Positions 1 to 64,000 of a stretch of 64,000 nucleotides of DNA are shown here, piece after piece; position 1 is the first letter of the stretch; every line of letters begins with the position of its first letter. This DNA is from Acidimicrobiia bacterium (lineage in GTDB: Bacteria > Actinomycetota > Acidimicrobiia > Spongiisociales > UBA11373), in contig JBBDMM010000018.1 of NCBI GenBank assembly GCA_040878325.1, positions 1 through 64,000 of the forward strand, written 5' to 3'. A program made the translations under genes and the position numbers. The notes below the pieces were generated by a model. The model had not been told where the DNA came from. It made no database searches and saw only the letters and a program-made list of their open reading frames with translations.

Positions 1-104
1 CCACGACGGTGGCCCCAACGACGACCACGACGGTGGCCCCAACGACGACCACGACGGTGGCCCCAACGACGACCACGACGGTGGCCCCAACGACGACCAC
101 GACC
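1..104 (+). repeat. 24-bp coding tandem repeat (CCACGACGGTGGCCCCAACGACGA, about 4 copies)
   Basis: Seen directly; encodes TTVAPTTT. Confidence 0.95.
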
Positions 105-602
105 GAGGCCGTGTACCACCTCGTCCTTGAACCGGCTCAGCCCGCGGATCTCAAGAATGGCTGCATTCGGACCTTTACGGCGACCATCAAGGACGCCCAG
201 GAGAACACCGTCGACGACGCGGCCACGATCACCTTCCTCAACACGCAGACGATCAATCGGATCACCTTCGTGGGTGGCCCCAACGCGACTCCGGTGAACG
301 GGGTGGCCACCAAGCAGATCACCGCGAACGCCAACGGAGCCGTAGCCATCCAGGCGACTGCCGACGGGATCATCTCCTCCAACACGGCGACCTTCAACAT
401 CACTTCCAGCCCGAGCGCGGATTGCCCTAGCGCGGCAGTCGTAGCGCTGCCGCCTCCGCGGTCGCCCGGCGGATTCGGTGACGCTCCCTTCGGGATCTCC
501 ATCGGCGCCCTCCTCGGCATCCTCGGGTTGTTCGCAGTGGCGATCCGGCGCCCCTCCCGCGCCGCGGGTATGGGCTGGGCCACCACGTTTCTGGGCCACT
601 GA
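1..602 (+). CDS. Thr-rich surface protein with Ig-like domain and C-terminal membrane anchor (5' truncated by window)
   Basis: Frame open from the window edge; VAPTTTTT repeats, beta-rich domain (TFTATIKDAQEN...AIQATADG), hydrophobic segment ISIGALLGILGLFAVAI followed by RR. Confidence 0.7.
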   Translation, partial: TTVAPTTTTTVAPTTTTTVAPTTTTTVAPTTTTTEAVYHLVLEPAQPADLKNGCIRTFTATIKDAQENTVDDAATITFLNTQTINRITFVGGPNATPVNGVATKQITANANGAVAIQATADGIISSNTATFNITSSPSADCPSAAVVALPPPRSPGGFGDAPFGISIGALLGILGLFAVAIRRPSRAAGMGWATTFLGH

Positions 603-877
603 CACCCCCCGTCGATGACATTCGGACCCCGGCAGATCCGAGGCCCGATCAAATTCCGGGGCGGCGGCGCGGCGGTCGCTCCCAACACTCGCCTTGGCAA
701 CGCCATCGAAATTGATTCTGCCGGGTAGCGCCGCGACGTGAATGGTGCTCATCGCTCGTTGCGCCGGCTCGTCTGACCACTGCCACGAGATCGGTTGTCC
801 TAGCTGGGGATAAGCACCACGCTGGCTCGTCAGGCCAGGGGCCATCAGCGGCTCGCCTGACCACCGACAGAATTCAG

Positions 878-906
878 TTGCATAAGGTTCGGGCCGGTAC
901 CACAAT
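878..906 (+). promoter_or_regulatory. Putative SigA promoter of the FecR lipoprotein gene
   Basis: TTGCAT (878-883), 17 bp spacer, CACAAT (901-906). Confidence 0.4.
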
Positions 907-945
907 GGCCCGTCGGGCCTACTTCTATGAAGCGGGGACGCGGTC

Positions 946-2892
946 ATAAAGTTTCGTCTTATCGCTGGACTCGCACTGGTGGCGGCGTTCGCGCTCGCCG
1001 CCTGTGGGGATGACTCCGGCTCGAGTGTCCCCAGCGCCACTCTCCGCGTTCACGCCGGGACGGTGGAGGTCAGCTTCGACGGTGCAACCTTTGCCGCCGC
1101 CACCGACGGCCAGGCGCTCACCGAGGGCGCCACGGTGCGCACCGGGGCAGACGGCCGAGCCGCCATCGAGTACTTCGACGGGTCGGTCACCCGCCTCGAC
1201 CACGGCACCACTTTCAAGATCGTCACGCTGCAGATCCTCGACAACGACGCCCAGTCGAAGGTGATCGAGGGCGAGCAGACCTCGGGCAACACCTACAACC
1301 GCGTCACGGCACTCACGGACGCGGCGAGCCGCTTCGACATCGAGACCCCCACCGCCACCGCTTCGGTACAGGGCACGGTGTACGCGGTGCTCCTCAACGC
1401 CGACGGGTCGACCACGATCGCGGTGATCGAGGGGTCAGTCGACGCCGGCGATGGACCGGTGCCCGCTGGGTTCATGGTGACCGTCGACGAGGATGGCAAC
1501 GTCAGCGATCCGATCCCGATCCCTGACAACCTGATCGACGATGAGTGGATCGTGTACAACTGCGAGCTCGACGAAGGTCCCGACTGTCCGGACGACGGCA
1601 CGACCACCACAACGGTGGCCGGCCCCGATACGACGGTGACCACGGTCCCCGACACGACGACCACCACCGTCCCGCCGACGACTACCACGACCGCCGTGTC
1701 GCCGCCGCCAGTGACGACGACCACGGTTCCGGCGACGACGACGACGACCACGGTTCCGCCGACGACCACCACGACGACGGTGCCGGCGACGACGACTTCG
1801 ACGACCGTTCCGGCGACGACGACTACGACGACGGTGCCGGCGACGACGACTACGACGACGGTGCCTGCGACGACGACTACGACGACGGTGCCTGCGACGA
1901 CGACTACGACGACGGTGCCTGCGACGACCACCACTACGACGGTGGACGCTGGCCCCGACTTCGACCACATCGTGATCAGACCCGATGGTTGGACTGCCGA
2001 CGCCGGCGATTCCACGGCCTATGTCGCCGAGGCGTTCGCCGCTAACGGCGGTTCGTTGGGCTACGTCACCGACGACACCGAGTTCACCATCTCAGGTGGG
2101 GGCTTTTGTAACGGGAATGCCTGCGGTTCCAACGTTGCGGGGCCGTACACGGTCACAGGCACATTCGAAGGGATGGAGGACTCCACCAGCCTCACGGTGG
2201 TGCCTGGCCAGCTCGACTCGATCCAGATCTCACCGGCGGACTCCACCATCAACCTCGGCCAGTCACAGGCGTATACGGGCGCGGGTTTCGACGAGTACGA
2301 CAACCAGATACCGGACATCGACGAGAGCGATTTCGAATTCGAGATGATCAGCGGCGATTGCGTCGACGCGACCTGTACGCCTGACGCCGCCGGCGACTGG
2401 GTAGTGACCGCCATCTACGGGGACGGGGAGGCCGAAGCCAATGCCGACCTCACCGTGCTCAATACCGGCGTGGTGCAGGTGACCCTCGGCTGGGACGCAC
2501 CGGTGGACCTCGACTTGTGGGTGACCGATCCGGACGGTGGCCGGATCAAGTGGGACACACTGTATGTCGGTGAGGACGAGAACGGAGATCCCAATCTCTC
2601 TCCGTCGGGCGGCTATCTCGATCGGGACGCAATCTGTGAGAGCAACGGGATTGAGAACATCATCTGGCCTGTCGACGCCCCGACCGGCGAGTATCGGGTC
2701 GACATCGACTACTGGTCGGATTGCGATGGGAACAGCGAAGTGACGCTCCTGGTGAACTGGGTGCTCACGGTCACCCTGAATGGCGAGGTCTACACGGTCA
2801 TTGAAGGCTCGTTCAACTCGCTTAACGACACCCACGTTCCTGACTTCACAACCTACTTCGACTTCCTCGGGCTGCCGCCGCCGGAGGAGTAG
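946..2892 (+). CDS. FecR-domain lipoprotein with Thr-rich linker, Ig-like repeats and C-terminal YfaP/DUF2135-like domain
   Basis: Lipobox LAAC; FecR-like motifs (TVRTGADGRAAIEYFDGSVTRLD, FDIETPTATASVQGT); VQVTLGWDAPVDLDLWVTDP; full signal peptide needs a start at ATA 946 (ORF track starts at 979). Confidence 0.8.
   Translation: MKFRLIAGLALVAAFALAACGDDSGSSVPSATLRVHAGTVEVSFDGATFAAATDGQALTEGATVRTGADGRAAIEYFDGSVTRLDHGTTFKIVTLQILDNDAQSKVIEGEQTSGNTYNRVTALTDAASRFDIETPTATASVQGTVYAVLLNADGSTTIAVIEGSVDAGDGPVPAGFMVTVDEDGNVSDPIPIPDNLIDDEWIVYNCELDEGPDCPDDGTTTTTVAGPDTTVTTVPDTTTTTVPPTTTTTAVSPPPVTTTTVPATTTTTTVPPTTTTTTVPATTTSTTVPATTTTTTVPATTTTTTVPATTTTTTVPATTTTTTVPATTTTTTVDAGPDFDHIVIRPDGWTADAGDSTAYVAEAFAANGGSLGYVTDDTEFTISGGGFCNGNACGSNVAGPYTVTGTFEGMEDSTSLTVVPGQLDSIQISPADSTINLGQSQAYTGAGFDEYDNQIPDIDESDFEFEMISGDCVDATCTPDAAGDWVVTAIYGDGEAEANADLTVLNTGVVQVTLGWDAPVDLDLWVTDPDGGRIKWDTLYVGEDENGDPNLSPSGGYLDRDAICESNGIENIIWPVDAPTGEYRVDIDYWSDCDGNSEVTLLVNWVLTVTLNGEVYTVIEGSFNSLNDTHVPDFTTYFDFLGLPPPEE
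1600..1945 (+). repeat. Degenerate 24-bp coding repeat encoding VPATTTTT linker
   Basis: ACGACGGTGCCGGCGACGACGACT-like units seen directly. Confidence 0.9.
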
Positions 2893-2939
2893 GCCTCGAT
2901 CGGTCGCACCGGCCAACCCCGTCGGCCACAATGGACGCC

Positions 2940-4235
2940 ATGTTGACGAATCGGCCATCCCTCCGGCTACTTCTCTCCGCCGTTGTACTGGCATCCCTAT
3001 CGCTAGCCTGCGGCGACGACGGCGGGGACGCCACGCTCACCGCCACGCTTCGCATCCACGGCGGCACGGTCGAGGTAGATGCAGATGGCGCGGGCACCTT
3101 TAGCGCCGGTACCGAAGGCCAAACCCTCACCGAAGGCGCCACCGTCCGCACCGGTTTGGCCGGCCGGGCGAGTGTCGAATGGCCCGACGGCAGCGTCACC
3201 CGCCTCGACTTCGAGACCTCGCTGCGGATAGTCGGGCTCGAACGCGGGGGCGGCGTGTTGCCTTCGACGGTCGTCGAAGCCGAGCAGCAGGCCGGCAACA
3301 CCTACAGCCGCGTCGTCGACATCACCGAGACCGGCAGCCGATTCGAGATCGAAACCCCCACCGCCTCGGCGGCGGTGCAGGGAACCACCTACGCGGTGCT
3401 GGTCGCCCCCGACGGGTCCACTTCGATCGTGGTGCTGGAGGGAGCGGTGCTGGTCACCTTGCCCTCCGGCGAGGAGGTTTTGGTGGAGGCCGGCTTCACC
3501 CTGACCGTCGCCGCCGACGGATCCTTCACCGGCCCGACGGCGACGTCGGCTGAGATGCTCAACAGCGACTGGCTGGTCTTCAACGACGACTGCGATGACA
3601 GCGGGGAGTGCACCACCGATTTCACCGCAGGTGGCCCGTCGGGCATCGAGTTGGTCCCGGCCGAGGCGACCATCAACCTCGGCGAGTCGCAGGTCTACTC
3701 CGCCCAGGGCCTCGACGATTCCGGGAGTCCGGTGGGGGCAGTGGCGGCCAGCTTCGACGTCGACGGAGTGCCTTGCGAGGACGCCGTATGCACGCCCACC
3801 GCAGCCGGTGACTACACGGTGACGGCAACCTTCGGTGACCTCCAGGCAACGGGCACCCTGATCGTGCTGACCACCGGTGACATCCAGGTGACCCTCGACT
3901 GGAATGCGATTGTCGACCTCGACCTGTGGGTGACCGACCCGGCGGGGGAGACCATCGCCTGGGACCATCGCCAGTCTGCGTCGGGCGGAAGTCTCGACCG
4001 TGACGCCTATGCCAACTGCGATGGGAGCGACGCTCCGCCGGAGAATGCGGTCTGGTCCTCCGGCGCACCCTCGGGTGAGTACGTCGTGACCGTGCATGTC
4101 TACGACCTGTGCGGGCTCGACTCGACCGGATTCGAGTTGACGGTCCGGGTCGGTGGACAGGTGGTGTTGGTGGTCGACGACGTGGTGCTGGCCGAAAACG
4201 ACGCGACCCACGAGGCGACCTTCACCGTTCCCTAG
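2940..4235 (+). CDS. Paralogous FecR-domain lipoprotein with Ig-like and YfaP/DUF2135-like domains
   Basis: Lipobox SLAC; same FecR motifs and IQVTLDWNAIVDLDLWVTDP as the upstream paralog; no Thr linker. Confidence 0.8.
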   Translation: MLTNRPSLRLLLSAVVLASLSLACGDDGGDATLTATLRIHGGTVEVDADGAGTFSAGTEGQTLTEGATVRTGLAGRASVEWPDGSVTRLDFETSLRIVGLERGGGVLPSTVVEAEQQAGNTYSRVVDITETGSRFEIETPTASAAVQGTTYAVLVAPDGSTSIVVLEGAVLVTLPSGEEVLVEAGFTLTVAADGSFTGPTATSAEMLNSDWLVFNDDCDDSGECTTDFTAGGPSGIELVPAEATINLGESQVYSAQGLDDSGSPVGAVAASFDVDGVPCEDAVCTPTAAGDYTVTATFGDLQATGTLIVLTTGDIQVTLDWNAIVDLDLWVTDPAGETIAWDHRQSASGGSLDRDAYANCDGSDAPPENAVWSSGAPSGEYVVTVHVYDLCGLDSTGFELTVRVGGQVVLVVDDVVLAENDATHEATFTVP

Positions 4236-4296
4236 GGCAGGCGTCACTGACCCTCCGCCCTCGGTACGATCTGCACCGCCGCCGACGAAGGATCCC

Positions 4297-6285
4297 ATGG
4301 CCAGCAAACACCGCAGCACCTGGTTCAAGCCCGCGATCGCCGTCGGGATCGCGGTGGCGATCGTCGTGGGTTCGTGGTTCGCGATGTCTTCGAATCTGTT
4401 CTTTCGCACTCAGTTGCGGTTCTCCGACGGCCTCTTCCCCGGAACGGGCATCGACTCCCGCATCACCGTGGTGGGAATCGACGACGAGAGCATCGCCTTG
4501 GTGGGCCGGTGGCCGTGGGACCGGTCGATCCACGCCCAGATGATCGAGAACATGGCCGCGGACGGGGCGCTGCTGATCGGGTATGACGTCACGTTCGCCA
4601 GCGCCAACACCGCGAACCCGGAGGGTGATCGCGATCTTGCCGACGCGATCGCCGCCGCCGGGAACGTAGTCCTTGGCGAGACCGCCACCCTCGAGCCGGT
4701 GGGAGACCCGCCGGTGGCCGAGCAGGTGTTCCATCCGCTGCAGATCCTGGCGGACGGCGCCGCCGGCATCGGGCACACCAACACCTACCCCGATACCGAC
4801 GGCGTGGTGCGGGCACTACCCCCGGTGATCGAAGACCCCGCCGGGTCGCTGATCTCGTCGCTGTCGTTCACTCTTGCTCAGTTGGCCACCGGCCAAGGGG
4901 GCCCGGTGACGATCCGGCCCGAGTCGTTGCAGGTTGGGGGCCTGGCGGTGCTCACGGTGGAGAAGCACCTCCTCGAGATCAACTACGCCGCCGGGTTTCC
5001 CACCGTGCAGGCCGTCGATGTGATCGACGGCACATTTCCCCCCGGGACTTTCGACGGGAAGATCGTCCTGGTGGGTGCGACCGCCCTGGGACTGGGCGAC
5101 CTGGTGGCGACGCCGCTCGACAAGGCAAATCGTCAGCCAGGGGTGGAGGTGCACGCCAATGCCCTCAACACGATGATCACCGGCAACTACATCGCGTCGG
5201 AGACGACCAGCTCGACCCTGGTGTGGGTCTTCCTTATTGCCCTACTGGTGGCGGCGGGAACCCTCTACCTACGACCCTGGGTGGCGGTGATCGGCGCGAT
5301 GGTGCTGCTGGTCGGCTACTTCTGGCTGGTGTTCACCCGGTTCGACAGTGGCACCGTGATGAACATGGTCTACCCGCCCTTCGCCCTGCCCATCTCGTAC
5401 GTCGCCGCCCTGGGTGTCAGGTACTTCACCGAGGTGAAAGAGCGGAAGTACGTCACCAACGTGTTCGGCCGTTACCTGGCGAAGGATGTGGTCCACGAGG
5501 TGCTGAACTCCCCCGAAGGTGCGGTTGCCACGCTGTCCGGGGCATCCCGCCCCCTCTCGGTGCTCTTCGCCGATCTCCGCGGATTCACCGCCGCATCGGA
5601 GAAGGCCTCTCCGACCGCGGTGGTCGCTGCCCTCAACGAGTACCTGGATGCGATGACTCGGGCAGTGATCGAAGAGCAGGGGACGATCGACAAGTTCATG
5701 GGTGACTGTGTCATGGCGTTCTGGGGTGCGCCCCGGCGGGAACCCGACATGGCGGTGAAATCACTGCGGTCGGCCATCAAGATGCTCGACTACGTCGACG
5801 ACGCGGTCACCCACGGCAACGCCGGCCAGTTGCGGGTGAATGGCTGCGGCGTGGGGCTGGCCTTCGGAGAAGCGGTCGTCGGCAACATCGGATCCAACGA
5901 GCGGCTCGACTACACGGCCATCGGCGACACGGTCAACACCGCCAGCCGGGTGTGCGGCGTCGCCGCCGGCGGCGAGATCGTGATTACCGCCGATTTCGCT
6001 GAAGCCCTACCCCCGGGCGAGTTCCGCCTCGCCCCGCTGCCTCCGCTGAAGGTCAAGGGCAAGGAGGAGGTCCTCCGGGTGTTCCAGGTGCTGCGCGAAG
6101 GCCAGGAGGCCAAGGTCTTCGGCGAGGACGCCGTCATCGACACCACCGAGGAGAAGGGCGCCTTCCAAGCCCCCGAGGCCGCGAAGCCGGACGAAGAGAA
6201 GACCCAGGAAGCACCCCCCAAGGTCGCCGGCTACGCCCCAGTGGAACCGCGGCCGGAAGAACCCACGGAAGCAAGCACGGAGTGA
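4297..6285 (+). CDS. CHASE2-domain class III adenylate cyclase
   Basis: CHASE2 motifs (VVGIDDESI..GRWPWDR, DTDGVVR, PGVEVHA), three TM helices, cyclase motifs FADLRGFT, IDKFMGD, DYTAIGDTVNTASR; K and D at the specificity positions favour ATP. Confidence 0.92.
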   Translation: MASKHRSTWFKPAIAVGIAVAIVVGSWFAMSSNLFFRTQLRFSDGLFPGTGIDSRITVVGIDDESIALVGRWPWDRSIHAQMIENMAADGALLIGYDVTFASANTANPEGDRDLADAIAAAGNVVLGETATLEPVGDPPVAEQVFHPLQILADGAAGIGHTNTYPDTDGVVRALPPVIEDPAGSLISSLSFTLAQLATGQGGPVTIRPESLQVGGLAVLTVEKHLLEINYAAGFPTVQAVDVIDGTFPPGTFDGKIVLVGATALGLGDLVATPLDKANRQPGVEVHANALNTMITGNYIASETTSSTLVWVFLIALLVAAGTLYLRPWVAVIGAMVLLVGYFWLVFTRFDSGTVMNMVYPPFALPISYVAALGVRYFTEVKERKYVTNVFGRYLAKDVVHEVLNSPEGAVATLSGASRPLSVLFADLRGFTAASEKASPTAVVAALNEYLDAMTRAVIEEQGTIDKFMGDCVMAFWGAPRREPDMAVKSLRSAIKMLDYVDDAVTHGNAGQLRVNGCGVGLAFGEAVVGNIGSNERLDYTAIGDTVNTASRVCGVAAGGEIVITADFAEALPPGEFRLAPLPPLKVKGKEEVLRVFQVLREGQEAKVFGEDAVIDTTEEKGAFQAPEAAKPDEEKTQEAPPKVAGYAPVEPRPEEPTEASTE

Positions 6286-6287
6286 CG

Positions 6288-6367
6288 CGAGCCGAGAGCC
6301 AAGAATCAAGAATCAAGAATCAAGACCCAAGAACCGAGAGAGTCAACAGTCTTGATTCTTGATTCTT
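6288..6367. repeat. Heptamer tandem repeat (CAAGAAT)n followed by its inverse (TTGATTC)n
   Basis: Seen directly. Confidence 0.9.
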
Positions 6368-6378
6368 AAGGAGTCCGA

Positions 6379-7182
6379 GTGCCGTTTGCGCGGGTCAATG
6401 GAACGATGCTCTTCTATCGGGAGGCCGGTGAGGGGCCGCTCGCCGTGTTCATCCACGGGTTTCCGCTGGACCACAGCGTTTGGCTCGACCAACTCGACGG
6501 CCTGGCTCATGTGCGCCGGTGCGTGACACTCGATCTCCGGGGTTACGGAAAGTCGGATGCGACCACCGACCGAACCCTGACCATGGAGATGCTCGCCGAC
6601 GATGTGGCGGGATTGATCGAAGCGCTCGGCGCCAGCGGGGCCGACATCGTCGGGCTCTCGATGGGCGGGTATGTCGCCCTCGCCCTGTGGGAATTGCGCC
6701 CCGCATTGGTCCGAAGCCTCACCCTGATCGACACCCGCGCTGCGGCTGACAGTGCCGAGGGCCGCGCCAAACGGGACGCCATGGTCGACCGCCTTCTCGA
6801 CAAGGGTCGCGCCGCCCTTGCCGATGAGATGGTGCTTGGACTCCTCGGCTCCACACCGTCTGTACAGGTTCAGGCGCGGCTGCGTTCCATGATCGAGGGC
6901 ACTCGTTACGAGACGATGGTGGCGTCGATCCTGGGAATGAAGGACCGCGCCGACCGGAGCGCGCTGCTGCCTGGCATCGGTGTGCCCGCCCTCGTGATCG
7001 GGGGCGAGGAGGACGGCCTCATTTCGCCCGATGTGATGCGCGCCATGGCTGGAGAGATCCCCGGCGCCCGCACTTCGATCATCTCCGGCGCCGGTCACCT
7101 GCCCCCGCTCGAGCGGCCGGATGCGGTGAACGAGGCCCTGATCGAGCTGTTCGAGGGTCGCAAGGTCGTCTGGTGGCGTTGA
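6379..7182 (+). CDS. Alpha/beta fold hydrolase (enol-lactonase-like)
   Basis: HGFP, DLRGYG, GLSMGG nucleophile elbow, GEED, AGH; RBS AAGGAG. Confidence 0.9.
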   Translation: MPFARVNGTMLFYREAGEGPLAVFIHGFPLDHSVWLDQLDGLAHVRRCVTLDLRGYGKSDATTDRTLTMEMLADDVAGLIEALGASGADIVGLSMGGYVALALWELRPALVRSLTLIDTRAAADSAEGRAKRDAMVDRLLDKGRAALADEMVLGLLGSTPSVQVQARLRSMIEGTRYETMVASILGMKDRADRSALLPGIGVPALVIGGEEDGLISPDVMRAMAGEIPGARTSIISGAGHLPPLERPDAVNEALIELFEGRKVVWWR

Positions 7183-7220
7183 GCAGCAGAATCAAGAATC
7201 AAGAATCGAGACCTGGCGCG

Positions 7221-7415
7221 ATGCCTGCCCCTATCGGATTCACCTTCGCGACTCGCAAGAACGGTGAGGTGGTCATCTCCCACCACGGCCGAGTCGCCAC
7301 CGTGCTCCGTGGCGAGCGCGCCGCAAAGTTCTTGAGAGCGATCGCCACGGGCGATCCCCAGCATGTGATGGCGCGAGCCACCGGCGACTACAAGCGTGGC
7401 AACGAGCGGCGGTAG
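7221..7415 (+). CDS. Small hypothetical protein (64 aa)
   Basis: Protein-like sequence FTFATRKNGEVVISHHGRVATVLRG...MARATGDYKRGNER filling the gap. Confidence 0.7.
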   Translation: MPAPIGFTFATRKNGEVVISHHGRVATVLRGERAAKFLRAIATGDPQHVMARATGDYKRGNERR

Positions 7416-7449
7416 TGCGTAGTCGGACTGCCGCTCGTACCCTTCCAGG

Positions 7450-8625
7450 GTGAGTCCCACCACGCTGCGGCGGCTCCTCATCGGTGCCGTCGTGGCCGTT
7501 TGCGTCGTGATCGTGTTCTTGTCCGGTACCGGCACCGCGCCGTCGCCGCAGACGGCGACGACGGTGCCGGCGAGCACCACCCTTCCGTGGGTCGACCGGA
7601 CCACGCCAACCGACGACGACCTCGAACCCAGCCTTCTCGAAGAGCGGGTAGCTTCGATCCAGTCCTGGCTGGTCGAGAATCGGGGGCTGCCGTTTCTCAG
7701 GCCCCTGGATATCAAGGTGTTCGATGAGCACGGTCGGGACGCCCTCGCCCAGGAACTGCAAGACGGCAAGGACTACGAATGGCCTTCCTACGGCCTGGTG
7801 GCCCCGCTGTTCGGTGTCGATTGGGGTCCCGATGACTTCTGGGGCCTGTGGGCTATCTCCGATTCCGTAGTCATCCCGATCGAGGGTGCGGACACGATCA
7901 CCTCCGAGAACCTGATTCAGTCCATGCTCCCCTCGTTGACCGACCAGCACTATCACCACCGCGAGCGTATGGACGCCCTGATGCGCTCCGGGCTCATAGG
8001 TGACGAACTCGATGCGCTACGCACCCTCGCGGCGGGAGATGCGGTTTTCACCGCATCGGGTTTCGGATGGGAATTGGCTACTGGGTCGGAATGGATCCCG
8101 GCGGCGGGCGGGTGCCTATCGCCTCGAACCCTCGGCTTCAACTCGAACTGGGGGGCGGGCAACTCCTATGTGTGCAACCTCTACGTCGAAGGGGGCTGGG
8201 ATCGGGTGAACCAGGCGTACTCCGACCCACCCCGGTCGACCGCGGAGATCCTCGGCATCGAATGCGCCGTCGAGGACACGACCCTGACGCCGATCGATTG
8301 GCCGGTGCGGTTCGAAGCATCGCGAGGGCCGATTTGGCTCAACATCATGTTGAATCAGTTGGGCGGAGACATCAGCGGAATCAGTGGGTGGTGCGCCGAT
8401 CATCAACGAGTTCTTGGCGACGGCGGCCTGCAATTCATGGTGATGGAGATCTGGCTGGGGTCGCCCGACGACGCGGCAATCGTCGAGCGGGAAACGCGTG
8501 AGTTCTTCGCCGCGGCCGATGACGAGGTCGAGTCACTGGTGGTCCGCGATGGCTCGTGGGTCGGCATCGCCTCGACTCTCTCGACCCTCAATCTGTGCTC
8601 GCAACTGCCGGCCTGGTGCCCCTAG
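7450..8625 (+). CDS. Membrane-anchored or secreted hypothetical protein, degenerate zincin-like
   Basis: N-terminal TM; RGLPF, DQHY, GDA, GGWDRVNQAYSDPPRSTAEIL motifs; no HExxH. Confidence 0.6.
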   Translation: MSPTTLRRLLIGAVVAVCVVIVFLSGTGTAPSPQTATTVPASTTLPWVDRTTPTDDDLEPSLLEERVASIQSWLVENRGLPFLRPLDIKVFDEHGRDALAQELQDGKDYEWPSYGLVAPLFGVDWGPDDFWGLWAISDSVVIPIEGADTITSENLIQSMLPSLTDQHYHHRERMDALMRSGLIGDELDALRTLAAGDAVFTASGFGWELATGSEWIPAAGGCLSPRTLGFNSNWGAGNSYVCNLYVEGGWDRVNQAYSDPPRSTAEILGIECAVEDTTLTPIDWPVRFEASRGPIWLNIMLNQLGGDISGISGWCADHQRVLGDGGLQFMVMEIWLGSPDDAAIVERETREFFAAADDEVESLVVRDGSWVGIASTLSTLNLCSQLPAWCP

Positions 8626-9206
8626 GCGAGGTTGCGCCGCATCACCACCCGGTTGTCGGAGGGGCGGTCGACAGGCTCGAAACCGCACGACGAGAAGAGC
8701 GGCTCGACCCCGGTCATCAGGTCGGAGCCGCTCGAGCGGCGCGCCGATCCGGCCAGCGGGAAGCCCTCGATGGCGGGAGCGCCGCTTCGCCGGGCGAGCT
8801 CCACGGCGCCTTCGAGCAGCACCCGGCTGACGCCCTTGCCCCGAGCCTTCGTCGCCACGAAGAAGCACGGCACCAGCCACGCGGTGGAGTCTTCCGCCTT
8901 GTTCCGGTTCCTCAGGGTGGGCACCCGGAGCACCCGGGTGAACCTGTCACGGGGACCGGCGGCGCACCATCCGACGGGCTCGTCGCCGTCGTAGGCGATC
9001 ATGCCCATCGGGTGAGGGTCGGCCTCCATCCGGGCGAGAAACCCCGCCTTGTTGCCGTCGTGGCCCTGCTCGTGAAAGGTCTTCACGGGGATCAGGAACC
9101 ACATGCACCAACAGTGGTCGGGGTCGTCGTCGGACGAGAAGAGCCGGTCGAGGTCCGACGAGCGGTCTTCGGTGAGTTCCTCCACCCGGATCGAAGCGTC
9201 AGCCAC
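8622..9206 (-). CDS. GNAT family N-acetyltransferase
   Basis: CWCMW, VGWC, CFFV..ARGKGVS..LL, IEGFP. Confidence 0.9.
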   Translation of the reverse strand: MADASIRVEELTEDRSSDLDRLFSSDDDPDHCWCMWFLIPVKTFHEQGHDGNKAGFLARMEADPHPMGMIAYDGDEPVGWCAAGPRDRFTRVLRVPTLRNRNKAEDSTAWLVPCFFVATKARGKGVSRVLLEGAVELARRSGAPAIEGFPLAGSARRSSGSDLMTGVEPLFSSCGFEPVDRPSDNRVVMRRNLA

Positions 9207-9310
9207 AGTGCCCCACCTCCTTGAAGTCCATGCGGCGCGAACCTAGTGACTCGCCGAGCAGGGGTGATGCCGTTCTTGAAGAAGTCGGGGGAGTGCTCGC
9301 TGGGTCAGCT

Positions 9311-9371
9311 GCCCCCTCCGGCACCGCCCGACGGCGGCGCCACCTCCCCCGCCGAAGACGGCAGAGGAGGA
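9311..9371. repeat. REP-like double hairpin CCCCCTCC...ACCTCCCCC...GAGGAG
   Basis: Intergenic; similar architecture on the minus strand at 19416-19488. Confidence 0.45.
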
Positions 9372-9422
9372 CGCCCGGTGGCTGGAGACTGGAGACTGGT
9401 GGCTGCCTATCCTCCAGGGTTC

Positions 9423-10631
9423 GTGACCCGGCTCGCTCGACTTCTCCTCGTCTTGGGACTCGTTGTTGCGGCGTGCGGTGATGACGATGCGACGACGACC
9501 ACGGGTGCGCCGACCACGACGACTCTGCCTCCGGTGACCACGACCATGGAGCCGGCCAGACCGCTGCTCGGCCTCGATGTCGAGACCGTCGCCCGTACCC
9601 TGATCAACCCGGTGTTCCTCACTGCCCCGGTGGGCGACCACCGGCTCTTCGTGCTGGAGAAAGACGGCCTGGTCGAGATCATCACCGAGGACGGTGTGTC
9701 GGAAGAGCCCTTCCTGGACATCGAGGTGATCGTCGGTTCGAATGCACTCGAGCAGGGCCTGCTCGGTCTCGCCTTTCATCCGGGCTACGAGTCGAACGGG
9801 CGGTTCTTCATCTATTACACGAATGTCGACGGCGACAGCCGCCTCGTCGAGTACCGGGTGTCGGCTGATCCTGATAAAGCGGATCCAGAGAGCGCACGAG
9901 TCCTTCTCGCTCTCGACCAGCCAGACGTCAACCACAACGGGGGGATGCTCCTGTTCGGGCCTGACGGATACCTCTATGTGAGCCTGGGTGACGGCGGCGG
10001 CGCCAGCGACGAGTTCGGTAACGCCCAGAACCTGACGACCCTGCTGGGGTCGATCATCAGGCTCGATGTCGACGCCGGCGACCCTTACGCGGTGCCACCC
10101 GACAACCCGTTCGCAGGTGATCCCGCTGCCAGCTCCGAGATTTGGGCGTATGGCCTGCGCAACCCGTGGCGGATCGACATCGACCCGGCCACCGGGCTGG
10201 TCTACATCGCCGATGTGGGCCAGGACGCTGCCGAAGAAGTGTCGGTGGTGCCGCTCGACGGGGGCGGGGGGAACTTCGGCTGGCCGATCGTCGAGGGCTT
10301 CGACTGCTATCGGGCGGAGGCCTGTGACGACGCCGGGATGATCGAGCCGGTGATCGTCTATCCCCACGCCGAGGGTTGCTCGGTGATCGGCGGATATGTC
10401 TATCGGGGGACCGCCATCCCTGAGCTGCTTGGCCACTACTTCTATGGCGACTGGTGCGGCCAATGGGTGCGCTCGTTCCGCTATGAGGATGGAGCCGCGG
10501 TCGACGAGGCCGACTGGACCAACGACCTGGGACAGATCGGCCAGGTCCAATCATTCGGCCTGGGCGGCGACGGCGAGATGTACGTCCTGAACCAGGCCGG
10601 CTTCGTCTACCGGCTGGTGCCAGTCAGGTAG
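9423..10631 (+). CDS. PQQ-dependent glucose/sorbosone dehydrogenase family lipoprotein
   Basis: Lipobox VAAC; EQGLLGLAFHP, NHNGG, FGPDGYLY..GDGG, GLRNPWR. Confidence 0.92.
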   Translation: MTRLARLLLVLGLVVAACGDDDATTTTGAPTTTTLPPVTTTMEPARPLLGLDVETVARTLINPVFLTAPVGDHRLFVLEKDGLVEIITEDGVSEEPFLDIEVIVGSNALEQGLLGLAFHPGYESNGRFFIYYTNVDGDSRLVEYRVSADPDKADPESARVLLALDQPDVNHNGGMLLFGPDGYLYVSLGDGGGASDEFGNAQNLTTLLGSIIRLDVDAGDPYAVPPDNPFAGDPAASSEIWAYGLRNPWRIDIDPATGLVYIADVGQDAAEEVSVVPLDGGGGNFGWPIVEGFDCYRAEACDDAGMIEPVIVYPHAEGCSVIGGYVYRGTAIPELLGHYFYGDWCGQWVRSFRYEDGAAVDEADWTNDLGQIGQVQSFGLGGDGEMYVLNQAGFVYRLVPVR

Positions 10632-10700
10632 AGAATCAAGAGCCAAGAGCCAAGAGCCAAGAGCAGGATTCTTGATTCTTGATTCTTGACTCTTGACTCT
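10632..10700. repeat. Heptamer repeat (CAAGAGC)n followed by inverse (TTCTTGA)n
   Basis: Seen directly. Confidence 0.9.
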
Positions 10701-10707
10701 CCTTTCC

Positions 10708-10729
10708 CGTCACCCCCTCTCACTACCAT
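10708..10729 (+). promoter_or_regulatory. PafBC/RecA-NDp-like DNA-damage promoter of the nurA operon
   Basis: CGTCAC (10708-10713), N10, TACCAT (10724-10729), 8 nt before the ATG. Confidence 0.55.
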
Positions 10730-10737
10730 CGCCGGCC

Positions 10738-11664
10738 ATGGCCCGATTGCATGTCGAGGGGTGGGCACCGGAGTACGGCGCCGCCGTCGAACCAGAGGAT
10801 GCGCTCTCTCCGGCAGAGGGTTCGGTCGACATCGACGTCGAGGACCGCCCCTGGGAGCCGATTCCCGGGGTCGACGATGGGGTGCCGATGGTCGCCTTCG
10901 TCGACGGGGTTCGGCGAATCGATGCCCGGCTTCTACTCGACGACGAGTCCGGTCCCGTGCCCGGGATCTGCGGGTCGTTCGCCGTCGGCGCGGTGGTGTG
11001 GGATCGCACCGCGCCGAGGAGCGAGGTGGTGAGGCCGCAGGTCGTCCGGATGGCGCTGCTCGGGAAGGGCAACTCGCCGAGTCTCCCCCCGCTTCCGCCG
11101 TGGCTGCAGTACCGCAGCTCGTCGGTGGACGACGACGATCCTGCGTCCCTCATTCGGTCGTTCCATGACGCAATGCGCCGCGCCGAGGCGGTGCTGGCCG
11201 AGGACCTCGCCGGCTCCGGGTACTTCGTGGTGGCCGACGGCCCCCTCTACGACTACACGGCCTCCGACAAGATGGGTTACGTGAAGAGCCATCGGCGGTC
11301 TTACCTGCCCGATACCGCCATCGTCGGGCAACTGCCGGCTGCGCACCGCACCCCCCTGTTCACTATCGGCGAGGGGCGGTTCCGCCGCTACTCGTGGTAC
11401 CTGCGCCTCGCCGATCGCGCCGACGGCCACTCCTGGGTGGGGGTGGTCCGCTGTGAGGCTTCGGCCTCCCTCGACCGCGAGACGGTGGTGCGAATAGCCG
11501 ACCGGTCGGCGGCCGTGCTCCCGAGGGTGGGGTCAGAGCCACACATCGAGCCGCGGGCACCACAGAACCTGGTGCCGATCGCCGCGCTGGAACGCGACCT
11601 GCGCCATCGGCTCGGCGACGCCGGCCTGGTGTTGCGGGCGCTGCGGTCGGCGGTGGCCGCATGA
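10738..11664 (+). CDS. nurA: NurA-like nuclease
   Basis: AFVDGVRR, VADGPL, GYVKSH, RTPLF, PRAPQNL.PI..LE..L; overlaps herA (ATGA). Confidence 0.8.
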   Translation: MARLHVEGWAPEYGAAVEPEDALSPAEGSVDIDVEDRPWEPIPGVDDGVPMVAFVDGVRRIDARLLLDDESGPVPGICGSFAVGAVVWDRTAPRSEVVRPQVVRMALLGKGNSPSLPPLPPWLQYRSSSVDDDDPASLIRSFHDAMRRAEAVLAEDLAGSGYFVVADGPLYDYTASDKMGYVKSHRRSYLPDTAIVGQLPAAHRTPLFTIGEGRFRRYSWYLRLADRADGHSWVGVVRCEASASLDRETVVRIADRSAAVLPRVGSEPHIEPRAPQNLVPIAALERDLRHRLGDAGLVLRALRSAVAA

Positions 11665-13370
11665 GCGTCGGGCGGGTCCTGGGAAGCCAGCACACCAACA
11701 CCCGTGAGTTCCGGGTGGTCATCGGCGATGGTGAGTACCTGCAGCTCGACGATCTGGTGGTGGTCCGCACCGAGGTGCCGGGCGCGAACGAGGTGAGCAC
11801 CTACGGGATCGTCACCGAGGTCGAAGCCGTGTACGAAGGGGCGTCGTTCGAATCCGACACCTTTCGCATCGCCGACGAGGGCAGCATGCCGGGGGCCAAG
11901 GTGCGGTCGGCCCAGGTGGCGGTCACCCGGGTCGATCCCGAGCTGTGGGTGGCGCCTGATCCGGGCGGGGCAGTGGAAAGGGCAACTGGCGAGGCACGGG
12001 CGAAAGCCCTCTACACCGACGAGATGGGCCGTCCCCTGCCCGTCGGCCTCGGTCGCGACGGCCTGCCGCTCTACGTCGATCTCGACTTCTTCGACGGCCG
12101 CAAGGGCGGCCACATGTCGATCTCGGGCATCTCGGGCGTCGCCACCAAGACTTCGTTCGCCCTGTTCTTTCTGCGGATGCTCACCGGCCGGCGCGACATC
12201 GTCGGCGAAGCGGGTAAGAACCTGCGCGTCCTGGTGTTCAACGTGAAGGGCGAGGACCTGCTTTGGCTCGACAAGCCGAACCGCGACTTCACGCCCGAGC
12301 ACGCCACCAAGTGGGCGGCCCTCGGGGTCGAGCCTCAGGCGTTCCCCTCGGTGTCGTTGTGGGCCCCACCGCGCCCGCGCTCGGGGGATGTGCTGGTGCC
12401 CGACATCGCCGGTCGTCAGGACGTGAGCGTCTTCGCCTGGACCCCCCGGGAGTTCATCGACGAGGGACTGCTGCGATTTCTCTTCACCGACGCTTCCGAC
12501 GCCCGCAATCAAATCTCCTTCGTCGCCGAGCGGGTGGAGTCGCAATTGCGGCGGTTCGCGGTCGACGTCGCCGGGGTACCCGGGGCGATCGTGCTGCGCG
12601 ACCCCTCGGAGGGCCATTCCCCCGGCGATCTGGTTCGCCCCAACCAGGGGGAGCGAGTGATCAAAGACCTCGCCGGCCTCGCCACCGCATTGGAGGAATT
12701 CCTCGATCCGCCCGATGGGGAACCCGACCTGCGGTGGTCTGGAAGAGTTCAAGGCGGCACCGTCTCGGCGTTCATGCGACGGTTCCATGCTGCGGTGATC
12801 CGACTGGGGCATTTGATCCAGCCGGGGGAGAGCCGCCGCATCGACCGGGCCCAGGCCCAGGTCACCGTGGTCGCCCTCCAGTCGCTCCACGACCTCGCGC
12901 AGCGCTTCGTAGTGGGTGCGCTGCTGTCCGAAGCATTCAAGGAGAAGGAGGGCAGCGGCCAGAGGTTCCCGCTGTCGGTCGTGGTCCTCGACGAGCTGAA
13001 CAAGTACGCCCCCCGCGAGGGCCAGAGCCCTATCAAGGACATGTTGATCGATATCGCCCAGCGGGGCCGCTCGCTGGGGGTGCTCCTGGTGGGCGCCCAG
13101 CAGACCGCTTCCCGGGTGGCGTCGGAGGTGCTGGAGAACGCCGCCCTTCGAGTGACCGGCCGTCTCGACGCCGCCGAGGCCGAACGCGCGGAATACGGGT
13201 GGATGCTGCCTTCGACCCGGGCCCGGGCGCGCCTTCTCAAGCCGGGCACGATGGTCATCTCGCAGCCGTCGATCCCGGTGCCCCTCGTCGTCGACTTCCC
13301 CTTTCCCCCATGGGCCACCCGTAAGGAAGAGGTGGCCGAAGACGACGCGGACGTGTTCGAGGGGCTTTGA
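11661..13370 (+). CDS. herA: HerA-like ATPase / DNA translocase
   Basis: N-terminal HAS-barrel-like region, variant Walker A GISGVATKT, Walker B VVLDELNKYAP, RGRSLG, GAQQ. Confidence 0.88.
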   Translation: MSVGRVLGSQHTNTREFRVVIGDGEYLQLDDLVVVRTEVPGANEVSTYGIVTEVEAVYEGASFESDTFRIADEGSMPGAKVRSAQVAVTRVDPELWVAPDPGGAVERATGEARAKALYTDEMGRPLPVGLGRDGLPLYVDLDFFDGRKGGHMSISGISGVATKTSFALFFLRMLTGRRDIVGEAGKNLRVLVFNVKGEDLLWLDKPNRDFTPEHATKWAALGVEPQAFPSVSLWAPPRPRSGDVLVPDIAGRQDVSVFAWTPREFIDEGLLRFLFTDASDARNQISFVAERVESQLRRFAVDVAGVPGAIVLRDPSEGHSPGDLVRPNQGERVIKDLAGLATALEEFLDPPDGEPDLRWSGRVQGGTVSAFMRRFHAAVIRLGHLIQPGESRRIDRAQAQVTVVALQSLHDLAQRFVVGALLSEAFKEKEGSGQRFPLSVVVLDELNKYAPREGQSPIKDMLIDIAQRGRSLGVLLVGAQQTASRVASEVLENAALRVTGRLDAAEAERAEYGWMLPSTRARARLLKPGTMVISQPSIPVPLVVDFPFPPWATRKEEVAEDDADVFEGL

Positions 13371-13479
13371 GAGCTTCCCGCTTCCCGCCTCCGGGCGGCC
13401 TTCGGCCGCCTTGGGCTGGCCCTCGGCCGGCAACGCCTTTGGGCGGCGATCGCGCGCCGGCTCTCCTTGAGCGTTTGAC

Positions 13480-14646
13480 GTGAGAGTCCTTCACACCTCC
13501 GATTGGCACCTGGGGCGGCGGCTGGAGCGGCACGACCGGTTGGAGGAGCACCGCGCCGTGGTCGATTCGGTGGTGGCGATCGCCGCCGCCGAGGGCGCCG
13601 ACCTCGTGCTCCATTCCGGTGACCTGTTCGATCGGGCGGTCCCCCCGGTAGAAGCGCTGCGTCTCGGCCTCGAGGGACTGGTGCGTCTGGCCGACGGGGG
13701 AACCCGCCCGGTGGTGGTGGTCGCCGGCAATCACGACTCGCCGGAGTTGTTCGAGACTCTCGCACCGTTCCTGGCACCGTTCGGGGTGCATCTGGTGGGG
13801 CGGATCAAGCCCCCGGACGAGGGCGGGATCATGTCGCTGGAAACCGCCAACGGACGGGCGCATGTCGCCTGCTTCCCGTTTCTCCGCGCCGCCCAGACGG
13901 TCGACTTCATGGCTCGGGCCGACGACTGGTACGGCAAGTACGCCGACCGGGTGCGCAAGATCACCGAGCGGTACGCGGCGGCCCTGGGCGAGCCAGCCGA
14001 GCCGGACGATGCCACCTTCGTGGTGGCCCACTTCATGGTCGGCGGGGTGAAGGTGAACACCGGGGCGCCCCGGGGCGAACGCGACCTCCACATGGGTGAG
14101 GCATACGCCGCAGCCGAGTCGGCGGTGCCGACCACCGTCGACTACGTCGCCCTCGGGCACATTCACGCGCCCCAGAAGGTTCCCGGCGCCCGGGTGCCCG
14201 CCGAGTACGCCGGTTCACTGCTGCAGCTCGACTTCGGCGAGGCCGGCGAGGTGAAGCGAGTGGTCGTCGTCGATACCGCCCCGGACGCGCCCGCCTCGAT
14301 TCGATCGGTTCCGGTGTCCGGAGGAAGGCCCTTGATCCGGGTGGAGGGGACCTGGGAGGAGATCGTCGGGCGCGACGATCTCGACGACGCCTATCTCGAC
14401 CTGGCGGTGCGCACCGACGGGCCTGATCCCGGGCTGATGGATGTGGTCCGCGAGCGCTTTCCCGACGTGATCAAGGTGCGGGCCGAGTACGAGCGGTCGC
14501 GAGACGAACGGCCGTCGACGACCGGTCGGCCGCTCGACGACCTGTATGCCGACTACCACCGCGAGGTCCATGGCGAGGCCGCCTCGGACGACTTGATGGA
14601 CCTTTTCCGCGAGATCACCCTCGAGGTGGCCGATGCGGCCGATTGA
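13480..14646 (+). CDS. sbcD: SbcD / Mre11-like nuclease
   Basis: HTSDWHLG, SGDLFD, AGNHD, ALGHIH, YAGS. Confidence 0.95.
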   Translation: MRVLHTSDWHLGRRLERHDRLEEHRAVVDSVVAIAAAEGADLVLHSGDLFDRAVPPVEALRLGLEGLVRLADGGTRPVVVVAGNHDSPELFETLAPFLAPFGVHLVGRIKPPDEGGIMSLETANGRAHVACFPFLRAAQTVDFMARADDWYGKYADRVRKITERYAAALGEPAEPDDATFVVAHFMVGGVKVNTGAPRGERDLHMGEAYAAAESAVPTTVDYVALGHIHAPQKVPGARVPAEYAGSLLQLDFGEAGEVKRVVVVDTAPDAPASIRSVPVSGGRPLIRVEGTWEEIVGRDDLDDAYLDLAVRTDGPDPGLMDVVRERFPDVIKVRAEYERSRDERPSTTGRPLDDLYADYHREVHGEAASDDLMDLFREITLEVADAAD

Positions 14647-17149
14647 GCTGACGCTGCGCGGATTCCGGTCGTATGCCGACGACACCACCTTTGATTTCAC
14701 AGGTCGGAACCTGGTGGGGATCGTCGGGCCAATCGGCAGCGGGAAGTCGTCGATCCTCGATGCGGTGTCGTTCGCCCTCTACGGAAAGACCCCGCGTATC
14801 GCTGGCGAGACCAAGACGCTCATCAATCAGCGGAAGGACAGCCTCCATGTGTCCCTGTCCTTCGAGGTCGACGGCACCGTGTGGAAGGCGACGCGGGCGC
14901 TGCGCCGTAACGGAGCAGCGGCGCACACCCTCTACCGGGTAGAGGACGGCGAGGACCACCCGATCGCCGACAAGGCGCGCGACATGGGGGAGAAGATCGA
15001 GGAGATCCTCGGCCTGGACTTCGAGGCGTTCCGCCGTTCGGTCCTCCTGGCGCAGAACCAGTTCGCCGGATTCCTCGAAGCCACCGGGACCGACCGCAAC
15101 AAGGTGCTCAAGGGCGTGTTCGGGTTCGATCGGCTCGACGCGATGCGGCAGGCGGTGAAGGCCCGCGTCGACAAACTCGGCGGGCGGATGCAGGTGTTGG
15201 CCGATCGGCGGGAGACGGCCGAATCGGATCGGAAGGAGTTGGCCGAGAAGAAGAAGACCCTGGTCGGCACCGACGAACGCGCCCGCACGCTCGAAGCGCT
15301 GCGGGGGTCGGTGAATCAGGTGGACGAGGTGCTGCGCGGCGCCGAGGACAAGAGGGCCGCCGCTGCCACCCGGCTCGCCGCCCTCGACGCACTGGCCGGC
15401 TCGATTCCAGACAGGGAATCCACCGAGGGCCTTTTCCGGGCTTCGACGGACGCCGACACCACCCTCACCGCGGCTGTCGGTGCCCTTTCGGCCGCCGAGG
15501 AGATGGCCGTCGAGGCGTTGTCTCAACTGGAGGCGGCCATCGAGGCAGTGGGGGGTCGGCAAGCGCTTGAATCGGCAGCCGACCAGGTGGCGCGCCACCG
15601 CGCTGCCGGCGTGCGAGCGGAAGCCGAGGCGAAGCGTCTCGCCGAAGTCCGCGAGGCAGTGACCGTGGCCGAGAAGGGGCGGGACGCCTCCGAGGCTGCT
15701 TTGGTGGAGGCGCTCGAGGCCGAGAACGTCGCTGCGGCGGCGGTCGAGAAGGCAGATGAGGACGAACGGGCCGCTCGCGACGCGCTACACGCAGCCCACA
15801 CCGCCGACAGGGCGCACTCCCTCCGGTCGGAACTGGCTGCCGGCGAACCCTGTCCGGTGTGCGACCAGTTGGTGGCGAAGGTTCCACCGAAGCGGGCGGC
15901 CGCCAAAGTGGACGCTGCCGAGAAGGCTGCGGCCAAGGCAACTGCCTTCGCGGCCAAGGTTCGTGAGGCGCGGGCAGCCGCCCACAGCCTGGTGGCCCAA
16001 CGCGAGGCGGCGCGCGACGCCGCGATCGACCGGGTGACCCAGTCACTCGCCGCGGTGGAGCAGGCCGAGGTCGCCACCCAGACCGCGGTCGGTTCTGTCA
16101 CGGAACTCGGCGCGGTGCTGGAGGCGCTGTTGGGCAAGGGCGATCCCGAGGAGCGCCTCGCCGCCCACCGCGCCGCGGTGTCATCGGCCGAGAAGTCGCT
16201 CGAGGCAGCCCGAAGTGCCGAAGCGGCGGCCCGGAAGAAGTCAGAGGAGGCTCGGGGGGCTCGCGACGCCGCCGGTAAGGCGGTCGAGCGCCTGCGGACC
16301 GGCCTCGCCAACCTGGCCGGACGACTCGGCGCGGAGATCGACATCGGCGAGACCGCCGCCGAGGTCGAGGCGGGATTGAAGGCGGTCAGATCACACTGGC
16401 TCGACGCTCACGCCGGCGCCGACGGGGAGCGAGAGCAGGCGTCGAACGAGGCGGAAGCCGCCCACAAGGCCAGGGTCGAACTACTCGAGGGAGCCGGTCT
16501 CGCCGCCAAGGACGACATCATGGAGGTGGCGGCTGAAGCGGCGAAGGAGGCGACCGCCCTCGGCGCCACGGTCGCGCATCTCGAGAAGCGTCTTGCCGAG
16601 ATGGACGCCCTGGCCGGGGAGGAGGCCGATCTGGTGGCCCAGGCGGGCCTGCTCGATCGGCTGCTCACCGATCTGCTTCCTTCGGGCTTTCTGGTGTTTG
16701 TGCTCGACGAGCGCCGGCACGACCTGGCCGACCTCGCCGGTGCGCACCTCGAGACTCTCACGGCCAGCCGCTACCGGTTCAGTGACGACGGCGATTTCAA
16801 CATGGTGGATCTCGCCGCGGCCGACTCGGTGCGGGCCCCGTCATCGTTGAGCGGCGGCGAGACCTTTCTCGCCTCACTGGCCCTCGCTCTGGCCCTCGCC
16901 GAGATCGTCGCCCGTGAGGGTGGCCGGCTCGACGCGTTCTTCCTCGATGAGGGCTTCGGCAGCCTCGACGTGGAGCACCTCGATCTGGCGATGCGGGGGA
17001 TCGAACGCCTGGTCGCGACCGAGACAGACAGGCTGGTGGTACTGGTCAGCCACGTGCCTGCGATGCGGGAGTGGATCGAGGATCTGATCGTGCTCGACCG
17101 CGACGGGTTGACGGGGGCCACCCGGGTGGTCGAGGGGGCCTCGCGATGA
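14633..17149 (+). CDS. sbcC: SbcC / Rad50-like SMC-family ATPase
   Basis: GPIGSGKSS, zinc hook CPVC, coiled coil, [18 protein letters not shown]. Confidence 0.95.
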
Positions 17150-18282
17150 GCGGTCCGCTGCGCGGGATCGAAGTCGTCGAAGTGGCGTCGATCGGGCCCG
17201 GGCCGTTCGCGGCAATGGTGCTCGCCGATCTCGGGGCGACGGTGACCCGGGTGGAGCGCAAGGGAGCCGGCCCTCCCATCGTGCCCGACGTGATGCTGCG
17301 CGGCCGTGACGCTTCGATCGCCGTCGACCTGAAGGATCCCGCCGGCCTCGAGGTGCTGCTTCGCCTGGTGGAACGGTCGGACATCCTGATCGAAGGCTTT
17401 CGGCCCGGCGTCATGGAACGTCTCGGGGCAGGGCCGGAGGAGAGCCTGGATCGGAATCCCCGCCTGGTCTACGGGCGGATCACCGGCTGGGGCCAGGAAG
17501 GCCCCCGGGCAGCACAAGCGGGTCACGACATCGACTACATCGCATTGGCCGGGGCGCTCCATCCGATCGGCCCCGCGGATGCCCCGCCGCCTCCACCGCT
17601 CAACCTGGTGGCCGACTTCGGCGGAGGGGGAATGCTGCTGGTGGCCGGCCTGCTCGCCGCCCTCGTCGAGCGAGCCGGGTCGGGTCGGGGGCAGGTGGTG
17701 GACGCGGCGATGGTCGACGGTGCGGCGCTGCTCACGGCGATGTTTCACGGGCTGACCGCTGGCGGACTGTGGACCGAGGCGCGCGGGTCCAATCTGCTCG
17801 ACGGGGGAGCGCCGTTCTACCGCTGCTACCGCACCGCCGACGGCGGGTTCATGGCGGTGGGTGCGCTCGAACCGCAGTTCTACGAGGTGCTCCTCGAGGG
17901 TCTGGGGCTTTCAGGTGAAGACCTACCCGGGCAGTACGACCGTGGCGGCTGGCCCGTACTGGCGGCGCGGTTCGCGGCGGCCTTCGCGGCCAGGACGCGG
18001 GCGGATTGGACCGAGGTGTTCGACGGCACCGACGCATGCGTGGCCCCCGTGCTGTCGATGTCCGAGGCCCCGAGTGACCCGCACGCGACGGCGCGGCGTG
18101 GTTTCGTCGAACTGTCGGGTCTCCACCAGCCGGCGCCGGCGCCGCGGTTCTCACGGACCCGGCCGTCCGACCCGGATGCCGCCCGTCCCGTTGGGGCCGA
18201 TGCCGAGCGAGTGTTGGCGCTCCTGGGATACGACAAAGGCGAGGTTGCCGTGCTGCTCGACGGACCCGTGGGCCGCGGCTAG
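17146..18282 (+). CDS. CaiB/BaiF family CoA transferase (alpha-methylacyl-CoA racemase-like)
   Basis: [37 protein letters not shown]. Confidence 0.92.
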
Positions 18283-18344
18283 CCCCCGTTGTCTACGCGG
18301 GCCAACGGCTGAGCGATGCTGCTGCCTCGGTACCATCGCCCTTC

Positions 18345-19415
18345 TTGGCTCGCCTCGCCCTAATCGGACTGCCCAACGTCGGAAAGACGACGCTCTTCAA
18401 CGCGCTCACCGCACTGGGCGCCCCCACGGCTGCGCATCCCTTTTCCACCACCGAGCCCAATGTCGGTGTGGCCAAGATCCCCGACGACCGCCTCGAGCGC
18501 GCCGCGGTGGTTGAGGCGTCGGCGAAGGTGGTCCACGCAACCCTCGACCTCCTCGACCTGCCGGCGATGTCGCCGGGCGGCTCCTCCTTCGCCGCCCAGT
18601 TCGTCGGGCGGCTGCGCGAGATGGATGCGCTGGCGGTGGTGTTGCGGGCGTTCGAGGACGAGTCGGTCCCCGACGCCGAATCCGGTACCGACCCGGTCGT
18701 CCAGGCGGAGACGTTGCTGCTCGAACTCGTGCTCGCCGACGCGGAGGTGTTCGAGCGCCGCGCCGGGAAGGCCGCGAAGGAGGCCACGGCCGATGCATCC
18801 AAGAAGGGTTCGGCCGCCGCTATTGCCAAGGGATCCGAGATGCTTGTCGGCGGCAGACCGCTACGGGAGGGCGTGTGGGATGAAGGCGAGCTCGCCGCGT
18901 TCCGGGACCTTGCGCCGTTGACGCTCAAGCCATGCGTGTGGGTCGTCAACGCCGGAGAGGATCAAGCGCCCGAGAAGCTGCAGTCGGCGGTGGAGGCGGC
19001 CGTGCCGCCGGGTGACGTGGTCGTGGTGGTGAGTGCGGCGCTCGAGGAAGAGGCCGCCCGGCTCGACCCTGCCGACCGGCAGGAGCTCTACGAAGGGCTC
19101 GGCCTCGGCGAGGGGGCGCTCGCCCGAATGGTTCAGGCCACCTACCGGGCGCTCGGGCTGCTGTCGTTCTTCACCGTCGGACCGAAGGAATCCCACGCTT
19201 GGACGGTCCGCGCGGGCGCTTCGGCCAAAGAGGCGGCCGGCAAGATCCACTCCGACCTCGAGCGCGGGTTCATCCGCGCCGAAGTCGCCCCGATCGAAAC
19301 CGTGATCGAATCCGGGGGCTGGGACAAGGCGAAAGCCGGCGGGCTCATACGACTCGAAGGCAAGGAATACCCGGTCGCCGAAGGCGACGTAATGGTGGTG
19401 CGCTTCTCGGTGTGA
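18345..19415 (+). CDS. ychF: YchF-like Obg-family NTPase with C-terminal DUF933/TGS domain
   Basis: GLPNVGKTT, HPFSTTEPN, FFTVG..E..AWT, AAGKIHSD..RGFIRAE. Confidence 0.88.
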   Translation: MARLALIGLPNVGKTTLFNALTALGAPTAAHPFSTTEPNVGVAKIPDDRLERAAVVEASAKVVHATLDLLDLPAMSPGGSSFAAQFVGRLREMDALAVVLRAFEDESVPDAESGTDPVVQAETLLLELVLADAEVFERRAGKAAKEATADASKKGSAAAIAKGSEMLVGGRPLREGVWDEGELAAFRDLAPLTLKPCVWVVNAGEDQAPEKLQSAVEAAVPPGDVVVVVSAALEEEAARLDPADRQELYEGLGLGEGALARMVQATYRALGLLSFFTVGPKESHAWTVRAGASAKEAAGKIHSDLERGFIRAEVAPIETVIESGGWDKAKAGGLIRLEGKEYPVAEGDVMVVRFSV

Positions 19416-19488
19416 GGAGGACCCTCGCGTTTCTCCCTCCGGAGGGGGGAGTACGGGAATCCTCTGGGTTCCTTGGGGAGGGGGGCGC
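19416..19488. repeat. REP-like element
   Basis: CTCCCTCCGGAGGGGGGAG and GGGAATCCTCTGGGTTCC hairpins followed by GGGGAGGGGGG. Confidence 0.45.
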
Positions 19489-19523
19489 TCAGACCAAACG
19501 AACACAAGGAGCCTGGTCCCCTC

Positions 19524-19562
19524 TGGCGGATGGCGGATGGCGGATGGCGGAAGGCGGAAGGC
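19524..19562. repeat. Heptamer repeat (GGCGGAT/A) x5
   Basis: Seen directly. Confidence 0.9.
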
Positions 19563-19623
19563 TCTTTTCGCCTCGGCCATAATGTCCCGACCCGCCTGAG
19601 CGGCGTCGTCTTTGGAGAGGGCA

Positions 19624-21066
19624 ATGAGAGCAATCATCGTCGGTGCTCGGGGGGCTACTCGGGACCTGCTCCGGCGGCTCAGTGAACGCTGGAGCGTGAC
19701 GGTGATCGATCTCGATCCGGAACTCCTCGCCCGCGTCCAGGCCGTCCGTGAGGTGGATGTGATCGAGGGCGATGGCTCCAGCCGGGTGGTTCTGGAGAAG
19801 GCGCGCTACACCGACGCCGATGCGCTGGTGGCGGCATCCGGGGACGACGAGGTGAACCTCGAGGTGTGCCAACTCGCCCTCGATGCCGGGTTGATCCGGG
19901 TCGTGGCGATCGCCGCCGATCCCGAACAGATCCCGCGTTACCGGGATCTCGGCGTGCCGGCTTTCTCGCCCGATTCGCTCACCGCCCGCCAGTTGGAGAT
20001 CAGCCTCGAACCCCGGCGGATCTCGTCGACGGCATTTGCGGCCGGCCGCGCCGAGGCGCTCGAGTTCTTCATCGCCGACGACAGCCCCGTTCGGGGAATG
20101 GCATTGCGCGATATCCATTCGGAGTCGTGGCTGGTGGCGGCGATACTGCGAGGTGAGGAGCTGATCGTGCCGCACGGTTCGACCGTCATCCAGACCGGCG
20201 ATCTGGTGACGGTGGTCGGGGCTACCGCCGACTTCAGCCTCATCGTGCGGCGGTTCACTGCGGGCGAGGCGCGGTTCCCGCTCGACTTCGGGAAGGGGGT
20301 GCTGGTCGCCTTCGGGTCGGTCAGCCAAGCATCCCAGGTACTCGCTGAGGCGCTCGAGATAACCCGGAACAGCCCGGCTGAGGAGCTGGTGGTGGCCCAT
20401 CCCGACCTCGGCGCAATCCGCGAAGAATCAGAAGCGGCCGAGGTCGAGGCGATGCTGGATGAGATCAAGGGATCTGCTGCGAGCGTGGACGTTCGCTTCC
20501 ACCCGGTGGCTGGAGATCCATCACAGCGGATCGGGGCGGTGGTACTCGAACAGAGCATCGGTTTGGTGGTCGTGCCCGCACCCTCGTCCTCCATCATCGG
20601 AAGGTTCCGCGCCATACGAATGCTGCGGCGCGCAGCCGATTGGAACCGCCCGGTGTTGTTCGCTCGCGGCACTCACCCATATCAGCGGATCGTCGCCCCC
20701 GCCCGGAATACCCCGTCTGGCGCCGCCGCGGCTCGCGCCGCGATCGACCTTGCGGCCGCGGGAAGGGCTTCGGTCAAGGCGGTGGCCGTGGTGCCTCCCA
20801 CCTTTATCACCGGGAGCGACGGACGTGACGAAGCGGTGAAGGCGCTGGTTCGGATTCGGGAGGATGCCTCGGTTCATGGGGTCGAGGTAGCCCGGCAGCT
20901 GCGGGAGGGCAACCCGGTGAGGGTCATCGAGTCAGAGGTCGACGGCGCCGACCTGTTGGTGCTGGGCGCGTCGGACCGAAGGCCGACGGTGTTGGCGCCG
21001 GGCATCGTCGGGCATCTGGTGTTGCGAGTCGACATCAGCACCCTTGTGGTGCCGAGTCGGCGCTGA
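19624..21066 (+). CDS. TrkA-N/TrkA-C (RCK) protein fused to two USP-like domains
   Basis: IIVGA..., VIDLD, GDG, DDEVNL; VAAILRG..IVPHG.T.I..GD; C-terminal GNP..I....GADLLVLG..G.V..LV....STLVV. Confidence 0.82.
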   Translation: MRAIIVGARGATRDLLRRLSERWSVTVIDLDPELLARVQAVREVDVIEGDGSSRVVLEKARYTDADALVAASGDDEVNLEVCQLALDAGLIRVVAIAADPEQIPRYRDLGVPAFSPDSLTARQLEISLEPRRISSTAFAAGRAEALEFFIADDSPVRGMALRDIHSESWLVAAILRGEELIVPHGSTVIQTGDLVTVVGATADFSLIVRRFTAGEARFPLDFGKGVLVAFGSVSQASQVLAEALEITRNSPAEELVVAHPDLGAIREESEAAEVEAMLDEIKGSAASVDVRFHPVAGDPSQRIGAVVLEQSIGLVVVPAPSSSIIGRFRAIRMLRRAADWNRPVLFARGTHPYQRIVAPARNTPSGAAAARAAIDLAAAGRASVKAVAVVPPTFITGSDGRDEAVKALVRIREDASVHGVEVARQLREGNPVRVIESEVDGADLLVLGASDRRPTVLAPGIVGHLVLRVDISTLVVPSRR

Positions 21067-22334
21067 TGTTCTCCGCGCTGGCGGCCGGGGTGGAGGTGTC
21101 GAGCGGGGGCAGCCCGCATGGCATTGCGACTCCGGTGTCCCTGATCGCCATCGCGGCGGCGGCGTTTCTCATCCCTCTGATAGCGGGGCGGATTCGGGTT
21201 CCCGCCATCGTGCTCGAAATCGGGTTCGGGGTCGTCGTTGGCCCAGTATTCGGGATCATCGCCGCCAGCGAACCGCTGCTCGGCTTTCTGGCCGAGTTTG
21301 GCCTGTTCCTCTTGATGTTCCTCGCCGGGTTCGAAATCGACTTCACCAGACTGGAACGTCAGGGCCCGGCCCAGCTGGTCAGCGGTCTCGCACTGGTGGG
21401 TGCCTTCGTGGCCGCGGCCTTCTTCGGCGCAGGATTTCTCGAGCACGAGTCGCTGGAGCAGCGGCTCTTCGTCACCTTCCTCATCGGAGCGACCGCGCTG
21501 GGCCTCGTGGTGCCGGCGCTGCGCGACACCCGGAGGACCGGAACGAGGGTCGGCCAGATGATCCTGATCACTGCCGTCCTCGGCGAGGTGCTGAGCCTCG
21601 TCGGGATCGTCTTCTTGAGTGTGGTGGTGGAGAAGGGCCTGGGGATCGACCTGCTTTCGATCCCGGCGTTGCTTGCCGTGATGCTCGTCGCTCTGGTCGT
21701 CCTGCGGCGGGCGGCCTGGTGGCACCCGGAGAGATTCGAGCGGCTCTTCCGGTCCGATGACCCTGCGGAGATGGGTACCCGCGCCACGTTGGCGCTCCTG
21801 TTCGTTTTCGTCGGACTGTCGGCCCTCCTGGAGATCGAAGCGATCCTGGGGGCGTTTCTCGCCGGAGCGGTGTTCAAGTTTGTGTTCCGGGAGCCGGGGG
21901 GCCTCGAGGAACAGCTCAACGGCTTCGCCTACGGCTTTTTCATCCCGATCTTCTTCATCAATGTCGGGATCGCATTCCCGCTCGACGAGTTGCGCGATCC
22001 GGCGATTCTCGGCCAGGCGCTCTCGCTCGTGGTGATCGCCTTCGTCGTGAAGCTGGTTCCGTCGATGCTGCTGATGCTGCGACGGTTCTCCGCCCGGGAG
22101 GCGCTGGCTTCGGGGTTCATCCTCGCGGGACAGCTGTCTGTGATCATCGCCCTGGCCGACTTCGGCCTCGACCTCGGGCTGCTGTCTACGGGGCTGAGGG
22201 CGGGGGCGATCATGCTTGTGGCGGTGTCCGCCGTCATCAGTCCGGTGGCCTTTCGCTTCCTGGCCCCTCCAATCGTCCAGACGGGGTCTCAAGCAAGTTT
22301 GCGGAGCCGCTTGCTCGGCGGCCGACGGCCCTGA
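21066..22334 (+). CDS. Cation:proton antiporter (CPA2 family)
   Basis: Multi-TM; GL.FLMFLAGFEID, LGAFLAG, FFIPIFFINVG. Confidence 0.92.
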   Translation: MFSALAAGVEVSSGGSPHGIATPVSLIAIAAAAFLIPLIAGRIRVPAIVLEIGFGVVVGPVFGIIAASEPLLGFLAEFGLFLLMFLAGFEIDFTRLERQGPAQLVSGLALVGAFVAAAFFGAGFLEHESLEQRLFVTFLIGATALGLVVPALRDTRRTGTRVGQMILITAVLGEVLSLVGIVFLSVVVEKGLGIDLLSIPALLAVMLVALVVLRRAAWWHPERFERLFRSDDPAEMGTRATLALLFVFVGLSALLEIEAILGAFLAGAVFKFVFREPGGLEEQLNGFAYGFFIPIFFINVGIAFPLDELRDPAILGQALSLVVIAFVVKLVPSMLLMLRRFSAREALASGFILAGQLSVIIALADFGLDLGLLSTGLRAGAIMLVAVSAVISPVAFRFLAPPIVQTGSQASLRSRLLGGRRP

Positions 22335-22374
22335 CCCGGGTGGGGGTGAAAACCCGTCTGACCCGGAGGGTCCA

Positions 22375-22749
22375 TTAGGCAGCGCAGGTGATCACGACGG
22401 AGAGAAAGTCGTCTGGCTCTATGAGGACCTGCTGAGCAGAGCAGACGGTGCCACCGCGCATCACCGCCGTCAGAAGGTATGCGCCAGGGGGCAGATCAGC
22501 GTGGAACTGGCCCATCGAATCTGCCGGGACCTTCATGAGGGGTTCCGCTCCGGGTAGTCGATAGATTTCGTGCTGATGGCCCTGGCCGGTATAGGTATAG
22601 ATGGCGACGGTGCCAGCCACCGGGCGGTCGAGGAGACCTGCGGGGCCGCCGACCTCGCGAAGGATCCCTTCTACTCCTGAAGGTCCGGCGCTGCCGGTGC
22701 ACGCTGCGCCGAGGACGAGACCGAGAATCAACCCGCCGATGCGAATCAC
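22375..22749 (-). CDS. Hypothetical lipoprotein (prealbumin-like fold possible)
   Basis: Signal with GAAC; GVEG, ADSMGQFHADLPPGAY. Confidence 0.6.
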   Translation of the reverse strand: MIRIGGLILGLVLGAACTGSAGPSGVEGILREVGGPAGLLDRPVAGTVAIYTYTGQGHQHEIYRLPGAEPLMKVPADSMGQFHADLPPGAYLLTAVMRGGTVCSAQQVLIEPDDFLSVVITCAA

Positions 22750-22821
22750 GCCGGGTTAGACGATGGCCGGGAAGCCCTGGTTCCAGGGGGTGTCGGCCCC
22801 GAATGACACCCGTACGCTGGC

Positions 22822-22855
22822 GAGGGTGGGGCGGGCTTTCGCCCGCCCCACCCTC
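22822..22855 (-). terminator. Perfect 15-bp hairpin with GAAA loop on the minus strand
   Basis: GAGGGTGGGGCGGGC TTTC GCCCGCCCCACCCTC, just downstream of the 22873-23343 gene. Confidence 0.75.
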
Positions 22856-22872
22856 ATCGCTTCCCTGACGAT

Positions 22873-23343
22873 CTACAGCGAGTAGTTCACTCGCACTCCG
22901 CCGGGTGTCCAGGTTCCGAAGTACCCGCCGGTGGCCCGGTACCAGCCTCGTCCTTGGAGGAACGCGACACCGGTGCCCTTGGCGAAGATTCGACGGAACC
23001 TGCCTTCGGCTTCGATCGTGAAGTCCGAACCCCTCACGACGATCACGCCCTTGAAGTCCTCGAGGACCACGGTGGTGTCGTCGGAGCGCTCCCAGTGGTG
23101 GCCGAAGGGTCGGATCCGGATGGAAGCGTCACCGGCGTTGTCCACGATGGTGATGTCGCCATTCATCTTGATCTTCACCCAGCCCGCCCCCTCAATGGCG
23201 ACGTTGCCTACGCCGTGGGCGCTGAGCTTGCCGGTGCCGTCGATCGTGACCTCGTCGCTCGTGGTGTCGAGCGCGAAGGCCGCGCCGCTCACCGAGAGCA
23301 CCGAGAGGATCAACGCCACCACGACGATCATTCGCTTACGCAT
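22873..23343 (-). CDS. Secreted beta-rich hypothetical protein
   Basis: RBS AAGGAGG; signal peptide MRKRMIVVVALILSVLSVSGAAFA. Confidence 0.75.
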   Translation of the reverse strand: MRKRMIVVVALILSVLSVSGAAFALDTTSDEVTIDGTGKLSAHGVGNVAIEGAGWVKIKMNGDITIVDNAGDASIRIRPFGHHWERSDDTTVVLEDFKGVIVVRGSDFTIEAEGRFRRIFAKGTGVAFLQGRGWYRATGGYFGTWTPGGVRVNYSL

Positions 23344-23452
23344 GGCTACCTCCTTTTGCTGGTTGCCATCGTCAATGTCGACCGCGCGTGTTCGGGATTC
23401 GTGAAGTGGATGCAAGAAGAGTGCGCTCGACCGTGCCCCGGGGGGTAAACCC

Positions 23453-23553
23453 CCTAAGGGCGTGCGCGGATAGGCTCGCCCCGGGATCAACTCTCGGCTT
23501 GCCGCAAGCCGAGAGTTGATGGGATCCGCGACCTATCCGCGCACGCCCTTAGG
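23453..23553. repeat. ~100-bp long-hairpin element (MITE/REPIN-like), copy 1
   Basis: 22-bp terminal inverted repeat plus 16-bp inner stem; paralog at 49228-49320. Confidence 0.85.
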
Positions 23554-23563
23554 CTCCCGATGA

Positions 23564-24019
23564 ATGCGAGCCGTGGTACAGCGAGTCACTCGAGCATCGG
23601 TCACGGTCGACGGCCTGCCGATCGCCTCGATCGACCGCGGGCTGCTCGTTCTTGTCGGGGTCGGCACCGACGATGGGGACCCGGATGCGGTGGCACTTGC
23701 CGAGAAGGTGGCGACCCTCCGAGTGTTCCCCGACGCAGACGGGAAGATGAACCGGTCGGTGGGAGAGGCGGGAGGTTCGGTGCTGGTGGTGAGTCAGTTC
23801 ACGTTGCTCGCCGACGTCCGTCGCGGCCGCCGGCCATCGTTCGTGGGTGCCGCCGAGCCGGTGATCGCCGAGCAACTGGTCGAGTTGTTCGCATCGACCA
23901 TCGCCGCCGAGGGCATCCCCGTGAGCCTCGGGAGGTTCGGGGCGCACATGGAGGTCGAGCTGGTGAACGACGGCCCGGTGACGATTCCGCTGCAGACCTC
24001 TGCCGGGCGGGTGCTCTAG
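23564..24019 (+). CDS. dtd: D-aminoacyl-tRNA deacylase
   Basis: MRAVVQRV, SQFTL, GRRPSF, NDGPVT. Confidence 0.97.
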   Translation: MRAVVQRVTRASVTVDGLPIASIDRGLLVLVGVGTDDGDPDAVALAEKVATLRVFPDADGKMNRSVGEAGGSVLVVSQFTLLADVRRGRRPSFVGAAEPVIAEQLVELFASTIAAEGIPVSLGRFGAHMEVELVNDGPVTIPLQTSAGRVL

Positions 24020-24594
24020 GTCCCGCGGCCGAGGAGGTCGTCGACGAACTTGGGGAGGGTGAGGACGCCGATCCCGATCGTGAACCACACCAGCGTGTCG
24101 TCAGGGGCAATACCCCACAATGTCGTCCATCCTTCGTTGGCCCACAGAAGGCTGAAGAGGAAGAATGAGAGGATGCCGAGGGCGGCACCTACCGCGGCCC
24201 GGAAGGCCACTGCGCCGAGCGCAATGACCGGCAGCACGACTGCAACCCCCACCGGCCATATCACGAGCGCGGCTCCGCCGGTGACCCCGAGACCTTTCCC
24301 ACCACGGAAGCCGAACCACGGGTTGAGCACCTGCCCGGCCACCGCGGCCACCGCCGCCGCCACGGCGGTCGAGTCACCCCCCTGGGCCAGCCCGAAAATC
24401 GCCGCCCCGGCGCCTTTGAGCAGATCGAGGAGCAGGATCGTCACTGCCGCCGCCCGCCCGACCACGCGGAGGGCGTTGGCGGTCCCTGGATTGCCAGTAC
24501 CGGCCGTCCGCAGGTCGACGCCCCGGAGTCTTCCGACGAGGTCGGCGGTGGGGATGCTGCCGATGAGGTAACCGAGGAGCAGCGCCCAGGTCAT
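24016..24594 (-). CDS. plsY: Glycerol-3-phosphate acyltransferase PlsY
   Basis: GYLIGSIP, GTGNPGTANALR, DLLKG, FRGGKG. Confidence 0.9.
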   Translation of the reverse strand: MTWALLLGYLIGSIPTADLVGRLRGVDLRTAGTGNPGTANALRVVGRAAAVTILLLDLLKGAGAAIFGLAQGGDSTAVAAAVAAVAGQVLNPWFGFRGGKGLGVTGGAALVIWPVGVAVVLPVIALGAVAFRAAVGAALGILSFFLFSLLWANEGWTTLWGIAPDDTLVWFTIGIGVLTLPKFVDDLLGRGT

Positions 24595-27500
24595 GCGTTG
24601 GCCGCCAGCCATGCAGTGCCGGGTTCGCAGAACCGGTTGAAGTCGCAGTTGCGGCATGCCGCCGACGGGGCGGCCGGAAACACGTCGCCCGTGGCCACCC
24701 CGACGAGTTCGGCGAGATGAGTGCGGGCACCCGCGAGCCACTCTCGGTCGACGACCTCCGACTGCTCGACGATGGCGTCACCGCCGAGGTAGGCGAAAGT
24801 CACCCGGGTCTTGTCGGGGGCCCGACCTCCGCTGAACCCCGCTTCCTCGGCGGCGACTGCGTAGGCCTCCAGCTGAACACGGCGCGCCGGATCGTCGCTC
24901 GGCCTACCGGACTTGAAGTCGACGACCTCCCACGACCCGGGCTCATCCTCGTAGACGGCGTCGATACGGCCGGCGACCCTCACCCCTTCGACCAGCAGGT
25001 CGAACGGGGCCTCTACGAGCAGCGGCAGGCGGTCGGCGAAGCGGGAGGCGAGGAACTTGTCGTATGCCGAGGTGACCGGCCCCTCGTATCCGTCGACGGC
25101 GTCGTAGAAGGTCTCGTCGGCCTCGTCGAACGCCACCGTGCCCCGGTTGTGGAGCTCGATCTTTCGGTGGACCTCGACCCCGCGTCGGGCCGCAGGCGTG
25201 GGCTTGCGAGGCAGGCGCTCGACCTCGGTCCAGTAGAAGCGGAGAGGGCAGCCGGCGAGGGTGACCAGGCCGGTGACCGAAGTGCGAAACGGCGGGTCTG
25301 TGGGTGATGTGTCGCCTGGGGTGGGCAAGCCGTCGAGCTTGAGCTGAAGCTGGTCCACTGCCGCATCGTATGCCACGCTCACCCCCGCCTCCTTGGCCAG
25401 ATTGCGCACGGTCGAACGGTCGGTGACCGCGGTGGCCAATGCCGACCGCCAGCCATCGGCGAAGAGCGGATCGGGCTCGGCGGCGCGCTCGGAGTCGAAA
25501 CGCAGGGTGACGGGCGGATCGCCCGGCTCCTCGCAGCGACCGGGAGCCGGATTGGCCAGTTGGTCGATCACCGCAAACAGCTCGCTCCGCTCCTTGGCCG
25601 TCTTCTCGGTGTACCAGAAGGCCCCGGTGGCGATGAGGACGTCCCGGGCTCGGGTCACTGCGACATAGGCGGTGCGCCACTCCTGATCGGAATGCGCCCC
25701 CAGCAACGCCGCCTTGCGTTCGTCGGGATCCTCGCCGAGATGAGGGAGGTCAGAGGCGTCTAGCCGCAACTCGCGCGGCATCACCTCGGGTTTGGAGCGG
25801 GGGTCTTCGTAGCTTCGTATCCCGGACGGGAAGGTGCCCTTGCAGAGCGCGGGGAGGAACACCGCCGGCCACTCCAGGCCTTTGGCCCGATGGACCGTTA
25901 TGAGGACCACCGCATCCTCGGAGCTGATGCGGGCGGTATCGAGTTCGTCGGAGGTGTTTTCGTCTTGGAGCACCTCGAGGTGCTCCAAGAACGCCTGCAG
26001 CGAAGGGGCGCCTTCGAGCGGGCTCCACTCCTCGGCGAGGTCGAGGAACCGGTAGAGGTTGAGGCGGGCTGACAGGCGGGCGGCACCATCGAGGGCATCG
26101 ACCTCGGGCCAGGCGCCGGTACGGTCGAGCACCCGCCGGCTCAGTTCCACCAGGCTCACCCCCTGGGCGATCTCGAGCAGATCCCGGTAGCGGGAACGGA
26201 ACCCTTCCAGGCGGCGGCGGGCTTCGGGGGAGAGGCCATCGACGGACTCGAGGTCGTCGATCGCCTCGAGGATCGCCCAGCCGATCGGCGAATCCTCGTC
26301 GCGGGGCCGCGAGCGGGCGCGTACCCAGGCGGCGAGTGGGGCGAGATCCCCGAGTCCGAGCCGATAGGAGGCGCCGAGCAGCAACCTGATGAGGGCGGGG
26401 GCATCGTCAGGCTTGCCGAGGATCCGTAACCATGCGTGCAGATCGGCCACCTCGGGCACCTCGAGTAGTCCGCCGAGCGACGCCACCTCCACCGGGATAC
26501 CGCGGTGCTCCAGTGCTTCGCGCACCAGACCCATCTGGCGGTGCTTGCGAAACAGCACGGCGATGTCACTCCACGCCAGGCCGCCCTCGTGGAGCCATTC
26601 GGCCTCGGCGGCGATCCAGCGAGCCTCCTCGACCGCCGAGTGGAGCCAGTGGGTGCGCACACTGCCCTCGGGAGCATTCGGGCGCGGATTCAGCCTGTCC
26701 AGCGGGCTGCGCGTGACGATCCGGCCGCGCACCGCGTTGGCGACATCGATGATCGACACGGCCGAGCGCCAGTTGGTGGACAGGTCGAGCGATGGCGACG
26801 GCTCTCCGGATGCCAGCGGGAAGTGTTCGGGGAATCGGTTGAAGTTGGCGGGCGATGCTCCGCGCCATTCGTAGATCGTCTGGTCGGAGTCGCCCACCGC
26901 GGTCACCGGGAAGCCGCCCCCGAAGATTGCCCGCAGCATCTCGCGCTGCCCGGGGTTCGTGTCCTGATACTCATCGAGCAGGACGACGCGGTAGCGGTCG
27001 CGTACCCGGGCGGCCACCTCGGGCACTTCGGTGAGCAGCCGGTGAGCCCGGACCACGAGGTCGGCATAGTCGAGGACGCCGAGGCGGTCCTTGCGCGCTT
27101 GATAATCGGCGATGACCTCGACCAACTCGAGTCGGGGGCCATCGACCGCGGCGTCGCCAGTGAGGTGCTCTCGGACGAGATCGACGGCCGCCAGGTGATC
27201 GCCGATCGAAGACGACAGCGTCACCAACTCGGCGACCCGACTCCCGGGAATCGTCAGGTCGAGGTGGGTTCGTGGCTTTGCCCCGAGGGAGTCGCGCAGC
27301 AGCTGGCGGACATACCCCGGCGTTATCACCTGGACCCCACGGGGCACCCCCACCATCGGGCCGAACTCGCGCAGCAGACCATGGGCGAAGCCGTGGTAGG
27401 TGGCGACCTCCACCTCGCGTCCATGTGCGGCCATTTCCGGTAGGTACTCCCGCAGCCGCGATGCCAGCTCTCCCGCCGCCTTGTGGGTGAAGGTGATCCC

Positions 27501-27653
27501 GAGCGCCTGTTCCGGTTCGAGGCCATTCTCCCGCACCAGGTGGGCGAGACGTAGGGCCATCGTGGTCGTCTTGCCGGTGCCGGCGCCGGCGGTGACCCGG
27601 ACGGGTTCGAGCGGATGCTCGATGATCTTCTGCTGCTCGGCCGTGGGCTTCAT
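24591..27653 (-). CDS. adnB: AdnB-like UvrD helicase with C-terminal PD-(D/E)XK nuclease
   Basis: AGAGTGKT, LDEYQD, VGDSDQTIYEWRGA, TVHRAKGLEW, YVAVTRA, GRIDAVY..VVDFKSG; real start ATG 27653. Confidence 0.88.
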   Translation of the reverse strand: MKPTAEQQKIIEHPLEPVRVTAGAGTGKTTTMALRLAHLVRENGLEPEQALGITFTHKAAGELASRLREYLPEMAAHGREVEVATYHGFAHGLLREFGPMVGVPRGVQVITPGYVRQLLRDSLGAKPRTHLDLTIPGSRVAELVTLSSSIGDHLAAVDLVREHLTGDAAVDGPRLELVEVIADYQARKDRLGVLDYADLVVRAHRLLTEVPEVAARVRDRYRVVLLDEYQDTNPGQREMLRAIFGGGFPVTAVGDSDQTIYEWRGASPANFNRFPEHFPLASGEPSPSLDLSTNWRSAVSIIDVANAVRGRIVTRSPLDRLNPRPNAPEGSVRTHWLHSAVEEARWIAAEAEWLHEGGLAWSDIAVLFRKHRQMGLVREALEHRGIPVEVASLGGLLEVPEVADLHAWLRILGKPDDAPALIRLLLGASYRLGLGDLAPLAAWVRARSRPRDEDSPIGWAILEAIDDLESVDGLSPEARRRLEGFRSRYRDLLEIAQGVSLVELSRRVLDRTGAWPEVDALDGAARLSARLNLYRFLDLAEEWSPLEGAPSLQAFLEHLEVLQDENTSDELDTARISSEDAVVLITVHRAKGLEWPAVFLPALCKGTFPSGIRSYEDPRSKPEVMPRELRLDASDLPHLGEDPDERKAALLGAHSDQEWRTAYVAVTRARDVLIATGAFWYTEKTAKERSELFAVIDQLANPAPGRCEEPGDPPVTLRFDSERAAEPDPLFADGWRSALATAVTDRSTVRNLAKEAGVSVAYDAAVDQLQLKLDGLPTPGDTSPTDPPFRTSVTGLVTLAGCPLRFYWTEVERLPRKPTPAARRGVEVHRKIELHNRGTVAFDEADETFYDAVDGYEGPVTSAYDKFLASRFADRLPLLVEAPFDLLVEGVRVAGRIDAVYEDEPGSWEVVDFKSGRPSDDPARRVQLEAYAVAAEEAGFSGGRAPDKTRVTFAYLGGDAIVEQSEVVDREWLAGARTHLAELVGVATGDVFPAAPSAACRNCDFNRFCEPGTAWLAANA

Positions 27654-30583
27654 GAGGCGAATGCCTCCCGGCCCTCGGGCCATTCGGGGCATACGGAGCG
27701 GACGGCGCATCCATCGCAAGCAGGCCCGGGGATGGGGGTCCAGTCTTCGCCGAAAATTCCTCGCTGCGCGTCGGCCATCGCTGTTTCGACCAGAGGGAGG
27801 TTGGCGAGATCGAACCTGCGGGTGGTGACGCTCTTGGCCCTGGTGGCCGGGAACCACAATTCGGCGCCGCCCACCGGGTCGTCGGATGAGTCGGTGGCGA
27901 GGGCATAGAAGCCCAACTGGACCGACTGGGCTGCCGCGGGCACGCCGGGCACTGTGGTGCCGGTCTTGTAGTCGATGATCCAACGGCCATCGGGCCGGCG
28001 CTCGATCCGGTCGACCCGACCCGACCAGGTGACGCCGTCGACCTCGTGGGTGACCCGCTGCTCCAGGCTCACGGCGGGACCCTGGCCCGGCCAGGCCTCG
28101 TAGAGCTTGGTGGCGATCCGCACCGCCCGTGCCTTCCACGCCTCGGCCCATGCCTCGGAGCCGAAGGCCACGGGGTCGAACTCCTCGTCGAGGATCCGCA
28201 AGGCAGTCGCCAGGTCGGCGTGGTCGGCCCCTTGCTTGCGAGCGCCTTCCTCCGCAAGCTCGAAGACACGGTGGAGCACCGATCCGAGTTCCTGGTACAC
28301 CGAGCCGCCGTCGTCGACGTGGAGCAACCGGCTGAACACATACTTCCGGGGGCACGAGATGTAGGCGTCGGCGGCGCTCGGCGAGAGCGACATCCCGGGG
28401 GAGACCAGCCCATGGTCGGGACCTCGATCGAGGATCCCGGCGAACTCTGATGGGGGCCGGGGGTGCCACTCGGCTTCGTCGGTGAGGGCCGCCAGAGCGG
28501 CAAGCCGGGTCGCCGCAGGGAGCAGCGGGTCGCGCACCTGTCGCCGCAGCCAGGCCTCGGCCTCGAGCGGTGTGGTGGGGTCGACCCAGGGCGGCGGCGG
28601 CTGTGAAGCCTCCTCCATCGAGGACCCCGCCACGAGGGGGAGCACCCGGCTCGGATTACCCGAGGTGCCCTCGTTGGGGGCGACCGTGCAGGTGAAGACC
28701 ACCCGCAGGCGGGCACGACACATGGCGGTGTAAACGAGCCGCATTTCCTCCTGCAGCCGGAACCGCAGGTAGCCGGCATCGTCCTCACCCTGGTTGGGCG
28801 ACAGATGGCGGGCGCCGAGCAGCGAGTCGCGTGTGCGCAGGTCGGGGAGCACCCCTTCGCGGGCGTCGGCGACGATGACCACGTCGAACTCCAACCCCTT
28901 GGCCTGGTGGAGCGTGGTGAGGGCGACGCGGTCGACGCCGTGCTCCCGGTACTCGAGGAGGGGTTGTGCCTCGAAGTCCTCGCTGTCGACCACCGCTGCG
29001 TAGTCGACGAGCGAGGCGCGTGGGTTGCGTTCGCGCAGCCGGTCGAGGGCCTGGGCGAACGAGGCGAGCGCTGCCCGGTCGTCGGACCGGGCCGGTTCGG
29101 CGACAACTCGTTCGAAATGGGGGAGCCGCGTCCACAGCTCCCAGAACCCGTCGGCGGCGGGCTGTTTCGTCGCCCAGTCGCTGATCTTGAGGAAGGGGAC
29201 GAGTGGGGCCGCCGCCGGGCTGCCGGTCACCGCGGTCAACCAATCGTCCCGCATCGCGATCCGCTCCAGGTCGCGGGCCGCCGACAGGGTGAGGCCGACC
29301 ATCGGGCCGAGCAGCACCCGGCGCAGCGAATTGGAGCGTTCGGGCTCGGGCCGGGCGACGGCGGCGACCAGATCGAGGACCGGGCGGATGGCGGGGTGAT
29401 CGACGAGCCGGGCGTCGGGGGGGTCGTGGGGAATCCGGCGGCGGTCGAGGGCCCGGGACAGCTCGGGGAGGAAGCGCCGCTTCGAGCGCACCACCACCGC
29501 CATGCGTAGATAGGGGATGTTGTCGCGAAGGTGGACTCGCTGCAGCTCGGAGGCGATCCACTCCGCTTCATTGGACGCCTGGTCGAAGGCGTAGGTCTCC
29601 ACCGAGCCATCCCCCGGGGCGGGCACCACCGGGCCGGCCGCTCCCGGCAGGCCTGCCCCCGCCGTAACTCGCACCGCGGCGTCGAGGATCGCCCGGGGTA
29701 CCCGGAATGAGGTGGTGAGGACTATGCGCCGTGCCGGTTCGCCGTCGGCGCCTCGAAACCGTTCGGGGAAGGCGGCGACATTCGACAGCTCGGCGCCCCG
29801 GAACGAGTAGATCGACTGATAGGGATCGCCCGCGGCCGTGACATTTCCGTGCGGCTGGCAGATTCGCTCGACCATGCGCGCCTGGGCAACGGTCGTGTCC
29901 TGATACTCGTCGACGAGGACGTACTGAAACGCCGCCGCGATCGCTTCGCGTACCGACGGTGCCTCCAGCAGACGGACCGCCTCGGCCTGGAGGGTGCCGT
30001 AGTCGATGCGGTCGCGTTCGAGCAGCGCGACGCGGTACCTGCGGAAGAAGGCGGGGAGCGCCCGCCAGTCAGCCCGGCCCCTGGCGGCGATCTCGTCGGG
30101 CCCCATCAGCCGCTCGGATGCCCGTTGCATGAAATCGGTGACCTCGTCGGCGAAGCTGCGCGAACCGAGCATCGTGCGGAAGGGCAGCGGCCAGTCGCTC
30201 GCGTCCTCGGCGGCGAGCAACTCCGAGATCAACGCCACATGCTCGGGGCCGGTGAGGATCTGGGGGGCGGTTGCCCAGTCGCCGGCAGATCCGTGTGCTT
30301 CGACCACCCGCATCGCCAGCGCGTGGAAAGTCATGGCCGGGACGACAGTGAGCGACCGCTCGATCCCGGCGACGACTCGGGAGCGGAGCTCGGCTGCACC
30401 ACGTCGGGAGAATGACAGCAGGAGCACCTGTTCCGGGGCGACGCCCGAGGCGATCAGATGGCGCGCCCGGCGCGCCAGGAACTCGGTCTTGCCGGCTCCC
30501 GGCCCGGCGACCACCAACTGAGGGCCCTCGGTATCGGCAATCGCCGCATCCCAGCCCTCCGGCTCTACAAGCAGTTCACGCAC
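27650..30583 (-). CDS. adnA: AdnA-like UvrD helicase with C-terminal PD-(D/E)XK nuclease
   Basis: AGPGAGKT, VDEYQD, GDPYQSIYSFRGA, HQAKGLEF, GRVDRIE..IIDYKTG; start GTG 30583 inferred. Confidence 0.88.
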   Translation of the reverse strand: MRELLVEPEGWDAAIADTEGPQLVVAGPGAGKTEFLARRARHLIASGVAPEQVLLLSFSRRGAAELRSRVVAGIERSLTVVPAMTFHALAMRVVEAHGSAGDWATAPQILTGPEHVALISELLAAEDASDWPLPFRTMLGSRSFADEVTDFMQRASERLMGPDEIAARGRADWRALPAFFRRYRVALLERDRIDYGTLQAEAVRLLEAPSVREAIAAAFQYVLVDEYQDTTVAQARMVERICQPHGNVTAAGDPYQSIYSFRGAELSNVAAFPERFRGADGEPARRIVLTTSFRVPRAILDAAVRVTAGAGLPGAAGPVVPAPGDGSVETYAFDQASNEAEWIASELQRVHLRDNIPYLRMAVVVRSKRRFLPELSRALDRRRIPHDPPDARLVDHPAIRPVLDLVAAVARPEPERSNSLRRVLLGPMVGLTLSAARDLERIAMRDDWLTAVTGSPAAAPLVPFLKISDWATKQPAADGFWELWTRLPHFERVVAEPARSDDRAALASFAQALDRLRERNPRASLVDYAAVVDSEDFEAQPLLEYREHGVDRVALTTLHQAKGLEFDVVIVADAREGVLPDLRTRDSLLGARHLSPNQGEDDAGYLRFRLQEEMRLVYTAMCRARLRVVFTCTVAPNEGTSGNPSRVLPLVAGSSMEEASQPPPPWVDPTTPLEAEAWLRRQVRDPLLPAATRLAALAALTDEAEWHPRPPSEFAGILDRGPDHGLVSPGMSLSPSAADAYISCPRKYVFSRLLHVDDGGSVYQELGSVLHRVFELAEEGARKQGADHADLATALRILDEEFDPVAFGSEAWAEAWKARAVRIATKLYEAWPGQGPAVSLEQRVTHEVDGVTWSGRVDRIERRPDGRWIIDYKTGTTVPGVPAAAQSVQLGFYALATDSSDDPVGGAELWFPATRAKSVTTRRFDLANLPLVETAMADAQRGIFGEDWTPIPGPACDGCAVRSVCPEWPEGREAFAS

Positions 30584-30589
30584 GATGTG

Positions 30590-30611
30590 AAGGTAACGGT
30601 TAGGTGTGACA
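30590..30611 (-). promoter_or_regulatory. PafBC/RecA-NDp-like promoter of adnAB
   Basis: Minus strand TGTCAC-N10-TACCTT, 6 nt before GTG. Confidence 0.65.
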
Positions 30612-30612
30612 C

Positions 30613-30660
30613 GCGGGGGCCCTTCGCTTCGCTCGGCCCCCGCAATTCGCAATAACGCAA
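30613..30660. repeat. REP-like palindrome with CGCAA(T) heptamer tail
   Basis: GCGGGGGCC CTTCGCTTCGCTC GGCCCCCGC AATT; related copies at 38788, 41815, 43569, 60664. Confidence 0.65.
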
Positions 30661-30699
30661 GAACGGGTGATCGCACTCGACGGGGTCAGGTCGGATCTT

Positions 30700-30729
30700 G
30701 CGGATGGAGGATGGAGGATGGCGGATGGC
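30700..30729. repeat. Heptamer repeat (GGATGG[A/C]) x4
   Basis: Seen directly. Confidence 0.85.
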
Positions 30730-30731
30730 TC

Positions 30732-31208
30732 TCAGATTCCCAGTGGCTCCTGATGCATCTGGGTGGTGCCGTCGTGGCGGAGGTGGAGGACCCGGGCGCC
30801 GCGGTCGAGCAAGGCGGGGGTGATGAGGGTGGACCGGTGGCAGTTGGCTGGGTCCTCCTCGGCGCAGAGGATGGCGACGGGTCCGCCTGCGGCGATTTCG
30901 AGGAGCAGGCCGAGGTCGGCGGCGAAGCCGGGGGTGGCGGCGATGCGGGCGGGGTCCGGCAGACCATCGGGCCCTTGCAGGGAGGGGTGGGTGGGCCGGC
31001 CCCCGAGCTGGCGGCCGAGAAATCGATAGCCGATACCCGCGTCGGCGCACATTTGGTCGAGAAGGGGGCGGGCGAAGTCGGGCGCGTGGGTGCTGTACGG
31101 AGCCGAGCGGATGTCGATCAGAGTGCTGACTCCGGCCTCACGGAGAAGGGCCGCAATCCTCTCGAACGGCTCGCGTCCATGACCGACGGTGTAGATCGTG
31201 ACGGTCAA
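30732..31208 (-). CDS. DUF488 family protein
   Basis: IYTVGH, LIDIRSAPYS, LGGRP, LCAEEDP..CHR; start TTG 31208 inferred. Confidence 0.88.
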   Translation of the reverse strand: MTVTIYTVGHGREPFERIAALLREAGVSTLIDIRSAPYSTHAPDFARPLLDQMCADAGIGYRFLGRQLGGRPTHPSLQGPDGLPDPARIAATPGFAADLGLLLEIAAGGPVAILCAEEDPANCHRSTLITPALLDRGARVLHLRHDGTTQMHQEPLGI

Positions 31209-31269
31209 GCTGGCGGCCCCCTTCGACCCGTTAGATTGGACTTCCCGCCATTCTGCTGGAAAGAGGACC

Positions 31270-32556
31270 ATGGAGCAGAAGTTCGTCGGTGAGGGTCTGC
31301 GCGAGTGGGACTCACCGCTCTACCAAGAAGCGTTGCACCAGTTCGACCGGGTCGCCGAGATGACCGGCCTCGACGACAACATCGCCGAACGGCTCCGAGT
31401 GCCACAGCGATCGATCATCGTCACCTTCCCGTATCGGCGGGACGACTACTCGGACGTCGAGAGCCTGTTCGGGTACCGGGTTCAGCATCTCCTCACGATG
31501 GGTCCCACCAAGGGCGGCATCCGTTACTCCCCCGACGTGAACCTCGGTGAGGTCGCCGCCCTGGCGATGCTGATGACGTGGAAGTGCGCCATCGTCGGCC
31601 TGCCGTTCGGCGGGGCCAAGGGTGGGGTGCGAGTGGATCCGCTCACCCTCAGCCGGTCGGAGAAGCAACGCGTCACCCGCCGGTACACCGCCGAGATCAT
31701 CGACTTCATCGGCCCCAACAAGGACATCCCCGCCCCCGACATGGGTACCGACGAGCAGACCATGGCGTGGATCATGGACACCTACAGCCAGCAGAAGGGC
31801 CACGCCGTGCCGGCGGTCGTCACTGGTAAGCCCCCGGCGCTCGGCGGTTCAGTCGCTCGTCGCGAGGCGACTGGTCGGGGAATGGTCAGCCTTTTGCCGG
31901 TGGCCGCCCAACAGATCGGTCTCACCGTGGAAGGAGCGCGCGTCTCCGTCCATGGATTCGGGAATGTCGGCCGCTATGCGGCAGTGGCCGCCCACCAACT
32001 CGGCACCAAGGTGGTTGCGATCTCCGACATCTCCGGCGGGGCCCACAACGGAAATGGGCTCGATATCGACGAGGCGATGGCCTATGTCGACAAGAACCGG
32101 ACCCTCGAGGGTTACAACGGCGGTGGCGACCGCATCACCAACGAGGAGATCCTCGCCATCGACTGCGACGTGCTGATGCCGTGCGCCACCGGGGGAGTGA
32201 TCACCGAGGCCAACGCCGGGGATGTGAAGGCGAAGATGATCATGGAAGGCGCCAACGGGCCGACCACTCTCGCCGCCGACGACATTCTCAGAGACCGGGG
32301 GGTGCTGGTGATCCCCGACATCCTCGCCAACGCCGGTGGCGTGACCGTCTCCTACTTCGAATGGGTCCAGGACCTGCAGAACTACTTCTGGTCGGAGTCG
32401 GAGATCGTGGGGCGGCTGCGCGAGATCATGAGCCGGGCTTACGACGAAGTGTCGTCGGTGGCGACGAAGCACAACACCGACCTGCGCACCGCCGCCCTCA
32501 TCAAGGGGATTCGCCGAGTCGCCGAGGCCAAACTGGCCCGCGGCGTCTTTCCGTAG
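31270..32556 (+). CDS. gdhA: Glu/Leu/Phe/Val dehydrogenase (glutamate dehydrogenase)
   Basis: GPTKGGIRY, GGAKGG, DIPAPD, GFGNVG, EGANGP, ANAGGV.VSYFEW. Confidence 0.93.
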   Translation: MEQKFVGEGLREWDSPLYQEALHQFDRVAEMTGLDDNIAERLRVPQRSIIVTFPYRRDDYSDVESLFGYRVQHLLTMGPTKGGIRYSPDVNLGEVAALAMLMTWKCAIVGLPFGGAKGGVRVDPLTLSRSEKQRVTRRYTAEIIDFIGPNKDIPAPDMGTDEQTMAWIMDTYSQQKGHAVPAVVTGKPPALGGSVARREATGRGMVSLLPVAAQQIGLTVEGARVSVHGFGNVGRYAAVAAHQLGTKVVAISDISGGAHNGNGLDIDEAMAYVDKNRTLEGYNGGGDRITNEEILAIDCDVLMPCATGGVITEANAGDVKAKMIMEGANGPTTLAADDILRDRGVLVIPDILANAGGVTVSYFEWVQDLQNYFWSESEIVGRLREIMSRAYDEVSSVATKHNTDLRTAALIKGIRRVAEAKLARGVFP

Positions 32557-32571
32557 GCCGGGGCTACGCCT

Positions 32572-33366
32572 CTATTGGCCTGCCGCCGCCAATGCCTTGG
32601 CCGCGACCTCCGTGCCCGCCCATGCGGGGCAGATCGATTGGAACGAGCACCAGTCGCAGAGGCGGCTGACCCGTGGGGGGAACCGTTCTTCGTCGATGGC
32701 CTTGTCGATCGCGGACCAGAGCGCTCGCAGTTGACGGTCCATCGCGTCCAGTTGGGCGTCGTTCACCGGGATCCGGTACACCGTCGGCCCGTTCAAGTAC
32801 ATCAGCTGGATCTCGTCGGGAGTGCGCCCGGTCTTGCGGCGGATCAACAGCGCATAGATCTTGAGAGCGAAGAATGCCGGAAGGGCGTATCGCTCGGGGG
32901 GCGCCTTTCCCGTCTTGTAGTCGGTGATCACCAGCCGGCCATCGGCGGTCTCCTCCATCCGGTCGAGGATTCCCCGGATGGTGATGCCTTCGAGATCCTC
33001 GAGCATGTCGAGTTCGCGATCGATGGGATCGAACGAGGTGGGGTCCTCGATCGAGAAGTAGTTGGCCAACAGGGCGAGACTCTCGATCCCCCAGGCTCGT
33101 TCCTCCTCGGTCGTCTCGAACAGGCCCTCGTATTCGCCCATCCGCACCTCGGCCCAAGCGACGCGGAACAGATCGAAGAGCACTTCGGGCGTTCGGCCTG
33201 CGGCGGGTAGGTCGAACAGCCGTTGCAGAGCGAGGTGAGCCGTGGTGCCTCGTGCCTGATAGACCGTGGTCGGTTCAGGCAGGCGGTCGATCGCTCGGAA
33301 TTTGAAGAGCTGGGGGCAGGTCTTGAAATCGCTTGCCCGGCTCGGACTCAATGTCTCCAGTCCCAT
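32572..33366 (-). CDS. Stand-alone RecB-family PD-(D/E)XK exonuclease with four Cys (Fe-S)
   Basis: LSPSRASDFKTCP, RGILDR, DYKTG, YA, CDWC..QSICP. Confidence 0.92.
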   Translation of the reverse strand: MGLETLSPSRASDFKTCPQLFKFRAIDRLPEPTTVYQARGTTAHLALQRLFDLPAAGRTPEVLFDLFRVAWAEVRMGEYEGLFETTEEERAWGIESLALLANYFSIEDPTSFDPIDRELDMLEDLEGITIRGILDRMEETADGRLVITDYKTGKAPPERYALPAFFALKIYALLIRRKTGRTPDEIQLMYLNGPTVYRIPVNDAQLDAMDRQLRALWSAIDKAIDEERFPPRVSRLCDWCSFQSICPAWAGTEVAAKALAAAGQ

Positions 33367-33374
33367 GCCTCGGG

Positions 33375-33396
33375 ACTATACGTCACCCGACTGACA
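33375..33396 (-). promoter_or_regulatory. PafBC/RecA-NDp-like promoter of the RecB-family nuclease
   Basis: Minus strand TGTCAG-N10-TATAGT, 8 nt before ATG. Confidence 0.75.
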
Positions 33397-34579
33397 CAGA
33401 TGTAGTTCGGAGCTGCTTGCGGGGTCCGATGTCGCCTTCCAGGAGGCTGAAGACGAGCGACCCGACCGTCACCCAAACGGCGGCGATGAGGAACATCGAC
33501 GAGTAGCCGAACCAGGTCACCAGGGCCCCGAACATCGGACCGCCGATGAGGGCCCCCATGTCGAACAGGCCGGTGAAGATCGCCGACGCGGACCCCCGGT
33601 CGGTGGAGGCAGCCCGGGTGAACGCCAGCGAGTACAGGATTGGGAACGCATAGGCGTGCCCCGCTCCGCAGAACGCTCCGGCCAGCAGAATCGATCCGCC
33701 GTCGCTGGCCGTCGCCAGCAGGACGAAACCGGTGGCGAAGACCAACATCGCCGGGTACAGCACTCGCTTGGGGCCGATCTTGTCCGGCAGCCATCCACCG
33801 ACGAGCCGCAACGACATCGCGGTGCCGGCATAGGCAGCGAAGAAGCCGGCGACGGTCCCGATCCCCGTCTCATCCACGAACGTGCGCAGGAAGGTGAAGT
33901 AGGCGGTCAACGACAGGGCGAATACCAGGGTGAGCCACCACAGCGGGCGGAGGTTGGGCTGCTTCAGGGGGCGCAAGAAGGACACCGCCCCGTCCTTGCC
34001 CATGGGAACGCACGATTCGGGAATCCGGGTGGAGAGCGCCAGTCCGATCACGCTGAGGCCGAGGGAAGTCAGGAAGAGGCCGTCGAAGTCCCAACGATCG
34101 AGCACGAACTCGCCGAGCACTCCGCCCAGCGCGATCGGTAGTAGCCCTGACACTCCGAAAAGGGCGAGGCCCTGGGTCCGCTTCCTTTCGGGAACCAGGT
34201 CGGCGGCGATCGTGTGGATGGCAGTGAACGCCAGCGCCACCCCGAAGCCATGGATGATCCGGATGGTGTAGAGCCACGGTCCGAGCGACGTCACCGTGAG
34301 GTAGAGGCCGAGGACGCAGACATTCACCGCGCCGCCGAGCAACAGCACCGGCCGCCGGCCGCGCCGGTCGAGTTCCCGGCCGAGGAGGGGGCGGGCCGCC
34401 AGTGCGCTGAGCGCCGTCGCCGCGACCACCAACCCGATCTCGACCTTGCTCGCCCCCACCCCCTCGAGGAACCGGGGGAAGTGGACGAACAGAAAGAAGG
34501 CGAGGCCCGACACGAGGCTTACCAGCCACGCGGCCACGAAGTGGGGGGTGAGGAGGCGGTCCATCGCGGCGCGGGACAT
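33383..34579 (-). CDS. MFS transporter
   Basis: About 12 TM; G..LDRRGRR motif A, D.VP..KRTQG, G.LPDKIG; start 34579 or 34564. Confidence 0.92.
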   Translation of the reverse strand: MSRAAMDRLLTPHFVAAWLVSLVSGLAFFLFVHFPRFLEGVGASKVEIGLVVAATALSALAARPLLGRELDRRGRRPVLLLGGAVNVCVLGLYLTVTSLGPWLYTIRIIHGFGVALAFTAIHTIAADLVPERKRTQGLALFGVSGLLPIALGGVLGEFVLDRWDFDGLFLTSLGLSVIGLALSTRIPESCVPMGKDGAVSFLRPLKQPNLRPLWWLTLVFALSLTAYFTFLRTFVDETGIGTVAGFFAAYAGTAMSLRLVGGWLPDKIGPKRVLYPAMLVFATGFVLLATASDGGSILLAGAFCGAGHAYAFPILYSLAFTRAASTDRGSASAIFTGLFDMGALIGGPMFGALVTWFGYSSMFLIAAVWVTVGSLVFSLLEGDIGPRKQLRTTSVSVG

Positions 34580-34608
34580 TAGAACTGCCGCACGCCACCG
34601 GAATCCCG

Positions 34609-34683
34609 CGCGAAAACTCGGGTAGGCACGCGAAAACGAGATAGCAGTTTCGGTTGCCCGCGTCGTGGGCAAGGTCGTATGGT
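34609..34683 (+). promoter_or_regulatory. Promoter of candidate ncRNA-1 with upstream CGCGAAAA direct repeat
   Basis: CGCGAAAA at 34609 and 34629, ATAGC 34641, TTGCCC 34654, 18 bp, TATGGT 34678. Confidence 0.7.
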
Positions 34684-34689
34684 GCCCCC

Positions 34690-34959
34690 AGTTCTTCCCG
34701 AGGATCCGAAAGGAAACACGGGAGGCGGCCCCGGGGACCACCCCGCAAGGGGTCGCCGGAGAGGGTCTTCGGGCTCACTTCGGCGCCACGGGGCCACGGC
34801 CCACCGCTGGGCTTCGGTCCAGCAGGAGGGTGCCGGGCGGTGGCAACACCGGTCGGTTCCCCCTGGGGAGCAGCCCGCAAGGGTTTGCTCAACGGGGGGA
34901 CATGGAGCCCCGAGAGGGCTGCGGCTTCGGCCAAAGCTTTCTCGGGGTTCCACCTTTTT
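34690..34959 (+). ncRNA. Candidate structured ncRNA-1 (~270 nt), family unrecognised
   Basis: Seven stems capped by GNRA or C(UUCG)G, many G-U pairs on the + strand, promoter upstream, 18-bp hairpin plus TTTTT at the 3' end. Confidence 0.8.
34903..34959 (+). terminator. 3' hairpin / intrinsic terminator of ncRNA-1
   Basis: TGGAGCCCCGAGAGGGCT pairs with AGCTTTCTCGGGGTTCCA, then CCTTTTT. Confidence 0.75.
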
Positions 34960-34961
34960 GG

Positions 34962-35022
34962 AGTCTCCAGTCTCCAGTCTCTCCAGTCTCCAGATTCCAG
35001 TCTCCAGTGACTGGAGACTGGA
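34962..35022. repeat. Heptamer repeat (AGTCTCC)n with inverse, separating the two ncRNA units
   Basis: Seen directly. Confidence 0.9.
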
Positions 35023-35028
35023 ATTGCC

Positions 35029-35102
35029 CGCGAAAACTCCGGCTGAGACGCGAAATCCATATAGCGTTCTGGCTTGCGCTCGGTGGGGGTGGCACGTACT
35101 GT
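35029..35102 (+). promoter_or_regulatory. Promoter of candidate ncRNA-2, paralogous to 34609-34683
   Basis: CGCGAAAA 35029, CGCGAAAT 35049, ATAGC 35061, TTGCGC 35074, 17 bp, TACTGT 35097. Confidence 0.7.
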
Positions 35103-35109
35103 CCCACTT

Positions 35110-35346
35110 GTCCAAGCAGCGATGCGGGGATGCCAAGAGCCGGTAACGGCAGGCGGCGGCTTCCGACCTAGCTCCTTCGGGAGGGTCGCATCGGCCGAAA
35201 GGTACGGTGCGGTCGCCGGGCCGGCTTTGACACCGAACTTCGGTTCGAGGTCAGGGACAGGAGCGATTCGCAAGGAGCGCTTCGATCGGAACAACCCCGA
35301 GAGGGTGGAGGCTTCGGCCAAGACTCCCTCGGGGTTTTCCGCGTTC
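35110..35346 (+). ncRNA. Candidate structured ncRNA-2 (~240 nt), family unrecognised
   Basis: Six stems capped by GNRA or C(UUCG)G; 3' hairpin homologous to that of ncRNA-1. Confidence 0.75.
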
Positions 35347-35492
35347 TGGGGGCGAACTCCATCGAATCTGCGCCGTAGCAATCGGTCGATGCCGCCGGGG
35401 CGATCATCCCGGGAGGCTTCTCTATGCGCTCAGTCTGACATTCCGGCCCGCCGGCCCGTCACCAGGCCCCTGCCCGCGCCTACTCTTGGCAC

Positions 35493-36110
35493 ATGTCCTA
35501 CCCCGAAAAGTTTCTGACCGAGGGCGAGTCCGTAGTCCGGGAGTTCCGCCCGCATTGGCGACTGCTCTTCATCCCATTCGCGTGGACGCTGCTGTTCGCC
35601 GCGCTGATCTTCCTCACCTGGCGTTACCCGCCCGACAACAGCACCTTCGACTGGGCCGTGACCGGAATCGTTCTCCTGGCATTCCTGAAGTTGGGCCTCT
35701 ACCCCTTCATTGCCTGGTGGTTCACCCACTACATAGTGACCAACGAGCGCATCATCCGGCGCAGCGGGATCCTCTCCCGCGCCGGCACGGAGATCCCGCT
35801 TGAGAACATCAACCACATGTCGTTCTCGCAGTCGATCCTCGAGCGGATTCTGCGCTCCGGCGACCTGCTGATCGAGTCGGCCGGCGAGAACGCCCAGTCG
35901 AACTTCAACGACATCCCCCAGCCTGAGGCGTTCCAGAGCCTCGTCTACCGCCTGCGCGAACTGCGGGCGAAGAGCCTGGGGAGGGACGGCATCGAGGAGA
36001 CCGACACGGTGGCCCAGTTGGAGCGATTTGGCGCACTCCTCAAGGAGGGCCTGATCACCCAGGACGAGTACGACCGCCAGAAGGCAAAACTCCTCCGCGA
36101 CCAGACCTAA
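35493..36110 (+). CDS. Membrane protein with bacterial PH (bPH_2) domain and C-terminal SHOCT
   Basis: GE.V...RPHW, two TM, Y.VTNERII.R.G, G.IT.DEY..QKA.LL. Confidence 0.88.
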   Translation: MSYPEKFLTEGESVVREFRPHWRLLFIPFAWTLLFAALIFLTWRYPPDNSTFDWAVTGIVLLAFLKLGLYPFIAWWFTHYIVTNERIIRRSGILSRAGTEIPLENINHMSFSQSILERILRSGDLLIESAGENAQSNFNDIPQPEAFQSLVYRLRELRAKSLGRDGIEETDTVAQLERFGALLKEGLITQDEYDRQKAKLLRDQT

Positions 36111-36195
36111 CGAGAACGCCTCGGACCGGGTTTTGCCTTTCGCTCTTCGCCCGGTACATGCGTCGTCGGCTGAACCCGTCCGATAGGTTTACGAA

Positions 36196-37806
36196 ATGCA
36201 CATGATGGATGATTTCCCGCTGCTTCTCTCGACCCTCTACGACCGGTCGGTGCGCATCCATCCCGACAGGAAGATCGTCTCGGTGGGCCACGACCTGGCC
36301 CGCACCCGCACCACATATTCCGAGACCGACGGGCGGGTGCGCCGGCTCGCCACCGCGTTGGCCGGGCTCGGGGTGGACCAGGGCGACGCGGTGGGCACCT
36401 TCGCCTGGAACAACCACCGCCACCACGAGCTCTACTGGGCCACCGCCAACACCGGGCGGGTTTGCCACACGCTGAACATCAGGCTCTTCGCCGACCAGTT
36501 GTCGTACATCGTCAACCACGCCGGCGACAAGGCGTTGTTCGTCGACATCGACCTGGTGCCCCTGGTGGAGCGGTTCGCCCCCGAACTCACCTCCGTGGAG
36601 CATTTCGTGGTCATGGGAGGCGAGGCACCCGACTCACCTCTCGGGTTTATCTCCTACGAGGACCTGATCGCCGATGCCGAACCCTGGGGGCAGTGGCCGC
36701 TGCTCGACGAACGCTCGCCGATGATGCTCTGTTACACCTCGGGCACCACGGGCAACCCCAAGGGGGTGGCCTACACCCAGCGGTCCACCTACCTGCACAC
36801 CATCTCGGGCCTGGCGATGCTCCACATCGGGCCGGAGGACACCATCCTCCCTGTGGTCCCGATGTTTCACGCCGCCGCTTGGGGCTATCCGTTCACGGCG
36901 GTGACGGCCGGGGCCGGGCTGGTGTATCCCGGGCCGGACTACAGCCCAAGCGGTCTCGTCGATCTGTTCGAATCCGAGAAGGTCACGTTTTCGCCAGGGG
37001 TGCCCACGGTTTGGCTGGGGGTACAGCAGTACCTGATGGACCATCCGGAGAAGCGGCTGGAGAGCATTCGCATGCTGCTGTCGGGCGGGTCAGCGGTGCC
37101 GCGGGCCCTGGTCGAGTGGTTCGAGCGGGAACGCGGAATCCGGGTACAGCAGGGCTGGGGGATGACGGAGACCAACCCGGTGGCGTCGGCGGCGATGCTG
37201 CTGCCTGAGCACAATGGCCTGTCGCTCGACGGCAAACTCGATCGTCTCGAGACCGCCGGCCTGCCCGCTCCTGGCCTGCAGATCAAGATCGTCGACGAGG
37301 CGGGCGAGGAACTTCCCTGGGACGGGGTGGCGTTCGGCGAGCTGCTGATCCGGGGCCCGTGGATCGCCGCCGAGTACTACCGGGACCCCCGGTCGCCCAA
37401 CTCCTTCGTCGACGGTTGGCTGCGCACCGGCGATGTCTGCAAGATCACCACGGAGGGTTACATCGTGATCACCGACCGGGCCAAGGATGTGATCAAGTCG
37501 GGTGGCGAGTGGATCTCCTCCCTCGACCTCGAGCGGGAGCTGATGGCTCACCCCGGAGTCGCCGAGGCGGCGGTGATCGGGGTCAAGCACATCAAGTGGC
37601 AGGAGCGCCCGCTCGCCCTGGTGGTCCGCCGCCCCGGCGCGGAGGTCACCGCCGAGGAGTTGCTGGCTCATCTCGAAGGCCGGGTCGCCAAGTGGTGGCT
37701 GCCCGATCGGATTGACTTCGCCGACGAGTTGCCGAAGACCGGTACCGGCAAGTTCGACAAGAAGGTGGTCCGGGAGCGCTACTCCGACCTGCTCCTCGAA
37801 GGGTGA
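36196..37806 (+). CDS. Long-chain fatty acid-CoA ligase
   Basis: [41 protein letters not shown]. Confidence 0.93.
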
Positions 37807-38264
37807 CCGACACGCCGGCGACCCGGGCCGCCGCTGACTCAGGAGTCGCCCATGAGGTGGTCGAGTACGGCCGGGTCAATTCCGTGGAGGAGGCGGCCGA
37901 GAAGCGCGGCGTAGAGGTGCGCCGGGTGCTCAAGTCGATCGTCGTGCGGAGGGCCGAGGGTGACCACTTGATGGTCCTGGTGCCCGGCGATCGGGTGATC
38001 GACTGGGCGAAGCTGCGTAAGCTCGCCGGCGTCTCGCGGATGTCCCTGGCCGAGGCGGAGGAGGCATTCGAGGTGACCGGGTATCGCCCGGGGACGATCA
38101 CGCCGTTCGGATCGAAGACGGCCCTGCCGGTGATCGCCGACGCCACGATCGAAGGGCTTGCCTCGCTCGGAGGAGGAGCCCATGGAGTAGCCATCCACCT
38201 CGACGCCGCCGACCTGATCCGACACTTCGCGGCGACGGTGGCGGATGTGACCAAGCCCGCCTGA
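37803..38264 (+). CDS. YbaK/EbsC family aminoacyl-tRNA deacylase
   Basis: VLKSIVV, VPGD, TGY.PG.ITPFG, GGG. Confidence 0.9.
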   Translation: MTDTPATRAAADSGVAHEVVEYGRVNSVEEAAEKRGVEVRRVLKSIVVRRAEGDHLMVLVPGDRVIDWAKLRKLAGVSRMSLAEAEEAFEVTGYRPGTITPFGSKTALPVIADATIEGLASLGGGAHGVAIHLDAADLIRHFAATVADVTKPA

Positions 38265-38331
38265 CGGCGGGCGGCAATTGGTAATTGGCCTGGACGCGGG
38301 TCGCGGTGCTCTCCTACCTACCATCACCCCC

Positions 38332-38685
38332 ATGCGCGGTCTTCACTCGAAATGGTTCTTTGTCGCGGTGATCGCTACAGGGCTCGTCGGACTCTGGGGC
38401 CTGGCGGCGGCGATTGCCAAGAAGGCACCGGGACGCTGGTTCAAGGTGGCCACGTGGGTGGCGATCGGAGCGATGCTGGTCCAGGTGGGCCTCGGGTTCG
38501 CCCTCTACGGCCAGGGGATCCGGCCCGACGACGACTTCCACCTGTTCTACGGCTTCGTGATCCTCTTCACCTTCACCTTCGCCTACATCTACCGGTCCCA
38601 ACTCGCCAAGCGCCCCGCTTTGGCGTACGGCCTGCTCCTCCTCTTCGTGATGGGTCTGGGTTTGCGGGCCTGGGCCAACGTCTAG
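38332..38685 (+). CDS. Small four-TM hypothetical membrane protein
   Basis: Hydrophobic; FHLFYG motif; TACCAT 7 nt upstream. Confidence 0.75.
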   Translation: MRGLHSKWFFVAVIATGLVGLWGLAAAIAKKAPGRWFKVATWVAIGAMLVQVGLGFALYGQGIRPDDDFHLFYGFVILFTFTFAYIYRSQLAKRPALAYGLLLLFVMGLGLRAWANV

Positions 38686-38869
38686 TAGTCGCCAGTCGCC
38701 AGTCACCAGGAAGAGCCGCTCCGGCTACGGCTCCCGCTCCGGCCAGACCGGGTGCAAAATCCCGAACGTGGTTGGTCGGGTCTTACTAATTGCCAATTGC
38801 GGGCCGAGCGGAGCGAGGCCACCCGCCCGCTCCGATACCATGCCCTGACACACCGGAGGGGGAGATTCC

Positions 38870-39658
38870 GTGCTCTTGGACGGCAAGCGGCTGCTGATCA
38901 CCGGGGTGCTCACTGACGACTCGATTGCGTGGCACTCGGCCCGGATCGCCCAGGAGCAGGGCGCCTCGATCGTCCTCACCGGCTTCGGGCGGGGGATGAG
39001 CCTCACGGAGCGGTCGGCCAAGCGCCTCCCCGACCCGCCCGACGTGATCGAACTCGACATCAACGACCCGGCCCACATGGAGGCCCTGGTCGCCGACCTC
39101 GACAAGCGGTGGGGGTCCGTCGACGGCGCGCTCCATGCCATCGCCTTTGCCCCGGAGGATGCCCTCGGGGGCCGCTTCCTCACGACCCCGGCGGAGAGTG
39201 CTTCGACCGCGTTTCTAACTTCGGCGTTCTCGTACAAGACCCTCGCCGTCGGACTGCTGCCGCTCATGCAGAAGGCCGGGGGCGGCGCGCTGGTCACCCT
39301 CGACTTCGACAACACCCAGGCGTGGCCCGCCTATGACTGGATGGGGGTCGCCAAGGCGGCGCTGGTGGCGGTGACCCGGTACCTCGCTCGCGACCTGGGC
39401 CAGCACGGCATTCGGGTGAATGCGGTATCGGCCGGCCCGTTGGGGACCGTGGCCGCCAAGTCGATCCCCGGGTTCGCCAAGTTCCAAGAAGTCTGGGCCG
39501 AACGGGCGCCCCTCACCTGGGATGTCGGCGACCCGGAGCCGGTTGCCCGGATGATCGGTGTCCTGCTCAGTGACTGGGCGCCGATGACGACCGGCGAGGT
39601 AGTGCACGTCGACGGCGGGTTTCACGCCATCGCTGCCGGCGGAACCGGCGAGTCCTAG
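38870..39658 (+). CDS. fabI: Enoyl-ACP reductase FabI (InhA-like)
   Basis: LITGV..D.SIA, HAIAFAP, YDWMGVAKAAL, SAGPL, TTGE.VHVDGG. Confidence 0.95.
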   Translation: MLLDGKRLLITGVLTDDSIAWHSARIAQEQGASIVLTGFGRGMSLTERSAKRLPDPPDVIELDINDPAHMEALVADLDKRWGSVDGALHAIAFAPEDALGGRFLTTPAESASTAFLTSAFSYKTLAVGLLPLMQKAGGGALVTLDFDNTQAWPAYDWMGVAKAALVAVTRYLARDLGQHGIRVNAVSAGPLGTVAAKSIPGFAKFQEVWAERAPLTWDVGDPEPVARMIGVLLSDWAPMTTGEVVHVDGGFHAIAAGGTGES

Positions 39659-40707
39659 GAGTCGGCTTCCGCGGGAAGCTCGAGGACGAACGTTGCCCCT
39701 CCACCAGGAGTGGCGTGGTGGCTCAACTTGGCGCCGACGGCGGAGGCCAAGCCCCCGGCGATCCGTAAGCCGAGGCCGAGCCCCGTTTCGGATTGGTGGT
39801 CCCCGGAGAACGGATCGAGGGCAACGATCGGCGGCAGTCCCGGGCCGTGGTCGGTGACCTCGACGAGAGCGCCCGACCCTGACGCCTCGATGACCACTGC
39901 CGGTCGGTCTCCGTGGCGGACGGCGTTGTCGACCAGGTTGGTGACGATGCGGCGGAGATGGTCCTCGTCGGTGTCGACCTTGGGGATGTGTCCTACGGCG
40001 CGAACGTCGACTCCGGCCGCCCCCGGCACGTCGGCAACGGCTTGCTCCACGACCTCCACCACGTCGGTGAGTTGCGGGCGGATCGGCAGGCGACCCCCAT
40101 TGATCTTGGTGGCGACGAGCAGGTCCTCGACCAGATGGCGGAGGCGGGAAGCGCCCTCGCGCACCGAGATCTGTAGCGAGTCGGCCTTGGGGTCTGCCGG
40201 GTCGAGGCGTTCGAGGGTTTGCAGTGCTCCGACGATCGTGGTCAGGGGGGCCCGCAGCTCGTGGCTCACGTGGGCGACGAACTCGTCCTTGAGAGCGGCG
40301 GATCGGATTGCCTTCTGGGTGGCTGCAGCCAGCGCGGCCATGTCGATGCCAAGCGCGGCGATCTCGGCCAGGGTTTCGTGATCAGAGGCCGGATCCGCGC
40401 CGACCACCACCAGGCTGGCGGGCGAGGGGAGCGCTTCGGCGGGCAGGGGCACGATCACGGTGTTCGAAGGATCGCTCTGGATCGCGGCCGAGGCGCTGGG
40501 GGAGAGCGGGGCCAGGTCGTGGCCGTCACGGTGCACTGCGACTACTGCGCCGCCGGCGACGATCGCCACGCTGGAAGCGCCGGTTACCGCCGCGATCGCC
40601 CCGGCGATGGCTCGCGCCGCCTCGACCGGATTGGTATGACCGCGGCTCTCAGCAGCAACCACGGATGTGGCCCGGTGACCATTGAACCCCAAGGGTCGTC
40701 GATACAC
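39655..40707 (-). CDS. Cytoplasmic sensor histidine kinase (start uncertain)
   Basis: H-box VSHELRAPLT, N-box NLVDNAVRH, DHGPG, GLGL. Confidence 0.82.
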   Translation of the reverse strand: MYRRPLGFNGHRATSVVAAESRGHTNPVEAARAIAGAIAAVTGASSVAIVAGGAVVAVHRDGHDLAPLSPSASAAIQSDPSNTVIVPLPAEALPSPASLVVVGADPASDHETLAEIAALGIDMAALAAATQKAIRSAALKDEFVAHVSHELRAPLTTIVGALQTLERLDPADPKADSLQISVREGASRLRHLVEDLLVATKINGGRLPIRPQLTDVVEVVEQAVADVPGAAGVDVRAVGHIPKVDTDEDHLRRIVTNLVDNAVRHGDRPAVVIEASGSGALVEVTDHGPGLPPIVALDPFSGDHQSETGLGLGLRIAGGLASAVGAKLSHHATPGGGATFVLELPAEADS

Positions 40708-40741
40708 TTCGGCAGGCACGCTCACGGCAGGATCTCCAAAT

Positions 40742-41752
40742 ATGGCTCGAGTAGCCCTCTTCTTCGGCGGACGTTCCGAGGAACATGAGGTTTCGTGCGT
40801 TTCGGCAGTTTCGACCCTCCAGGCGCTGGAGAGCCGCGGCCATGCCGTTACTGCCGTGGGAATCGACCGCGACGGCATCTGGCACCTCGCCGACCCGGCG
40901 ACCCGGCCGTTGAGCGCCGAGGGGCCGCACGCATCCCTCGAGGTCCCTGGTGGCCGCCTCTTGGCCGATGGGCTTGCCATCGAGATCGATGTTGCCTTTC
41001 CCGTGCTGCACGGCCCTTTCGGAGAGGACGGGACGATCCAGGGGTTGTTCGAGATGGCGTCGCTGCCCTATGTCGGGTCAGGTGTGCTGGGATCGGCCGT
41101 GGCCATGGACAAGGATGTGGCGAACCGACTCTGCCGGGATGCCGGGCTGGCGATTGCCGACTACGTCGTCGTGCGCAGGTCCGCCTACCTCGATGATCCC
41201 TCAGCGGTGGTGGGTGGCGTCGCCGACGACCTCGGCTTCCCGGTCTTCGTCAAGCCCGCCAACCTGGGTTCATCGGTGGGGATCTCACGCGCCGACGATC
41301 ACGGGAGCCTCAAGGACGCCATCGACGACGCCCTCCGTCACGGGAGCAAGGTGCTTGTCGAGAAGGAGGTCAACGGACGCGAGATCGAGGTGGCGGTGCT
41401 CGAGGGGCCTCGCGCTTCGGTACCGGGGGAGATCGTCGTCAAGGACGGCTGGTACACGTACGACGCCAAGTATCGGGACGACGCCACCGAATTGGTCGTC
41501 CCGGCCAACCTGCACGAGTCCGAGGCGGCAATAGTCCGGGCCATGGCATGCAAGGTGTTCGAAGTGCTCGAATGCCGCGGCCTCGCCCGGGTCGATTTCT
41601 TCTACGAGGCCGACGGACGCGGGTTCCTGGTGAACGAGCTGAACACCATGCCCGGATTCACCCCCAAGTCGATGTTCCCGATGATGTGGGCCGCGACGGG
41701 GATGTCGTACGCCGAACTATGCGACGAACTGGTAAGCCTGGCGCTTTCTTAG
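40742..41752 (+). CDS. ddl: D-alanine--D-alanine ligase
   Basis: GGRSEEHEVS, HGPFGEDG, KPANLGSSVG, NELNTMPG. Confidence 0.96.
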   Translation: MARVALFFGGRSEEHEVSCVSAVSTLQALESRGHAVTAVGIDRDGIWHLADPATRPLSAEGPHASLEVPGGRLLADGLAIEIDVAFPVLHGPFGEDGTIQGLFEMASLPYVGSGVLGSAVAMDKDVANRLCRDAGLAIADYVVVRRSAYLDDPSAVVGGVADDLGFPVFVKPANLGSSVGISRADDHGSLKDAIDDALRHGSKVLVEKEVNGREIEVAVLEGPRASVPGEIVVKDGWYTYDAKYRDDATELVVPANLHESEAAIVRAMACKVFEVLECRGLARVDFFYEADGRGFLVNELNTMPGFTPKSMFPMMWAATGMSYAELCDELVSLALS

Positions 41753-41834
41753 GTCGCAGGTGGCAGAACGCGCCCAAACGAGGCGCCTGGACGCGTCGGG
41801 CTATGGGCCATGGACCGCGAGCGCAGCGAGGCTC

Positions 41835-42068
41835 TTAGAGCTTGACGACCGGGCAGGTCAGGGTGCGGGTGATCCCCTCGACGGACTGGATCTTGGCCAC
41901 GACCAACTTGCCGAGTGAATCGACGTCGTCCGCGGATACATGGACGATGGCGTCGTAGGGCCCGGTGACGGCTTCGGATGCTTTCACACCGTCGATCTTC
42001 CCGACTTCCATTGCCACCTGGGCCGCTTTTCCGACCTCGGTCTGGATCAGCACGTAGGCCTCGACCAT
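41835..42068 (-). CDS. Lrp/AsnC ligand-binding domain protein
   Basis: MVEAYVLIQTEVG, VTGPYD, ITRTLTC; RBS AAGGAG. Confidence 0.92.
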   Translation of the reverse strand: MVEAYVLIQTEVGKAAQVAMEVGKIDGVKASEAVTGPYDAIVHVSADDVDSLGKLVVAKIQSVEGITRTLTCPVVKL

Positions 42069-42152
42069 GTCACTCCTTAGGGGTCGTCGTCCTCCGCGGA
42101 CTATACCCGCGCCGGTGTTCAAGGGTTGGGGCGGGTGCCGTACTCTTGGCGG

Positions 42153-43313
42153 ATGTCTTTCGTTTTCCTGGCGCTGTCGCTCACCGCGCTCGTTCTCGGA
42201 GTCACCTCCACGATGGGCCGGGGGATGCGGGGGCCGTGGTGGGGGCCGGCAATGGCGGCGGCGGAACTGGCCCCCTGGTTCCTCGGCGGGATCGGCTTGG
42301 TCGCCTCAGTGTTCATTGCCGCCGAGTGGACGGCGGGTTGGGCCGGGATGATCGGCTTGCTGCTCATGGGGTTGGGCGCGTCCGGGTTCCTCCTAGCTCT
42401 ATTCCGCAGCCTGCGGGGACGGGCGGCGATCGTCGCCGGGGTCGAGCAGGTGCTCGGCGAGAACGTGGTCGTACCGCGTATCCGGCTTCGCACGCTGCTG
42501 CGCCCGTTCCCGCCGCTTGCGAGCGGTCTCCGGCTGGAAACCCATTCGTACGGACCCCACGAGCGGCATTTGGTGGATCGGGTGACCTCGGTGGGTTTCA
42601 CTGGCCCCGCCCCGGTGCTGATCCACCTCCACGGCGGCGGATGGTGGCGGGGCGAGAAGGGGCAGCAGGCACGGCCGCTGCTCAGACATATGGCCCGGTC
42701 GGGGTGGGTGGTGCTTGCCGCCACCTACCGCCTCAGCCCTGAGGCCACCTTCCCGGACCACCTCCACGACGTCGAGCGCCTTATCGCATGGGCCAGAGGG
42801 AATGCCGACGAACTGGGGATCGATCCCGGTTTCGTCGCCGTCACCGGCGGATCGGCTGGGGGACACCTGGCGGCGCTGGCGGGCCTCGGCAACGGAGCGG
42901 CCCGCGTGCAATTGGCTGTGCCTTTCTACGGCGTTCACGACATGCTCGCCTCCGATGGCGTGTCGGCGAAGTGGCCGTACTTGGTGACTCAGATCATGAA
43001 ATCGGATCCAGTGACCCATCGGGAGGCGTGGCTGACGGCATCGCCGATCCATCGGGCCACGGCAGACCGGCCTCCGTTCCTGGTGGTGCATGGCGGTGAC
43101 GACTCTCTCGTCAACGCCGAGGAGTCGAGGCTGCTGGCGCAGAGGCTGCGGGGAGCGGGCGGGCCTCCGGCGGGATACATCGAAGTGCCCTGGGCTCATC
43201 ACGGCTTCGACTTCTTTTCGTCGATCCGAGCACAGCGCCTCGCCGTTGCCGTGGGGGCGGTACTGAACCGGCTGTACGAGCGGCAGAAGCAGCGGCTGGT
43301 GGAAGAGCCATGA
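42153..43313 (+). CDS. Alpha/beta hydrolase (HSL-family esterase) with N-terminal TM helices
   Basis: HGGGW, YRLSP, GGSAGG, HG..DSLV, HGF. Confidence 0.9.
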   Translation: MSFVFLALSLTALVLGVTSTMGRGMRGPWWGPAMAAAELAPWFLGGIGLVASVFIAAEWTAGWAGMIGLLLMGLGASGFLLALFRSLRGRAAIVAGVEQVLGENVVVPRIRLRTLLRPFPPLASGLRLETHSYGPHERHLVDRVTSVGFTGPAPVLIHLHGGGWWRGEKGQQARPLLRHMARSGWVVLAATYRLSPEATFPDHLHDVERLIAWARGNADELGIDPGFVAVTGGSAGGHLAALAGLGNGAARVQLAVPFYGVHDMLASDGVSAKWPYLVTQIMKSDPVTHREAWLTASPIHRATADRPPFLVVHGGDDSLVNAEESRLLAQRLRGAGGPPAGYIEVPWAHHGFDFFSSIRAQRLAVAVGAVLNRLYERQKQRLVEEP

Positions 43314-43335
43314 GGGGGTTCGAACGGCGGTCGGA

Positions 43336-43548
43336 TCAGTAGCCGTCGGACCCCATTCGCACCCGGCTGGCGAAAGGCTTGGCGCCGCTGGAGTCGACCT
43401 CGAAGACGATCCGTTGACCCTGCCTGAGCACCCGGAAGACGCTGTCCTTCAAACTGCCCGGCTGAAGGAACACTTCGGACTGATCGGAGTCGAGCACGAC
43501 CACGCCGAACCCGGTCTTCGGGTCATACACCTTGACGACACCCTGCAT
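43336..43548 (-). CDS. Cold-shock-domain protein
   Basis: MQGVVKVYD..TGFG, FRVLRQGQRIVFEV. Confidence 0.85.
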   Translation of the reverse strand: MQGVVKVYDPKTGFGVVVLDSDQSEVFLQPGSLKDSVFRVLRQGQRIVFEVDSSGAKPFASRVRMGSDGY

Positions 43549-43690
43549 AGAGCGGGGAGTATAGAAGAGGGCCTCGCTGCGCTCGGCCCCGCAATTGGCA
43601 ATTGGCAATTGGCAGGAGTAGTGGAACGCGAGCGGAGGGTCTGGACCCTGTTCCCCCGTGTTACTGTTCACCTCCGCTTCGGAGGTTCCC

Positions 43691-43879
43691 TTGTCTTTTC
43701 GTTGTGAGGTCTGCGGAAAAGAGCCGTGGGTCGGTAAACAGGTCAGCCACTCGCACCGGCGTAGCAGTCGCCGGTGGGTGCCGAACATCCAGCGCGTCCG
43801 GGTGCGCCACGGGAGCAACTCCCGCCGTGCCCACGTGTGCACGTCGTGCATCAAGGCCGGCAAGATCGAGAAGGCGTAG
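43691..43879 (+). CDS. rpmB: 50S ribosomal protein L28 (Zn-binding type)
   Basis: CEVCGK..G..VSHSH....RRW.PNIQ, CTSC; RBS GGAGG, TTG start. Confidence 0.97.
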
Positions 43880-43975
43880 CCCGACCGAGTAGGTCTTCGG
43901 CGGTTCCGGTCAGCCCGGGCCGGTCTTGCTGGGGCTTAAGCCGGGGCGGGAGCAGGCCCTCCGTATACTCCTCGG

Positions 43976-45622
43976 GTGGCTGCCCACCGTTTGTTGCTTC
44001 GTGCGCAGGACCTCAAATCGATCCTCCAGCGGTACCTCGATCGCCTGCACCAGCATCGGGATGCCCTCAATCGGCTCAATGTGTATCCGGTCCCCGACGG
44101 CGACACCGGTACGAACATGACCCTCACCCTCGAATCGGTGATGAACGAGGTTCGGCCTGCCGAGACGATGGATCAGGTTGCCACTGCTCTCGCCCACGGC
44201 TCGCTGATGGGCGCCCAGGGGAACAGCGGGATCATTCTGTCGCAGATCCTCGCCGGGCTCGCCAACGCCTTTCGCGGCTCCCCATCGCTGGGCACGGCGC
44301 AGTTGGTCGACGCTCTCGGCCGCGCCTCGGTCGCCGCCTACAGGGCCGTCGGTCGGCCAGTCGAAGGCACCATTCTCACCGTGCTGCGCGAGGCCGCTGA
44401 AGCCGCCCAAGATGCCGACACCCCCGAAGGGGAGGATCTCGCGGCGTTTCTCCTGAGGATCTACCAACGCGCCGAGGACGCGCTCCACTCGACCCCCGAC
44501 CTGCTGCCGGTCCTCAAGGAGGCGGGAGTGGTCGATGCCGGCGGCGCCGGGTTCTTGCTGCTACTGGTGGCCTTCCTCGAGGAGGTGACCGGTGAAGACG
44601 TGGTGCTGCCCGAGGCGATCTTCCGCGCCGCCGCGGCGCAACTGATCCCCAGTAGCGGTGCCGATCCAGACCACTCGGTCGCCTTGCTCCGCTACGAGGT
44701 GATGTTCCTGCTCCACGCGGACGATCCCGATGCCGGTGACCGGCTGCGGGAGTCCTGGTCGGATATGGGGGATTCGATCGTCGTCGTCGGCGCAGAGGGG
44801 GTGTGGAACTGCCACATCCACACGGATGACGTCGGCCCTGCGGTCGAAGCCGGCATCGCCTTGGGCCGACCCGAGCGCATCAAGATCACGGACCTGCTGG
44901 ATCAGGCGGCCGAGGAGGCGTTCCACCGGGCTCTGTCCTTCAGTCCGTTGCCCGAGTTCGCAGAGATGGAGGTCGGGGTGGTGGCGGTGGCGGTGGGTGA
45001 CGGGATCGTCGAGCTATTTCGCGACGCCGGAGCGCAGGGTCTGGTCGTCGGCGGCCAAACGATGAACCCTTCGGTGCGGGAGATGCTGGCCGTCGTCGAC
45101 TCGACGGCGGCGAACACGGTGATCGTGCTGCCCAACAACAAGAACATCATTCCCGTCGCCGAGCAGCTCGATGCGCTCTCGTCGAAACGAGTCCTCGTTG
45201 TGCCCACGCGTTCGGTGCCAGAGGGGCTCGCGGCGATGATCGCCTACCTCCCCGGTGCCGACCCCGACGAGCTGGTGAAGGCAATGGCCTCGGCGGCAGG
45301 TTCGGTCGCGTGGGGTGAGGTGACCCAGGCGGTCCGCGGCGCCATGACGCCGGTGGGCGCCTGCGAGGAGGGGGACTGGCTGGGGATCATCGGGGGCGAC
45401 GTGGCACTGGTCGAACACGAGCTGGCACCGGCAGCCACCAGGGTGATGGATGCGTTGGTGGCCAACGACGCCGAGATGATCACGATCTTCACCGGGAGCG
45501 ACGCCGCCGCCGCCGCCACTGCCGCCCTGGTTGCTCACCTGGCCGATGACCATCCCGCGGTGGAGGTGTCGGTCATCGACGGCGGCCAGCCGCTCTACCC
45601 CTACATCTTCGGGGTCGAGTGA
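43976..45622 (+). CDS. DAK2-domain fatty acid kinase subunit (FakA/YloV-like)
   Basis: LNVYPVPDGDTGTNM, GNSG.ILSQ, VDAGG, GGQTMNPS, GGQP.YPY..GVE. Confidence 0.93.
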   Translation: MAAHRLLLRAQDLKSILQRYLDRLHQHRDALNRLNVYPVPDGDTGTNMTLTLESVMNEVRPAETMDQVATALAHGSLMGAQGNSGIILSQILAGLANAFRGSPSLGTAQLVDALGRASVAAYRAVGRPVEGTILTVLREAAEAAQDADTPEGEDLAAFLLRIYQRAEDALHSTPDLLPVLKEAGVVDAGGAGFLLLLVAFLEEVTGEDVVLPEAIFRAAAAQLIPSSGADPDHSVALLRYEVMFLLHADDPDAGDRLRESWSDMGDSIVVVGAEGVWNCHIHTDDVGPAVEAGIALGRPERIKITDLLDQAAEEAFHRALSFSPLPEFAEMEVGVVAVAVGDGIVELFRDAGAQGLVVGGQTMNPSVREMLAVVDSTAANTVIVLPNNKNIIPVAEQLDALSSKRVLVVPTRSVPEGLAAMIAYLPGADPDELVKAMASAAGSVAWGEVTQAVRGAMTPVGACEEGDWLGIIGGDVALVEHELAPAATRVMDALVANDAEMITIFTGSDAAAAATAALVAHLADDHPAVEVSVIDGGQPLYPYIFGVE

Positions 45623-47700
45623 GCGGGCGCAGCCTCGCTTATCTCGCCGGGATCCCGATCGAGCGGGTGCAAGGCTTGACGGGCAAACGGGGAGCGAACC
45701 TGCGCAAGGCCGGCATCGAGTCGGTCGCCGATCTGTTGATGCACGTTCCCCGCCGCTACGTCGATCGGTCCCGTCTCTTGCCGCTGGGCGAGCTGCCGCT
45801 GGGCGAGGAGATCACCGTGATCGGCCGGGTGACAAAGGTGTCGACTCGCCGGCCACGGCGCAATCTCACCATCGTGGAAGCAACGATTGACGACGGCTCC
45901 GGATTGCTCGTCGCCACGTGGTTCAACCAGGGGTTCCGAGCGACGCAGCTCACCGAGGGAGTGGAGGTCGCCCTCTCCGGCACGGTCGAGCGCTACCGGG
46001 GACGGCTGCAGATGGCGTCGCCCGATGCCGACGTGCTCGATCGCCCTTCGGAGTCGCTCACCACGGGCAGGGTGATGCCGGTCCACCCGACCGCCGGAGG
46101 GGTAGGACCGGGGCACATGCGGCGGGCGATCCACAACGCCCTTCTCCGGGCGCGTCCGGTCACCGACCCGGTCCCGCCGGGGATCCGGGAGCGCCTCGGC
46201 CTCATCGACCGCGACACGGCGATCGCCGACATTCACTTCCCCGAGGAGATGGGACTGATCGACCCGGCGCGAGACCGGCTGGTATTCGACGAGTTCTTCC
46301 GGCTCGAGGTCGCGCTGGCCGTGCGTAAGCACCGACAGATCCAGGCAGCCGAGGGCATCGCCCATTCTGTGGACGGCGGTCTGGTCGATGAGTTCATCGA
46401 TGTGCTCCCCTACACGCTCACCAATGCCCAGAAGAAAGTGATCGCCGAGATCCAGGGCGACATGAGCTCACCCCATCCGATGCACCGGCTGCTCCAGGGG
46501 GAAGTGGGGTCGGGCAAGACGGTGGTCGCCATGGCGGCTCTGCTCACCGCGGTCCAGGGTGGTTATCAGGGGGCGGTGATGGCGCCCACCGAGGTGCTCG
46601 CTGAGCAGCACTTCCTCGGTCTCGCCCCGATGGCGCTGTGGGTCGGCGTGCGGATGTCACTTCTCACCGGGTCGTCGCCCGACCGCGCGACGGTGCTATC
46701 CCGCATCGCCGAAGGGACGGTCGACATCGTCGTCGGCACCCACGCCCTCATCCAGGAGGGGGTGGAGTTCAGCCGGCTAGGGGTGGCCGTCATCGACGAG
46801 CAGCATCGGTTCGGGGTGCACCAGCGGGTGCAACTCAAGGAGAAGGCCACCGGCCCCGAACCCGACCTGCTGATCATGACGGCGACCCCGATCCCGCGCA
46901 CGCTGGCGATGACCCTTTACGGCGACCTCGACATGAGCATTCTCGACGAGATGCCGGGTGGTCGGCTCCCGGTGATCACCCGGGTGGTCCCACCTGATCC
47001 GGGATCGCTCGCCGAGGTGTACTCGTTGATCCGCAAGGAGGTCGCCGCCGGCCGCCAGGTCTTCGTGGTGTGCCCGCTGGTGGAGGACTCCGAGAAGTTG
47101 CAAGCGGCGTCGGCGACCGCCGAGCACGAGCGCCTGTCGACGGTGTTCTCCGACTTGCGGGTTGGCCTGATCCACGGCCAGATGCGGTCCGCCGACAAGG
47201 AAGAGGTGATGGGACGGATGCGGGCCGGCGAAGTCGACGTGCTCGTCGCCACCACGGTGATCGAGGTGGGCATCGACATCGCCAACGCCACCGTGATGGT
47301 GGTCGAGGACGCCGATCGATTCGGGCTGAGCCAATTGCATCAACTGCGTGGCCGGGTGGGGCGCGGCGAGCATCAGTCGTATTGCATCCTGATCGCCGAC
47401 CCCGGTACCCCCGAAGGAGAGCAGCGGCTGGCGGCGATGGCGGAGAGCAACGACGGCTTCTTTCTCGCCGAGGAGGACCTTCGCATCCGGGGCCACGGCA
47501 CCGTCTTCGGCGCCAAGCAGGCAGGCATGGCCGACCTCCACCTCGCCGACATCCTGCGCGACACCGAGATGCTGGTCACTTCTCGCCGGGAGGCTTTCGC
47601 CCTCGTCGCCAATGATCCCGAACTGGTGACCCATCCGGAATTGGCCGAGGAGATACGGGCGCTGCTCGGCGAGGCCGACGACTGGCTGTTCATCTCGTGA
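45619..47700 (+). CDS. recG: ATP-dependent DNA helicase RecG
   Basis: RLLQGEVGSGKT, DEQHRFG, MTATPIPR, QLRGRVGR. Confidence 0.97.
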   Translation: MSGRSLAYLAGIPIERVQGLTGKRGANLRKAGIESVADLLMHVPRRYVDRSRLLPLGELPLGEEITVIGRVTKVSTRRPRRNLTIVEATIDDGSGLLVATWFNQGFRATQLTEGVEVALSGTVERYRGRLQMASPDADVLDRPSESLTTGRVMPVHPTAGGVGPGHMRRAIHNALLRARPVTDPVPPGIRERLGLIDRDTAIADIHFPEEMGLIDPARDRLVFDEFFRLEVALAVRKHRQIQAAEGIAHSVDGGLVDEFIDVLPYTLTNAQKKVIAEIQGDMSSPHPMHRLLQGEVGSGKTVVAMAALLTAVQGGYQGAVMAPTEVLAEQHFLGLAPMALWVGVRMSLLTGSSPDRATVLSRIAEGTVDIVVGTHALIQEGVEFSRLGVAVIDEQHRFGVHQRVQLKEKATGPEPDLLIMTATPIPRTLAMTLYGDLDMSILDEMPGGRLPVITRVVPPDPGSLAEVYSLIRKEVAAGRQVFVVCPLVEDSEKLQAASATAEHERLSTVFSDLRVGLIHGQMRSADKEEVMGRMRAGEVDVLVATTVIEVGIDIANATVMVVEDADRFGLSQLHQLRGRVGRGEHQSYCILIADPGTPEGEQRLAAMAESNDGFFLAEEDLRIRGHGTVFGAKQAGMADLHLADILRDTEMLVTSRREAFALVANDPELVTHPELAEEIRALLGEADDWLFIS

Positions 47701-48239
47701 GGATCATCGCCGGAGCCGCCAAGGGACGCCGGCTCAAGGGTCCGCCCGGTGACTCCACCCGGCCGATGATGGACCGGGTGAAGGAGGCGATCTTCTCCTC
47801 GCTCGGCTCGGCGGTCAACGGGGCCCGGGTGCTCGATCTCTACGCAGGATCCGGCAGCCTGGGCCTTGAGGCGTTGAGCAGAGGGGCGGAGTCAGCCACC
47901 TTCGTCGAGTGGCGGCGCGATGTGGCCCGGGTACTGCGGGAGAACGTCGACACGGTCGCGCTCGGTGGGGTGGTCGTCCCCGAGAAGGTCGAGGATCACC
48001 TCAAGAAGCCGGGGGCGCGAGTGGATCTCGCATTCGTTGACCCCCCCTACGACCTGGCACTACCGTCGGTTGAACAGGTTCTCGGTCTATTGACCCGTAG
48101 GCTGGTCGACGGCGCGATCGTGGTGCTCCACCGCAGGGTGGGATCCGGCGAACCCGCGTTGCCTCCCGGTCTCGAGGTTGCCGGTCGGCACCGATACGGA
48201 GATGCGGAGGTCACCATGCTGACCAAGGAGGATCGGTGA
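47697..48239 (+). CDS. rsmD: 16S rRNA m2G966 methyltransferase RsmD
   Basis: MRIIAG, TRP, LDLYAGSG.LGLEALSRGA, DPPY. Confidence 0.95.
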   Translation: MRIIAGAAKGRRLKGPPGDSTRPMMDRVKEAIFSSLGSAVNGARVLDLYAGSGSLGLEALSRGAESATFVEWRRDVARVLRENVDTVALGGVVVPEKVEDHLKKPGARVDLAFVDPPYDLALPSVEQVLGLLTRRLVDGAIVVLHRRVGSGEPALPPGLEVAGRHRYGDAEVTMLTKEDR

Positions 48240-48709
48240 TCACGGCTCTGGTCCCTGGCAGTTTCGACCCGCCGACCAACGGGCATGTCGATGTCGTGTC
48301 GCGCTGCGTGGCGGTGTTCGATCGGGTGGTGGTCGGAGTGGTAACCAATCCGTCGAAGCAGCCGCTGTTCACTATCGAAGAGCGCAAGGCGATGCTCGAG
48401 GAGTGCTGCCCCTGGGACACCGTCGAGGTGGCCGGGTTCGAGGGCCTGCTCGTCGACTTCGCCCGTGAGATCGGCGCCGACATCGTGGTGAAGGGCCTGC
48501 GGGCGATGACCGACTTCGACTACGAGATCCAGCTCGCGCAGATGAACCGACAGCTTTCCGGCATCGTGACCATGTTCATCGCCACGAAGCCTGAGTTCGG
48601 CTACCTGTCTTCGTCACTGGTGAAGGAAGTAGCCGGATTCGGGGGATCGGTGGATGAACTCGTCCCCGATGTCGTCGCCAAGGCCCTTCAGGAGAGGTTC
48701 CGCAAATGA
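48236..48709 (+). CDS. coaD: Phosphopantetheine adenylyltransferase
   Basis: PGSFDPPTNGH, KGLR...DFDYE, SSSLVKE. Confidence 0.97.
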   Translation: MITALVPGSFDPPTNGHVDVVSRCVAVFDRVVVGVVTNPSKQPLFTIEERKAMLEECCPWDTVEVAGFEGLLVDFAREIGADIVVKGLRAMTDFDYEIQLAQMNRQLSGIVTMFIATKPEFGYLSSSLVKEVAGFGGSVDELVPDVVAKALQERFRK

Positions 48710-49227
48710 CCGACGAGCACGACCTTGGCATCGATCCCCCCGACGAGATCCCGGTACCGCCCCGGTTGGGTGAACTGCTCGAACTCGTCGACGAGTTGAT
48801 CATCGCCGTCGAAGGGGCCCGAACGGTTCCCCTCTCGGGCAACGTGATGCTCGATCGCGACCGGCTCATCGACATGCTCTATCGCCTGCGCGACGACCTC
48901 CCCGAGGAGCTGCGGGCGGCGCGTTGGATGGTGCGGGAGCGTGAGGCGTTCGTGGCCCGTACCAATGAGAAGGCGCGCGAGATGCTCGAACGAGCCCGAC
49001 AGCGTTCCGAGGAATTGGTGACCGAGTCGTACATCGTGAAGGAAGCGGTCGACGAGGCCAACGCCCTGATCCGCCACGCCGAGAACGAGGCGACACGGAT
49101 CCGGCTCGAGGCAGAGGACTACTCGGAGCAGGCGTTCGAGCAAACCGAAACGGTGCTGTCCGATCTACTCTCTCAGGTGAGAGGGTTCCGCGCAGAGCTG
49201 CACCAGGCGCGGCGCCACGAAGACTGA
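48706..49227 (+). CDS. Coiled-coil protein (SepIVA / DivIVA-like)
   Basis: AR.VPLS, LPEELR.A; typical position after coaD. Confidence 0.75.
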   Translation: MTDEHDLGIDPPDEIPVPPRLGELLELVDELIIAVEGARTVPLSGNVMLDRDRLIDMLYRLRDDLPEELRAARWMVREREAFVARTNEKAREMLERARQRSEELVTESYIVKEAVDEANALIRHAENEATRIRLEAEDYSEQAFEQTETVLSDLLSQVRGFRAELHQARRHED

Positions 49228-49320
49228 AGGGGGTGAGCGAATAGGCTCGCCCCGGGATAGGGTCTCGGCTTGCCACAAGCCGAGACCCTATGAAGCCAGC
49301 GACCTATTCGCTCACCCCCT
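49228..49320. repeat. ~93-bp long-hairpin element (MITE/REPIN-like), copy 2
   Basis: 18-bp terminal inverted repeat plus 16-bp inner stem; compensatory changes versus copy 1. Confidence 0.85.
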
Positions 49321-49334
49321 AAGACGAGGCACCA

Positions 49335-49835
49335 ATGACCCGGGGACATGCTCCCTTCCGCATCCCCGTTTCCGATGTCCACGGTGATGGCGGCAAACGC
49401 CGTTCCGTCACCATCGACGCCGAGATCGAGTGGCCCCTCGAGTTGTCGGTGGTGGGGCCTCATCTGCACGCCGATCTGGTGTTGCAGGGCGCCGCCGGCG
49501 GAGTGCTCGTCCGGGGGGTGATCGACACCGACGTCACCCACACCTGCCACCGCTGCCTGGTGGAGTGGGCCGAACCCCTTCGAGTCGAGTTCTCCGAGGT
49601 GCTCGGGCTCGATGAGGATCCCGACGCCTACCCCCTCGACGGAGACGTCGCCGACCTCGAAATCCCCATACGCGACGCCGTATTGCTGTCGGTGACGCTT
49701 GTTCCGACGTGCAAGCCCGACTGTCGCGGAATTTGCGCCACGTGCGGGGGCGACTTGAATACCAACTCCTGCCCGGGGCATGACGAGGATGGTGACTCCC
49801 CGTTTGCGTCGTTGCGGGAATTGTTCGAATCCTGA
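49335..49835 (+). CDS. YceD / DUF177 family protein
   Basis: CHRCL, C..DCRGIC..CG.DLN, PFA.L; upstream of rpmF. Confidence 0.92.
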   Translation: MTRGHAPFRIPVSDVHGDGGKRRSVTIDAEIEWPLELSVVGPHLHADLVLQGAAGGVLVRGVIDTDVTHTCHRCLVEWAEPLRVEFSEVLGLDEDPDAYPLDGDVADLEIPIRDAVLLSVTLVPTCKPDCRGICATCGGDLNTNSCPGHDEDGDSPFASLRELFES

Positions 49836-49853
49836 GGTCTCGAAAGGCGCGTC

Positions 49854-50027
49854 ATGGCGGTCCCGAAGAAGAAGATGTCCGCCTCCCGCACCCGGCGGCG
49901 GAAGGCGATGTGGAAGATCACTCCTACTGCCACCATTCGCTGCCCGCAGTGCAACGCGCCCAAGCTTTCTCACCGCGTCTGCAAGGAGTGCGGTACGTAC
50001 AAGGGCCGGGAGGTCCTCCCCAGCTGA
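49854..50027 (+). CDS. rpmF: 50S ribosomal protein L32 (not in the ORF track, 57 aa)
   Basis: Manual translation MAVPKKKMSASRTRRRKAMWK...CPQCNAPKLSHRVCKECGTYKGREV. Confidence 0.97.
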   Translation: MAVPKKKMSASRTRRRKAMWKITPTATIRCPQCNAPKLSHRVCKECGTYKGREVLPS

Positions 50028-50103
50028 GGTCATGGCGGCGATCGGCAATAACGACTTCTCATTGGTGCCGTGAACGATTTCCGCATATCTTGAGGCCCAT
50101 TTC

Positions 50104-51090
50104 ATGGTCCGTATAGCGCTCGACGCCATGGGCGGGGACTTCGCCCCACAGCAGACGGTTCTTGGCGCGATCGACGCGTCGGCCCGCGGGGTCGATGTCG
50201 TCCTCGTAGGCGACGAGGGCCTTCTCCGCACCGAACTCGAGAAGGCCGGCCCCGATCTCCCGATCGTTCACGCCCCCGATGTGATCGACATGAGCGATGA
50301 CCCCGCCGCCGCGATCCGGGAGAAGAAGGGCGCATCGGTGAGCGTCGCCGCCCGTCTGGTCAGCGAAGGCTTGGCCGCTGGCATGGTCTCGGCCGGATCG
50401 ACCGGAGCGGCAATGGCTGCGGCCGCCATCGTCATCGGGCGTATCCCCGGCGTATCCCGGCCAGCCATCGCCACCATCTTCCCGCTGGGCACCCCGACCG
50501 TGGTGCTCGACGCCGGCGCCAACATCGACGTCAAGGCCAGCCACCTTGCCCAATTCGCCGTCATGGGATCGGTGGTGGCCGAGGTGTACCTCGGGGTCAC
50601 CGAGCCCACGGTGGGTCTGCTCAACATCGGTGAGGAGGAGGGGAAGGGCCGCGATCTCGAGCGCGAGGCCCACAAGGTCCTTTCCGGGCAGGCGGGCATC
50701 CGCTTCGTCGGCAATGTCGAGGGCCGCGACCTGGGCCGAGGTAAGGCCGATGTGATCGTGACCGACGGTTTCACCGGCAATGTGCTTCTCAAGACCGCCG
50801 AGGGCTCGGTCCGGGCAGTGGCCCGGGTGATCCTCGAGGCGATCTCGTCGGACACCGATCCCGAAGTGCAGACCGCGGCCCAGGTGATCCTCCCCCGCCT
50901 CATGGCGCTGCGCGCCCGGTTTGATCCCGAGGCATATGGCGGAGCGCACCTCGTCGGGGTCAAGGGCACCGTGGTGATCGCACACGGGTCGTCGTCGCGC
51001 GTCGCCATCGCCAATGCCCTCGCGATGGCCGCCGAAGGCGCCGAGCGGGGACTGGTGGCGCGCATCGAGGCCGGGCTGAGTGGTGGCTGA
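50104..51090 (+). CDS. plsX: Phosphate acyltransferase PlsX
   Basis: IALDAMGGD.AP, SAGSTGA, LD.GAN, LLNIGEE..KG, DGFTGN. Confidence 0.96.
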   Translation: MVRIALDAMGGDFAPQQTVLGAIDASARGVDVVLVGDEGLLRTELEKAGPDLPIVHAPDVIDMSDDPAAAIREKKGASVSVAARLVSEGLAAGMVSAGSTGAAMAAAAIVIGRIPGVSRPAIATIFPLGTPTVVLDAGANIDVKASHLAQFAVMGSVVAEVYLGVTEPTVGLLNIGEEEGKGRDLEREAHKVLSGQAGIRFVGNVEGRDLGRGKADVIVTDGFTGNVLLKTAEGSVRAVARVILEAISSDTDPEVQTAAQVILPRLMALRARFDPEAYGGAHLVGVKGTVVIAHGSSSRVAIANALAMAAEGAERGLVARIEAGLSGG

Positions 51091-51769
51091 GCCCGCCCCG
51101 GCACTGGAGACTGCCCTGGGCCACACCTTTGCCGACCGCTCGCTTCTCGACCTCGCCCTCACCCACCGGTCGTGGATCGGCGAGGAGGACACCGACGAAT
51201 CGAACGAGCGCCTCGAGTTCCTCGGCGACGCGGTGCTGGGGCTGATCGTCTCGACTGAACTCCACGAAGCCTGGGATCTGACCGAGGGCGAGATGGCAAA
51301 GGTGCGGGCGGGGGTCGTCAACGAGGCGACGCTGGCCGTGGTCGCCCGCTCGATCGGCCTCGACGCGTCGCTGCGCGTCAGCCGTGGCGAGGAGGCCAGC
51401 GGGGGCCGCCACAAGGCATCGATCCTGTCGGACGGCATGGAGGCTCTGATCGGCGCGGTGTTTCTCGACGGTGGGTTCGAAGCCGCCCGGGAAGTCGTTC
51501 TCGAACGGTGGCGGCCGATCATCGCCGAACGCGCCTCGGCTCCCGGGGAGCGCGACTACAAGACCAGGCTTCAGGAGGTGATCGCCCAGGAGGGAAGTGT
51601 CCCGGTCTACGACATGATCGGATCGGGACCCGACCACTCGCGGGCATTCGCCGCGACGGTCCGGGTAGGAGACGAAGTGATCGGCCGCGGCACCGGCACA
51701 TCGAAGAAGCGCGCCCAACAGGCCGCTGCCCGGGCGGCGCTCGAAGCGCGCGGCTTCGCCGATGCCTGA
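51080..51769 (+). CDS. rnc: Ribonuclease III
   Basis: ALTHRS, NERLEFLGDAVL, dsRBD (DYKT.LQE, SKK.AQQ.AA). Confidence 0.97.
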   Translation: MVAEPAPALETALGHTFADRSLLDLALTHRSWIGEEDTDESNERLEFLGDAVLGLIVSTELHEAWDLTEGEMAKVRAGVVNEATLAVVARSIGLDASLRVSRGEEASGGRHKASILSDGMEALIGAVFLDGGFEAAREVVLERWRPIIAERASAPGERDYKTRLQEVIAQEGSVPVYDMIGSGPDHSRAFAATVRVGDEVIGRGTGTSKKRAQQAAARAALEARGFADA

Positions 51770-52592
51770 GCTGCCTGAGGTCGAGTCCACCCGCCGATTT
51801 CTCGCCCCGGTGATCGTCGGGCACACGATTCGGGCGGCCGATGTGCGGCGTGACCGGATGGTCCGTCGCCACGAACGGCCCGGCGACTTTGCCGATCGGG
51901 TCGTCGGCCGGCGGATCGAATCGCTCGACCGACGAGGCAAGTTCCTCCTCGCCCGGCTCGCCGGCGACATCACCTGGGTGACTCACCTGGGGATGTCGGG
52001 ACGGATCGCGGTGGCCGAACCGGGCGAGGCCGAAGCCCCCCACACCAACGTCGTCGTCCACATCGACGGGCCGGTAGAGATCAGGCTGGTGGATCCGCGC
52101 ACTTTCGGGTTCGTGGCGGCGTGGACGGCCGACGAACTGGCGCTGATGTTCGAGGGCCGGATCGGACGGGACGCGCTCGGCGATCTCCCCACCTCTCGGG
52201 ACCTCGAGCAGGCGCTGGCCGGTCGCACCAGCCCGATCAAGGCGCTGCTGCTCGACCAACGGATCGTCAGTGGCCTCGGCAACATCTATGTCGACGAGGT
52301 CCTCCACCGCGCCGCCATTCGTCCTGATCGCCCCGGAGGATCTCTCGACGCCCTCGAGGTGCGGGCACTCCGGCGGGCCATCAGACCCGTTCTCGAAGCC
52401 GGCATCCGCCACGGGGGGACGAGCCTGGGCGACCTCGCGTACCTGCTCCCCGATGGCCGCGCCGGCGACTACATGCAGCGTCTGGCGGCGTACGGGCGCG
52501 AGGGGGAACCATGTCGGCGATGTGGTGGCATCATCGAGAGGAGCGTCATCCGCGATAGGAGCAGTTTCTGGTGCGCCGGCTGTCAAGTGTGA
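51762..52592 (+). CDS. mutM: Formamidopyrimidine-DNA glycosylase
   Basis: PELPEVE, HLGMSG, DPRTFG, GLGNIY.DE, zinc finger. Confidence 0.97.
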   Translation: MPELPEVESTRRFLAPVIVGHTIRAADVRRDRMVRRHERPGDFADRVVGRRIESLDRRGKFLLARLAGDITWVTHLGMSGRIAVAEPGEAEAPHTNVVVHIDGPVEIRLVDPRTFGFVAAWTADELALMFEGRIGRDALGDLPTSRDLEQALAGRTSPIKALLLDQRIVSGLGNIYVDEVLHRAAIRPDRPGGSLDALEVRALRRAIRPVLEAGIRHGGTSLGDLAYLLPDGRAGDYMQRLAAYGREGEPCRRCGGIIERSVIRDRSSFWCAGCQV

Positions 52593-53224
52593 CGGTGGTG
52601 GCGATGACCCTGGTCGCCGCCGCTTGCTCCGCCGGAACACCAGAGGACTCCTCGAGTGGGCTCATGCCGGCCGCCATCCAGTTTGCCGCGGAGGCAGACC
52701 GCGCTCTCGACGGTTCGAGGTTCGAGGAGATGCCGGCGGACGATCTCGCCGATGCCATCGTCAGCCTTTGCGCGTCGGGGGGTTCGATCGAGGAGGTCAT
52801 CGAAGGGTTGCCGGCAGCACCCGGTGACCCGGCCGACGACCTGATCATTCGTGAAGTCATCGTGGCCGGATTGGTGCAGGTGTGCCCGACGCAGACCGGC
52901 GACGCCTCGGTCGTGGACGCATTCCTCGCCTCGGTGCGGACCGCGATCGCTTCAGCAGGAGCGGACCTCGTTCTGGACGACGAGCCCCTCATCGCGGGCG
53001 GCACCATTGCCTGCGCCTCGCTCGACGCGGGCGGGGGCGTCGATGGTGCAGCCCTCTCCGCGGCCGCCATCCTCTTCGGGGTCGAGCGATCCACCATCGA
53101 GGAGTTGGAGGGTGCGCTCGACGATTCCCAGGGCATCGCGGTCGGGGCGACGCTGGCCTCCGCCGCCCTCTATTTCTGCCCCGAGCACGAGCAGGTCGTC
53201 GCAGACTTCGTTGGTGGGGCATGA
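52571..53224 (+). CDS. Hypothetical lipoprotein (DUF732-like)
   Basis: Lipobox AAAC; paired Cys; A...FCPEH. Confidence 0.65.
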   Translation: MRRLSSVTVVAMTLVAAACSAGTPEDSSSGLMPAAIQFAAEADRALDGSRFEEMPADDLADAIVSLCASGGSIEEVIEGLPAAPGDPADDLIIREVIVAGLVQVCPTQTGDASVVDAFLASVRTAIASAGADLVLDDEPLIAGGTIACASLDAGGGVDGAALSAAAILFGVERSTIEELEGALDDSQGIAVGATLASAALYFCPEHEQVVADFVGGA

Positions 53225-53490
53225 AGGCGATCCGGGTGGTGGTTGCCGGGCGGGTGCAGGGGGTGGGTTTTCGCTGGTCGACTCGCCGGGCCGCCGAACG
53301 AATCGGAGTGACCGGATGGGTACGCAATCGGGAGGATGGCGCGGTCGAGGCTCACATCGAGGGGCCAGCGGAGCGGGTGGCGGCGATGGTGGCGTGGCTC
53401 GAGCAGGGTCCTGCCGAGGCGAAGGTGGCCAGTGTCGAGACCGCCGAGGCATCGCCAGAGGGCGTCGAAGGGTTCGGGATCAGGGCTTGA
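53221..53490 (+). CDS. acyP: Acylphosphatase
   Basis: GRVQGVGFR, GWVRN..DG.VE; start ATG 53221. Confidence 0.95.
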   Translation: MKAIRVVVAGRVQGVGFRWSTRRAAERIGVTGWVRNREDGAVEAHIEGPAERVAAMVAWLEQGPAEAKVASVETAEASPEGVEGFGIRA

Positions 53491-53537
53491 CCCTGGGCCT
53501 CAGGCCCAGGGTCGGCTGGGCAGGGACCCAGTCGACA
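53489..53537 (+). terminator. Tandem hairpins after acyP
   Basis: GACCCTGGGCC TCA GGCCCAGGGTC and GTCGGCTGGG...CCCAGTCGAC. Confidence 0.55.
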
Positions 53538-53616
53538 CCGCGATGAGGCGTCAGCCGAAGAGCCATAAATACGAACAACACGCGTGTGATTTCGGGGTGA
53601 TACCCTGCGACCACTT

Positions 53617-56600
53617 GTGCATCTGAAGACCCTCACACTGGTGGGATTCAAGTCCTTCGCCGAGCGGACCAGGATCGAGTGCGAGCCCGGGGTGACCGTG
53701 GTCGTCGGCCCGAATGGCTCTGGCAAGTCGAACCTGGTCGACGCGATCGCGTGGGCCATGGGTACCCAGGCCACCACCTCCCTTCGCACCTCGAAGATGG
53801 AGGACGTGATCTTCGCCGGGACGGCCATACGGTCGGCGCTGGGCCGGGCGGAGGTTTCGCTCACCTTCGACAACTCCTCGGGGCGTCTCGAACTCGACAT
53901 GGCCGACGTGACGGTGACCCGGCGGCTCTTCAGGGACGGCACGAGCGAGTACGAAATCAACGGAGCCCCGTGTCGGCTGCTCGACATCCAGGAACTCCTC
54001 TCCGACAGCGGGGTGGGGCGCCATCAGCATGTTCTCGTCGGTCAGGGCCGGATCGACTCAGTGCTCAATGCCAGCCCCGAGGAGCATCGGGCAGTTATCG
54101 AGGAGGCGGCCGGTGTGGTCAAGCATCGGGCACGCCGCGACCGGGCGATGCGGCGACTCGAGGCCACCGACATCGACCTTTCCCGGCTACGCGATCTGCT
54201 CAACGAGCAGCAGAAGCGGATCAAGCCCCTCAAGCGTCAGGCGAGTGCCGCCGCTCGCCACGATGAGGTTCGCAACGCCTGGCGATCCGTGCGGCTGTGG
54301 GTGGGGGGTGAGCGTCTCAGGGATGCACGGACCCGTCTCCAAGAGCTCTCGACCACCGAGACCGAGAACCGCAAGTCGCTCGACGCTTCCGTGGCCGAAC
54401 GCGAGCACATCGTCGCCAGTCTTGGAGACCTGCAAGCCGCCGCAGGCGAGACCGGAGAGGCACTCGACCGCGACACCGCGGCCGCAGGGCGCCTCGAGAC
54501 TTCGGCCGAGCGGTTCCACCGGATAGCCCTGGTCGCCCGTGAGCGCCGGATCGCGCTGGAGGCGACGATGACCGGGGTCGATACTCGGCGGCGCGACCTC
54601 ACCGCCGAGCACGACGACCTCGCCAGTCGGATCGCGGCGACCCGCACCGAGGAGACCGGTGCCGGGGAGACAGCCGATCGCGCCGAGATGATGTTCCGCT
54701 CGCTCGAAGAGGAGGAGCGATCGTTGGCCGATGCCGATCGGCTCCCCGCCGAGGGCGCCGCCGCTTCGATGCGGGGTGACCTCGCCGCCCTCGAGGCCGC
54801 CGCAATTCGCGACGAGCGCGAGTCGGCCGAGTTGGCGCAGCGCCGTGGCGGGGTGGCGGCCATCGTCGACGAGGAGGGAAGGGAGTTGGACCGGCTCCGC
54901 GGCGAAGCCGGCGAGTTGTCTGCCGAGCGCTCCCGGTTGGCCAGGGAGCATGAGAGTGCCGGGATCGCAGCCGAACGCGATCGAGTGGATTTCGCTGCAG
55001 CCGAGGACGCCCATCGGGCTGTCGAGACGGTGCTCGCCGCCGCCCGGGCAAGGGTGGAGGCGCTGGAAGCGGCCGGGGCAGGTCTGGCCGACCCCGAAAC
55101 CCGGGAGCGGGCGGCGGCCCTCGAGGGGGTCATGGGCACGATTGCCGCCCGCCTCGATGTACCCGGCCGGTTGATCGCCGCCGTCGCCACCGCCCTGGGT
55201 CCGTGGTCGGACGCATTCGTCACCAGGGACGTCGCCGGTGTCGCCTCCGCGGCTGGGGCGTTGAAGTCTGAGGGCCGGGGGGGAGTGGCTTTCGTCAGCG
55301 GCACCGGCGACGGCAAGGTGCCGGCCCGTGAGGCGGCCGTGTCCGGTGGTGGGCACGCCATCGTCGACCTGCTCGGGCCCGGAGCCGACCGGGTACTGGC
55401 GGGCTCGCTGCTCGGTGATGTCGTCCTGGTCGAGGGCTGGGTCCAGGCACGAGCGATCGTCGCGGCCTACCCGGGGGTACGGGTGGTCACGCCTGAAGGC
55501 GATCTGGTCACTTCGGTCGGCATCGTCGCCGCTCACCCCGACGGTGTCGGCCCCGCGGCGATCGAGGCGGCCCGCGTCGCTGCCGAACGGGCCGAGACCG
55601 ATGCCGCCCGCGCCGCCAGCCGGCAAACCACCGCGCTTCGGGCGCGTCAGGCCTCCACCGCCCGGGAGGCCGAGGCTGCCGCCGCCTCCAACGCGATGGA
55701 GCGCCGGGTGGCTGCGATCGAGGAAACCCTGGCATTGCTCGAACGGTCACGGGCGGAGCGCCAGGCTGAGCTCGATCGGCTCGATGCCCGCGCCCGGGCG
55801 ATCGCAGAGGCTGCTTCCGGGCGGAGTGAACGGATCGTGCGGATGCGGAGCAGGGTCGATGACCTCGAAGGTGACGACTCGGTTCGGCAGGCAGCGTGGG
55901 ACGACATCGCCCGCCGCCGCGAGGAGATTGCGGGGCGGCGCGACGATGCCCGCAAGCGCCGCGAAGAGGCGGCCGCCGTCCTCGCCGCCGCTGCCGAGCG
56001 GCGCTCACTCCTCGAGACGCGACTGGCCGAAGTCGCCGGAGCGCTCGCCGGAGGCGAACCCGTGGTTGACACCGGCCGGGTGACGCTGCTGGCAAGGGTC
56101 GAGGACCACGCCCGCCGTGCGGGTGAAGCGGTTCGCAGCCACCTGGGCGCAATCCGCGAGCGCCAGCGGCTGCTGCGGTCGGAGGCCGGCGAAGCTGGAT
56201 CGAGGCTGGACAAAGCGCGCGAACGGCGTGAGGCGCTCAACTCCATCATCGAATCCGCCAGGGAGTCGCTGTCGGCGGTGGGGGTGGAAGCAGCCGAACT
56301 GCGGGTGCGTGATGAGTCGATCTCCGAGGGACTCCGTCGGGACATCGACGCCTCCGAGGAGGAAGCGCTCGGCGCTCCTCGGCCCGAGATCCCCGAGGGG
56401 GTCGAACCCGAGGCGCACGCCGACTCACTGCACGCCACCCTTCGCCGCCTCGGTCCGATCAACCAGTTGGCTGCGGCCGAGTACCGCGAACTCAGTGAAC
56501 GGGTCGAGTTCATGGACGGGCAGTTGGCCGATCTAGAGGAGAGCCGGTCCGAACTCCGCAAGGTGATCAAGGCTCTCGACGAGGAGATCGGCCGCCTGTT

Positions 56601-57066
56601 CAGGCATGCGTTCGACGACATCGCGGCCAAGTTCGCCGAGAACTTCTCGGTGCTGTTCCCCGGTGGCACTGGCCGCCTCGAACTCACCCACCCCGACGAT
56701 CCGCTCGAGACGGGTGTGGAGATCCACGCCCAGCCGATGGGCAAGAAGGTGGGGCGCCTCACCCTGCTCTCGGGCGGCGAGCGATCGCTGGCCGCCCTCG
56801 CCTTTCTGTTCGGGGTGTTCCGCTCGCGGCCCAGCCCCTTCTACGTCCTCGACGAGGTCGAGGCGGCACTCGATGACGCCAACTTGCGACGGTTCATCAG
56901 GCTCGTCGACACGCTTCGTGACACTTCGCAGTTGGTGATCATCACCCACCAGCAGCAGACGATGGAAGCGGCCGACATCCTGTATGGCGTCACCATGGAG
57001 CCCGGCGAGACCTCGCGAGTACTGGCCAAACGCATGACCGTTGCGGCAAAGGCAACCTCGAACTGA
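53617..57066 (+). CDS. smc: Chromosome segregation protein SMC
   Basis: GFKSF, GPNGSGKSN, hinge, LSGGE, LDEVEAALD, ITH. Confidence 0.96.
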   Translation: MHLKTLTLVGFKSFAERTRIECEPGVTVVVGPNGSGKSNLVDAIAWAMGTQATTSLRTSKMEDVIFAGTAIRSALGRAEVSLTFDNSSGRLELDMADVTVTRRLFRDGTSEYEINGAPCRLLDIQELLSDSGVGRHQHVLVGQGRIDSVLNASPEEHRAVIEEAAGVVKHRARRDRAMRRLEATDIDLSRLRDLLNEQQKRIKPLKRQASAAARHDEVRNAWRSVRLWVGGERLRDARTRLQELSTTETENRKSLDASVAEREHIVASLGDLQAAAGETGEALDRDTAAAGRLETSAERFHRIALVARERRIALEATMTGVDTRRRDLTAEHDDLASRIAATRTEETGAGETADRAEMMFRSLEEEERSLADADRLPAEGAAASMRGDLAALEAAAIRDERESAELAQRRGGVAAIVDEEGRELDRLRGEAGELSAERSRLAREHESAGIAAERDRVDFAAAEDAHRAVETVLAAARARVEALEAAGAGLADPETRERAAALEGVMGTIAARLDVPGRLIAAVATALGPWSDAFVTRDVAGVASAAGALKSEGRGGVAFVSGTGDGKVPAREAAVSGGGHAIVDLLGPGADRVLAGSLLGDVVLVEGWVQARAIVAAYPGVRVVTPEGDLVTSVGIVAAHPDGVGPAAIEAARVAAERAETDAARAASRQTTALRARQASTAREAEAAAASNAMERRVAAIEETLALLERSRAERQAELDRLDARARAIAEAASGRSERIVRMRSRVDDLEGDDSVRQAAWDDIARRREEIAGRRDDARKRREEAAAVLAAAAERRSLLETRLAEVAGALAGGEPVVDTGRVTLLARVEDHARRAGEAVRSHLGAIRERQRLLRSEAGEAGSRLDKARERREALNSIIESARESLSAVGVEAAELRVRDESISEGLRRDIDASEEEALGAPRPEIPEGVEPEAHADSLHATLRRLGPINQLAAAEYRELSERVEFMDGQLADLEESRSELRKVIKALDEEIGRLFRHAFDDIAAKFAENFSVLFPGGTGRLELTHPDDPLETGVEIHAQPMGKKVGRLTLLSGGERSLAALAFLFGVFRSRPSPFYVLDEVEAALDDANLRRFIRLVDTLRDTSQLVIITHQQQTMEAADILYGVTMEPGETSRVLAKRMTVAAKATSN

Positions 57067-57126
57067 TCGACTCGATGGCTTCGGGCGCCCGGGCTCGTCT
57101 GTCGACCCCGTAACTACCGTGTGGGC

Positions 57127-58107
57127 ATGGACCCGATTCTGACGGTTGCCGCGGTTGTCGCCGCCCTCGTCATCGGGGTCGTCGTCTGGCGATGGCGATT
57201 CCGCCGGGAGTCACCCCAGATCCGTCGAGTCACTCCGACGGTCGATCGCCCCCCCGCCATCCGCGGTTTCGGGGGGCGGCTCGGCGGTCTCTTCGGGAGA
57301 GGCATCGACGACGCCTTCTGGGCCGGGGTCGAGGAGACGCTGATCGAGGCCGATGTCGGGGTGGCATCTTCTGTGGGGATCGTGGAGAGGGTCCGCAATC
57401 AAGGGGTGTCGACGCCTGAGGAGGCGCGGGCAGCGCTGCGGCGCGAGTTGATCGCCGCCTTCGCCGACCGGGATCGGAGCCTCACCCTGGAGGGAAGCCC
57501 GGCGGTGATCGTCGTCGTCGGCGTGAACGGCTCGGGCAAGACCACGACGATCGCCAAGATTGCCTCCCTCCTGCAAAGCGAGGGGAAATCGGTGCTGTTG
57601 GGGGCGGCCGACACTTTCCGCGCCGCGGCCGCAGAGCAGCTGAAGCAGTGGGGTGCTCGCCTCGGGGTCGACGTGGTCGCCGGCCAGGAGGGCGCCGACC
57701 CGGCCTCGGTGGCGTTCGATGCACGCTCGGCGGCGGCGGCCCGTGGAATCGACGTCGTCATCATCGACACCGCCGGCCGGCTCCACTCGAAGCGGAATCT
57801 CATGGACGAACTCGGCAAGGTCGTCCGGATCCTTGGACGCGATGGGCCGGTCTCAGAGGTGCTGCTGGTGCTCGACGGCACCGCGGGCCAGAACGGCATC
57901 GTCCAAACCAAGGCGTTCGTCGGGTCTGTCGGGGTGACCGGGGTCATCCTCACCAAACTGGACGGCACCGCCCGAGGCGGCATCGCGGTCGCCGTCGAAC
58001 GCGAGTTGGGGGTGCCGGTGAAGCTGCTCGGAGTGGGCGAGGGTCCCGGTGACCTGCTTCACTTTCAAGGAGAGCGATTCGTCGACGCGCTGATGGAGGA
58101 AGAGTGA
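57127..58107 (+). CDS. ftsY: SRP receptor FtsY
   Basis: GVNGSGKTTT, DTFRAAA, DTAGR, TKLDG. Confidence 0.97.
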   Translation: MDPILTVAAVVAALVIGVVVWRWRFRRESPQIRRVTPTVDRPPAIRGFGGRLGGLFGRGIDDAFWAGVEETLIEADVGVASSVGIVERVRNQGVSTPEEARAALRRELIAAFADRDRSLTLEGSPAVIVVVGVNGSGKTTTIAKIASLLQSEGKSVLLGAADTFRAAAAEQLKQWGARLGVDVVAGQEGADPASVAFDARSAAAARGIDVVIIDTAGRLHSKRNLMDELGKVVRILGRDGPVSEVLLVLDGTAGQNGIVQTKAFVGSVGVTGVILTKLDGTARGGIAVAVERELGVPVKLLGVGEGPGDLLHFQGERFVDALMEEE

Positions 58108-58490
58108 GCACGAACGAGGAATTGATCTCCGAAGCGCGTAAAGCTGCGGAGCACGCGTACGCCCCTTATTCGAAATACCGGGTGGGGGCGGTGGTGGTGG
58201 CAGCCGACGGCACCCATTACTCCGGAGCCAATGTCGAGAACAGCGCCTACGGCTCCGGAATCTGCGCGGAAGGATCGGCGATCGCTCGAGCCTCCTCGGC
58301 GGGAGTTCGCAAGATCGACACCGTCGCCGTCTCCTGCCTCGACGGCGGCGACACCCCCGGCTACCCCTGCGGCAACTGCCGCCAGTTGATGGTCGAATTC
58401 GACGTCGACCGCGTCATCGTCGACGGACTTGCGAAGGGCCCCATCGAGCACACCAGGGAGGAACTGATCCCCCACGGGTTCAGGCTCTAG
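58104..58490 (+). CDS. cdd: Cytidine deaminase
   Basis: AYAPYS..VGA, NVEN, CAE, PCG.CRQ. Confidence 0.95.
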   Translation: MSTNEELISEARKAAEHAYAPYSKYRVGAVVVAADGTHYSGANVENSAYGSGICAEGSAIARASSAGVRKIDTVAVSCLDGGDTPGYPCGNCRQLMVEFDVDRVIVDGLAKGPIEHTREELIPHGFRL

Positions 58491-58580
58491 ACCCGCAGGC
58501 GTCAGCCGGCAGGTCGCAAGTGGGGGTCGATTCGCGAAATCCTTCCTTCATGTCTGGGGCGCTGACGCCGATACGGGTGC

Positions 58581-58841
58581 GTGACCACGCAGACATCACA
58601 TCACGCCGATTGGAAAGTCACCACCTCGTACCGGGTGCTGGTGAAGGTCGGCTGGGGGGCTGTCGTCCTCGCCGTCTACTTCGCCGCTGCCGCCCTTATC
58701 CTTCAGTCCGTCACCGCGTGGTGGGCCGTGGCCGCCCTGGCCGGTGGGGCGATCATGGTCGGAGTGATGCTTCCCGAGCCCGTGCCGCGCGACATGCTCA
58801 ACAGCCATCGCACCCACGTGGACCCGCTACAGCGTAGGTAG
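58581..58841 (+). CDS. Small two-TM hypothetical protein
   Basis: Two hydrophobic segments; fills the gap. Confidence 0.55.
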   Translation: MTTQTSHHADWKVTTSYRVLVKVGWGAVVLAVYFAAAALILQSVTAWWAVAALAGGAIMVGVMLPEPVPRDMLNSHRTHVDPLQRR

Positions 58842-58867
58842 CCGAAGAGGTCGCAGGCTCTTGGCTC

Positions 58868-58908
58868 TGACTGGAGACTGGCGACTGGCGACTGGCGACT
58901 GGCGACTA
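58868..58908. repeat. Heptamer repeat (GACTGG[C/A]) x5-6
   Basis: Seen directly. Confidence 0.9.
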
Positions 58909-59850
58909 CTTAGCTTTCAGCGCCTCGATCAGCTTGGGGAGCACCTTGTGGACGTCTCCGACGATCCCGAGGTCGGCGACTCCGAAGATCGGCGCCTCCT
59001 CGTCCTTGTTGATGGCGATGATCGTGGTCGAATCCTTCATCCCCACCAGGTGCTGCATCGCCCCGCTGATTCCGCAGGCGATGTAGACGGTCGGCTTCAC
59101 GATCTTGCCCGTCTGGCCCACCTGCATCGCGTAAGGCACCCAGCCCGAGTCGACGATTGCCCGGGTCGCCCCGGTGGCGGCGCCGAGCAGGCTGGCGAGT
59201 TCCTCGATCATGCCGAACTTCTCGGCCGAGCCGAGGCCGCGGCCCCCGGAGACGATGACGCTCGCCTCGGACAGTTTGGGGCCTTGTGCCGGCTCTTCGT
59301 GCCGCTCGACGATGGTCGCCGATCCGGCGTGGCCGAGGTCGGGCATCGGCACCGCAATCACCTCGGGAGTGCCCCCCGACCCTGACTCGGCAACGAACGA
59401 CTTGGGGCGAACCACCACGAGGTGAGGCCCGCCACCGGTGAAGAGGGTCTCCACCAGAGTGGTGCCGCCGAGGATCTCGTTCACCGCCGACACGCCATCG
59501 CCCACGACGATGTCGACCGCGTTCGAGAGGACGGGTACCCCGAGTCGGGCGCTCAGCCTTCCGGCGACGTCACGGTCCGTGGGGGCGAGGCCGAAGAGCA
59601 CGAGGTCGCCGGCACCAACGAGGTCGGCGAGGGCGGCAGCGGCCGCGGCGGAAGGAAGGGCGTTTCCCGGGTCGAGGTGATGGACGGTGGCGGCCCCGTG
59701 CGAGCCGAGGGCCGACCAGATCGAATCCGACCCGGGACCGACGAAGAACGCCGCGACATCGCCGCCAAGTGATCGAGCCTTGGTGAGCATCTCGAGTGCG
59801 ATCGACGCCGGCGACCCGCCTGCATCTTCGGCGAATACCCAGATCTTCAT
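58906..59850 (-). CDS. etfA: Electron transfer flavoprotein alpha subunit
   Basis: VSGGRG, QVGQTGK.V.P..YIA.GISGA.QH..G, INKD..APIF; start ATG 59850. Confidence 0.96.
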   Translation of the reverse strand: MKIWVFAEDAGGSPASIALEMLTKARSLGGDVAAFFVGPGSDSIWSALGSHGAATVHHLDPGNALPSAAAAAALADLVGAGDLVLFGLAPTDRDVAGRLSARLGVPVLSNAVDIVVGDGVSAVNEILGGTTLVETLFTGGGPHLVVVRPKSFVAESGSGGTPEVIAVPMPDLGHAGSATIVERHEEPAQGPKLSEASVIVSGGRGLGSAEKFGMIEELASLLGAATGATRAIVDSGWVPYAMQVGQTGKIVKPTVYIACGISGAMQHLVGMKDSTTIIAINKDEEAPIFGVADLGIVGDVHKVLPKLIEALKAK

Positions 59851-59851
59851 T

Positions 59852-60622
59852 TCAAACCACCTTCGCCTGCTCGAGGAGTTTGACGATCTCGAGATGCGCC
59901 TCACCGTCATCGACCACCTTGCGGCCGGCGGCCCGCTCCGGTGCGGGCCGCACCGCGCTGATCCGCTGGCCGGAACCTTCGGCGCCCACCGAGTCGACGC
60001 CAAGTTCGGCGGCGGTGGGCTGATCGACCGGCTTTTGTTTCGCCTGCATGATTCCCTTGAAGGTGGGATACCGGGGTTCGACCGCCCCCGCCGTCACCGA
60101 CACGACTGCCGGCAATGGCGCCTCGACGATGTCGTAGCCGGCGGCGGTCTGCCGCTCGATCCGGAGGCGACCGTCGACATGCTCCACCTTGCGGGCGAAG
60201 GTCAACGCCGGCATCCCCAGCAATTCGGCGAGCTGCTGGGGGACGACGCCGGCGTAGCCATCGGTGGACTCGGTGCCGGCGACAACCAGATCGACTTCCT
60301 CGCGCTTGATGGCTGCGGCCAACACTCGAGCGGTGACCAGCGCACCCGAACCACGCAGGGCGGGGTCACTGACGACCACCGCCTTGTCGGCGCCCATCGC
60401 CAGTGCCTGACGAATCCCCTGGAGGTTGCCGGCCGGTGACATCGACACGAGGACGACGCTGCCCTCGGTCGCCTCGGCGAGTTGAAGGCCGACCTCGATC
60501 CCGTAGCGGTCTGTGTCGTCGAGGACCTGGTCCTCGGGTCGGACCACGAAGTGAGTCTCCGGATCCAATTGATACGGCGTCGCCGGATCAGGAATTTGCT
60601 TGACGCACACCGCGATCTTCAA
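59852..60622 (-). CDS. etfB: Electron transfer flavoprotein beta subunit
   Basis: MKIAVCVKQIPD, ALAMGAD, G.ES.D, EPRYP. Confidence 0.96.
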   Translation of the reverse strand: MKIAVCVKQIPDPATPYQLDPETHFVVRPEDQVLDDTDRYGIEVGLQLAEATEGSVVLVSMSPAGNLQGIRQALAMGADKAVVVSDPALRGSGALVTARVLAAAIKREEVDLVVAGTESTDGYAGVVPQQLAELLGMPALTFARKVEHVDGRLRIERQTAAGYDIVEAPLPAVVSVTAGAVEPRYPTFKGIMQAKQKPVDQPTAAELGVDSVGAEGSGQRISAVRPAPERAAGRKVVDDGEAHLEIVKLLEQAKVV

Positions 60623-60860
60623 CAGGACTCCTCAAGCCGCCGGAAGCAGATGTTAGAGGGACCCCGCTTCGCTTCGGCCCGCAGTTCGCAGTCCGCAATC
60701 CGGGGCGGGGGGTGTTGCCGGTTGGTCCGAGCGGCAGTGAAGTCCGACCAAGGCGCCCGAGGGACTCGTTGGGACAAGAGTGGACGGACACATCGTGAGG
60801 CTGCCGCGAGTCAGTCGCGGCAGACTGTCGTATGGATGTGCGTTTCGTTGGCCTTTGAAG

Positions 60861-61334
60861 GTGAGCAAGTTGCGAGACAACACCGAGGAAGCATTCGTGG
60901 CGTTCGTGCGTGCTGTGGAATCCGGCTTGCGTGCTGCGCTGGTGGCACGGCACGGTGCGGACCGCGGCTGGGAGGCGACCAACGACGCGCTGACGTACGG
61001 CTGGCAGCACTGGGATCGGGTTTGCCAGATGCAGAACCCCGCTGGCTACTTGTACCGAGTGGGGCAGCGGAGGGCGAGGCGGCGGCGTCTGCGCCCGGCC
61101 CTGCAGCTCGATGAGCCTGTTCGCTCGGACCCGTGGGTGGAGCCTGGACTCGCAGCGGCGCTTCTCGCGCTGTCGAAACGTCAGAGGCAGGCGGTGATGC
61201 TGATAGAGGCGTATGAGTTCACGTTCCGCGAGGCCGCCGAACTTCTCGGCCTCTCGATCTCCTCAGTACAGACCCACCACGAGCGCGGCCTTTCCCGAAT
61301 GCGAACAGCACTGGGGGTTGAAGCCGATGAGTGA
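60861..61334 (+). CDS. ECF-family RNA polymerase sigma factor (start uncertain)
   Basis: W.RV..M.NP.GYLYR (region 2); LS.RQR.AV.L, E.AELLG.S.SSV..H..RG (region 4). Confidence 0.85.
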   Translation: MSKLRDNTEEAFVAFVRAVESGLRAALVARHGADRGWEATNDALTYGWQHWDRVCQMQNPAGYLYRVGQRRARRRRLRPALQLDEPVRSDPWVEPGLAAALLALSKRQRQAVMLIEAYEFTFREAAELLGLSISSVQTHHERGLSRMRTALGVEADE

Positions 61335-64000
61335 CCTGGGAACCAGTATTCGGCGGCTCGTCGACGAAACAGCCCCACCGATCGATGGAATGGAGATCGT
61401 CCACAGGTCTGACCGGCGAACGGCGCGGCCAGGATGGGCGATCGGGGTCGCGGCCGGATTCGCTGCCCTGGCCTTCGGGCTGCTGACCTTTGCAGTACTC
61501 GGCTGGGGGCGTAACCAGGCAGGGGCAACTCGGATCAGCGCGGCCGATCTGCCCACGGAAGACCTGATCGCGGTCGCCGACCTCCACACGGGGGACGAGC
61601 TGTATCGCGTTCCGGCAGGTCAGTATTCGGTGTTCGTTCGGATACGAGCTGGAGAGCCGACGCTGTTGTTCGGAACGTCATGCGACGTGGTGAGTGCCAC
61701 CCCTCTTCCGGTTGGCTGGGAAGGAATCTGTCTCGAGTACACGAGCGACGGTCGGCGTATCGCCGGCTCGTTCCCACACGGAACGCGAAGTGATGCTTCT
61801 CCGACCTCGACGCAGTCCGCTCACCTTCAGCCATCGGCGCGATGGTCACTCGATGGCATCGGCGTCGCCGACCCCACCAACCTTTTGGGTAGGGGTTCGC
61901 TGGTCCTCCGCGACGGTCCGGTTGTCCTCGTCGCCGATGGGGACGGGGAGACGGTGACGGCCCTCGATACTGCGACCGGTGAGCAGTTGTGGCAGCAGAC
62001 CGTCGACGGCGGGGTCGTGGTATTGCTGGGCACCGCTGCGGACTCGGTAATCGTCGGCGGCTACGGCTTGGTCGTCGCGCTCGATCGCGCCGCGGGTGCC
62101 GAGCAGTGGCGATTCATCGATCCGAGCGGAGCCCTCCGGCCTATGGCCGCGTATGCGGGGGAGTTCGGAATCCACGTCATTCTCGACCGGCCTCACGAGG
62201 GCGACACCGATCCCCCGGTGGTGATGACGTTCGACCGTGTCGACGGCTCGGTGATCTGGTCGAACACACTGGACGGCACCGGCCACCCGGACCTCGAACT
62301 TCAAACCGGTTTCAATAGCAGCCGCCTCATCTTTGATCGACTGTTCGTGAAGACCACGGGCACCCTGCACGCGCTCGACGCCCGCACCGGAGAGATCCTA
62401 TGGATTCATCGCTTCGCCGCCGTGCCGCACGAGAGCCACGGGCCGGCGCCGATCCTTTTCGACGGCGTCGTCCTCTACGTACCCGACCCCAACGGGGAGC
62501 TGGTCGCATTGGAGGCTGACACCGGACAGCAGCGGTGGCGCCTCGAGGTGGAACCCGGCTACGTCGCCCCCGTCTCGAGCGACGGTGGCCTCTTGGTGTT
62601 CGTCGACGGCGCAGGCGTGCACGCCGTCCACTCCGCCACCGGCGACCGAGTGTGGGACCATCCCATCGCCGACACCAGGACTCAGGCCGCCGTCGTCGGT
62701 GACGTCGTGGTCGCGCTGGGCGCACGTCAGCTCATCGGCCTCGACGTCGCCACCGGTGACCCTTTGTGGAGCGCTTCCGTCGACCTCGAAATTGGCTATG
62801 CCGTCCTGGCCGCCGGTGACGTGGCGGTGGCGGCCGCCGAGGACGGCGTGGTCGCGGTCGTGGCAGGCACTGGCGCCATCTTGTGGGAGCTCGACCGCGG
62901 AGTCGCCGAGCCGCCCTTCATCGTCGACGACTCAATACTCCTTGCCCACCCAGACGACCAACGTACGACCGCGCTATATCCGGTCCGGCCGTCAACGACG
63001 ACCTTCGTTTGGCCAATGGGGTGGTCGGAGGCACCTGGCCACACGGTTGCCGGACGCACGTTTCCGACGACCGTCTGGACCGGGAGCGAGTACATCGTCT
63101 GGGGTGGCGAGAAGCCCAGCGACGATTGGCATACGACAGGTGCGGCATTCAGCCCGTCCGTCGGGCGCTGGCGTGACCTCGCACCAAGCCCACTCGCCCC
63201 GAGGAGCCAGCATGCAGCTGTCTGGACCGGCACCGAGGTTCTCATCTGCTGCGGCCGTCAAGTGGGCCCAGGCGCTTCTGCGGGGGCGTACCAACCCGCC
63301 ACCGACGCGTGGCGCACAATCCCTCAGCCTCCGATCTCCCCAAGCTTCGCCGAGGCAGTCTGGACCGGGTCCGAGATGATTGTCTTCGGCGGCGTTAGCC
63401 GCCTAGGGGCAGGCAACCTTCGGGGTGCTGCTGCTTACAACCCCGCCACTGGCACTTGGCGGACGCTCGCCGACCTTCCATATGGCATTGAGCGAGAAGC
63501 CGAGGCGGTGCTCGCCGGAGGCGTCATCTATGCCTGGCCCAGCGCCGGTCGCCCTGACGACGCCACCGCGCCACTCGCCTATCACATCGGCAACGACACG
63601 TGGCAGGTCCTCGCGGTGCCCTCCGAACTCGCCCTTCCTCTCTCGCCGAGCCTCGTGTGGACCGGAAGCGAACTCATTGCCTGGGGCCTCGCCCACGACT
63701 TCGGAGAGAGCTTCGGTGTCGGGGTGGCGTTCGAACCGACCACCGAGACCTGGCGATCCCTACCGCCCACCCCACTTCCAGCGACCAGTGGCTCCGACGG
63801 TAGTCAGGGAAGTCAGGGCGCGGTGTGGACCGGTACACAAATGATCGTCTGGACCGGTTGGATCGGAAGCGAGTGGGACGATCCAACGACCGCGATACTC
63901 GCATATGACCCCGTTGCTGACTCTTGGTCCCCCCTGGAACCTGCGCCAGTTCGTGGCGCAGGTCTGTGGCAGAACCCCCTCATCTGGACCGGCACCCAGC
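61327..64000 (+). CDS. Large single-TM protein with PQQ-like beta-propeller and Kelch repeats, probable anti-sigma partner (3' truncated, not in the ORF track)
   Basis: Frame read from ATG 61327 with no stop seen: MSDLGTSIRR.., TM WAIGVAAGFAALAFGLLTFAVLGW, ALD..TG...W repeats, then VWTG.E..V.GG / AY.P....W repeats. Confidence 0.85.
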   Translation, partial: MSDLGTSIRRLVDETAPPIDGMEIVHRSDRRTARPGWAIGVAAGFAALAFGLLTFAVLGWGRNQAGATRISAADLPTEDLIAVADLHTGDELYRVPAGQYSVFVRIRAGEPTLLFGTSCDVVSATPLPVGWEGICLEYTSDGRRIAGSFPHGTRSDASPTSTQSAHLQPSARWSLDGIGVADPTNLLGRGSLVLRDGPVVLVADGDGETVTALDTATGEQLWQQTVDGGVVVLLGTAADSVIVGGYGLVVALDRAAGAEQWRFIDPSGALRPMAAYAGEFGIHVILDRPHEGDTDPPVVMTFDRVDGSVIWSNTLDGTGHPDLELQTGFNSSRLIFDRLFVKTTGTLHALDARTGEILWIHRFAAVPHESHGPAPILFDGVVLYVPDPNGELVALEADTGQQRWRLEVEPGYVAPVSSDGGLLVFVDGAGVHAVHSATGDRVWDHPIADTRTQAAVVGDVVVALGARQLIGLDVATGDPLWSASVDLEIGYAVLAAGDVAVAAAEDGVVAVVAGTGAILWELDRGVAEPPFIVDDSILLAHPDDQRTTALYPVRPSTTTFVWPMGWSEAPGHTVAGRTFPTTVWTGSEYIVWGGEKPSDDWHTTGAAFSPSVGRWRDLAPSPLAPRSQHAAVWTGTEVLICCGRQVGPGASAGAYQPATDAWRTIPQPPISPSFAEAVWTGSEMIVFGGVSRLGAGNLRGAAAYNPATGTWRTLADLPYGIEREAEAVLAGGVIYAWPSAGRPDDATAPLAYHIGNDTWQVLAVPSELALPLSPSLVWTGSELIAWGLAHDFGESFGVGVAFEPTTETWRSLPPTPLPATSGSDGSQGSQGAVWTGTQMIVWTGWIGSEWDDPTTAILAYDPVADSWSPLEPAPVRGAGLWQNPLIWTGTQ

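Follow-up and report, generated by a model that had tools for sequence, protein, structure and literature searches.

What is encoded between positions 34690 and 34959 (+ strand) of the 64,000-nucleotide stretch of Acidimicrobiia DNA analysed here (the window) is the question that this locus raises: a non-coding RNA (ncRNA) with its own promoter and terminator had been proposed there from the letters alone, and it has to be asked whether such an RNA is real, whether it belongs to a known family and how it could act. In our judgement, it is highly probable that the region encodes a genuine ncRNA that is independent and represents a new family. The first-pass annotation missed that this gene (gene 1) is one of a pair and that it belongs to a wider family with a shared promoter/terminator cassette.

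Two tandem structured RNAs

Gene 1 RNA (type 1; 34690-34959, + strand; about 265-270 nt) is made of six structural units with seven tetraloop-capped hairpins: H1 (34694-34725; GAAA loop), a three-way junction (34727-34795; GCAA and UUCG hairpins), H3 (34799-34831; UUCG loop), H4 (34832-34857; GCAA loop), H5 (34858-34900; GCAA loop) and an 18-bp terminal stem (34903-34952) with GGC-UUCG-GCC on top, followed by U5 at 34955-34959 (all on the + strand). All the stems and tetraloops described by the first-pass annotation were found in the sequence at the positions given for them and also in the minimum-free-energy fold, and its statement that every loop is GNRA or C(UUCG)G was borne out for seven of the seven loops (5' to 3': GAAA, GCAA, UUCG, UUCG, GCAA, GCAA and UUCG), whereas 200 shuffled sequences had 0.145 such loops on average and 2 at most. 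The minimum free energy of the + strand was -176.6 kcal/mol, compared with -130.4 +/- 5.6 kcal/mol for the dinucleotide-shuffled controls that had been suggested as a check (z = -8.20; 0 of 200 shuffles as good), whereas that of the reverse complement was -136.9 kcal/mol (z = -3.27). Since the + strand folds far better than the - strand, the earlier argument from G-U pairs for a + strand RNA holds.

A second RNA unit was found approximately 60 bp downstream of gene 1, and the two form a tandem pair. Gene 2 RNA (type 2; about 35109-35345, + strand; about 235 nt; fold z = -3.4) carries at 35295-35334 the same terminal hairpin as gene 1. The flanks of the two genes are alignable, whereas their bodies are dissimilar, and a duplex between the two RNAs was not predicted above chance (-190.9 kcal/mol, versus -187.5 +/- 8.0 kcal/mol for 200 shuffles). 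The intergenic spacer contains an array of heptamers, (AGTCTCC)n, together with an inverted copy (34962-35024, no strand assigned; period 7, 6.4 copies). There are 37 arrays of this type in the genome, with BLAST matches in relatives; they represent a dispersed repeat, which lies outside both RNAs. The spacer is variable, being about 740-1100 nt longer in same-genus relatives.

In gene 1, an unpaired probability above 0.7 over at least 4 nt was predicted for the seven tetraloops and the U tail only. This lack of any other likely unpaired stretch argues against an sRNA that pairs through a seed. A trans-acting base-pairing sRNA regulating mRNAs would suit a gene that stands alone and carries a promoter and a terminator of its own, as is the case for many sRNAs, and tandem paralogues are common among such sRNAs. 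However, gene 1 offers no accessible single strand beyond the 4-nt tetraloops, these loops are of the GNRA and UUCG types, which are closed and poor platforms for pairing, and Hfq was not found in the genome; moreover, the bodies diverge widely while the promoter and terminator stay constant, which is a poor fit with a conserved seed. We consider a base-pairing function decidedly improbable.

The shared promoter and terminal hairpin

Upstream of gene 1, two copies of a box, CGCGAAAAC, are present on the + strand, at 34609-34617 (centre about -77 from the predicted start) and, 20 bp after the first, at 34629-34637 (centre about -57). The putative core promoter follows at 34654-34683 (+ strand), with a -35 element TTGCCC (34654-34659), an 18-bp spacer and a -10 element TATGGT (34678-34683), from which the start site was predicted. 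The boxes of gene 2 (35029-35057, + strand) are CGCGAAAAC at 35029-35037 and CGCGAAATC at 35049-35057, and its core promoter (35074-35102, + strand) consists of TTGCGC, a 17-bp spacer and TACTGT. Thus, each gene is preceded by a pair of CGCGAAA(A/T)C boxes with a distance of exactly 20 bp (34609/34629 for gene 1, 35029/35049 for gene 2). In the 2.21-Mb genome (18 contigs, 98.9% complete), the pattern CGCGAAA-N13-CGCGAAA occurs twice, both times at the RNA locus, and a promoter profile built from 101 sequences matched only these two sites in the genome (E = 5.2e-16 and 1.1e-14; next, E = 0.093). Both boxes are at least 80% conserved in the consensus of the 101 sequences. In the promoters of relatives, the boxes stand 20-21 bp apart upstream of TTGAC(G/C)-N17/18-TAC.TT; the core of gene 1 aligns with these, and both genes fit the arrangement.

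The rRNA promoter of the genome, TTGACG-N17-TACAGT, lacks the boxes. Since the -35 and -10 elements are shared with the rRNA promoter and the boxes are not, the core looks to be of the housekeeping type and the boxes appear to be something extra. Judging from the sequence, the phased CGCGAAA boxes before a sigma-A-type promoter would probably be bound by a dedicated activator; the literature search on the box motif returned primer sequences only. A generic consensus scan gave no promoter-like site, and its sole terminator-like site was unrelated and on the - strand, so that neither the promoter nor the terminator was flagged. The status of promoter and terminator is assigned because these elements are conserved across relatives, not from the generic consensus scan, and by this conservation the promoter and terminator first proposed around gene 1 are real.

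The terminal hairpin of gene 1 with its U tail (34903-34959, + strand; core CCCCGAGAGGG..GGCUUCGGCC..CUCGGGG at 34908-34947) resembles an intrinsic terminator. The pattern CCCCGAGAGGG-N4-GGCUUCGGCC-N4-CU(Y)(Y)CUCGGGG was found at 34908-34947 and 35295-35334, and the genome contains no other copy. A covariance model of the hairpin (R1) scored 71.8 bits for gene 1 and 75.1 bits for gene 2. In the alignment of 85 such hairpins, the identity per column was 81%, and the tail was usually UUUC(U/C)CGCGU. Across the order, the sequence of the 3' hairpin is maintained, even though its stem would be free to change in a compensatory manner; one genus has a variant in which a G-C pair of the stem is replaced by U-G (a double change). 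The UUCG-capped hairpin may close the transcript and shield its 3' end, and it could also serve as a sequence-specific handle for a protein.

A scattered repeat of the REP or MITE kind was also considered and ruled out; apart from gene 1 itself, the genome has only the terminator of the neighbouring gene 2 as a further copy. The body of gene 1 is single and the hairpin occurs twice, both times at the locus, which is the outcome of the search for scattered copies that the first-pass annotation had named as a way to refute a dedicated ncRNA.

Distribution, covariation and neighbourhood

A scan of GTDB genomes with the hairpin-core pattern gave at least 129 stretches, mostly from MAGs titled Acidimicrobiia or Acidimicrobiaceae. 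Of the 101 distinct box pairs present in the fetched loci, 89 have the conserved hairpin 218-511 nt downstream, a proportion that is biased by the choice of loci by similarity or hairpin; the 12 box pairs without it were mostly at the ends of loci or had the variant hairpin of one genus. The RNA bodies are 144 to 436 nt long and fall into length classes: a short class of about 145 nt, in which a GGGGGCCCGCUUUCCC element is invariant, type 2 of about 232 nt, type 1 of about 250-280 nt, and long forms in which GGGAAACC-type hairpins are repeated. No motif beyond the tetraloop caps is common to all bodies (the best 6-mers, CUUCGG and GGCCCG, occur in 76 and 58 of 89 RNAs, respectively), and, as all classes share no body motif, a sequence-specific repeated sponge site is not evident in type 1. 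The RNA family is defined by its ends, that is, by the promoter and terminator cassette, and not by its body.

What the bodies have in common is their loops, since 445 of the 576 hairpin loops predicted in 89 RNAs are GNRA or UUCG, and a make-up rich in such loops is typical of large structural RNAs. This proportion would be expected if the tetraloop helices mediated tertiary contacts or self-assembly into homo- or hetero-oligomers, or if the RNAs had another protein-free role, and the encoding of two RNAs together, mostly as two copies per genome, would agree with such an RNA-only architecture. However, the duplex of gene 1 and gene 2 was no better than shuffles and the RNAs are small, and we regard this explanation as distinctly unlikely.

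BLAST of the locus against 60 relatives gave matches in 55 of 61 genomes, including the one analysed (G000), and in all 36 genomes of its own family; in families f3, f5 and f10 of the order, there were none in two genomes each (f5 being represented by G040 and G051, which are unpublished genomes). On an even sample of the class, R1 found G000 and 35 of 36 other same-order genomes (48-82 bits). The copies were mostly two in tandem, a few hundred bases apart, with a maximum of three real copies, at one locus. R1 hits in other orders of the class were limited to three of 114 genomes and were weak (30-40 bits). On a sample of the phylum, R1 was positive in four of four same-order genomes, in none of six other genomes of the class and, weakly, in one of 140 genomes of other classes. 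As far as searched, the family thus appears to be confined to one order of Acidimicrobiia.

For covariation in homologues, which had been named as a further check, we used an alignment (A2) of 17 gene 1 orthologues from eight genera of the family and one Acidimicrobiia MAG. RNAalifold gave 68 pairs in 11 local helices, and at least one compensatory double change was found in 33 of the 68. Standard pairs occupied 94.2% of the cells, compared with 36.5-61.9% when the 3' partners were slid by 1-3 columns, and the number of pairs with double changes (33) was likewise above that of the slid controls (7-14). None of 500 column shuffles reached the observed value on any of five measures, although kinship of the sequences inflates the shuffle control and not the slid control. 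At least one compensatory pair was present in 10 of the 11 helices, the exceptions being invariant or one-sided positions. The three-way junction (34727-34795) is the best conserved portion of the type-1 body: its helices 2-4 are 94-98% paired in A2, with compensatory changes, and query positions 103-201, in this region, had 89% BLAST identity to another genus. In the gene 2 alignment (16 sequences), 25 of the 70 consensus pairs had compensatory changes. By these alignments, the RNA helices of both genes are under strong selection.

Long open reading frames (ORFs) span the region in this 67% GC genome, for example 34665-35171 (168 aa), and cover both genes and the variable spacer. Because indels of 1-2 nt are frequent in A2, the long ORFs that cross the region are not genes, and the view that gene 1 holds no credible protein stands, since these non-triplet indels break them. 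That the region is not a functional RNA at all, being instead a REP- or MITE-like DNA repeat or a protein-coding stretch, could draw on these long ORFs, on the true dispersed repeat that adjoins gene 1, and on the CGCGAAA upstream and UUUC(U/C)CGCG downstream, which loosely resemble inverted ends. It is hardly credible in view of the copy number of only two per genome, confined to a single syntenic locus, the compensatory changes and non-triplet indels in A2, and the passage of the ORFs through both genes and the variable spacer.

The divergent upstream neighbour of the pair is an MFS transporter gene (33383-34567, - strand; Pfam MFS_1, E = 2.5e-47), whose 394-aa form aligns over its full length in relatives, and the conserved downstream neighbour is a bPH_2 and SHOCT gene (35493-36110, + strand; bPH_2, E = 8.8e-19; SHOCT, E = 4.4e-7). 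With tblastn, a neighbour from the window was found in 67 of the 158 fetched loci besides the source, many of the loci being too short for neighbours to be seen: bPH_2/SHOCT in 38, a PD-(D/E)XK nuclease in 37, MFS in 25 and an AMP-binding enzyme in 23. The syntenic order is GDH, PD-(D/E)XK, (MFS), RNA, RNA, bPH_2 and AMP-binding. In G060, the two RNA genes are on opposite strands, and G038 (family f3 of the same order) has the bPH_2 gene with a - strand coding region upstream instead of the RNA locus. The wider neighbours (AdnAB-like helicase-nucleases, GDH, SDR, an orphan histidine kinase and Ddl) included no regulator candidate.

Part of the stretch was contained in 21 sequencing runs and all of it only in X1, which may be the source sample; the small shares found in sequencing runs are not evidence of habitat. 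Four RNA-type runs were compared with the region; their contigs come from relatives and cannot show transcript ends, and DNA may be present. Gene 2 with its hairpin is covered from 35125 to 35344 by RNA-library contigs of close relatives. Metatranscriptome contigs from two studies, 95-100% alike, cover its body: a 190-nt contig of X19 (35130-35295; mean word depth 364; adapter at one end), a 153-nt contig of X21 (35125-35277) and a 102-nt contig of X20 (35241-35312). These RNA-library contigs do not extend over the protein genes on either side. They hint that RNAs related to gene 2 are abundant. In the four runs, the gene 1 body was not covered by clear RNA-library contigs, an absence that is uninformative either way; a contig of X17 (350 nt, 34629-34961) covers gene 1, the RNA nature of that library being a guess, and since it starts upstream of the predicted gene 1 start, it may be DNA. 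One relative's RNA-library contig continues beyond the gene 2 hairpin.

Such read-through would be expected of a cis element, acting either on the bPH_2/SHOCT gene as its leader or regulator or as an insulator that is strongly transcribed and yields its RNA incidentally, and the position of bPH_2 just downstream in the same direction in those 38 of the 158 fetched loci would also fit. However, each RNA ends in a strong hairpin with a U-rich tail, gene 1 precedes gene 2 and not an ORF, the two genes of G060 are on opposite strands, G038 has bPH_2 without the RNA locus upstream, and the helices are strongly selected. A cis-acting role is improbable on this evidence.

Possible mode of action and likeness to known RNAs

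With the 4227 models of Rfam 15, no match at the gathering score was obtained in the whole window or in 20 related loci covering other body classes, in agreement with the novelty claimed for the RNA. At E <= 10, only chance-level matches were obtained within 34400-35700, the best being ctRNA_pGA1 on the terminator (23.5 bits, versus a cut-off of 45), and ARAGORN reported nothing in 34000-36000. RNase P (C11:68315-68593), tmRNA (C10:249413-249762) and SRP RNA (C6:234964-235063) were found over the cut-off on other contigs, so gene 1 is none of these three, as the first-pass annotation had held. It had likewise set the RNA apart from 6S, Ms1 and 6C. As regards 6S, RF00013 had no match in the genome at E <= 1; the same search was positive in five of 14 control genomes. 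A duplex with a central bubble and a 5'-3' closing stem is absent, the consensus consisting of 11 local helices. 6S binds the sigma-A/sigma-70 holoenzyme and serves as the template for pRNA.

In the phylum, 6S has generally not been found, according to PMC4191392 and PMC11077062. As described in part of PMC4191392, Ms1 is a long hairpin with a central bubble, which is needed for binding to the core of RNA polymerase (RNAP), and has a sigma-A-like promoter; a section of PMC9130861 places it in an intergenic region of more than 300 nt in synteny with a HAD-IB hydrolase and an oxidoreductase. This bubble structure is absent from gene 1, which is a string of local hairpins, and the sole HAD-IB hydrolase gene is on another contig with flanking gaps of about 150-175 nt and no Rfam match, so that no Ms1-type locus was found in the genome; both structure and synteny thus separate gene 1 from Ms1.

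One explanation of the pair is that both RNAs are the abundant RNAP-associating RNAs of this lineage, functional but non-homologous counterparts of 6S, Ms1 and CoRP. The two genes would then recall 6S-1 and 6S-2, the two 6S paralogues, and the RNase P, tmRNA and SRP RNAs of the genome all have places of their own on other contigs. The idea is attractive because the genome has no 6S match and no Ms1-type locus and because PMC11077062 argues that further RNAP-associating RNAs exist in Actinobacteria beyond the known ones; the promoter is also sigma-A-like, as that of Ms1 is described to be in a passage of PMC4191392. However, the covariation-backed string of hairpins is not the bubble hairpin of 6S or Ms1 and the synteny is unlike that of Ms1, and in this specific form the explanation seems unlikely.

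The reading that we prefer is broader. The two adjacent genes would be transcribed separately and make very stable, structured small RNAs. Because both ends of gene 1 RNA are buried in helices and no single strand extends beyond a tetraloop, the RNA may be abundant and act in trans by binding a protein, as its decoy or scaffold, with RNA polymerase as one candidate partner. That gene 1 RNA works by binding a protein we put at slightly short of even, and the whole reading, in which two stable sRNA genes with an activator-driven cassette act as a protein decoy or scaffold in trans, is offered tentatively, at odds a little below even.

We rate the RNAs as a new family within a broad kind that is already known, that of structured bacterial RNAs standing alone, and their organisation as a cassette as unusual; no description of ncRNAs of such a kind in Acidimicrobiia was found in the literature searched, and there is no Rfam family. 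It is rather unlikely, but would be of wider consequence, that they represent a new class of bacterial RNP or RNA regulator with a fixed cassette (an activator-dependent promoter and a sequence-specific 3' hairpin) around a freely evolving body of tetraloop helices, in which the 3' hairpin would be the handle of a dedicated protein and the pair would be RNAP-associating RNAs or titrators of a global regulator; if true, this would open up sRNA-based global control in Acidimicrobiia. These bacteria are abundant in soils, sediments and waters, yet are hardly cultured. The RNA pair gives a handle on the factor that would read the CGCGAAA boxes, on the protein that would read the 3' hairpin or the helices, and on whether the lineage controls RNA polymerase or another global regulator by RNA, and the cassette is a simple signature for annotating such genes in MAGs.

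Among known systems, CsrB, RsmY and RsmZ are alike in outline, having paralogous sRNA genes, a conserved upstream element of the activator type (the GacA upstream activating sequence), a terminator, and bodies that are hairpin arrays whose number and length vary between lineages. Unlike CsrB and RsmZ, which belong to another phylum, the RNAs described here have closed GNRA/UUCG loops that do not present GGA; exposed GGA loop repeats are absent from gene 1 (loops GAAA, GCAA three times and UUCG three times), and CsrA (PF02599) was not found in the 98.9% complete genome. Nor was Ro60/TROVE (PF05731), the partner by which a Y RNA would be recognised and whose gene usually lies beside that of the Y RNA, found in the genome. 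6C RNA, a small actinobacterial RNA with C-rich open loops, and actinobacterial base-pairing sRNAs are alike in being small stand-alone RNAs with stable hairpins; gene 1 differs from 6C in having no C-rich or other open loops and no Rfam match. The raiA motif of Actinomycetota and Firmicutes is also a conserved, covarying, stand-alone structured RNA, whose biochemical function is not known according to a passage of PMC10861870; in contrast to it, the present RNAs match neither raiA nor any other Rfam family at the gathering score and combine a promoter/terminator cassette with divergent bodies. Ms1, 6S and CoRP, as described in PMC4191392 and PMC11077062, are similar in being stand-alone, highly structured RNAs, roughly 150-500 nt long, that have an intrinsic terminator and a promoter of the sigma-A-like type, and Ms1 and CoRP are actinobacterial; the RNAs of this locus differ from them in having no bubble hairpin, no sequence or Rfam similarity, two CGCGAAA boxes, and PD-(D/E)XK/MFS and bPH_2 genes as neighbours. 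Although the features tested place the pair in none of these groups, the proposed decoy or scaffold logic would, by analogy, be like that of CsrB/RsmZ or of 6S/Ms1.

Bodies and orientation of the paired RNA genes

In genus g14 (genomes G025 and G033; loci L016 and L017), both tandem genes carry a body of the type-2 class, the first position being occupied by a type-2 paralogue in place of type 1; the bodies are evidently swappable or duplicable within the cassette. The co-orientation of the two genes is also not universal, since the two terminal hairpins of the relative G060 (C1:21636-22237) are ~500 nt from each other, with one on each strand.

In other families, short-class RNAs of ~145 nt (e.g., L072:1318+ and L052) were found at the position of gene 1. 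This class has an invariant GGGGGCCCGCUUUCCCGG element, of which the 6-nt loop, CCCGCU, was found in 25 of the 89 RNAs defined by a box pair with the conserved hairpin downstream. The hairpin with this loop was the sole recurrent one with a loop other than a tetraloop, and the element is a candidate for a specific binding site.

Records labelled outside the expected taxon

The full cassette was found in records titled "uncultured Acidobacteriota" (loci L038, L046, L057, L072-L074, L097, L101, and L106-L108), several of which had a syntenic PD-(D/E)XK or bPH_2 gene (70-78% and ~42% identity to those of the window). These records may be mislabelled Acidimicrobiia. In its form with a 5-nt gap, the pattern of the hairpin core gave one match each in several Rhodobacteraceae genomes (L033, L037, L039, L066, L068, L078, and L089); no CGCGAAA boxes were found at these matches, which are probably due to chance or to a conserved element that is unrelated.

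Wider neighbourhood and dispersed repeats

The region upstream of the RNA locus has, at a distance of 4-10 kb, two adjoining genes for UvrD-helicase + PD-(D/E)XK nuclease proteins (AdnAB-like) on the minus strand of the window (24591-30676). An apparently orphan histidine kinase gene is located on the same strand (39655-40980).

The distance between the two RNA genes was ~740-1100 nt in relatives of the same genus, whereas it was 60 nt in the window. The additional spacer DNA of the same-genus genome G001 (L004:1860-2600) is built from repeats, both tandem and short-periodic (heptamers of the GCGGGTA/GCCCGCT type; a repeat unit of >100 nt), and a run of N, and no convincing ORF was found in it. 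The spacer seems to be a hot spot of repeat insertion.

Besides arrays of AGTCTCC, the genome to which the window belongs (G000) has another dispersed array of heptamers, (GGCGAAA/GGCGAAG)n, at sites outside the window (C10:4805-4852, C17:23265-23291, C9:6615-6641, and others); it surfaced in the genome scan for the promoter boxes, where 9 of the 11 loose matches were of this array type. Between gene 1 and gene 2, the window has an array of the heptamer AGTCTCC (34962-35024; 6.4 copies) with an inverted copy, with which hairpin formation is possible. Arrays of the AGTCTCC type are dispersed across the genome (n = 37), similar arrays were matched in the relatives, and these arrays look like a REP-like family of dispersed repeats.

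Follow-up and report, generated by a model that had tools for sequence, protein, structure and literature searches.

Within the window, a 64,000-nucleotide stretch of DNA from an Acidimicrobiia bacterium that was analysed as a whole, positions 35110-35346 of the plus strand are best read as an independent, stable, structured small RNA gene, here called RNA-2, that is one of two sisters, belongs to an uncatalogued family and may act in trans by binding protein; we put the probability of this combined reading at roughly 0.6. That RNA-2 is an independent gene for a structured non-coding RNA is, taken by itself, almost certain. The family is of interest for its strong covariation, its presence at 1-7 copies in the majority of genomes of one order, its abundance in environmental RNA and the lack of any Rfam match. 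Acidimicrobiia are common in soils, sediments, ice, and fresh and sea water, few of them have been cultured, and to our knowledge almost nothing is known of their RNA biology. A full-text search of the literature on non-coding or structured RNA in Acidimicrobiia or Acidimicrobiales, with subscription journals and bioRxiv supplements outside its scope, found no description.

Fold and expression of RNA-2

The predicted transcript runs from a primary start at about 35110 to 35346, with a possible mature 5′ end at 35130-35133, giving an RNA of about 215-240 bases. All of the stems named in the original prediction, which had been made from the sequence alone, were found in place and recur in the consensus fold of 10 homologues. 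These comprise a hairpin GCCG-GUAA-CGGC (35138-35151); a three-way junction domain (35152-35222), whose closing helix GGCGGCU/GGUCGCC (35155-35161 with 35211-35217) encloses a UUCG-capped arm, GACC..CUCC-UUCG-GGAG-GGUC (35165-35187), and a GAAA-capped arm, GCAUCGGCC-GAAA-GGUACGGUGC (35188-35210); a UUCG-capped hairpin with an AC/AG internal loop, CUUUGAC..CGAAC-UUCG-GUUCG..GUCAGGG (35225-35256); a GCAA-capped hairpin, GGAGCGAUUC-GCAA-GGAGCGCUUC (35260-35283); and a long 3′ hairpin. To this list we add P1, a small 5′ hairpin (35114-35127), and a predicted closing helix that would join GGAUGC (35128-35133) to GCGUUC (35341-35346); all of these elements lie on the plus strand.

As a single sequence, RNA-2 folds to -116.9 kcal/mol, compared with -100.7 +/- 4.65 kcal/mol for 200 dinucleotide shuffles (z = -3.48), none of which is as stable, and it thereby passes the shuffle comparison proposed alongside the original prediction. 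Comparative evidence comes from alignment A1, which consists of 10 sequences of 243-250 nt: RNA-2 and homologues with a conserved body from 9 other genomes of the same family, found by BLAST in 40 relatives (our genome tallies include the unpublished G039, and the BLAST tally also includes G028; no specific point depends on either). The consensus fold of A1 has 81 predicted pairs, 22 of which change on both sides in a compensatory manner; standard pairs fill 96.0% of the 807 pair cells, compared with 89.4% in shuffles, none of 500 shuffles attains any of five measures of pairing, and slid partners pair in 38-51% of cases. Both-side changes are found in 4/5 pairs of P1, 3/5 pairs of the GUAA-capped hairpin, 6/12 pairs of the UUCG-capped hairpin and 5/9 pairs of the GCAA-capped hairpin, while the junction domain (alignment helices 4-8) is 92-100% paired, with most of its pairs invariant and three changed on both sides. 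Homologues also exchange tetraloops together with an adjustment of the stem, as in the replacement of CUCC-UUCG-GGAG by CUCCC-GCAA-GGGAG. The closing helix of RNA-2 is tentative, because none of its pairs changes on both sides in the 10-sequence alignment; furthermore, across 87 units the tail pairs with the 5′ 70 nt about as well as shuffled tails do (-21.5 vs -21.1 kcal/mol), and for this reason we do not claim the helix for the family as a whole. Codon periodicity is absent from the RNA-2 homologues, in which the counts of variable columns per codon phase are 39/44/40 and length differences are not multiples of three. The fold, the compensatory changes and the absence of codon phase together identify 35110-35346 as structured RNA rather than coding sequence.

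The extent of this pairing bears on an alternative, namely that RNA-2 is a base-pairing sRNA in which the unpaired CCAAGA (35133-35138), GACAGGAG (35255-35262) or CGAUCGGAACAA (35283-35294) would pair with mRNAs, with the 3′ hairpin as a terminator or stabiliser. Sister genes with a shared regulator site fit that class, as Qrr, PrrF, OmrA/B and the csRNAs are base-pairing sRNAs of this arrangement, and several strands of the junctions are conserved across the 10 homologues. The Hfq family was not found in the 98.9% complete genome, yet actinobacterial sRNAs work without Hfq. However, the 81 predicted pairs take up about two thirds of the molecule (162 of ~245 nt), its six capped stems end in GNRA or UUCG tetraloops rather than in accessible C- or U-rich loops, the element most conserved across the family is the paired 3′ hairpin and no single-stranded stretch, and the bodies of the two sisters are wholly different, such that we consider base pairing with mRNAs unlikely. 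Since every one of the six capped loops listed in the original prediction is GNRA or UUCG, there is likewise no obvious route to pairing between RNA-1 and RNA-2.

Relatives of RNA-2 are abundant in RNA libraries from the environment. Small parts of the stretch were present in ten runs from four studies, and four of these runs were compared, all as assembled contigs. Two metatranscriptome runs of one study cover 35130-35295 at a word depth of 364 and 35133-35270 at a word depth of 81, parts of this RNA-2 stretch are also covered by a run of a second study, and metatranscriptome contigs of relatives span 35130-35346; the contigs of the first two runs match the window at 90-99% and hence derive from relatives, and assembled contigs of relatives cannot show strand, level or true ends. 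Positions 35368-35700, which reach into the downstream gene, are uncovered in all four runs, and such uncovered contig stretches (34576-34619 and 35368-35700) are no proof of silence. In run X1, which is possibly DNA, the gene upstream of the pair, RNA-1 and RNA-2 appear as separate low-depth contigs. In two runs of one study the letters before 35130 and 35133, which we take to be Illumina adapter, directly abut these positions just 3′ of P1; this would mean that many short cDNAs end there, a hint that the 5′ end of RNA-2 lies just past the first hairpin, where the 5′ strand of the predicted closing helix begins.

Promoter architecture and the sister gene

Upstream of RNA-2, on the plus strand, lie two phased boxes, CGCGAAAAC (35029-35037) and CGCGAAAUC (35049-35057), 20 bp apart from start to start, followed by a core promoter with -35 TTGCGC (35074-35079), a 17-nt spacer and -10 TACTGT (35097-35102). 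Strict scans for the sigma-70 consensus and for terminators flagged neither a promoter nor a terminator for RNA-2, so our promoter call is based on conservation and not on the E. coli consensus. The elements TTGAC and TAnnnT are conserved in 10/10 close homologues in the alignment. In addition, a pattern search of loci collected 88 distinct promoter-to-hairpin units from 72 loci, in which the boxes are 20 bp apart in 74 and 21 bp apart in 14, the -35 follows the end of box 2 after 16 nt in 86, and the -35/-10 spacer is always 17 or 18 nt; these spacings are far tighter than the search pattern permitted. The original prediction of a separate RNA-2 start near 35110 is thus supported by the -10 element and by a promoter layout kept in 88 units. 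As predicted for the source organism, transcription would start near 35110 and end at or just past the 3′ hairpin.

Genome-wide, the double box (CGCGAAA type) occurs twice in 2.21 Mb, at RNA-1 and RNA-2 only; a relaxed scan added one poor match, and a control scan likewise gave one. The double boxes are probably the site of a regulator. The centres of the two phased boxes lie ~57 and ~77 bp before the predicted start, and we propose that a dedicated activator would bind both boxes and switch the sister genes on jointly.

The sister gene, RNA-1 (34609-34959, plus strand; RNA at ~34690-34959), has boxes at 34609-34617 and 34629-34637, a -35 TTGCCC at 34654-34659 and a -10 TATGGT at 34678-34683. 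Both units share one build, in which boxes of sequence CGCGAAA(A/U)C 20 bp apart are followed 16 nt on by the -35, a 17-18 nt spacer, the -10 and a hairpin-rich body. RNA-1 is itself strongly folded (z = -7.64; its alignment holds 8 homologues), and R1, a covariance model built from A1, matches it at 34812-34956 with 40 bits (E 4.9e-8). Alignment of the two bodies gave no signal, with a local score of z = -0.08 and 163/300 shuffles scoring as high. The original prediction had held that the bodies do not align and that the two RNAs are nonetheless sisters, and both points are upheld, the second by the common promoter build, the same 3′ hairpin and the 40-bit R1 match. Its further proposal of a two-member cassette needs revision, since the pair is one locus of a family that spans the order, has 1-7 copies in each genome and varies in body length from ~160 to 400 nt. 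The shared promoter, the 3′ module and the R1 match support common descent of the RNA-1 and RNA-2 units, and the split between their body types is old, because both types occur in several families.

Between the sisters lies a spacer (34960-35024) built as an array of the 7-nt word TCTCCAG that ends in an inverted copy. When the source genome was searched by BLAST for further copies of the RNA, this spacer alone recurred, at about 58 additional sites. It lies outside both RNAs, because relatives carry other DNA there: in two genomes of the same genus a cupredoxin-type copper-binding gene stands between RNA-1 and RNA-2 on the opposite strand (L029:515-1018, minus strand, with matching stretches in L011 and L010). 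A third genome has repeats of roughly 250 bp in this gap, and in two genomes RNA-1 and RNA-2 are 8 kb apart.

Family range, the 3′ module and gene neighbours

In the source genome, R1 finds RNA-2 at 35103-35348 with 265 bits. With a cut-off of E up to 0.001, it matches 121/151 genomes of the same order of Acidimicrobiia; in a sample of the class, matches were obtained in 35/37 genomes inside the order and in 1/114 outside it (30 bits). Genomes hold one to seven copies, mostly 2-3, with some tandem rows of 5-7, and unit length ranges from ~160 to 400 nt. Tandem rows of 5-7 members spaced 300-550 bp apart were seen in family f7 (G142:C20:444034-445804; G125:C9:168680-170327; also G101, G113 and G107).

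Family f10 at first appeared to lack the RNA, as the filtered R1 search matches 1/18 of its genomes. This absence is partly an artefact of the speed filter: with filters off, two of five f10 loci beside a PD-(D/E)XK nuclease gene match (30.2 and 19.2 bits) and the other three give nothing. One diverged f10 unit of ~400 nt (L207:869-1340, minus strand), missed by the filtered search, has the double box and a simplified 3′ module; it stands back to back with the PD-(D/E)XK gene and opposite a convergent ORF, in a genome where no bPH_2 gene was found.

A further pattern scan gave at least 134 matches, of which at least 114 have record titles that name Acidimicrobiia, Acidimicrobiaceae, Acidimicrobiales, Actinomycetota, Actinomycetes or Actinobacteria; among the matches listed, at least 16 titles name another phylum or order and at least four name no taxon. 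The 16 off-taxon titles among the matches listed name Acidobacteriota, Deltaproteobacteria, Elusimicrobia or Kiloniellales (L076, L084, L089, L093, L103, L114, L129, L132, L141, L169, L174, L176, L181, L184, L186 and L193), and complete promoter-bearing units are present in at least five of these loci (L103, L129, L141, L176 and L184). We suspect that these records are mislabelled or mixed bins; horizontal transfer is another conceivable source. Judged from sequence matches, the family is uncatalogued and, as far as searched, confined to one order of Acidimicrobiia.

Copy numbers of 1 to 7 and the presence of tandem arrays would also be expected if the units were copies of a mobile or selfish MITE-like repeat and not genes. 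We find this hardly credible, as the locus keeps the same neighbours throughout the order, only two copies are present here, neither terminal inverted repeats nor target duplications were seen, every copy has a promoter, and compensatory changes maintain the fold.

What the genes of the family share, beyond their promoter, is a 3′ module, located in RNA-2 at 35288-35346 on the plus strand and made up of the long hairpin (35294-35335, UUCG loop at 35313-35316) and a conserved tail, UUUUCCGCGUUC (35335-35346; RNA-1 counterpart at 34948-34959). The 42-nt hairpin is 83% identical to its RNA-1 copy at 34908-34949. In alignment A3, which holds 84 units with the 3′ module after exclusion of two odd units from 86, the hairpin is 98.2% paired and 8 of its 16 pairs change on both sides, a result reached by none of 500 shuffles. 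These both-side changes fall at the top and base of the hairpin, and its core, CCCGAG/CUCGGG, is invariant in all 84 units, an invariance partly forced by the collecting pattern, which forces neither the G.U pair nor the upper stem. The G.U pair is retained in 83/84 units, and a conserved A opposite C interrupts the stem. The tail has the consensus UUUCUCGCGUC (A3 columns 51-62) and is conserved beyond any U run; the run after the RNA-2 hairpin is only UUUU. To judge from the invariant core, the kept G.U pair and the covariation, the hairpin is under selection for its sequence. Two side observations concern this module: the reverse complement of the tail UUUCUCGCGUC resembles the promoter box CGCGAAAAC, and a unit at L196:2150-2620 (minus strand) has a simplified 3′ hairpin, CCCCAAGG..CCUUGGGG, in which both sides of the usually invariant core are changed and the tail UUUCUCGCGUC is kept.

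A GC-rich hairpin followed by U-rich letters could be a mere lineage-specific terminator motif, in which case the sisters would be linked only through a reused promoter/terminator cassette. Terminators of conserved sequence do exist: Gardner et al. (2011, PMC3152330) describe TRIT, a Mycobacterium terminator motif with 147 copies in M. tuberculosis, found at the ends of coding genes around the stop codon, whose sequence conservation suggested a binding factor to its authors. The module resembles TRIT, as presented there, in being a transcript-end hairpin conserved in sequence as well as in shape. In contrast to TRIT, which according to that source is restricted to Mycobacterium and has 147 gene-end copies, the module has two copies here, at RNA genes only: the R1 search of the source genome found it at RNA-1 and RNA-2, together with an antisense echo, and at no coding-gene end. 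A general terminator of the TRIT type was rejected on this result. Termination, moreover, needs neither the G.U pair kept in 83/84 units, nor the conserved A/C mismatch, nor a tail that extends past the U run, and we regard the terminator-motif alternative as distinctly unlikely; that the 3′ hairpin does more than terminate transcription is rather likely.

In the GC-rich window, the pair is flanked upstream by an MFS transporter gene (33383-34579, minus strand) and downstream by a gene for a membrane protein with bPH_2 and SHOCT domains (35493-36110, plus strand; Pfam match), which is not part of RNA-2. The latter has its own -10, TACTCT (35481-35486, plus strand), 6 nt before the ATG and has no Shine-Dalgarno sequence, the arrangement of a leaderless mRNA. 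A TAnnnT ends 5-8 nt before the bPH_2 start codon, as read by eye, in 26 of 30 homologous loci (drawn from L028-L057 and L194-L203; the exceptions are L037, L049, L198 and L201), and these 26 span several orders, some without the RNA. A survey of neighbours, in which Pfam was run on 75 of 338 ORFs chosen by third-position GC in 30 loci, placed a bPH_2 gene beside the RNA, co-oriented and just downstream, in 20/30 loci from several families and a PD-(D/E)XK nuclease gene next to it in 11/30. The bPH_2 protein is present in 5/5 genomes of other orders, with no boxes or 3′ module upstream, while among five f10 genomes it was found in 0/5 by protein query and in 1/5 by Pfam model; the PD-(D/E)XK gene is present in 5/5 f10 genomes. 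The PD-(D/E)XK neighbour is similar to the nuclease domain found in helicase-nucleases of the AdnAB type and only weakly similar to Cas4, and no link of this neighbour to RNA was seen.

These neighbours bear on the possibility that RNA-2 is a cis leader or attenuator of the bPH_2-SHOCT gene, with the 3′ hairpin as a conditional terminator under the control of a ligand or protein bound to the body. In the window this gene begins 147 nt past the hairpin, a co-oriented bPH_2 gene adjoins the RNA in the same 20/30 loci, and short, abundant terminated products would account for the read cover equally well. Against this, the bPH_2 gene has its own -10 and lacks a Shine-Dalgarno sequence in 26/30 loci, including in orders without the RNA, and, to reason from leaderless mRNAs, an internal AUG without a Shine-Dalgarno sequence would be poorly translated on a read-through transcript. 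RNA-1 has the same build and no coding gene after it, a diverged member of the family is found in a genome where the bPH_2 gene was not, and conservation is the reverse of that of a riboswitch, with the terminator-like hairpin invariant and the body variable. Neither RNA-1 nor the f10 member is followed by a co-oriented gene. We therefore rejected a riboswitch or cis leader as the identity of RNA-2, a role that is very unlikely, and the possibility raised with the original prediction that RNA-2 is the 5′ UTR of the gene at 35493 is contradicted by the gene's own leaderless-type -10.

The co-oriented placement in 20/30 loci could still mean that RNA-2, as an independent gene, is functionally tied to bPH_2-SHOCT. 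Joint loss of the RNA and the bPH_2 gene had seemed a sign of such a tie; this argument is weakened, as genus g36 has the RNA alone and other orders have bPH_2 alone. The RNA persists without the bPH_2 gene, because g36, of family f10, keeps the RNA and a bPH_2 homologue was not found there.

Proposed mode of action and known systems

We propose that RNA-2 would act in trans as a protein-binding scaffold or decoy. Its 5′ hairpin may be trimmed, upon which the new 5′ end at ~35130 could pair with the 3′ tail to form a closed, nuclease-resistant, multi-helix body. The invariant 3′ hairpin, with its G.U pair and A/C mismatch, would serve as a common handle, and the variable body would be the copy-specific part. 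As the mode of action of the family, protein binding is possible, at somewhat less than even odds. The combination of a promoter site unique to the RNA genes and a hairpin of invariant sequence implies two protein partners, one that regulates the genes and one that binds the RNA, and DNA and RNA baits could capture both directly.

Known RNAs and their partners provide few candidates in the source genome (66.7% GC, 98.9% complete). Rfam 15 gave 0 matches over the whole window at gathering thresholds, and a search of 34400-35600 with E up to 10 gave nine weak matches, none on the RNA-2 body, the best being ctRNA_pGA1 at the RNA-1 3′ end with 23.5 bits against a threshold of 45; the cmscan check suggested at the outset thus agrees with a family foreign to Rfam. 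A CsrB/RsmZ-type sponge of CsrA was rejected, as no CsrA gene was found in the 98.9% complete genome and the RNA has no GGA-loop motifs, its six capped loops being GNRA or UUCG. Y RNA or YrlA with Ro60 was also rejected: the Ro60 (TROVE) family was not found in the genome by a search whose control detects it in Deinococcus, and there is no Rfam match. For 6S RNA, model RF00013 has no match in the source genome and matches 0/151 genomes of the order, in a search of limited sensitivity whose control detects only 4-5 of 14 known genomes. Identity with 6S was rejected on the missing RF00013 match and on the fold, which is a multi-branch junction and not a rod with a central bubble. 6S as a replacement in the seemingly RNA-poor f10 offers no contrast, having been found in 0/151 genomes. 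With the searches for Ro60, CsrA and Hfq in the genome and for 6S in the order all negative, a protein partner would be new.

RNA-2 does resemble 6S and the actinobacterial Ms1, which binds the RNA polymerase core, in being a stable and abundant structured RNA, 200-300 nt long, with a promoter of its own. In the accessible part of the Ms1 paper (PMC9130861), Ms1 is flanked by genes for a HAD-IB hydrolase and an oxidoreductase and Acidimicrobiia are not mentioned. Set against that account, identity with Ms1 was rejected, as the neighbours here are the MFS transporter, the PD-(D/E)XK nuclease and the bPH_2-SHOCT protein and not a HAD-IB hydrolase or an oxidoreductase. With 6S undetected in the order and that part of the Ms1 paper silent on Acidimicrobiia, the niche would be open. 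The family could be the RNA subunit of an order-wide ribonucleoprotein, for instance a stand-in for 6S/Ms1 that binds RNA polymerase or another core machine, a specific proposal that we hold to be quite unlikely. If it were true, the protein would be held through the 3′ hairpin, the exchangeable bodies would set how active each copy is, and the dedicated activator would turn the whole set on under one condition.

Among large structured RNAs, the raiA motif, OLE, ROOL and GOLLD are similar to the RNA-2 family in their many tetraloop-capped helices, strong covariation and restriction to a lineage. The gene for OLE lies next to that of an OLE-binding membrane protein, and RNA-2 likewise adjoins a membrane protein gene. 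The RNA-2 family differs from all four in having no Rfam match and in being smaller, multi-copy and modular, with constant ends and a variable body, and at least one of its lineages can do without the membrane-protein neighbour.

In their regulation, the genes of the family are closer to sister small-RNA genes under one regulator, such as RsmY/RsmZ with its GacA upstream site, Qrr1-5, and the csRNAs with CiaR. Like these, they are paralogous RNA genes of variable copy number with the same upstream site restricted to them, and the finding of a double box at two positions only, in a layout kept in 88 units, would place them among regulator-dedicated sister RNAs, a class defined by how its members work and not by homology. 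Unlike RsmY/RsmZ, Qrr and the csRNAs, with which they have no sequence or structure homology, the RNA-2 genes combine completely different bodies with an invariant 3′ hairpin. This modular build, in which a body of 160-400 nt changes freely between fixed ends, is unusual among bacterial small RNAs and would be informative under any mode of action.
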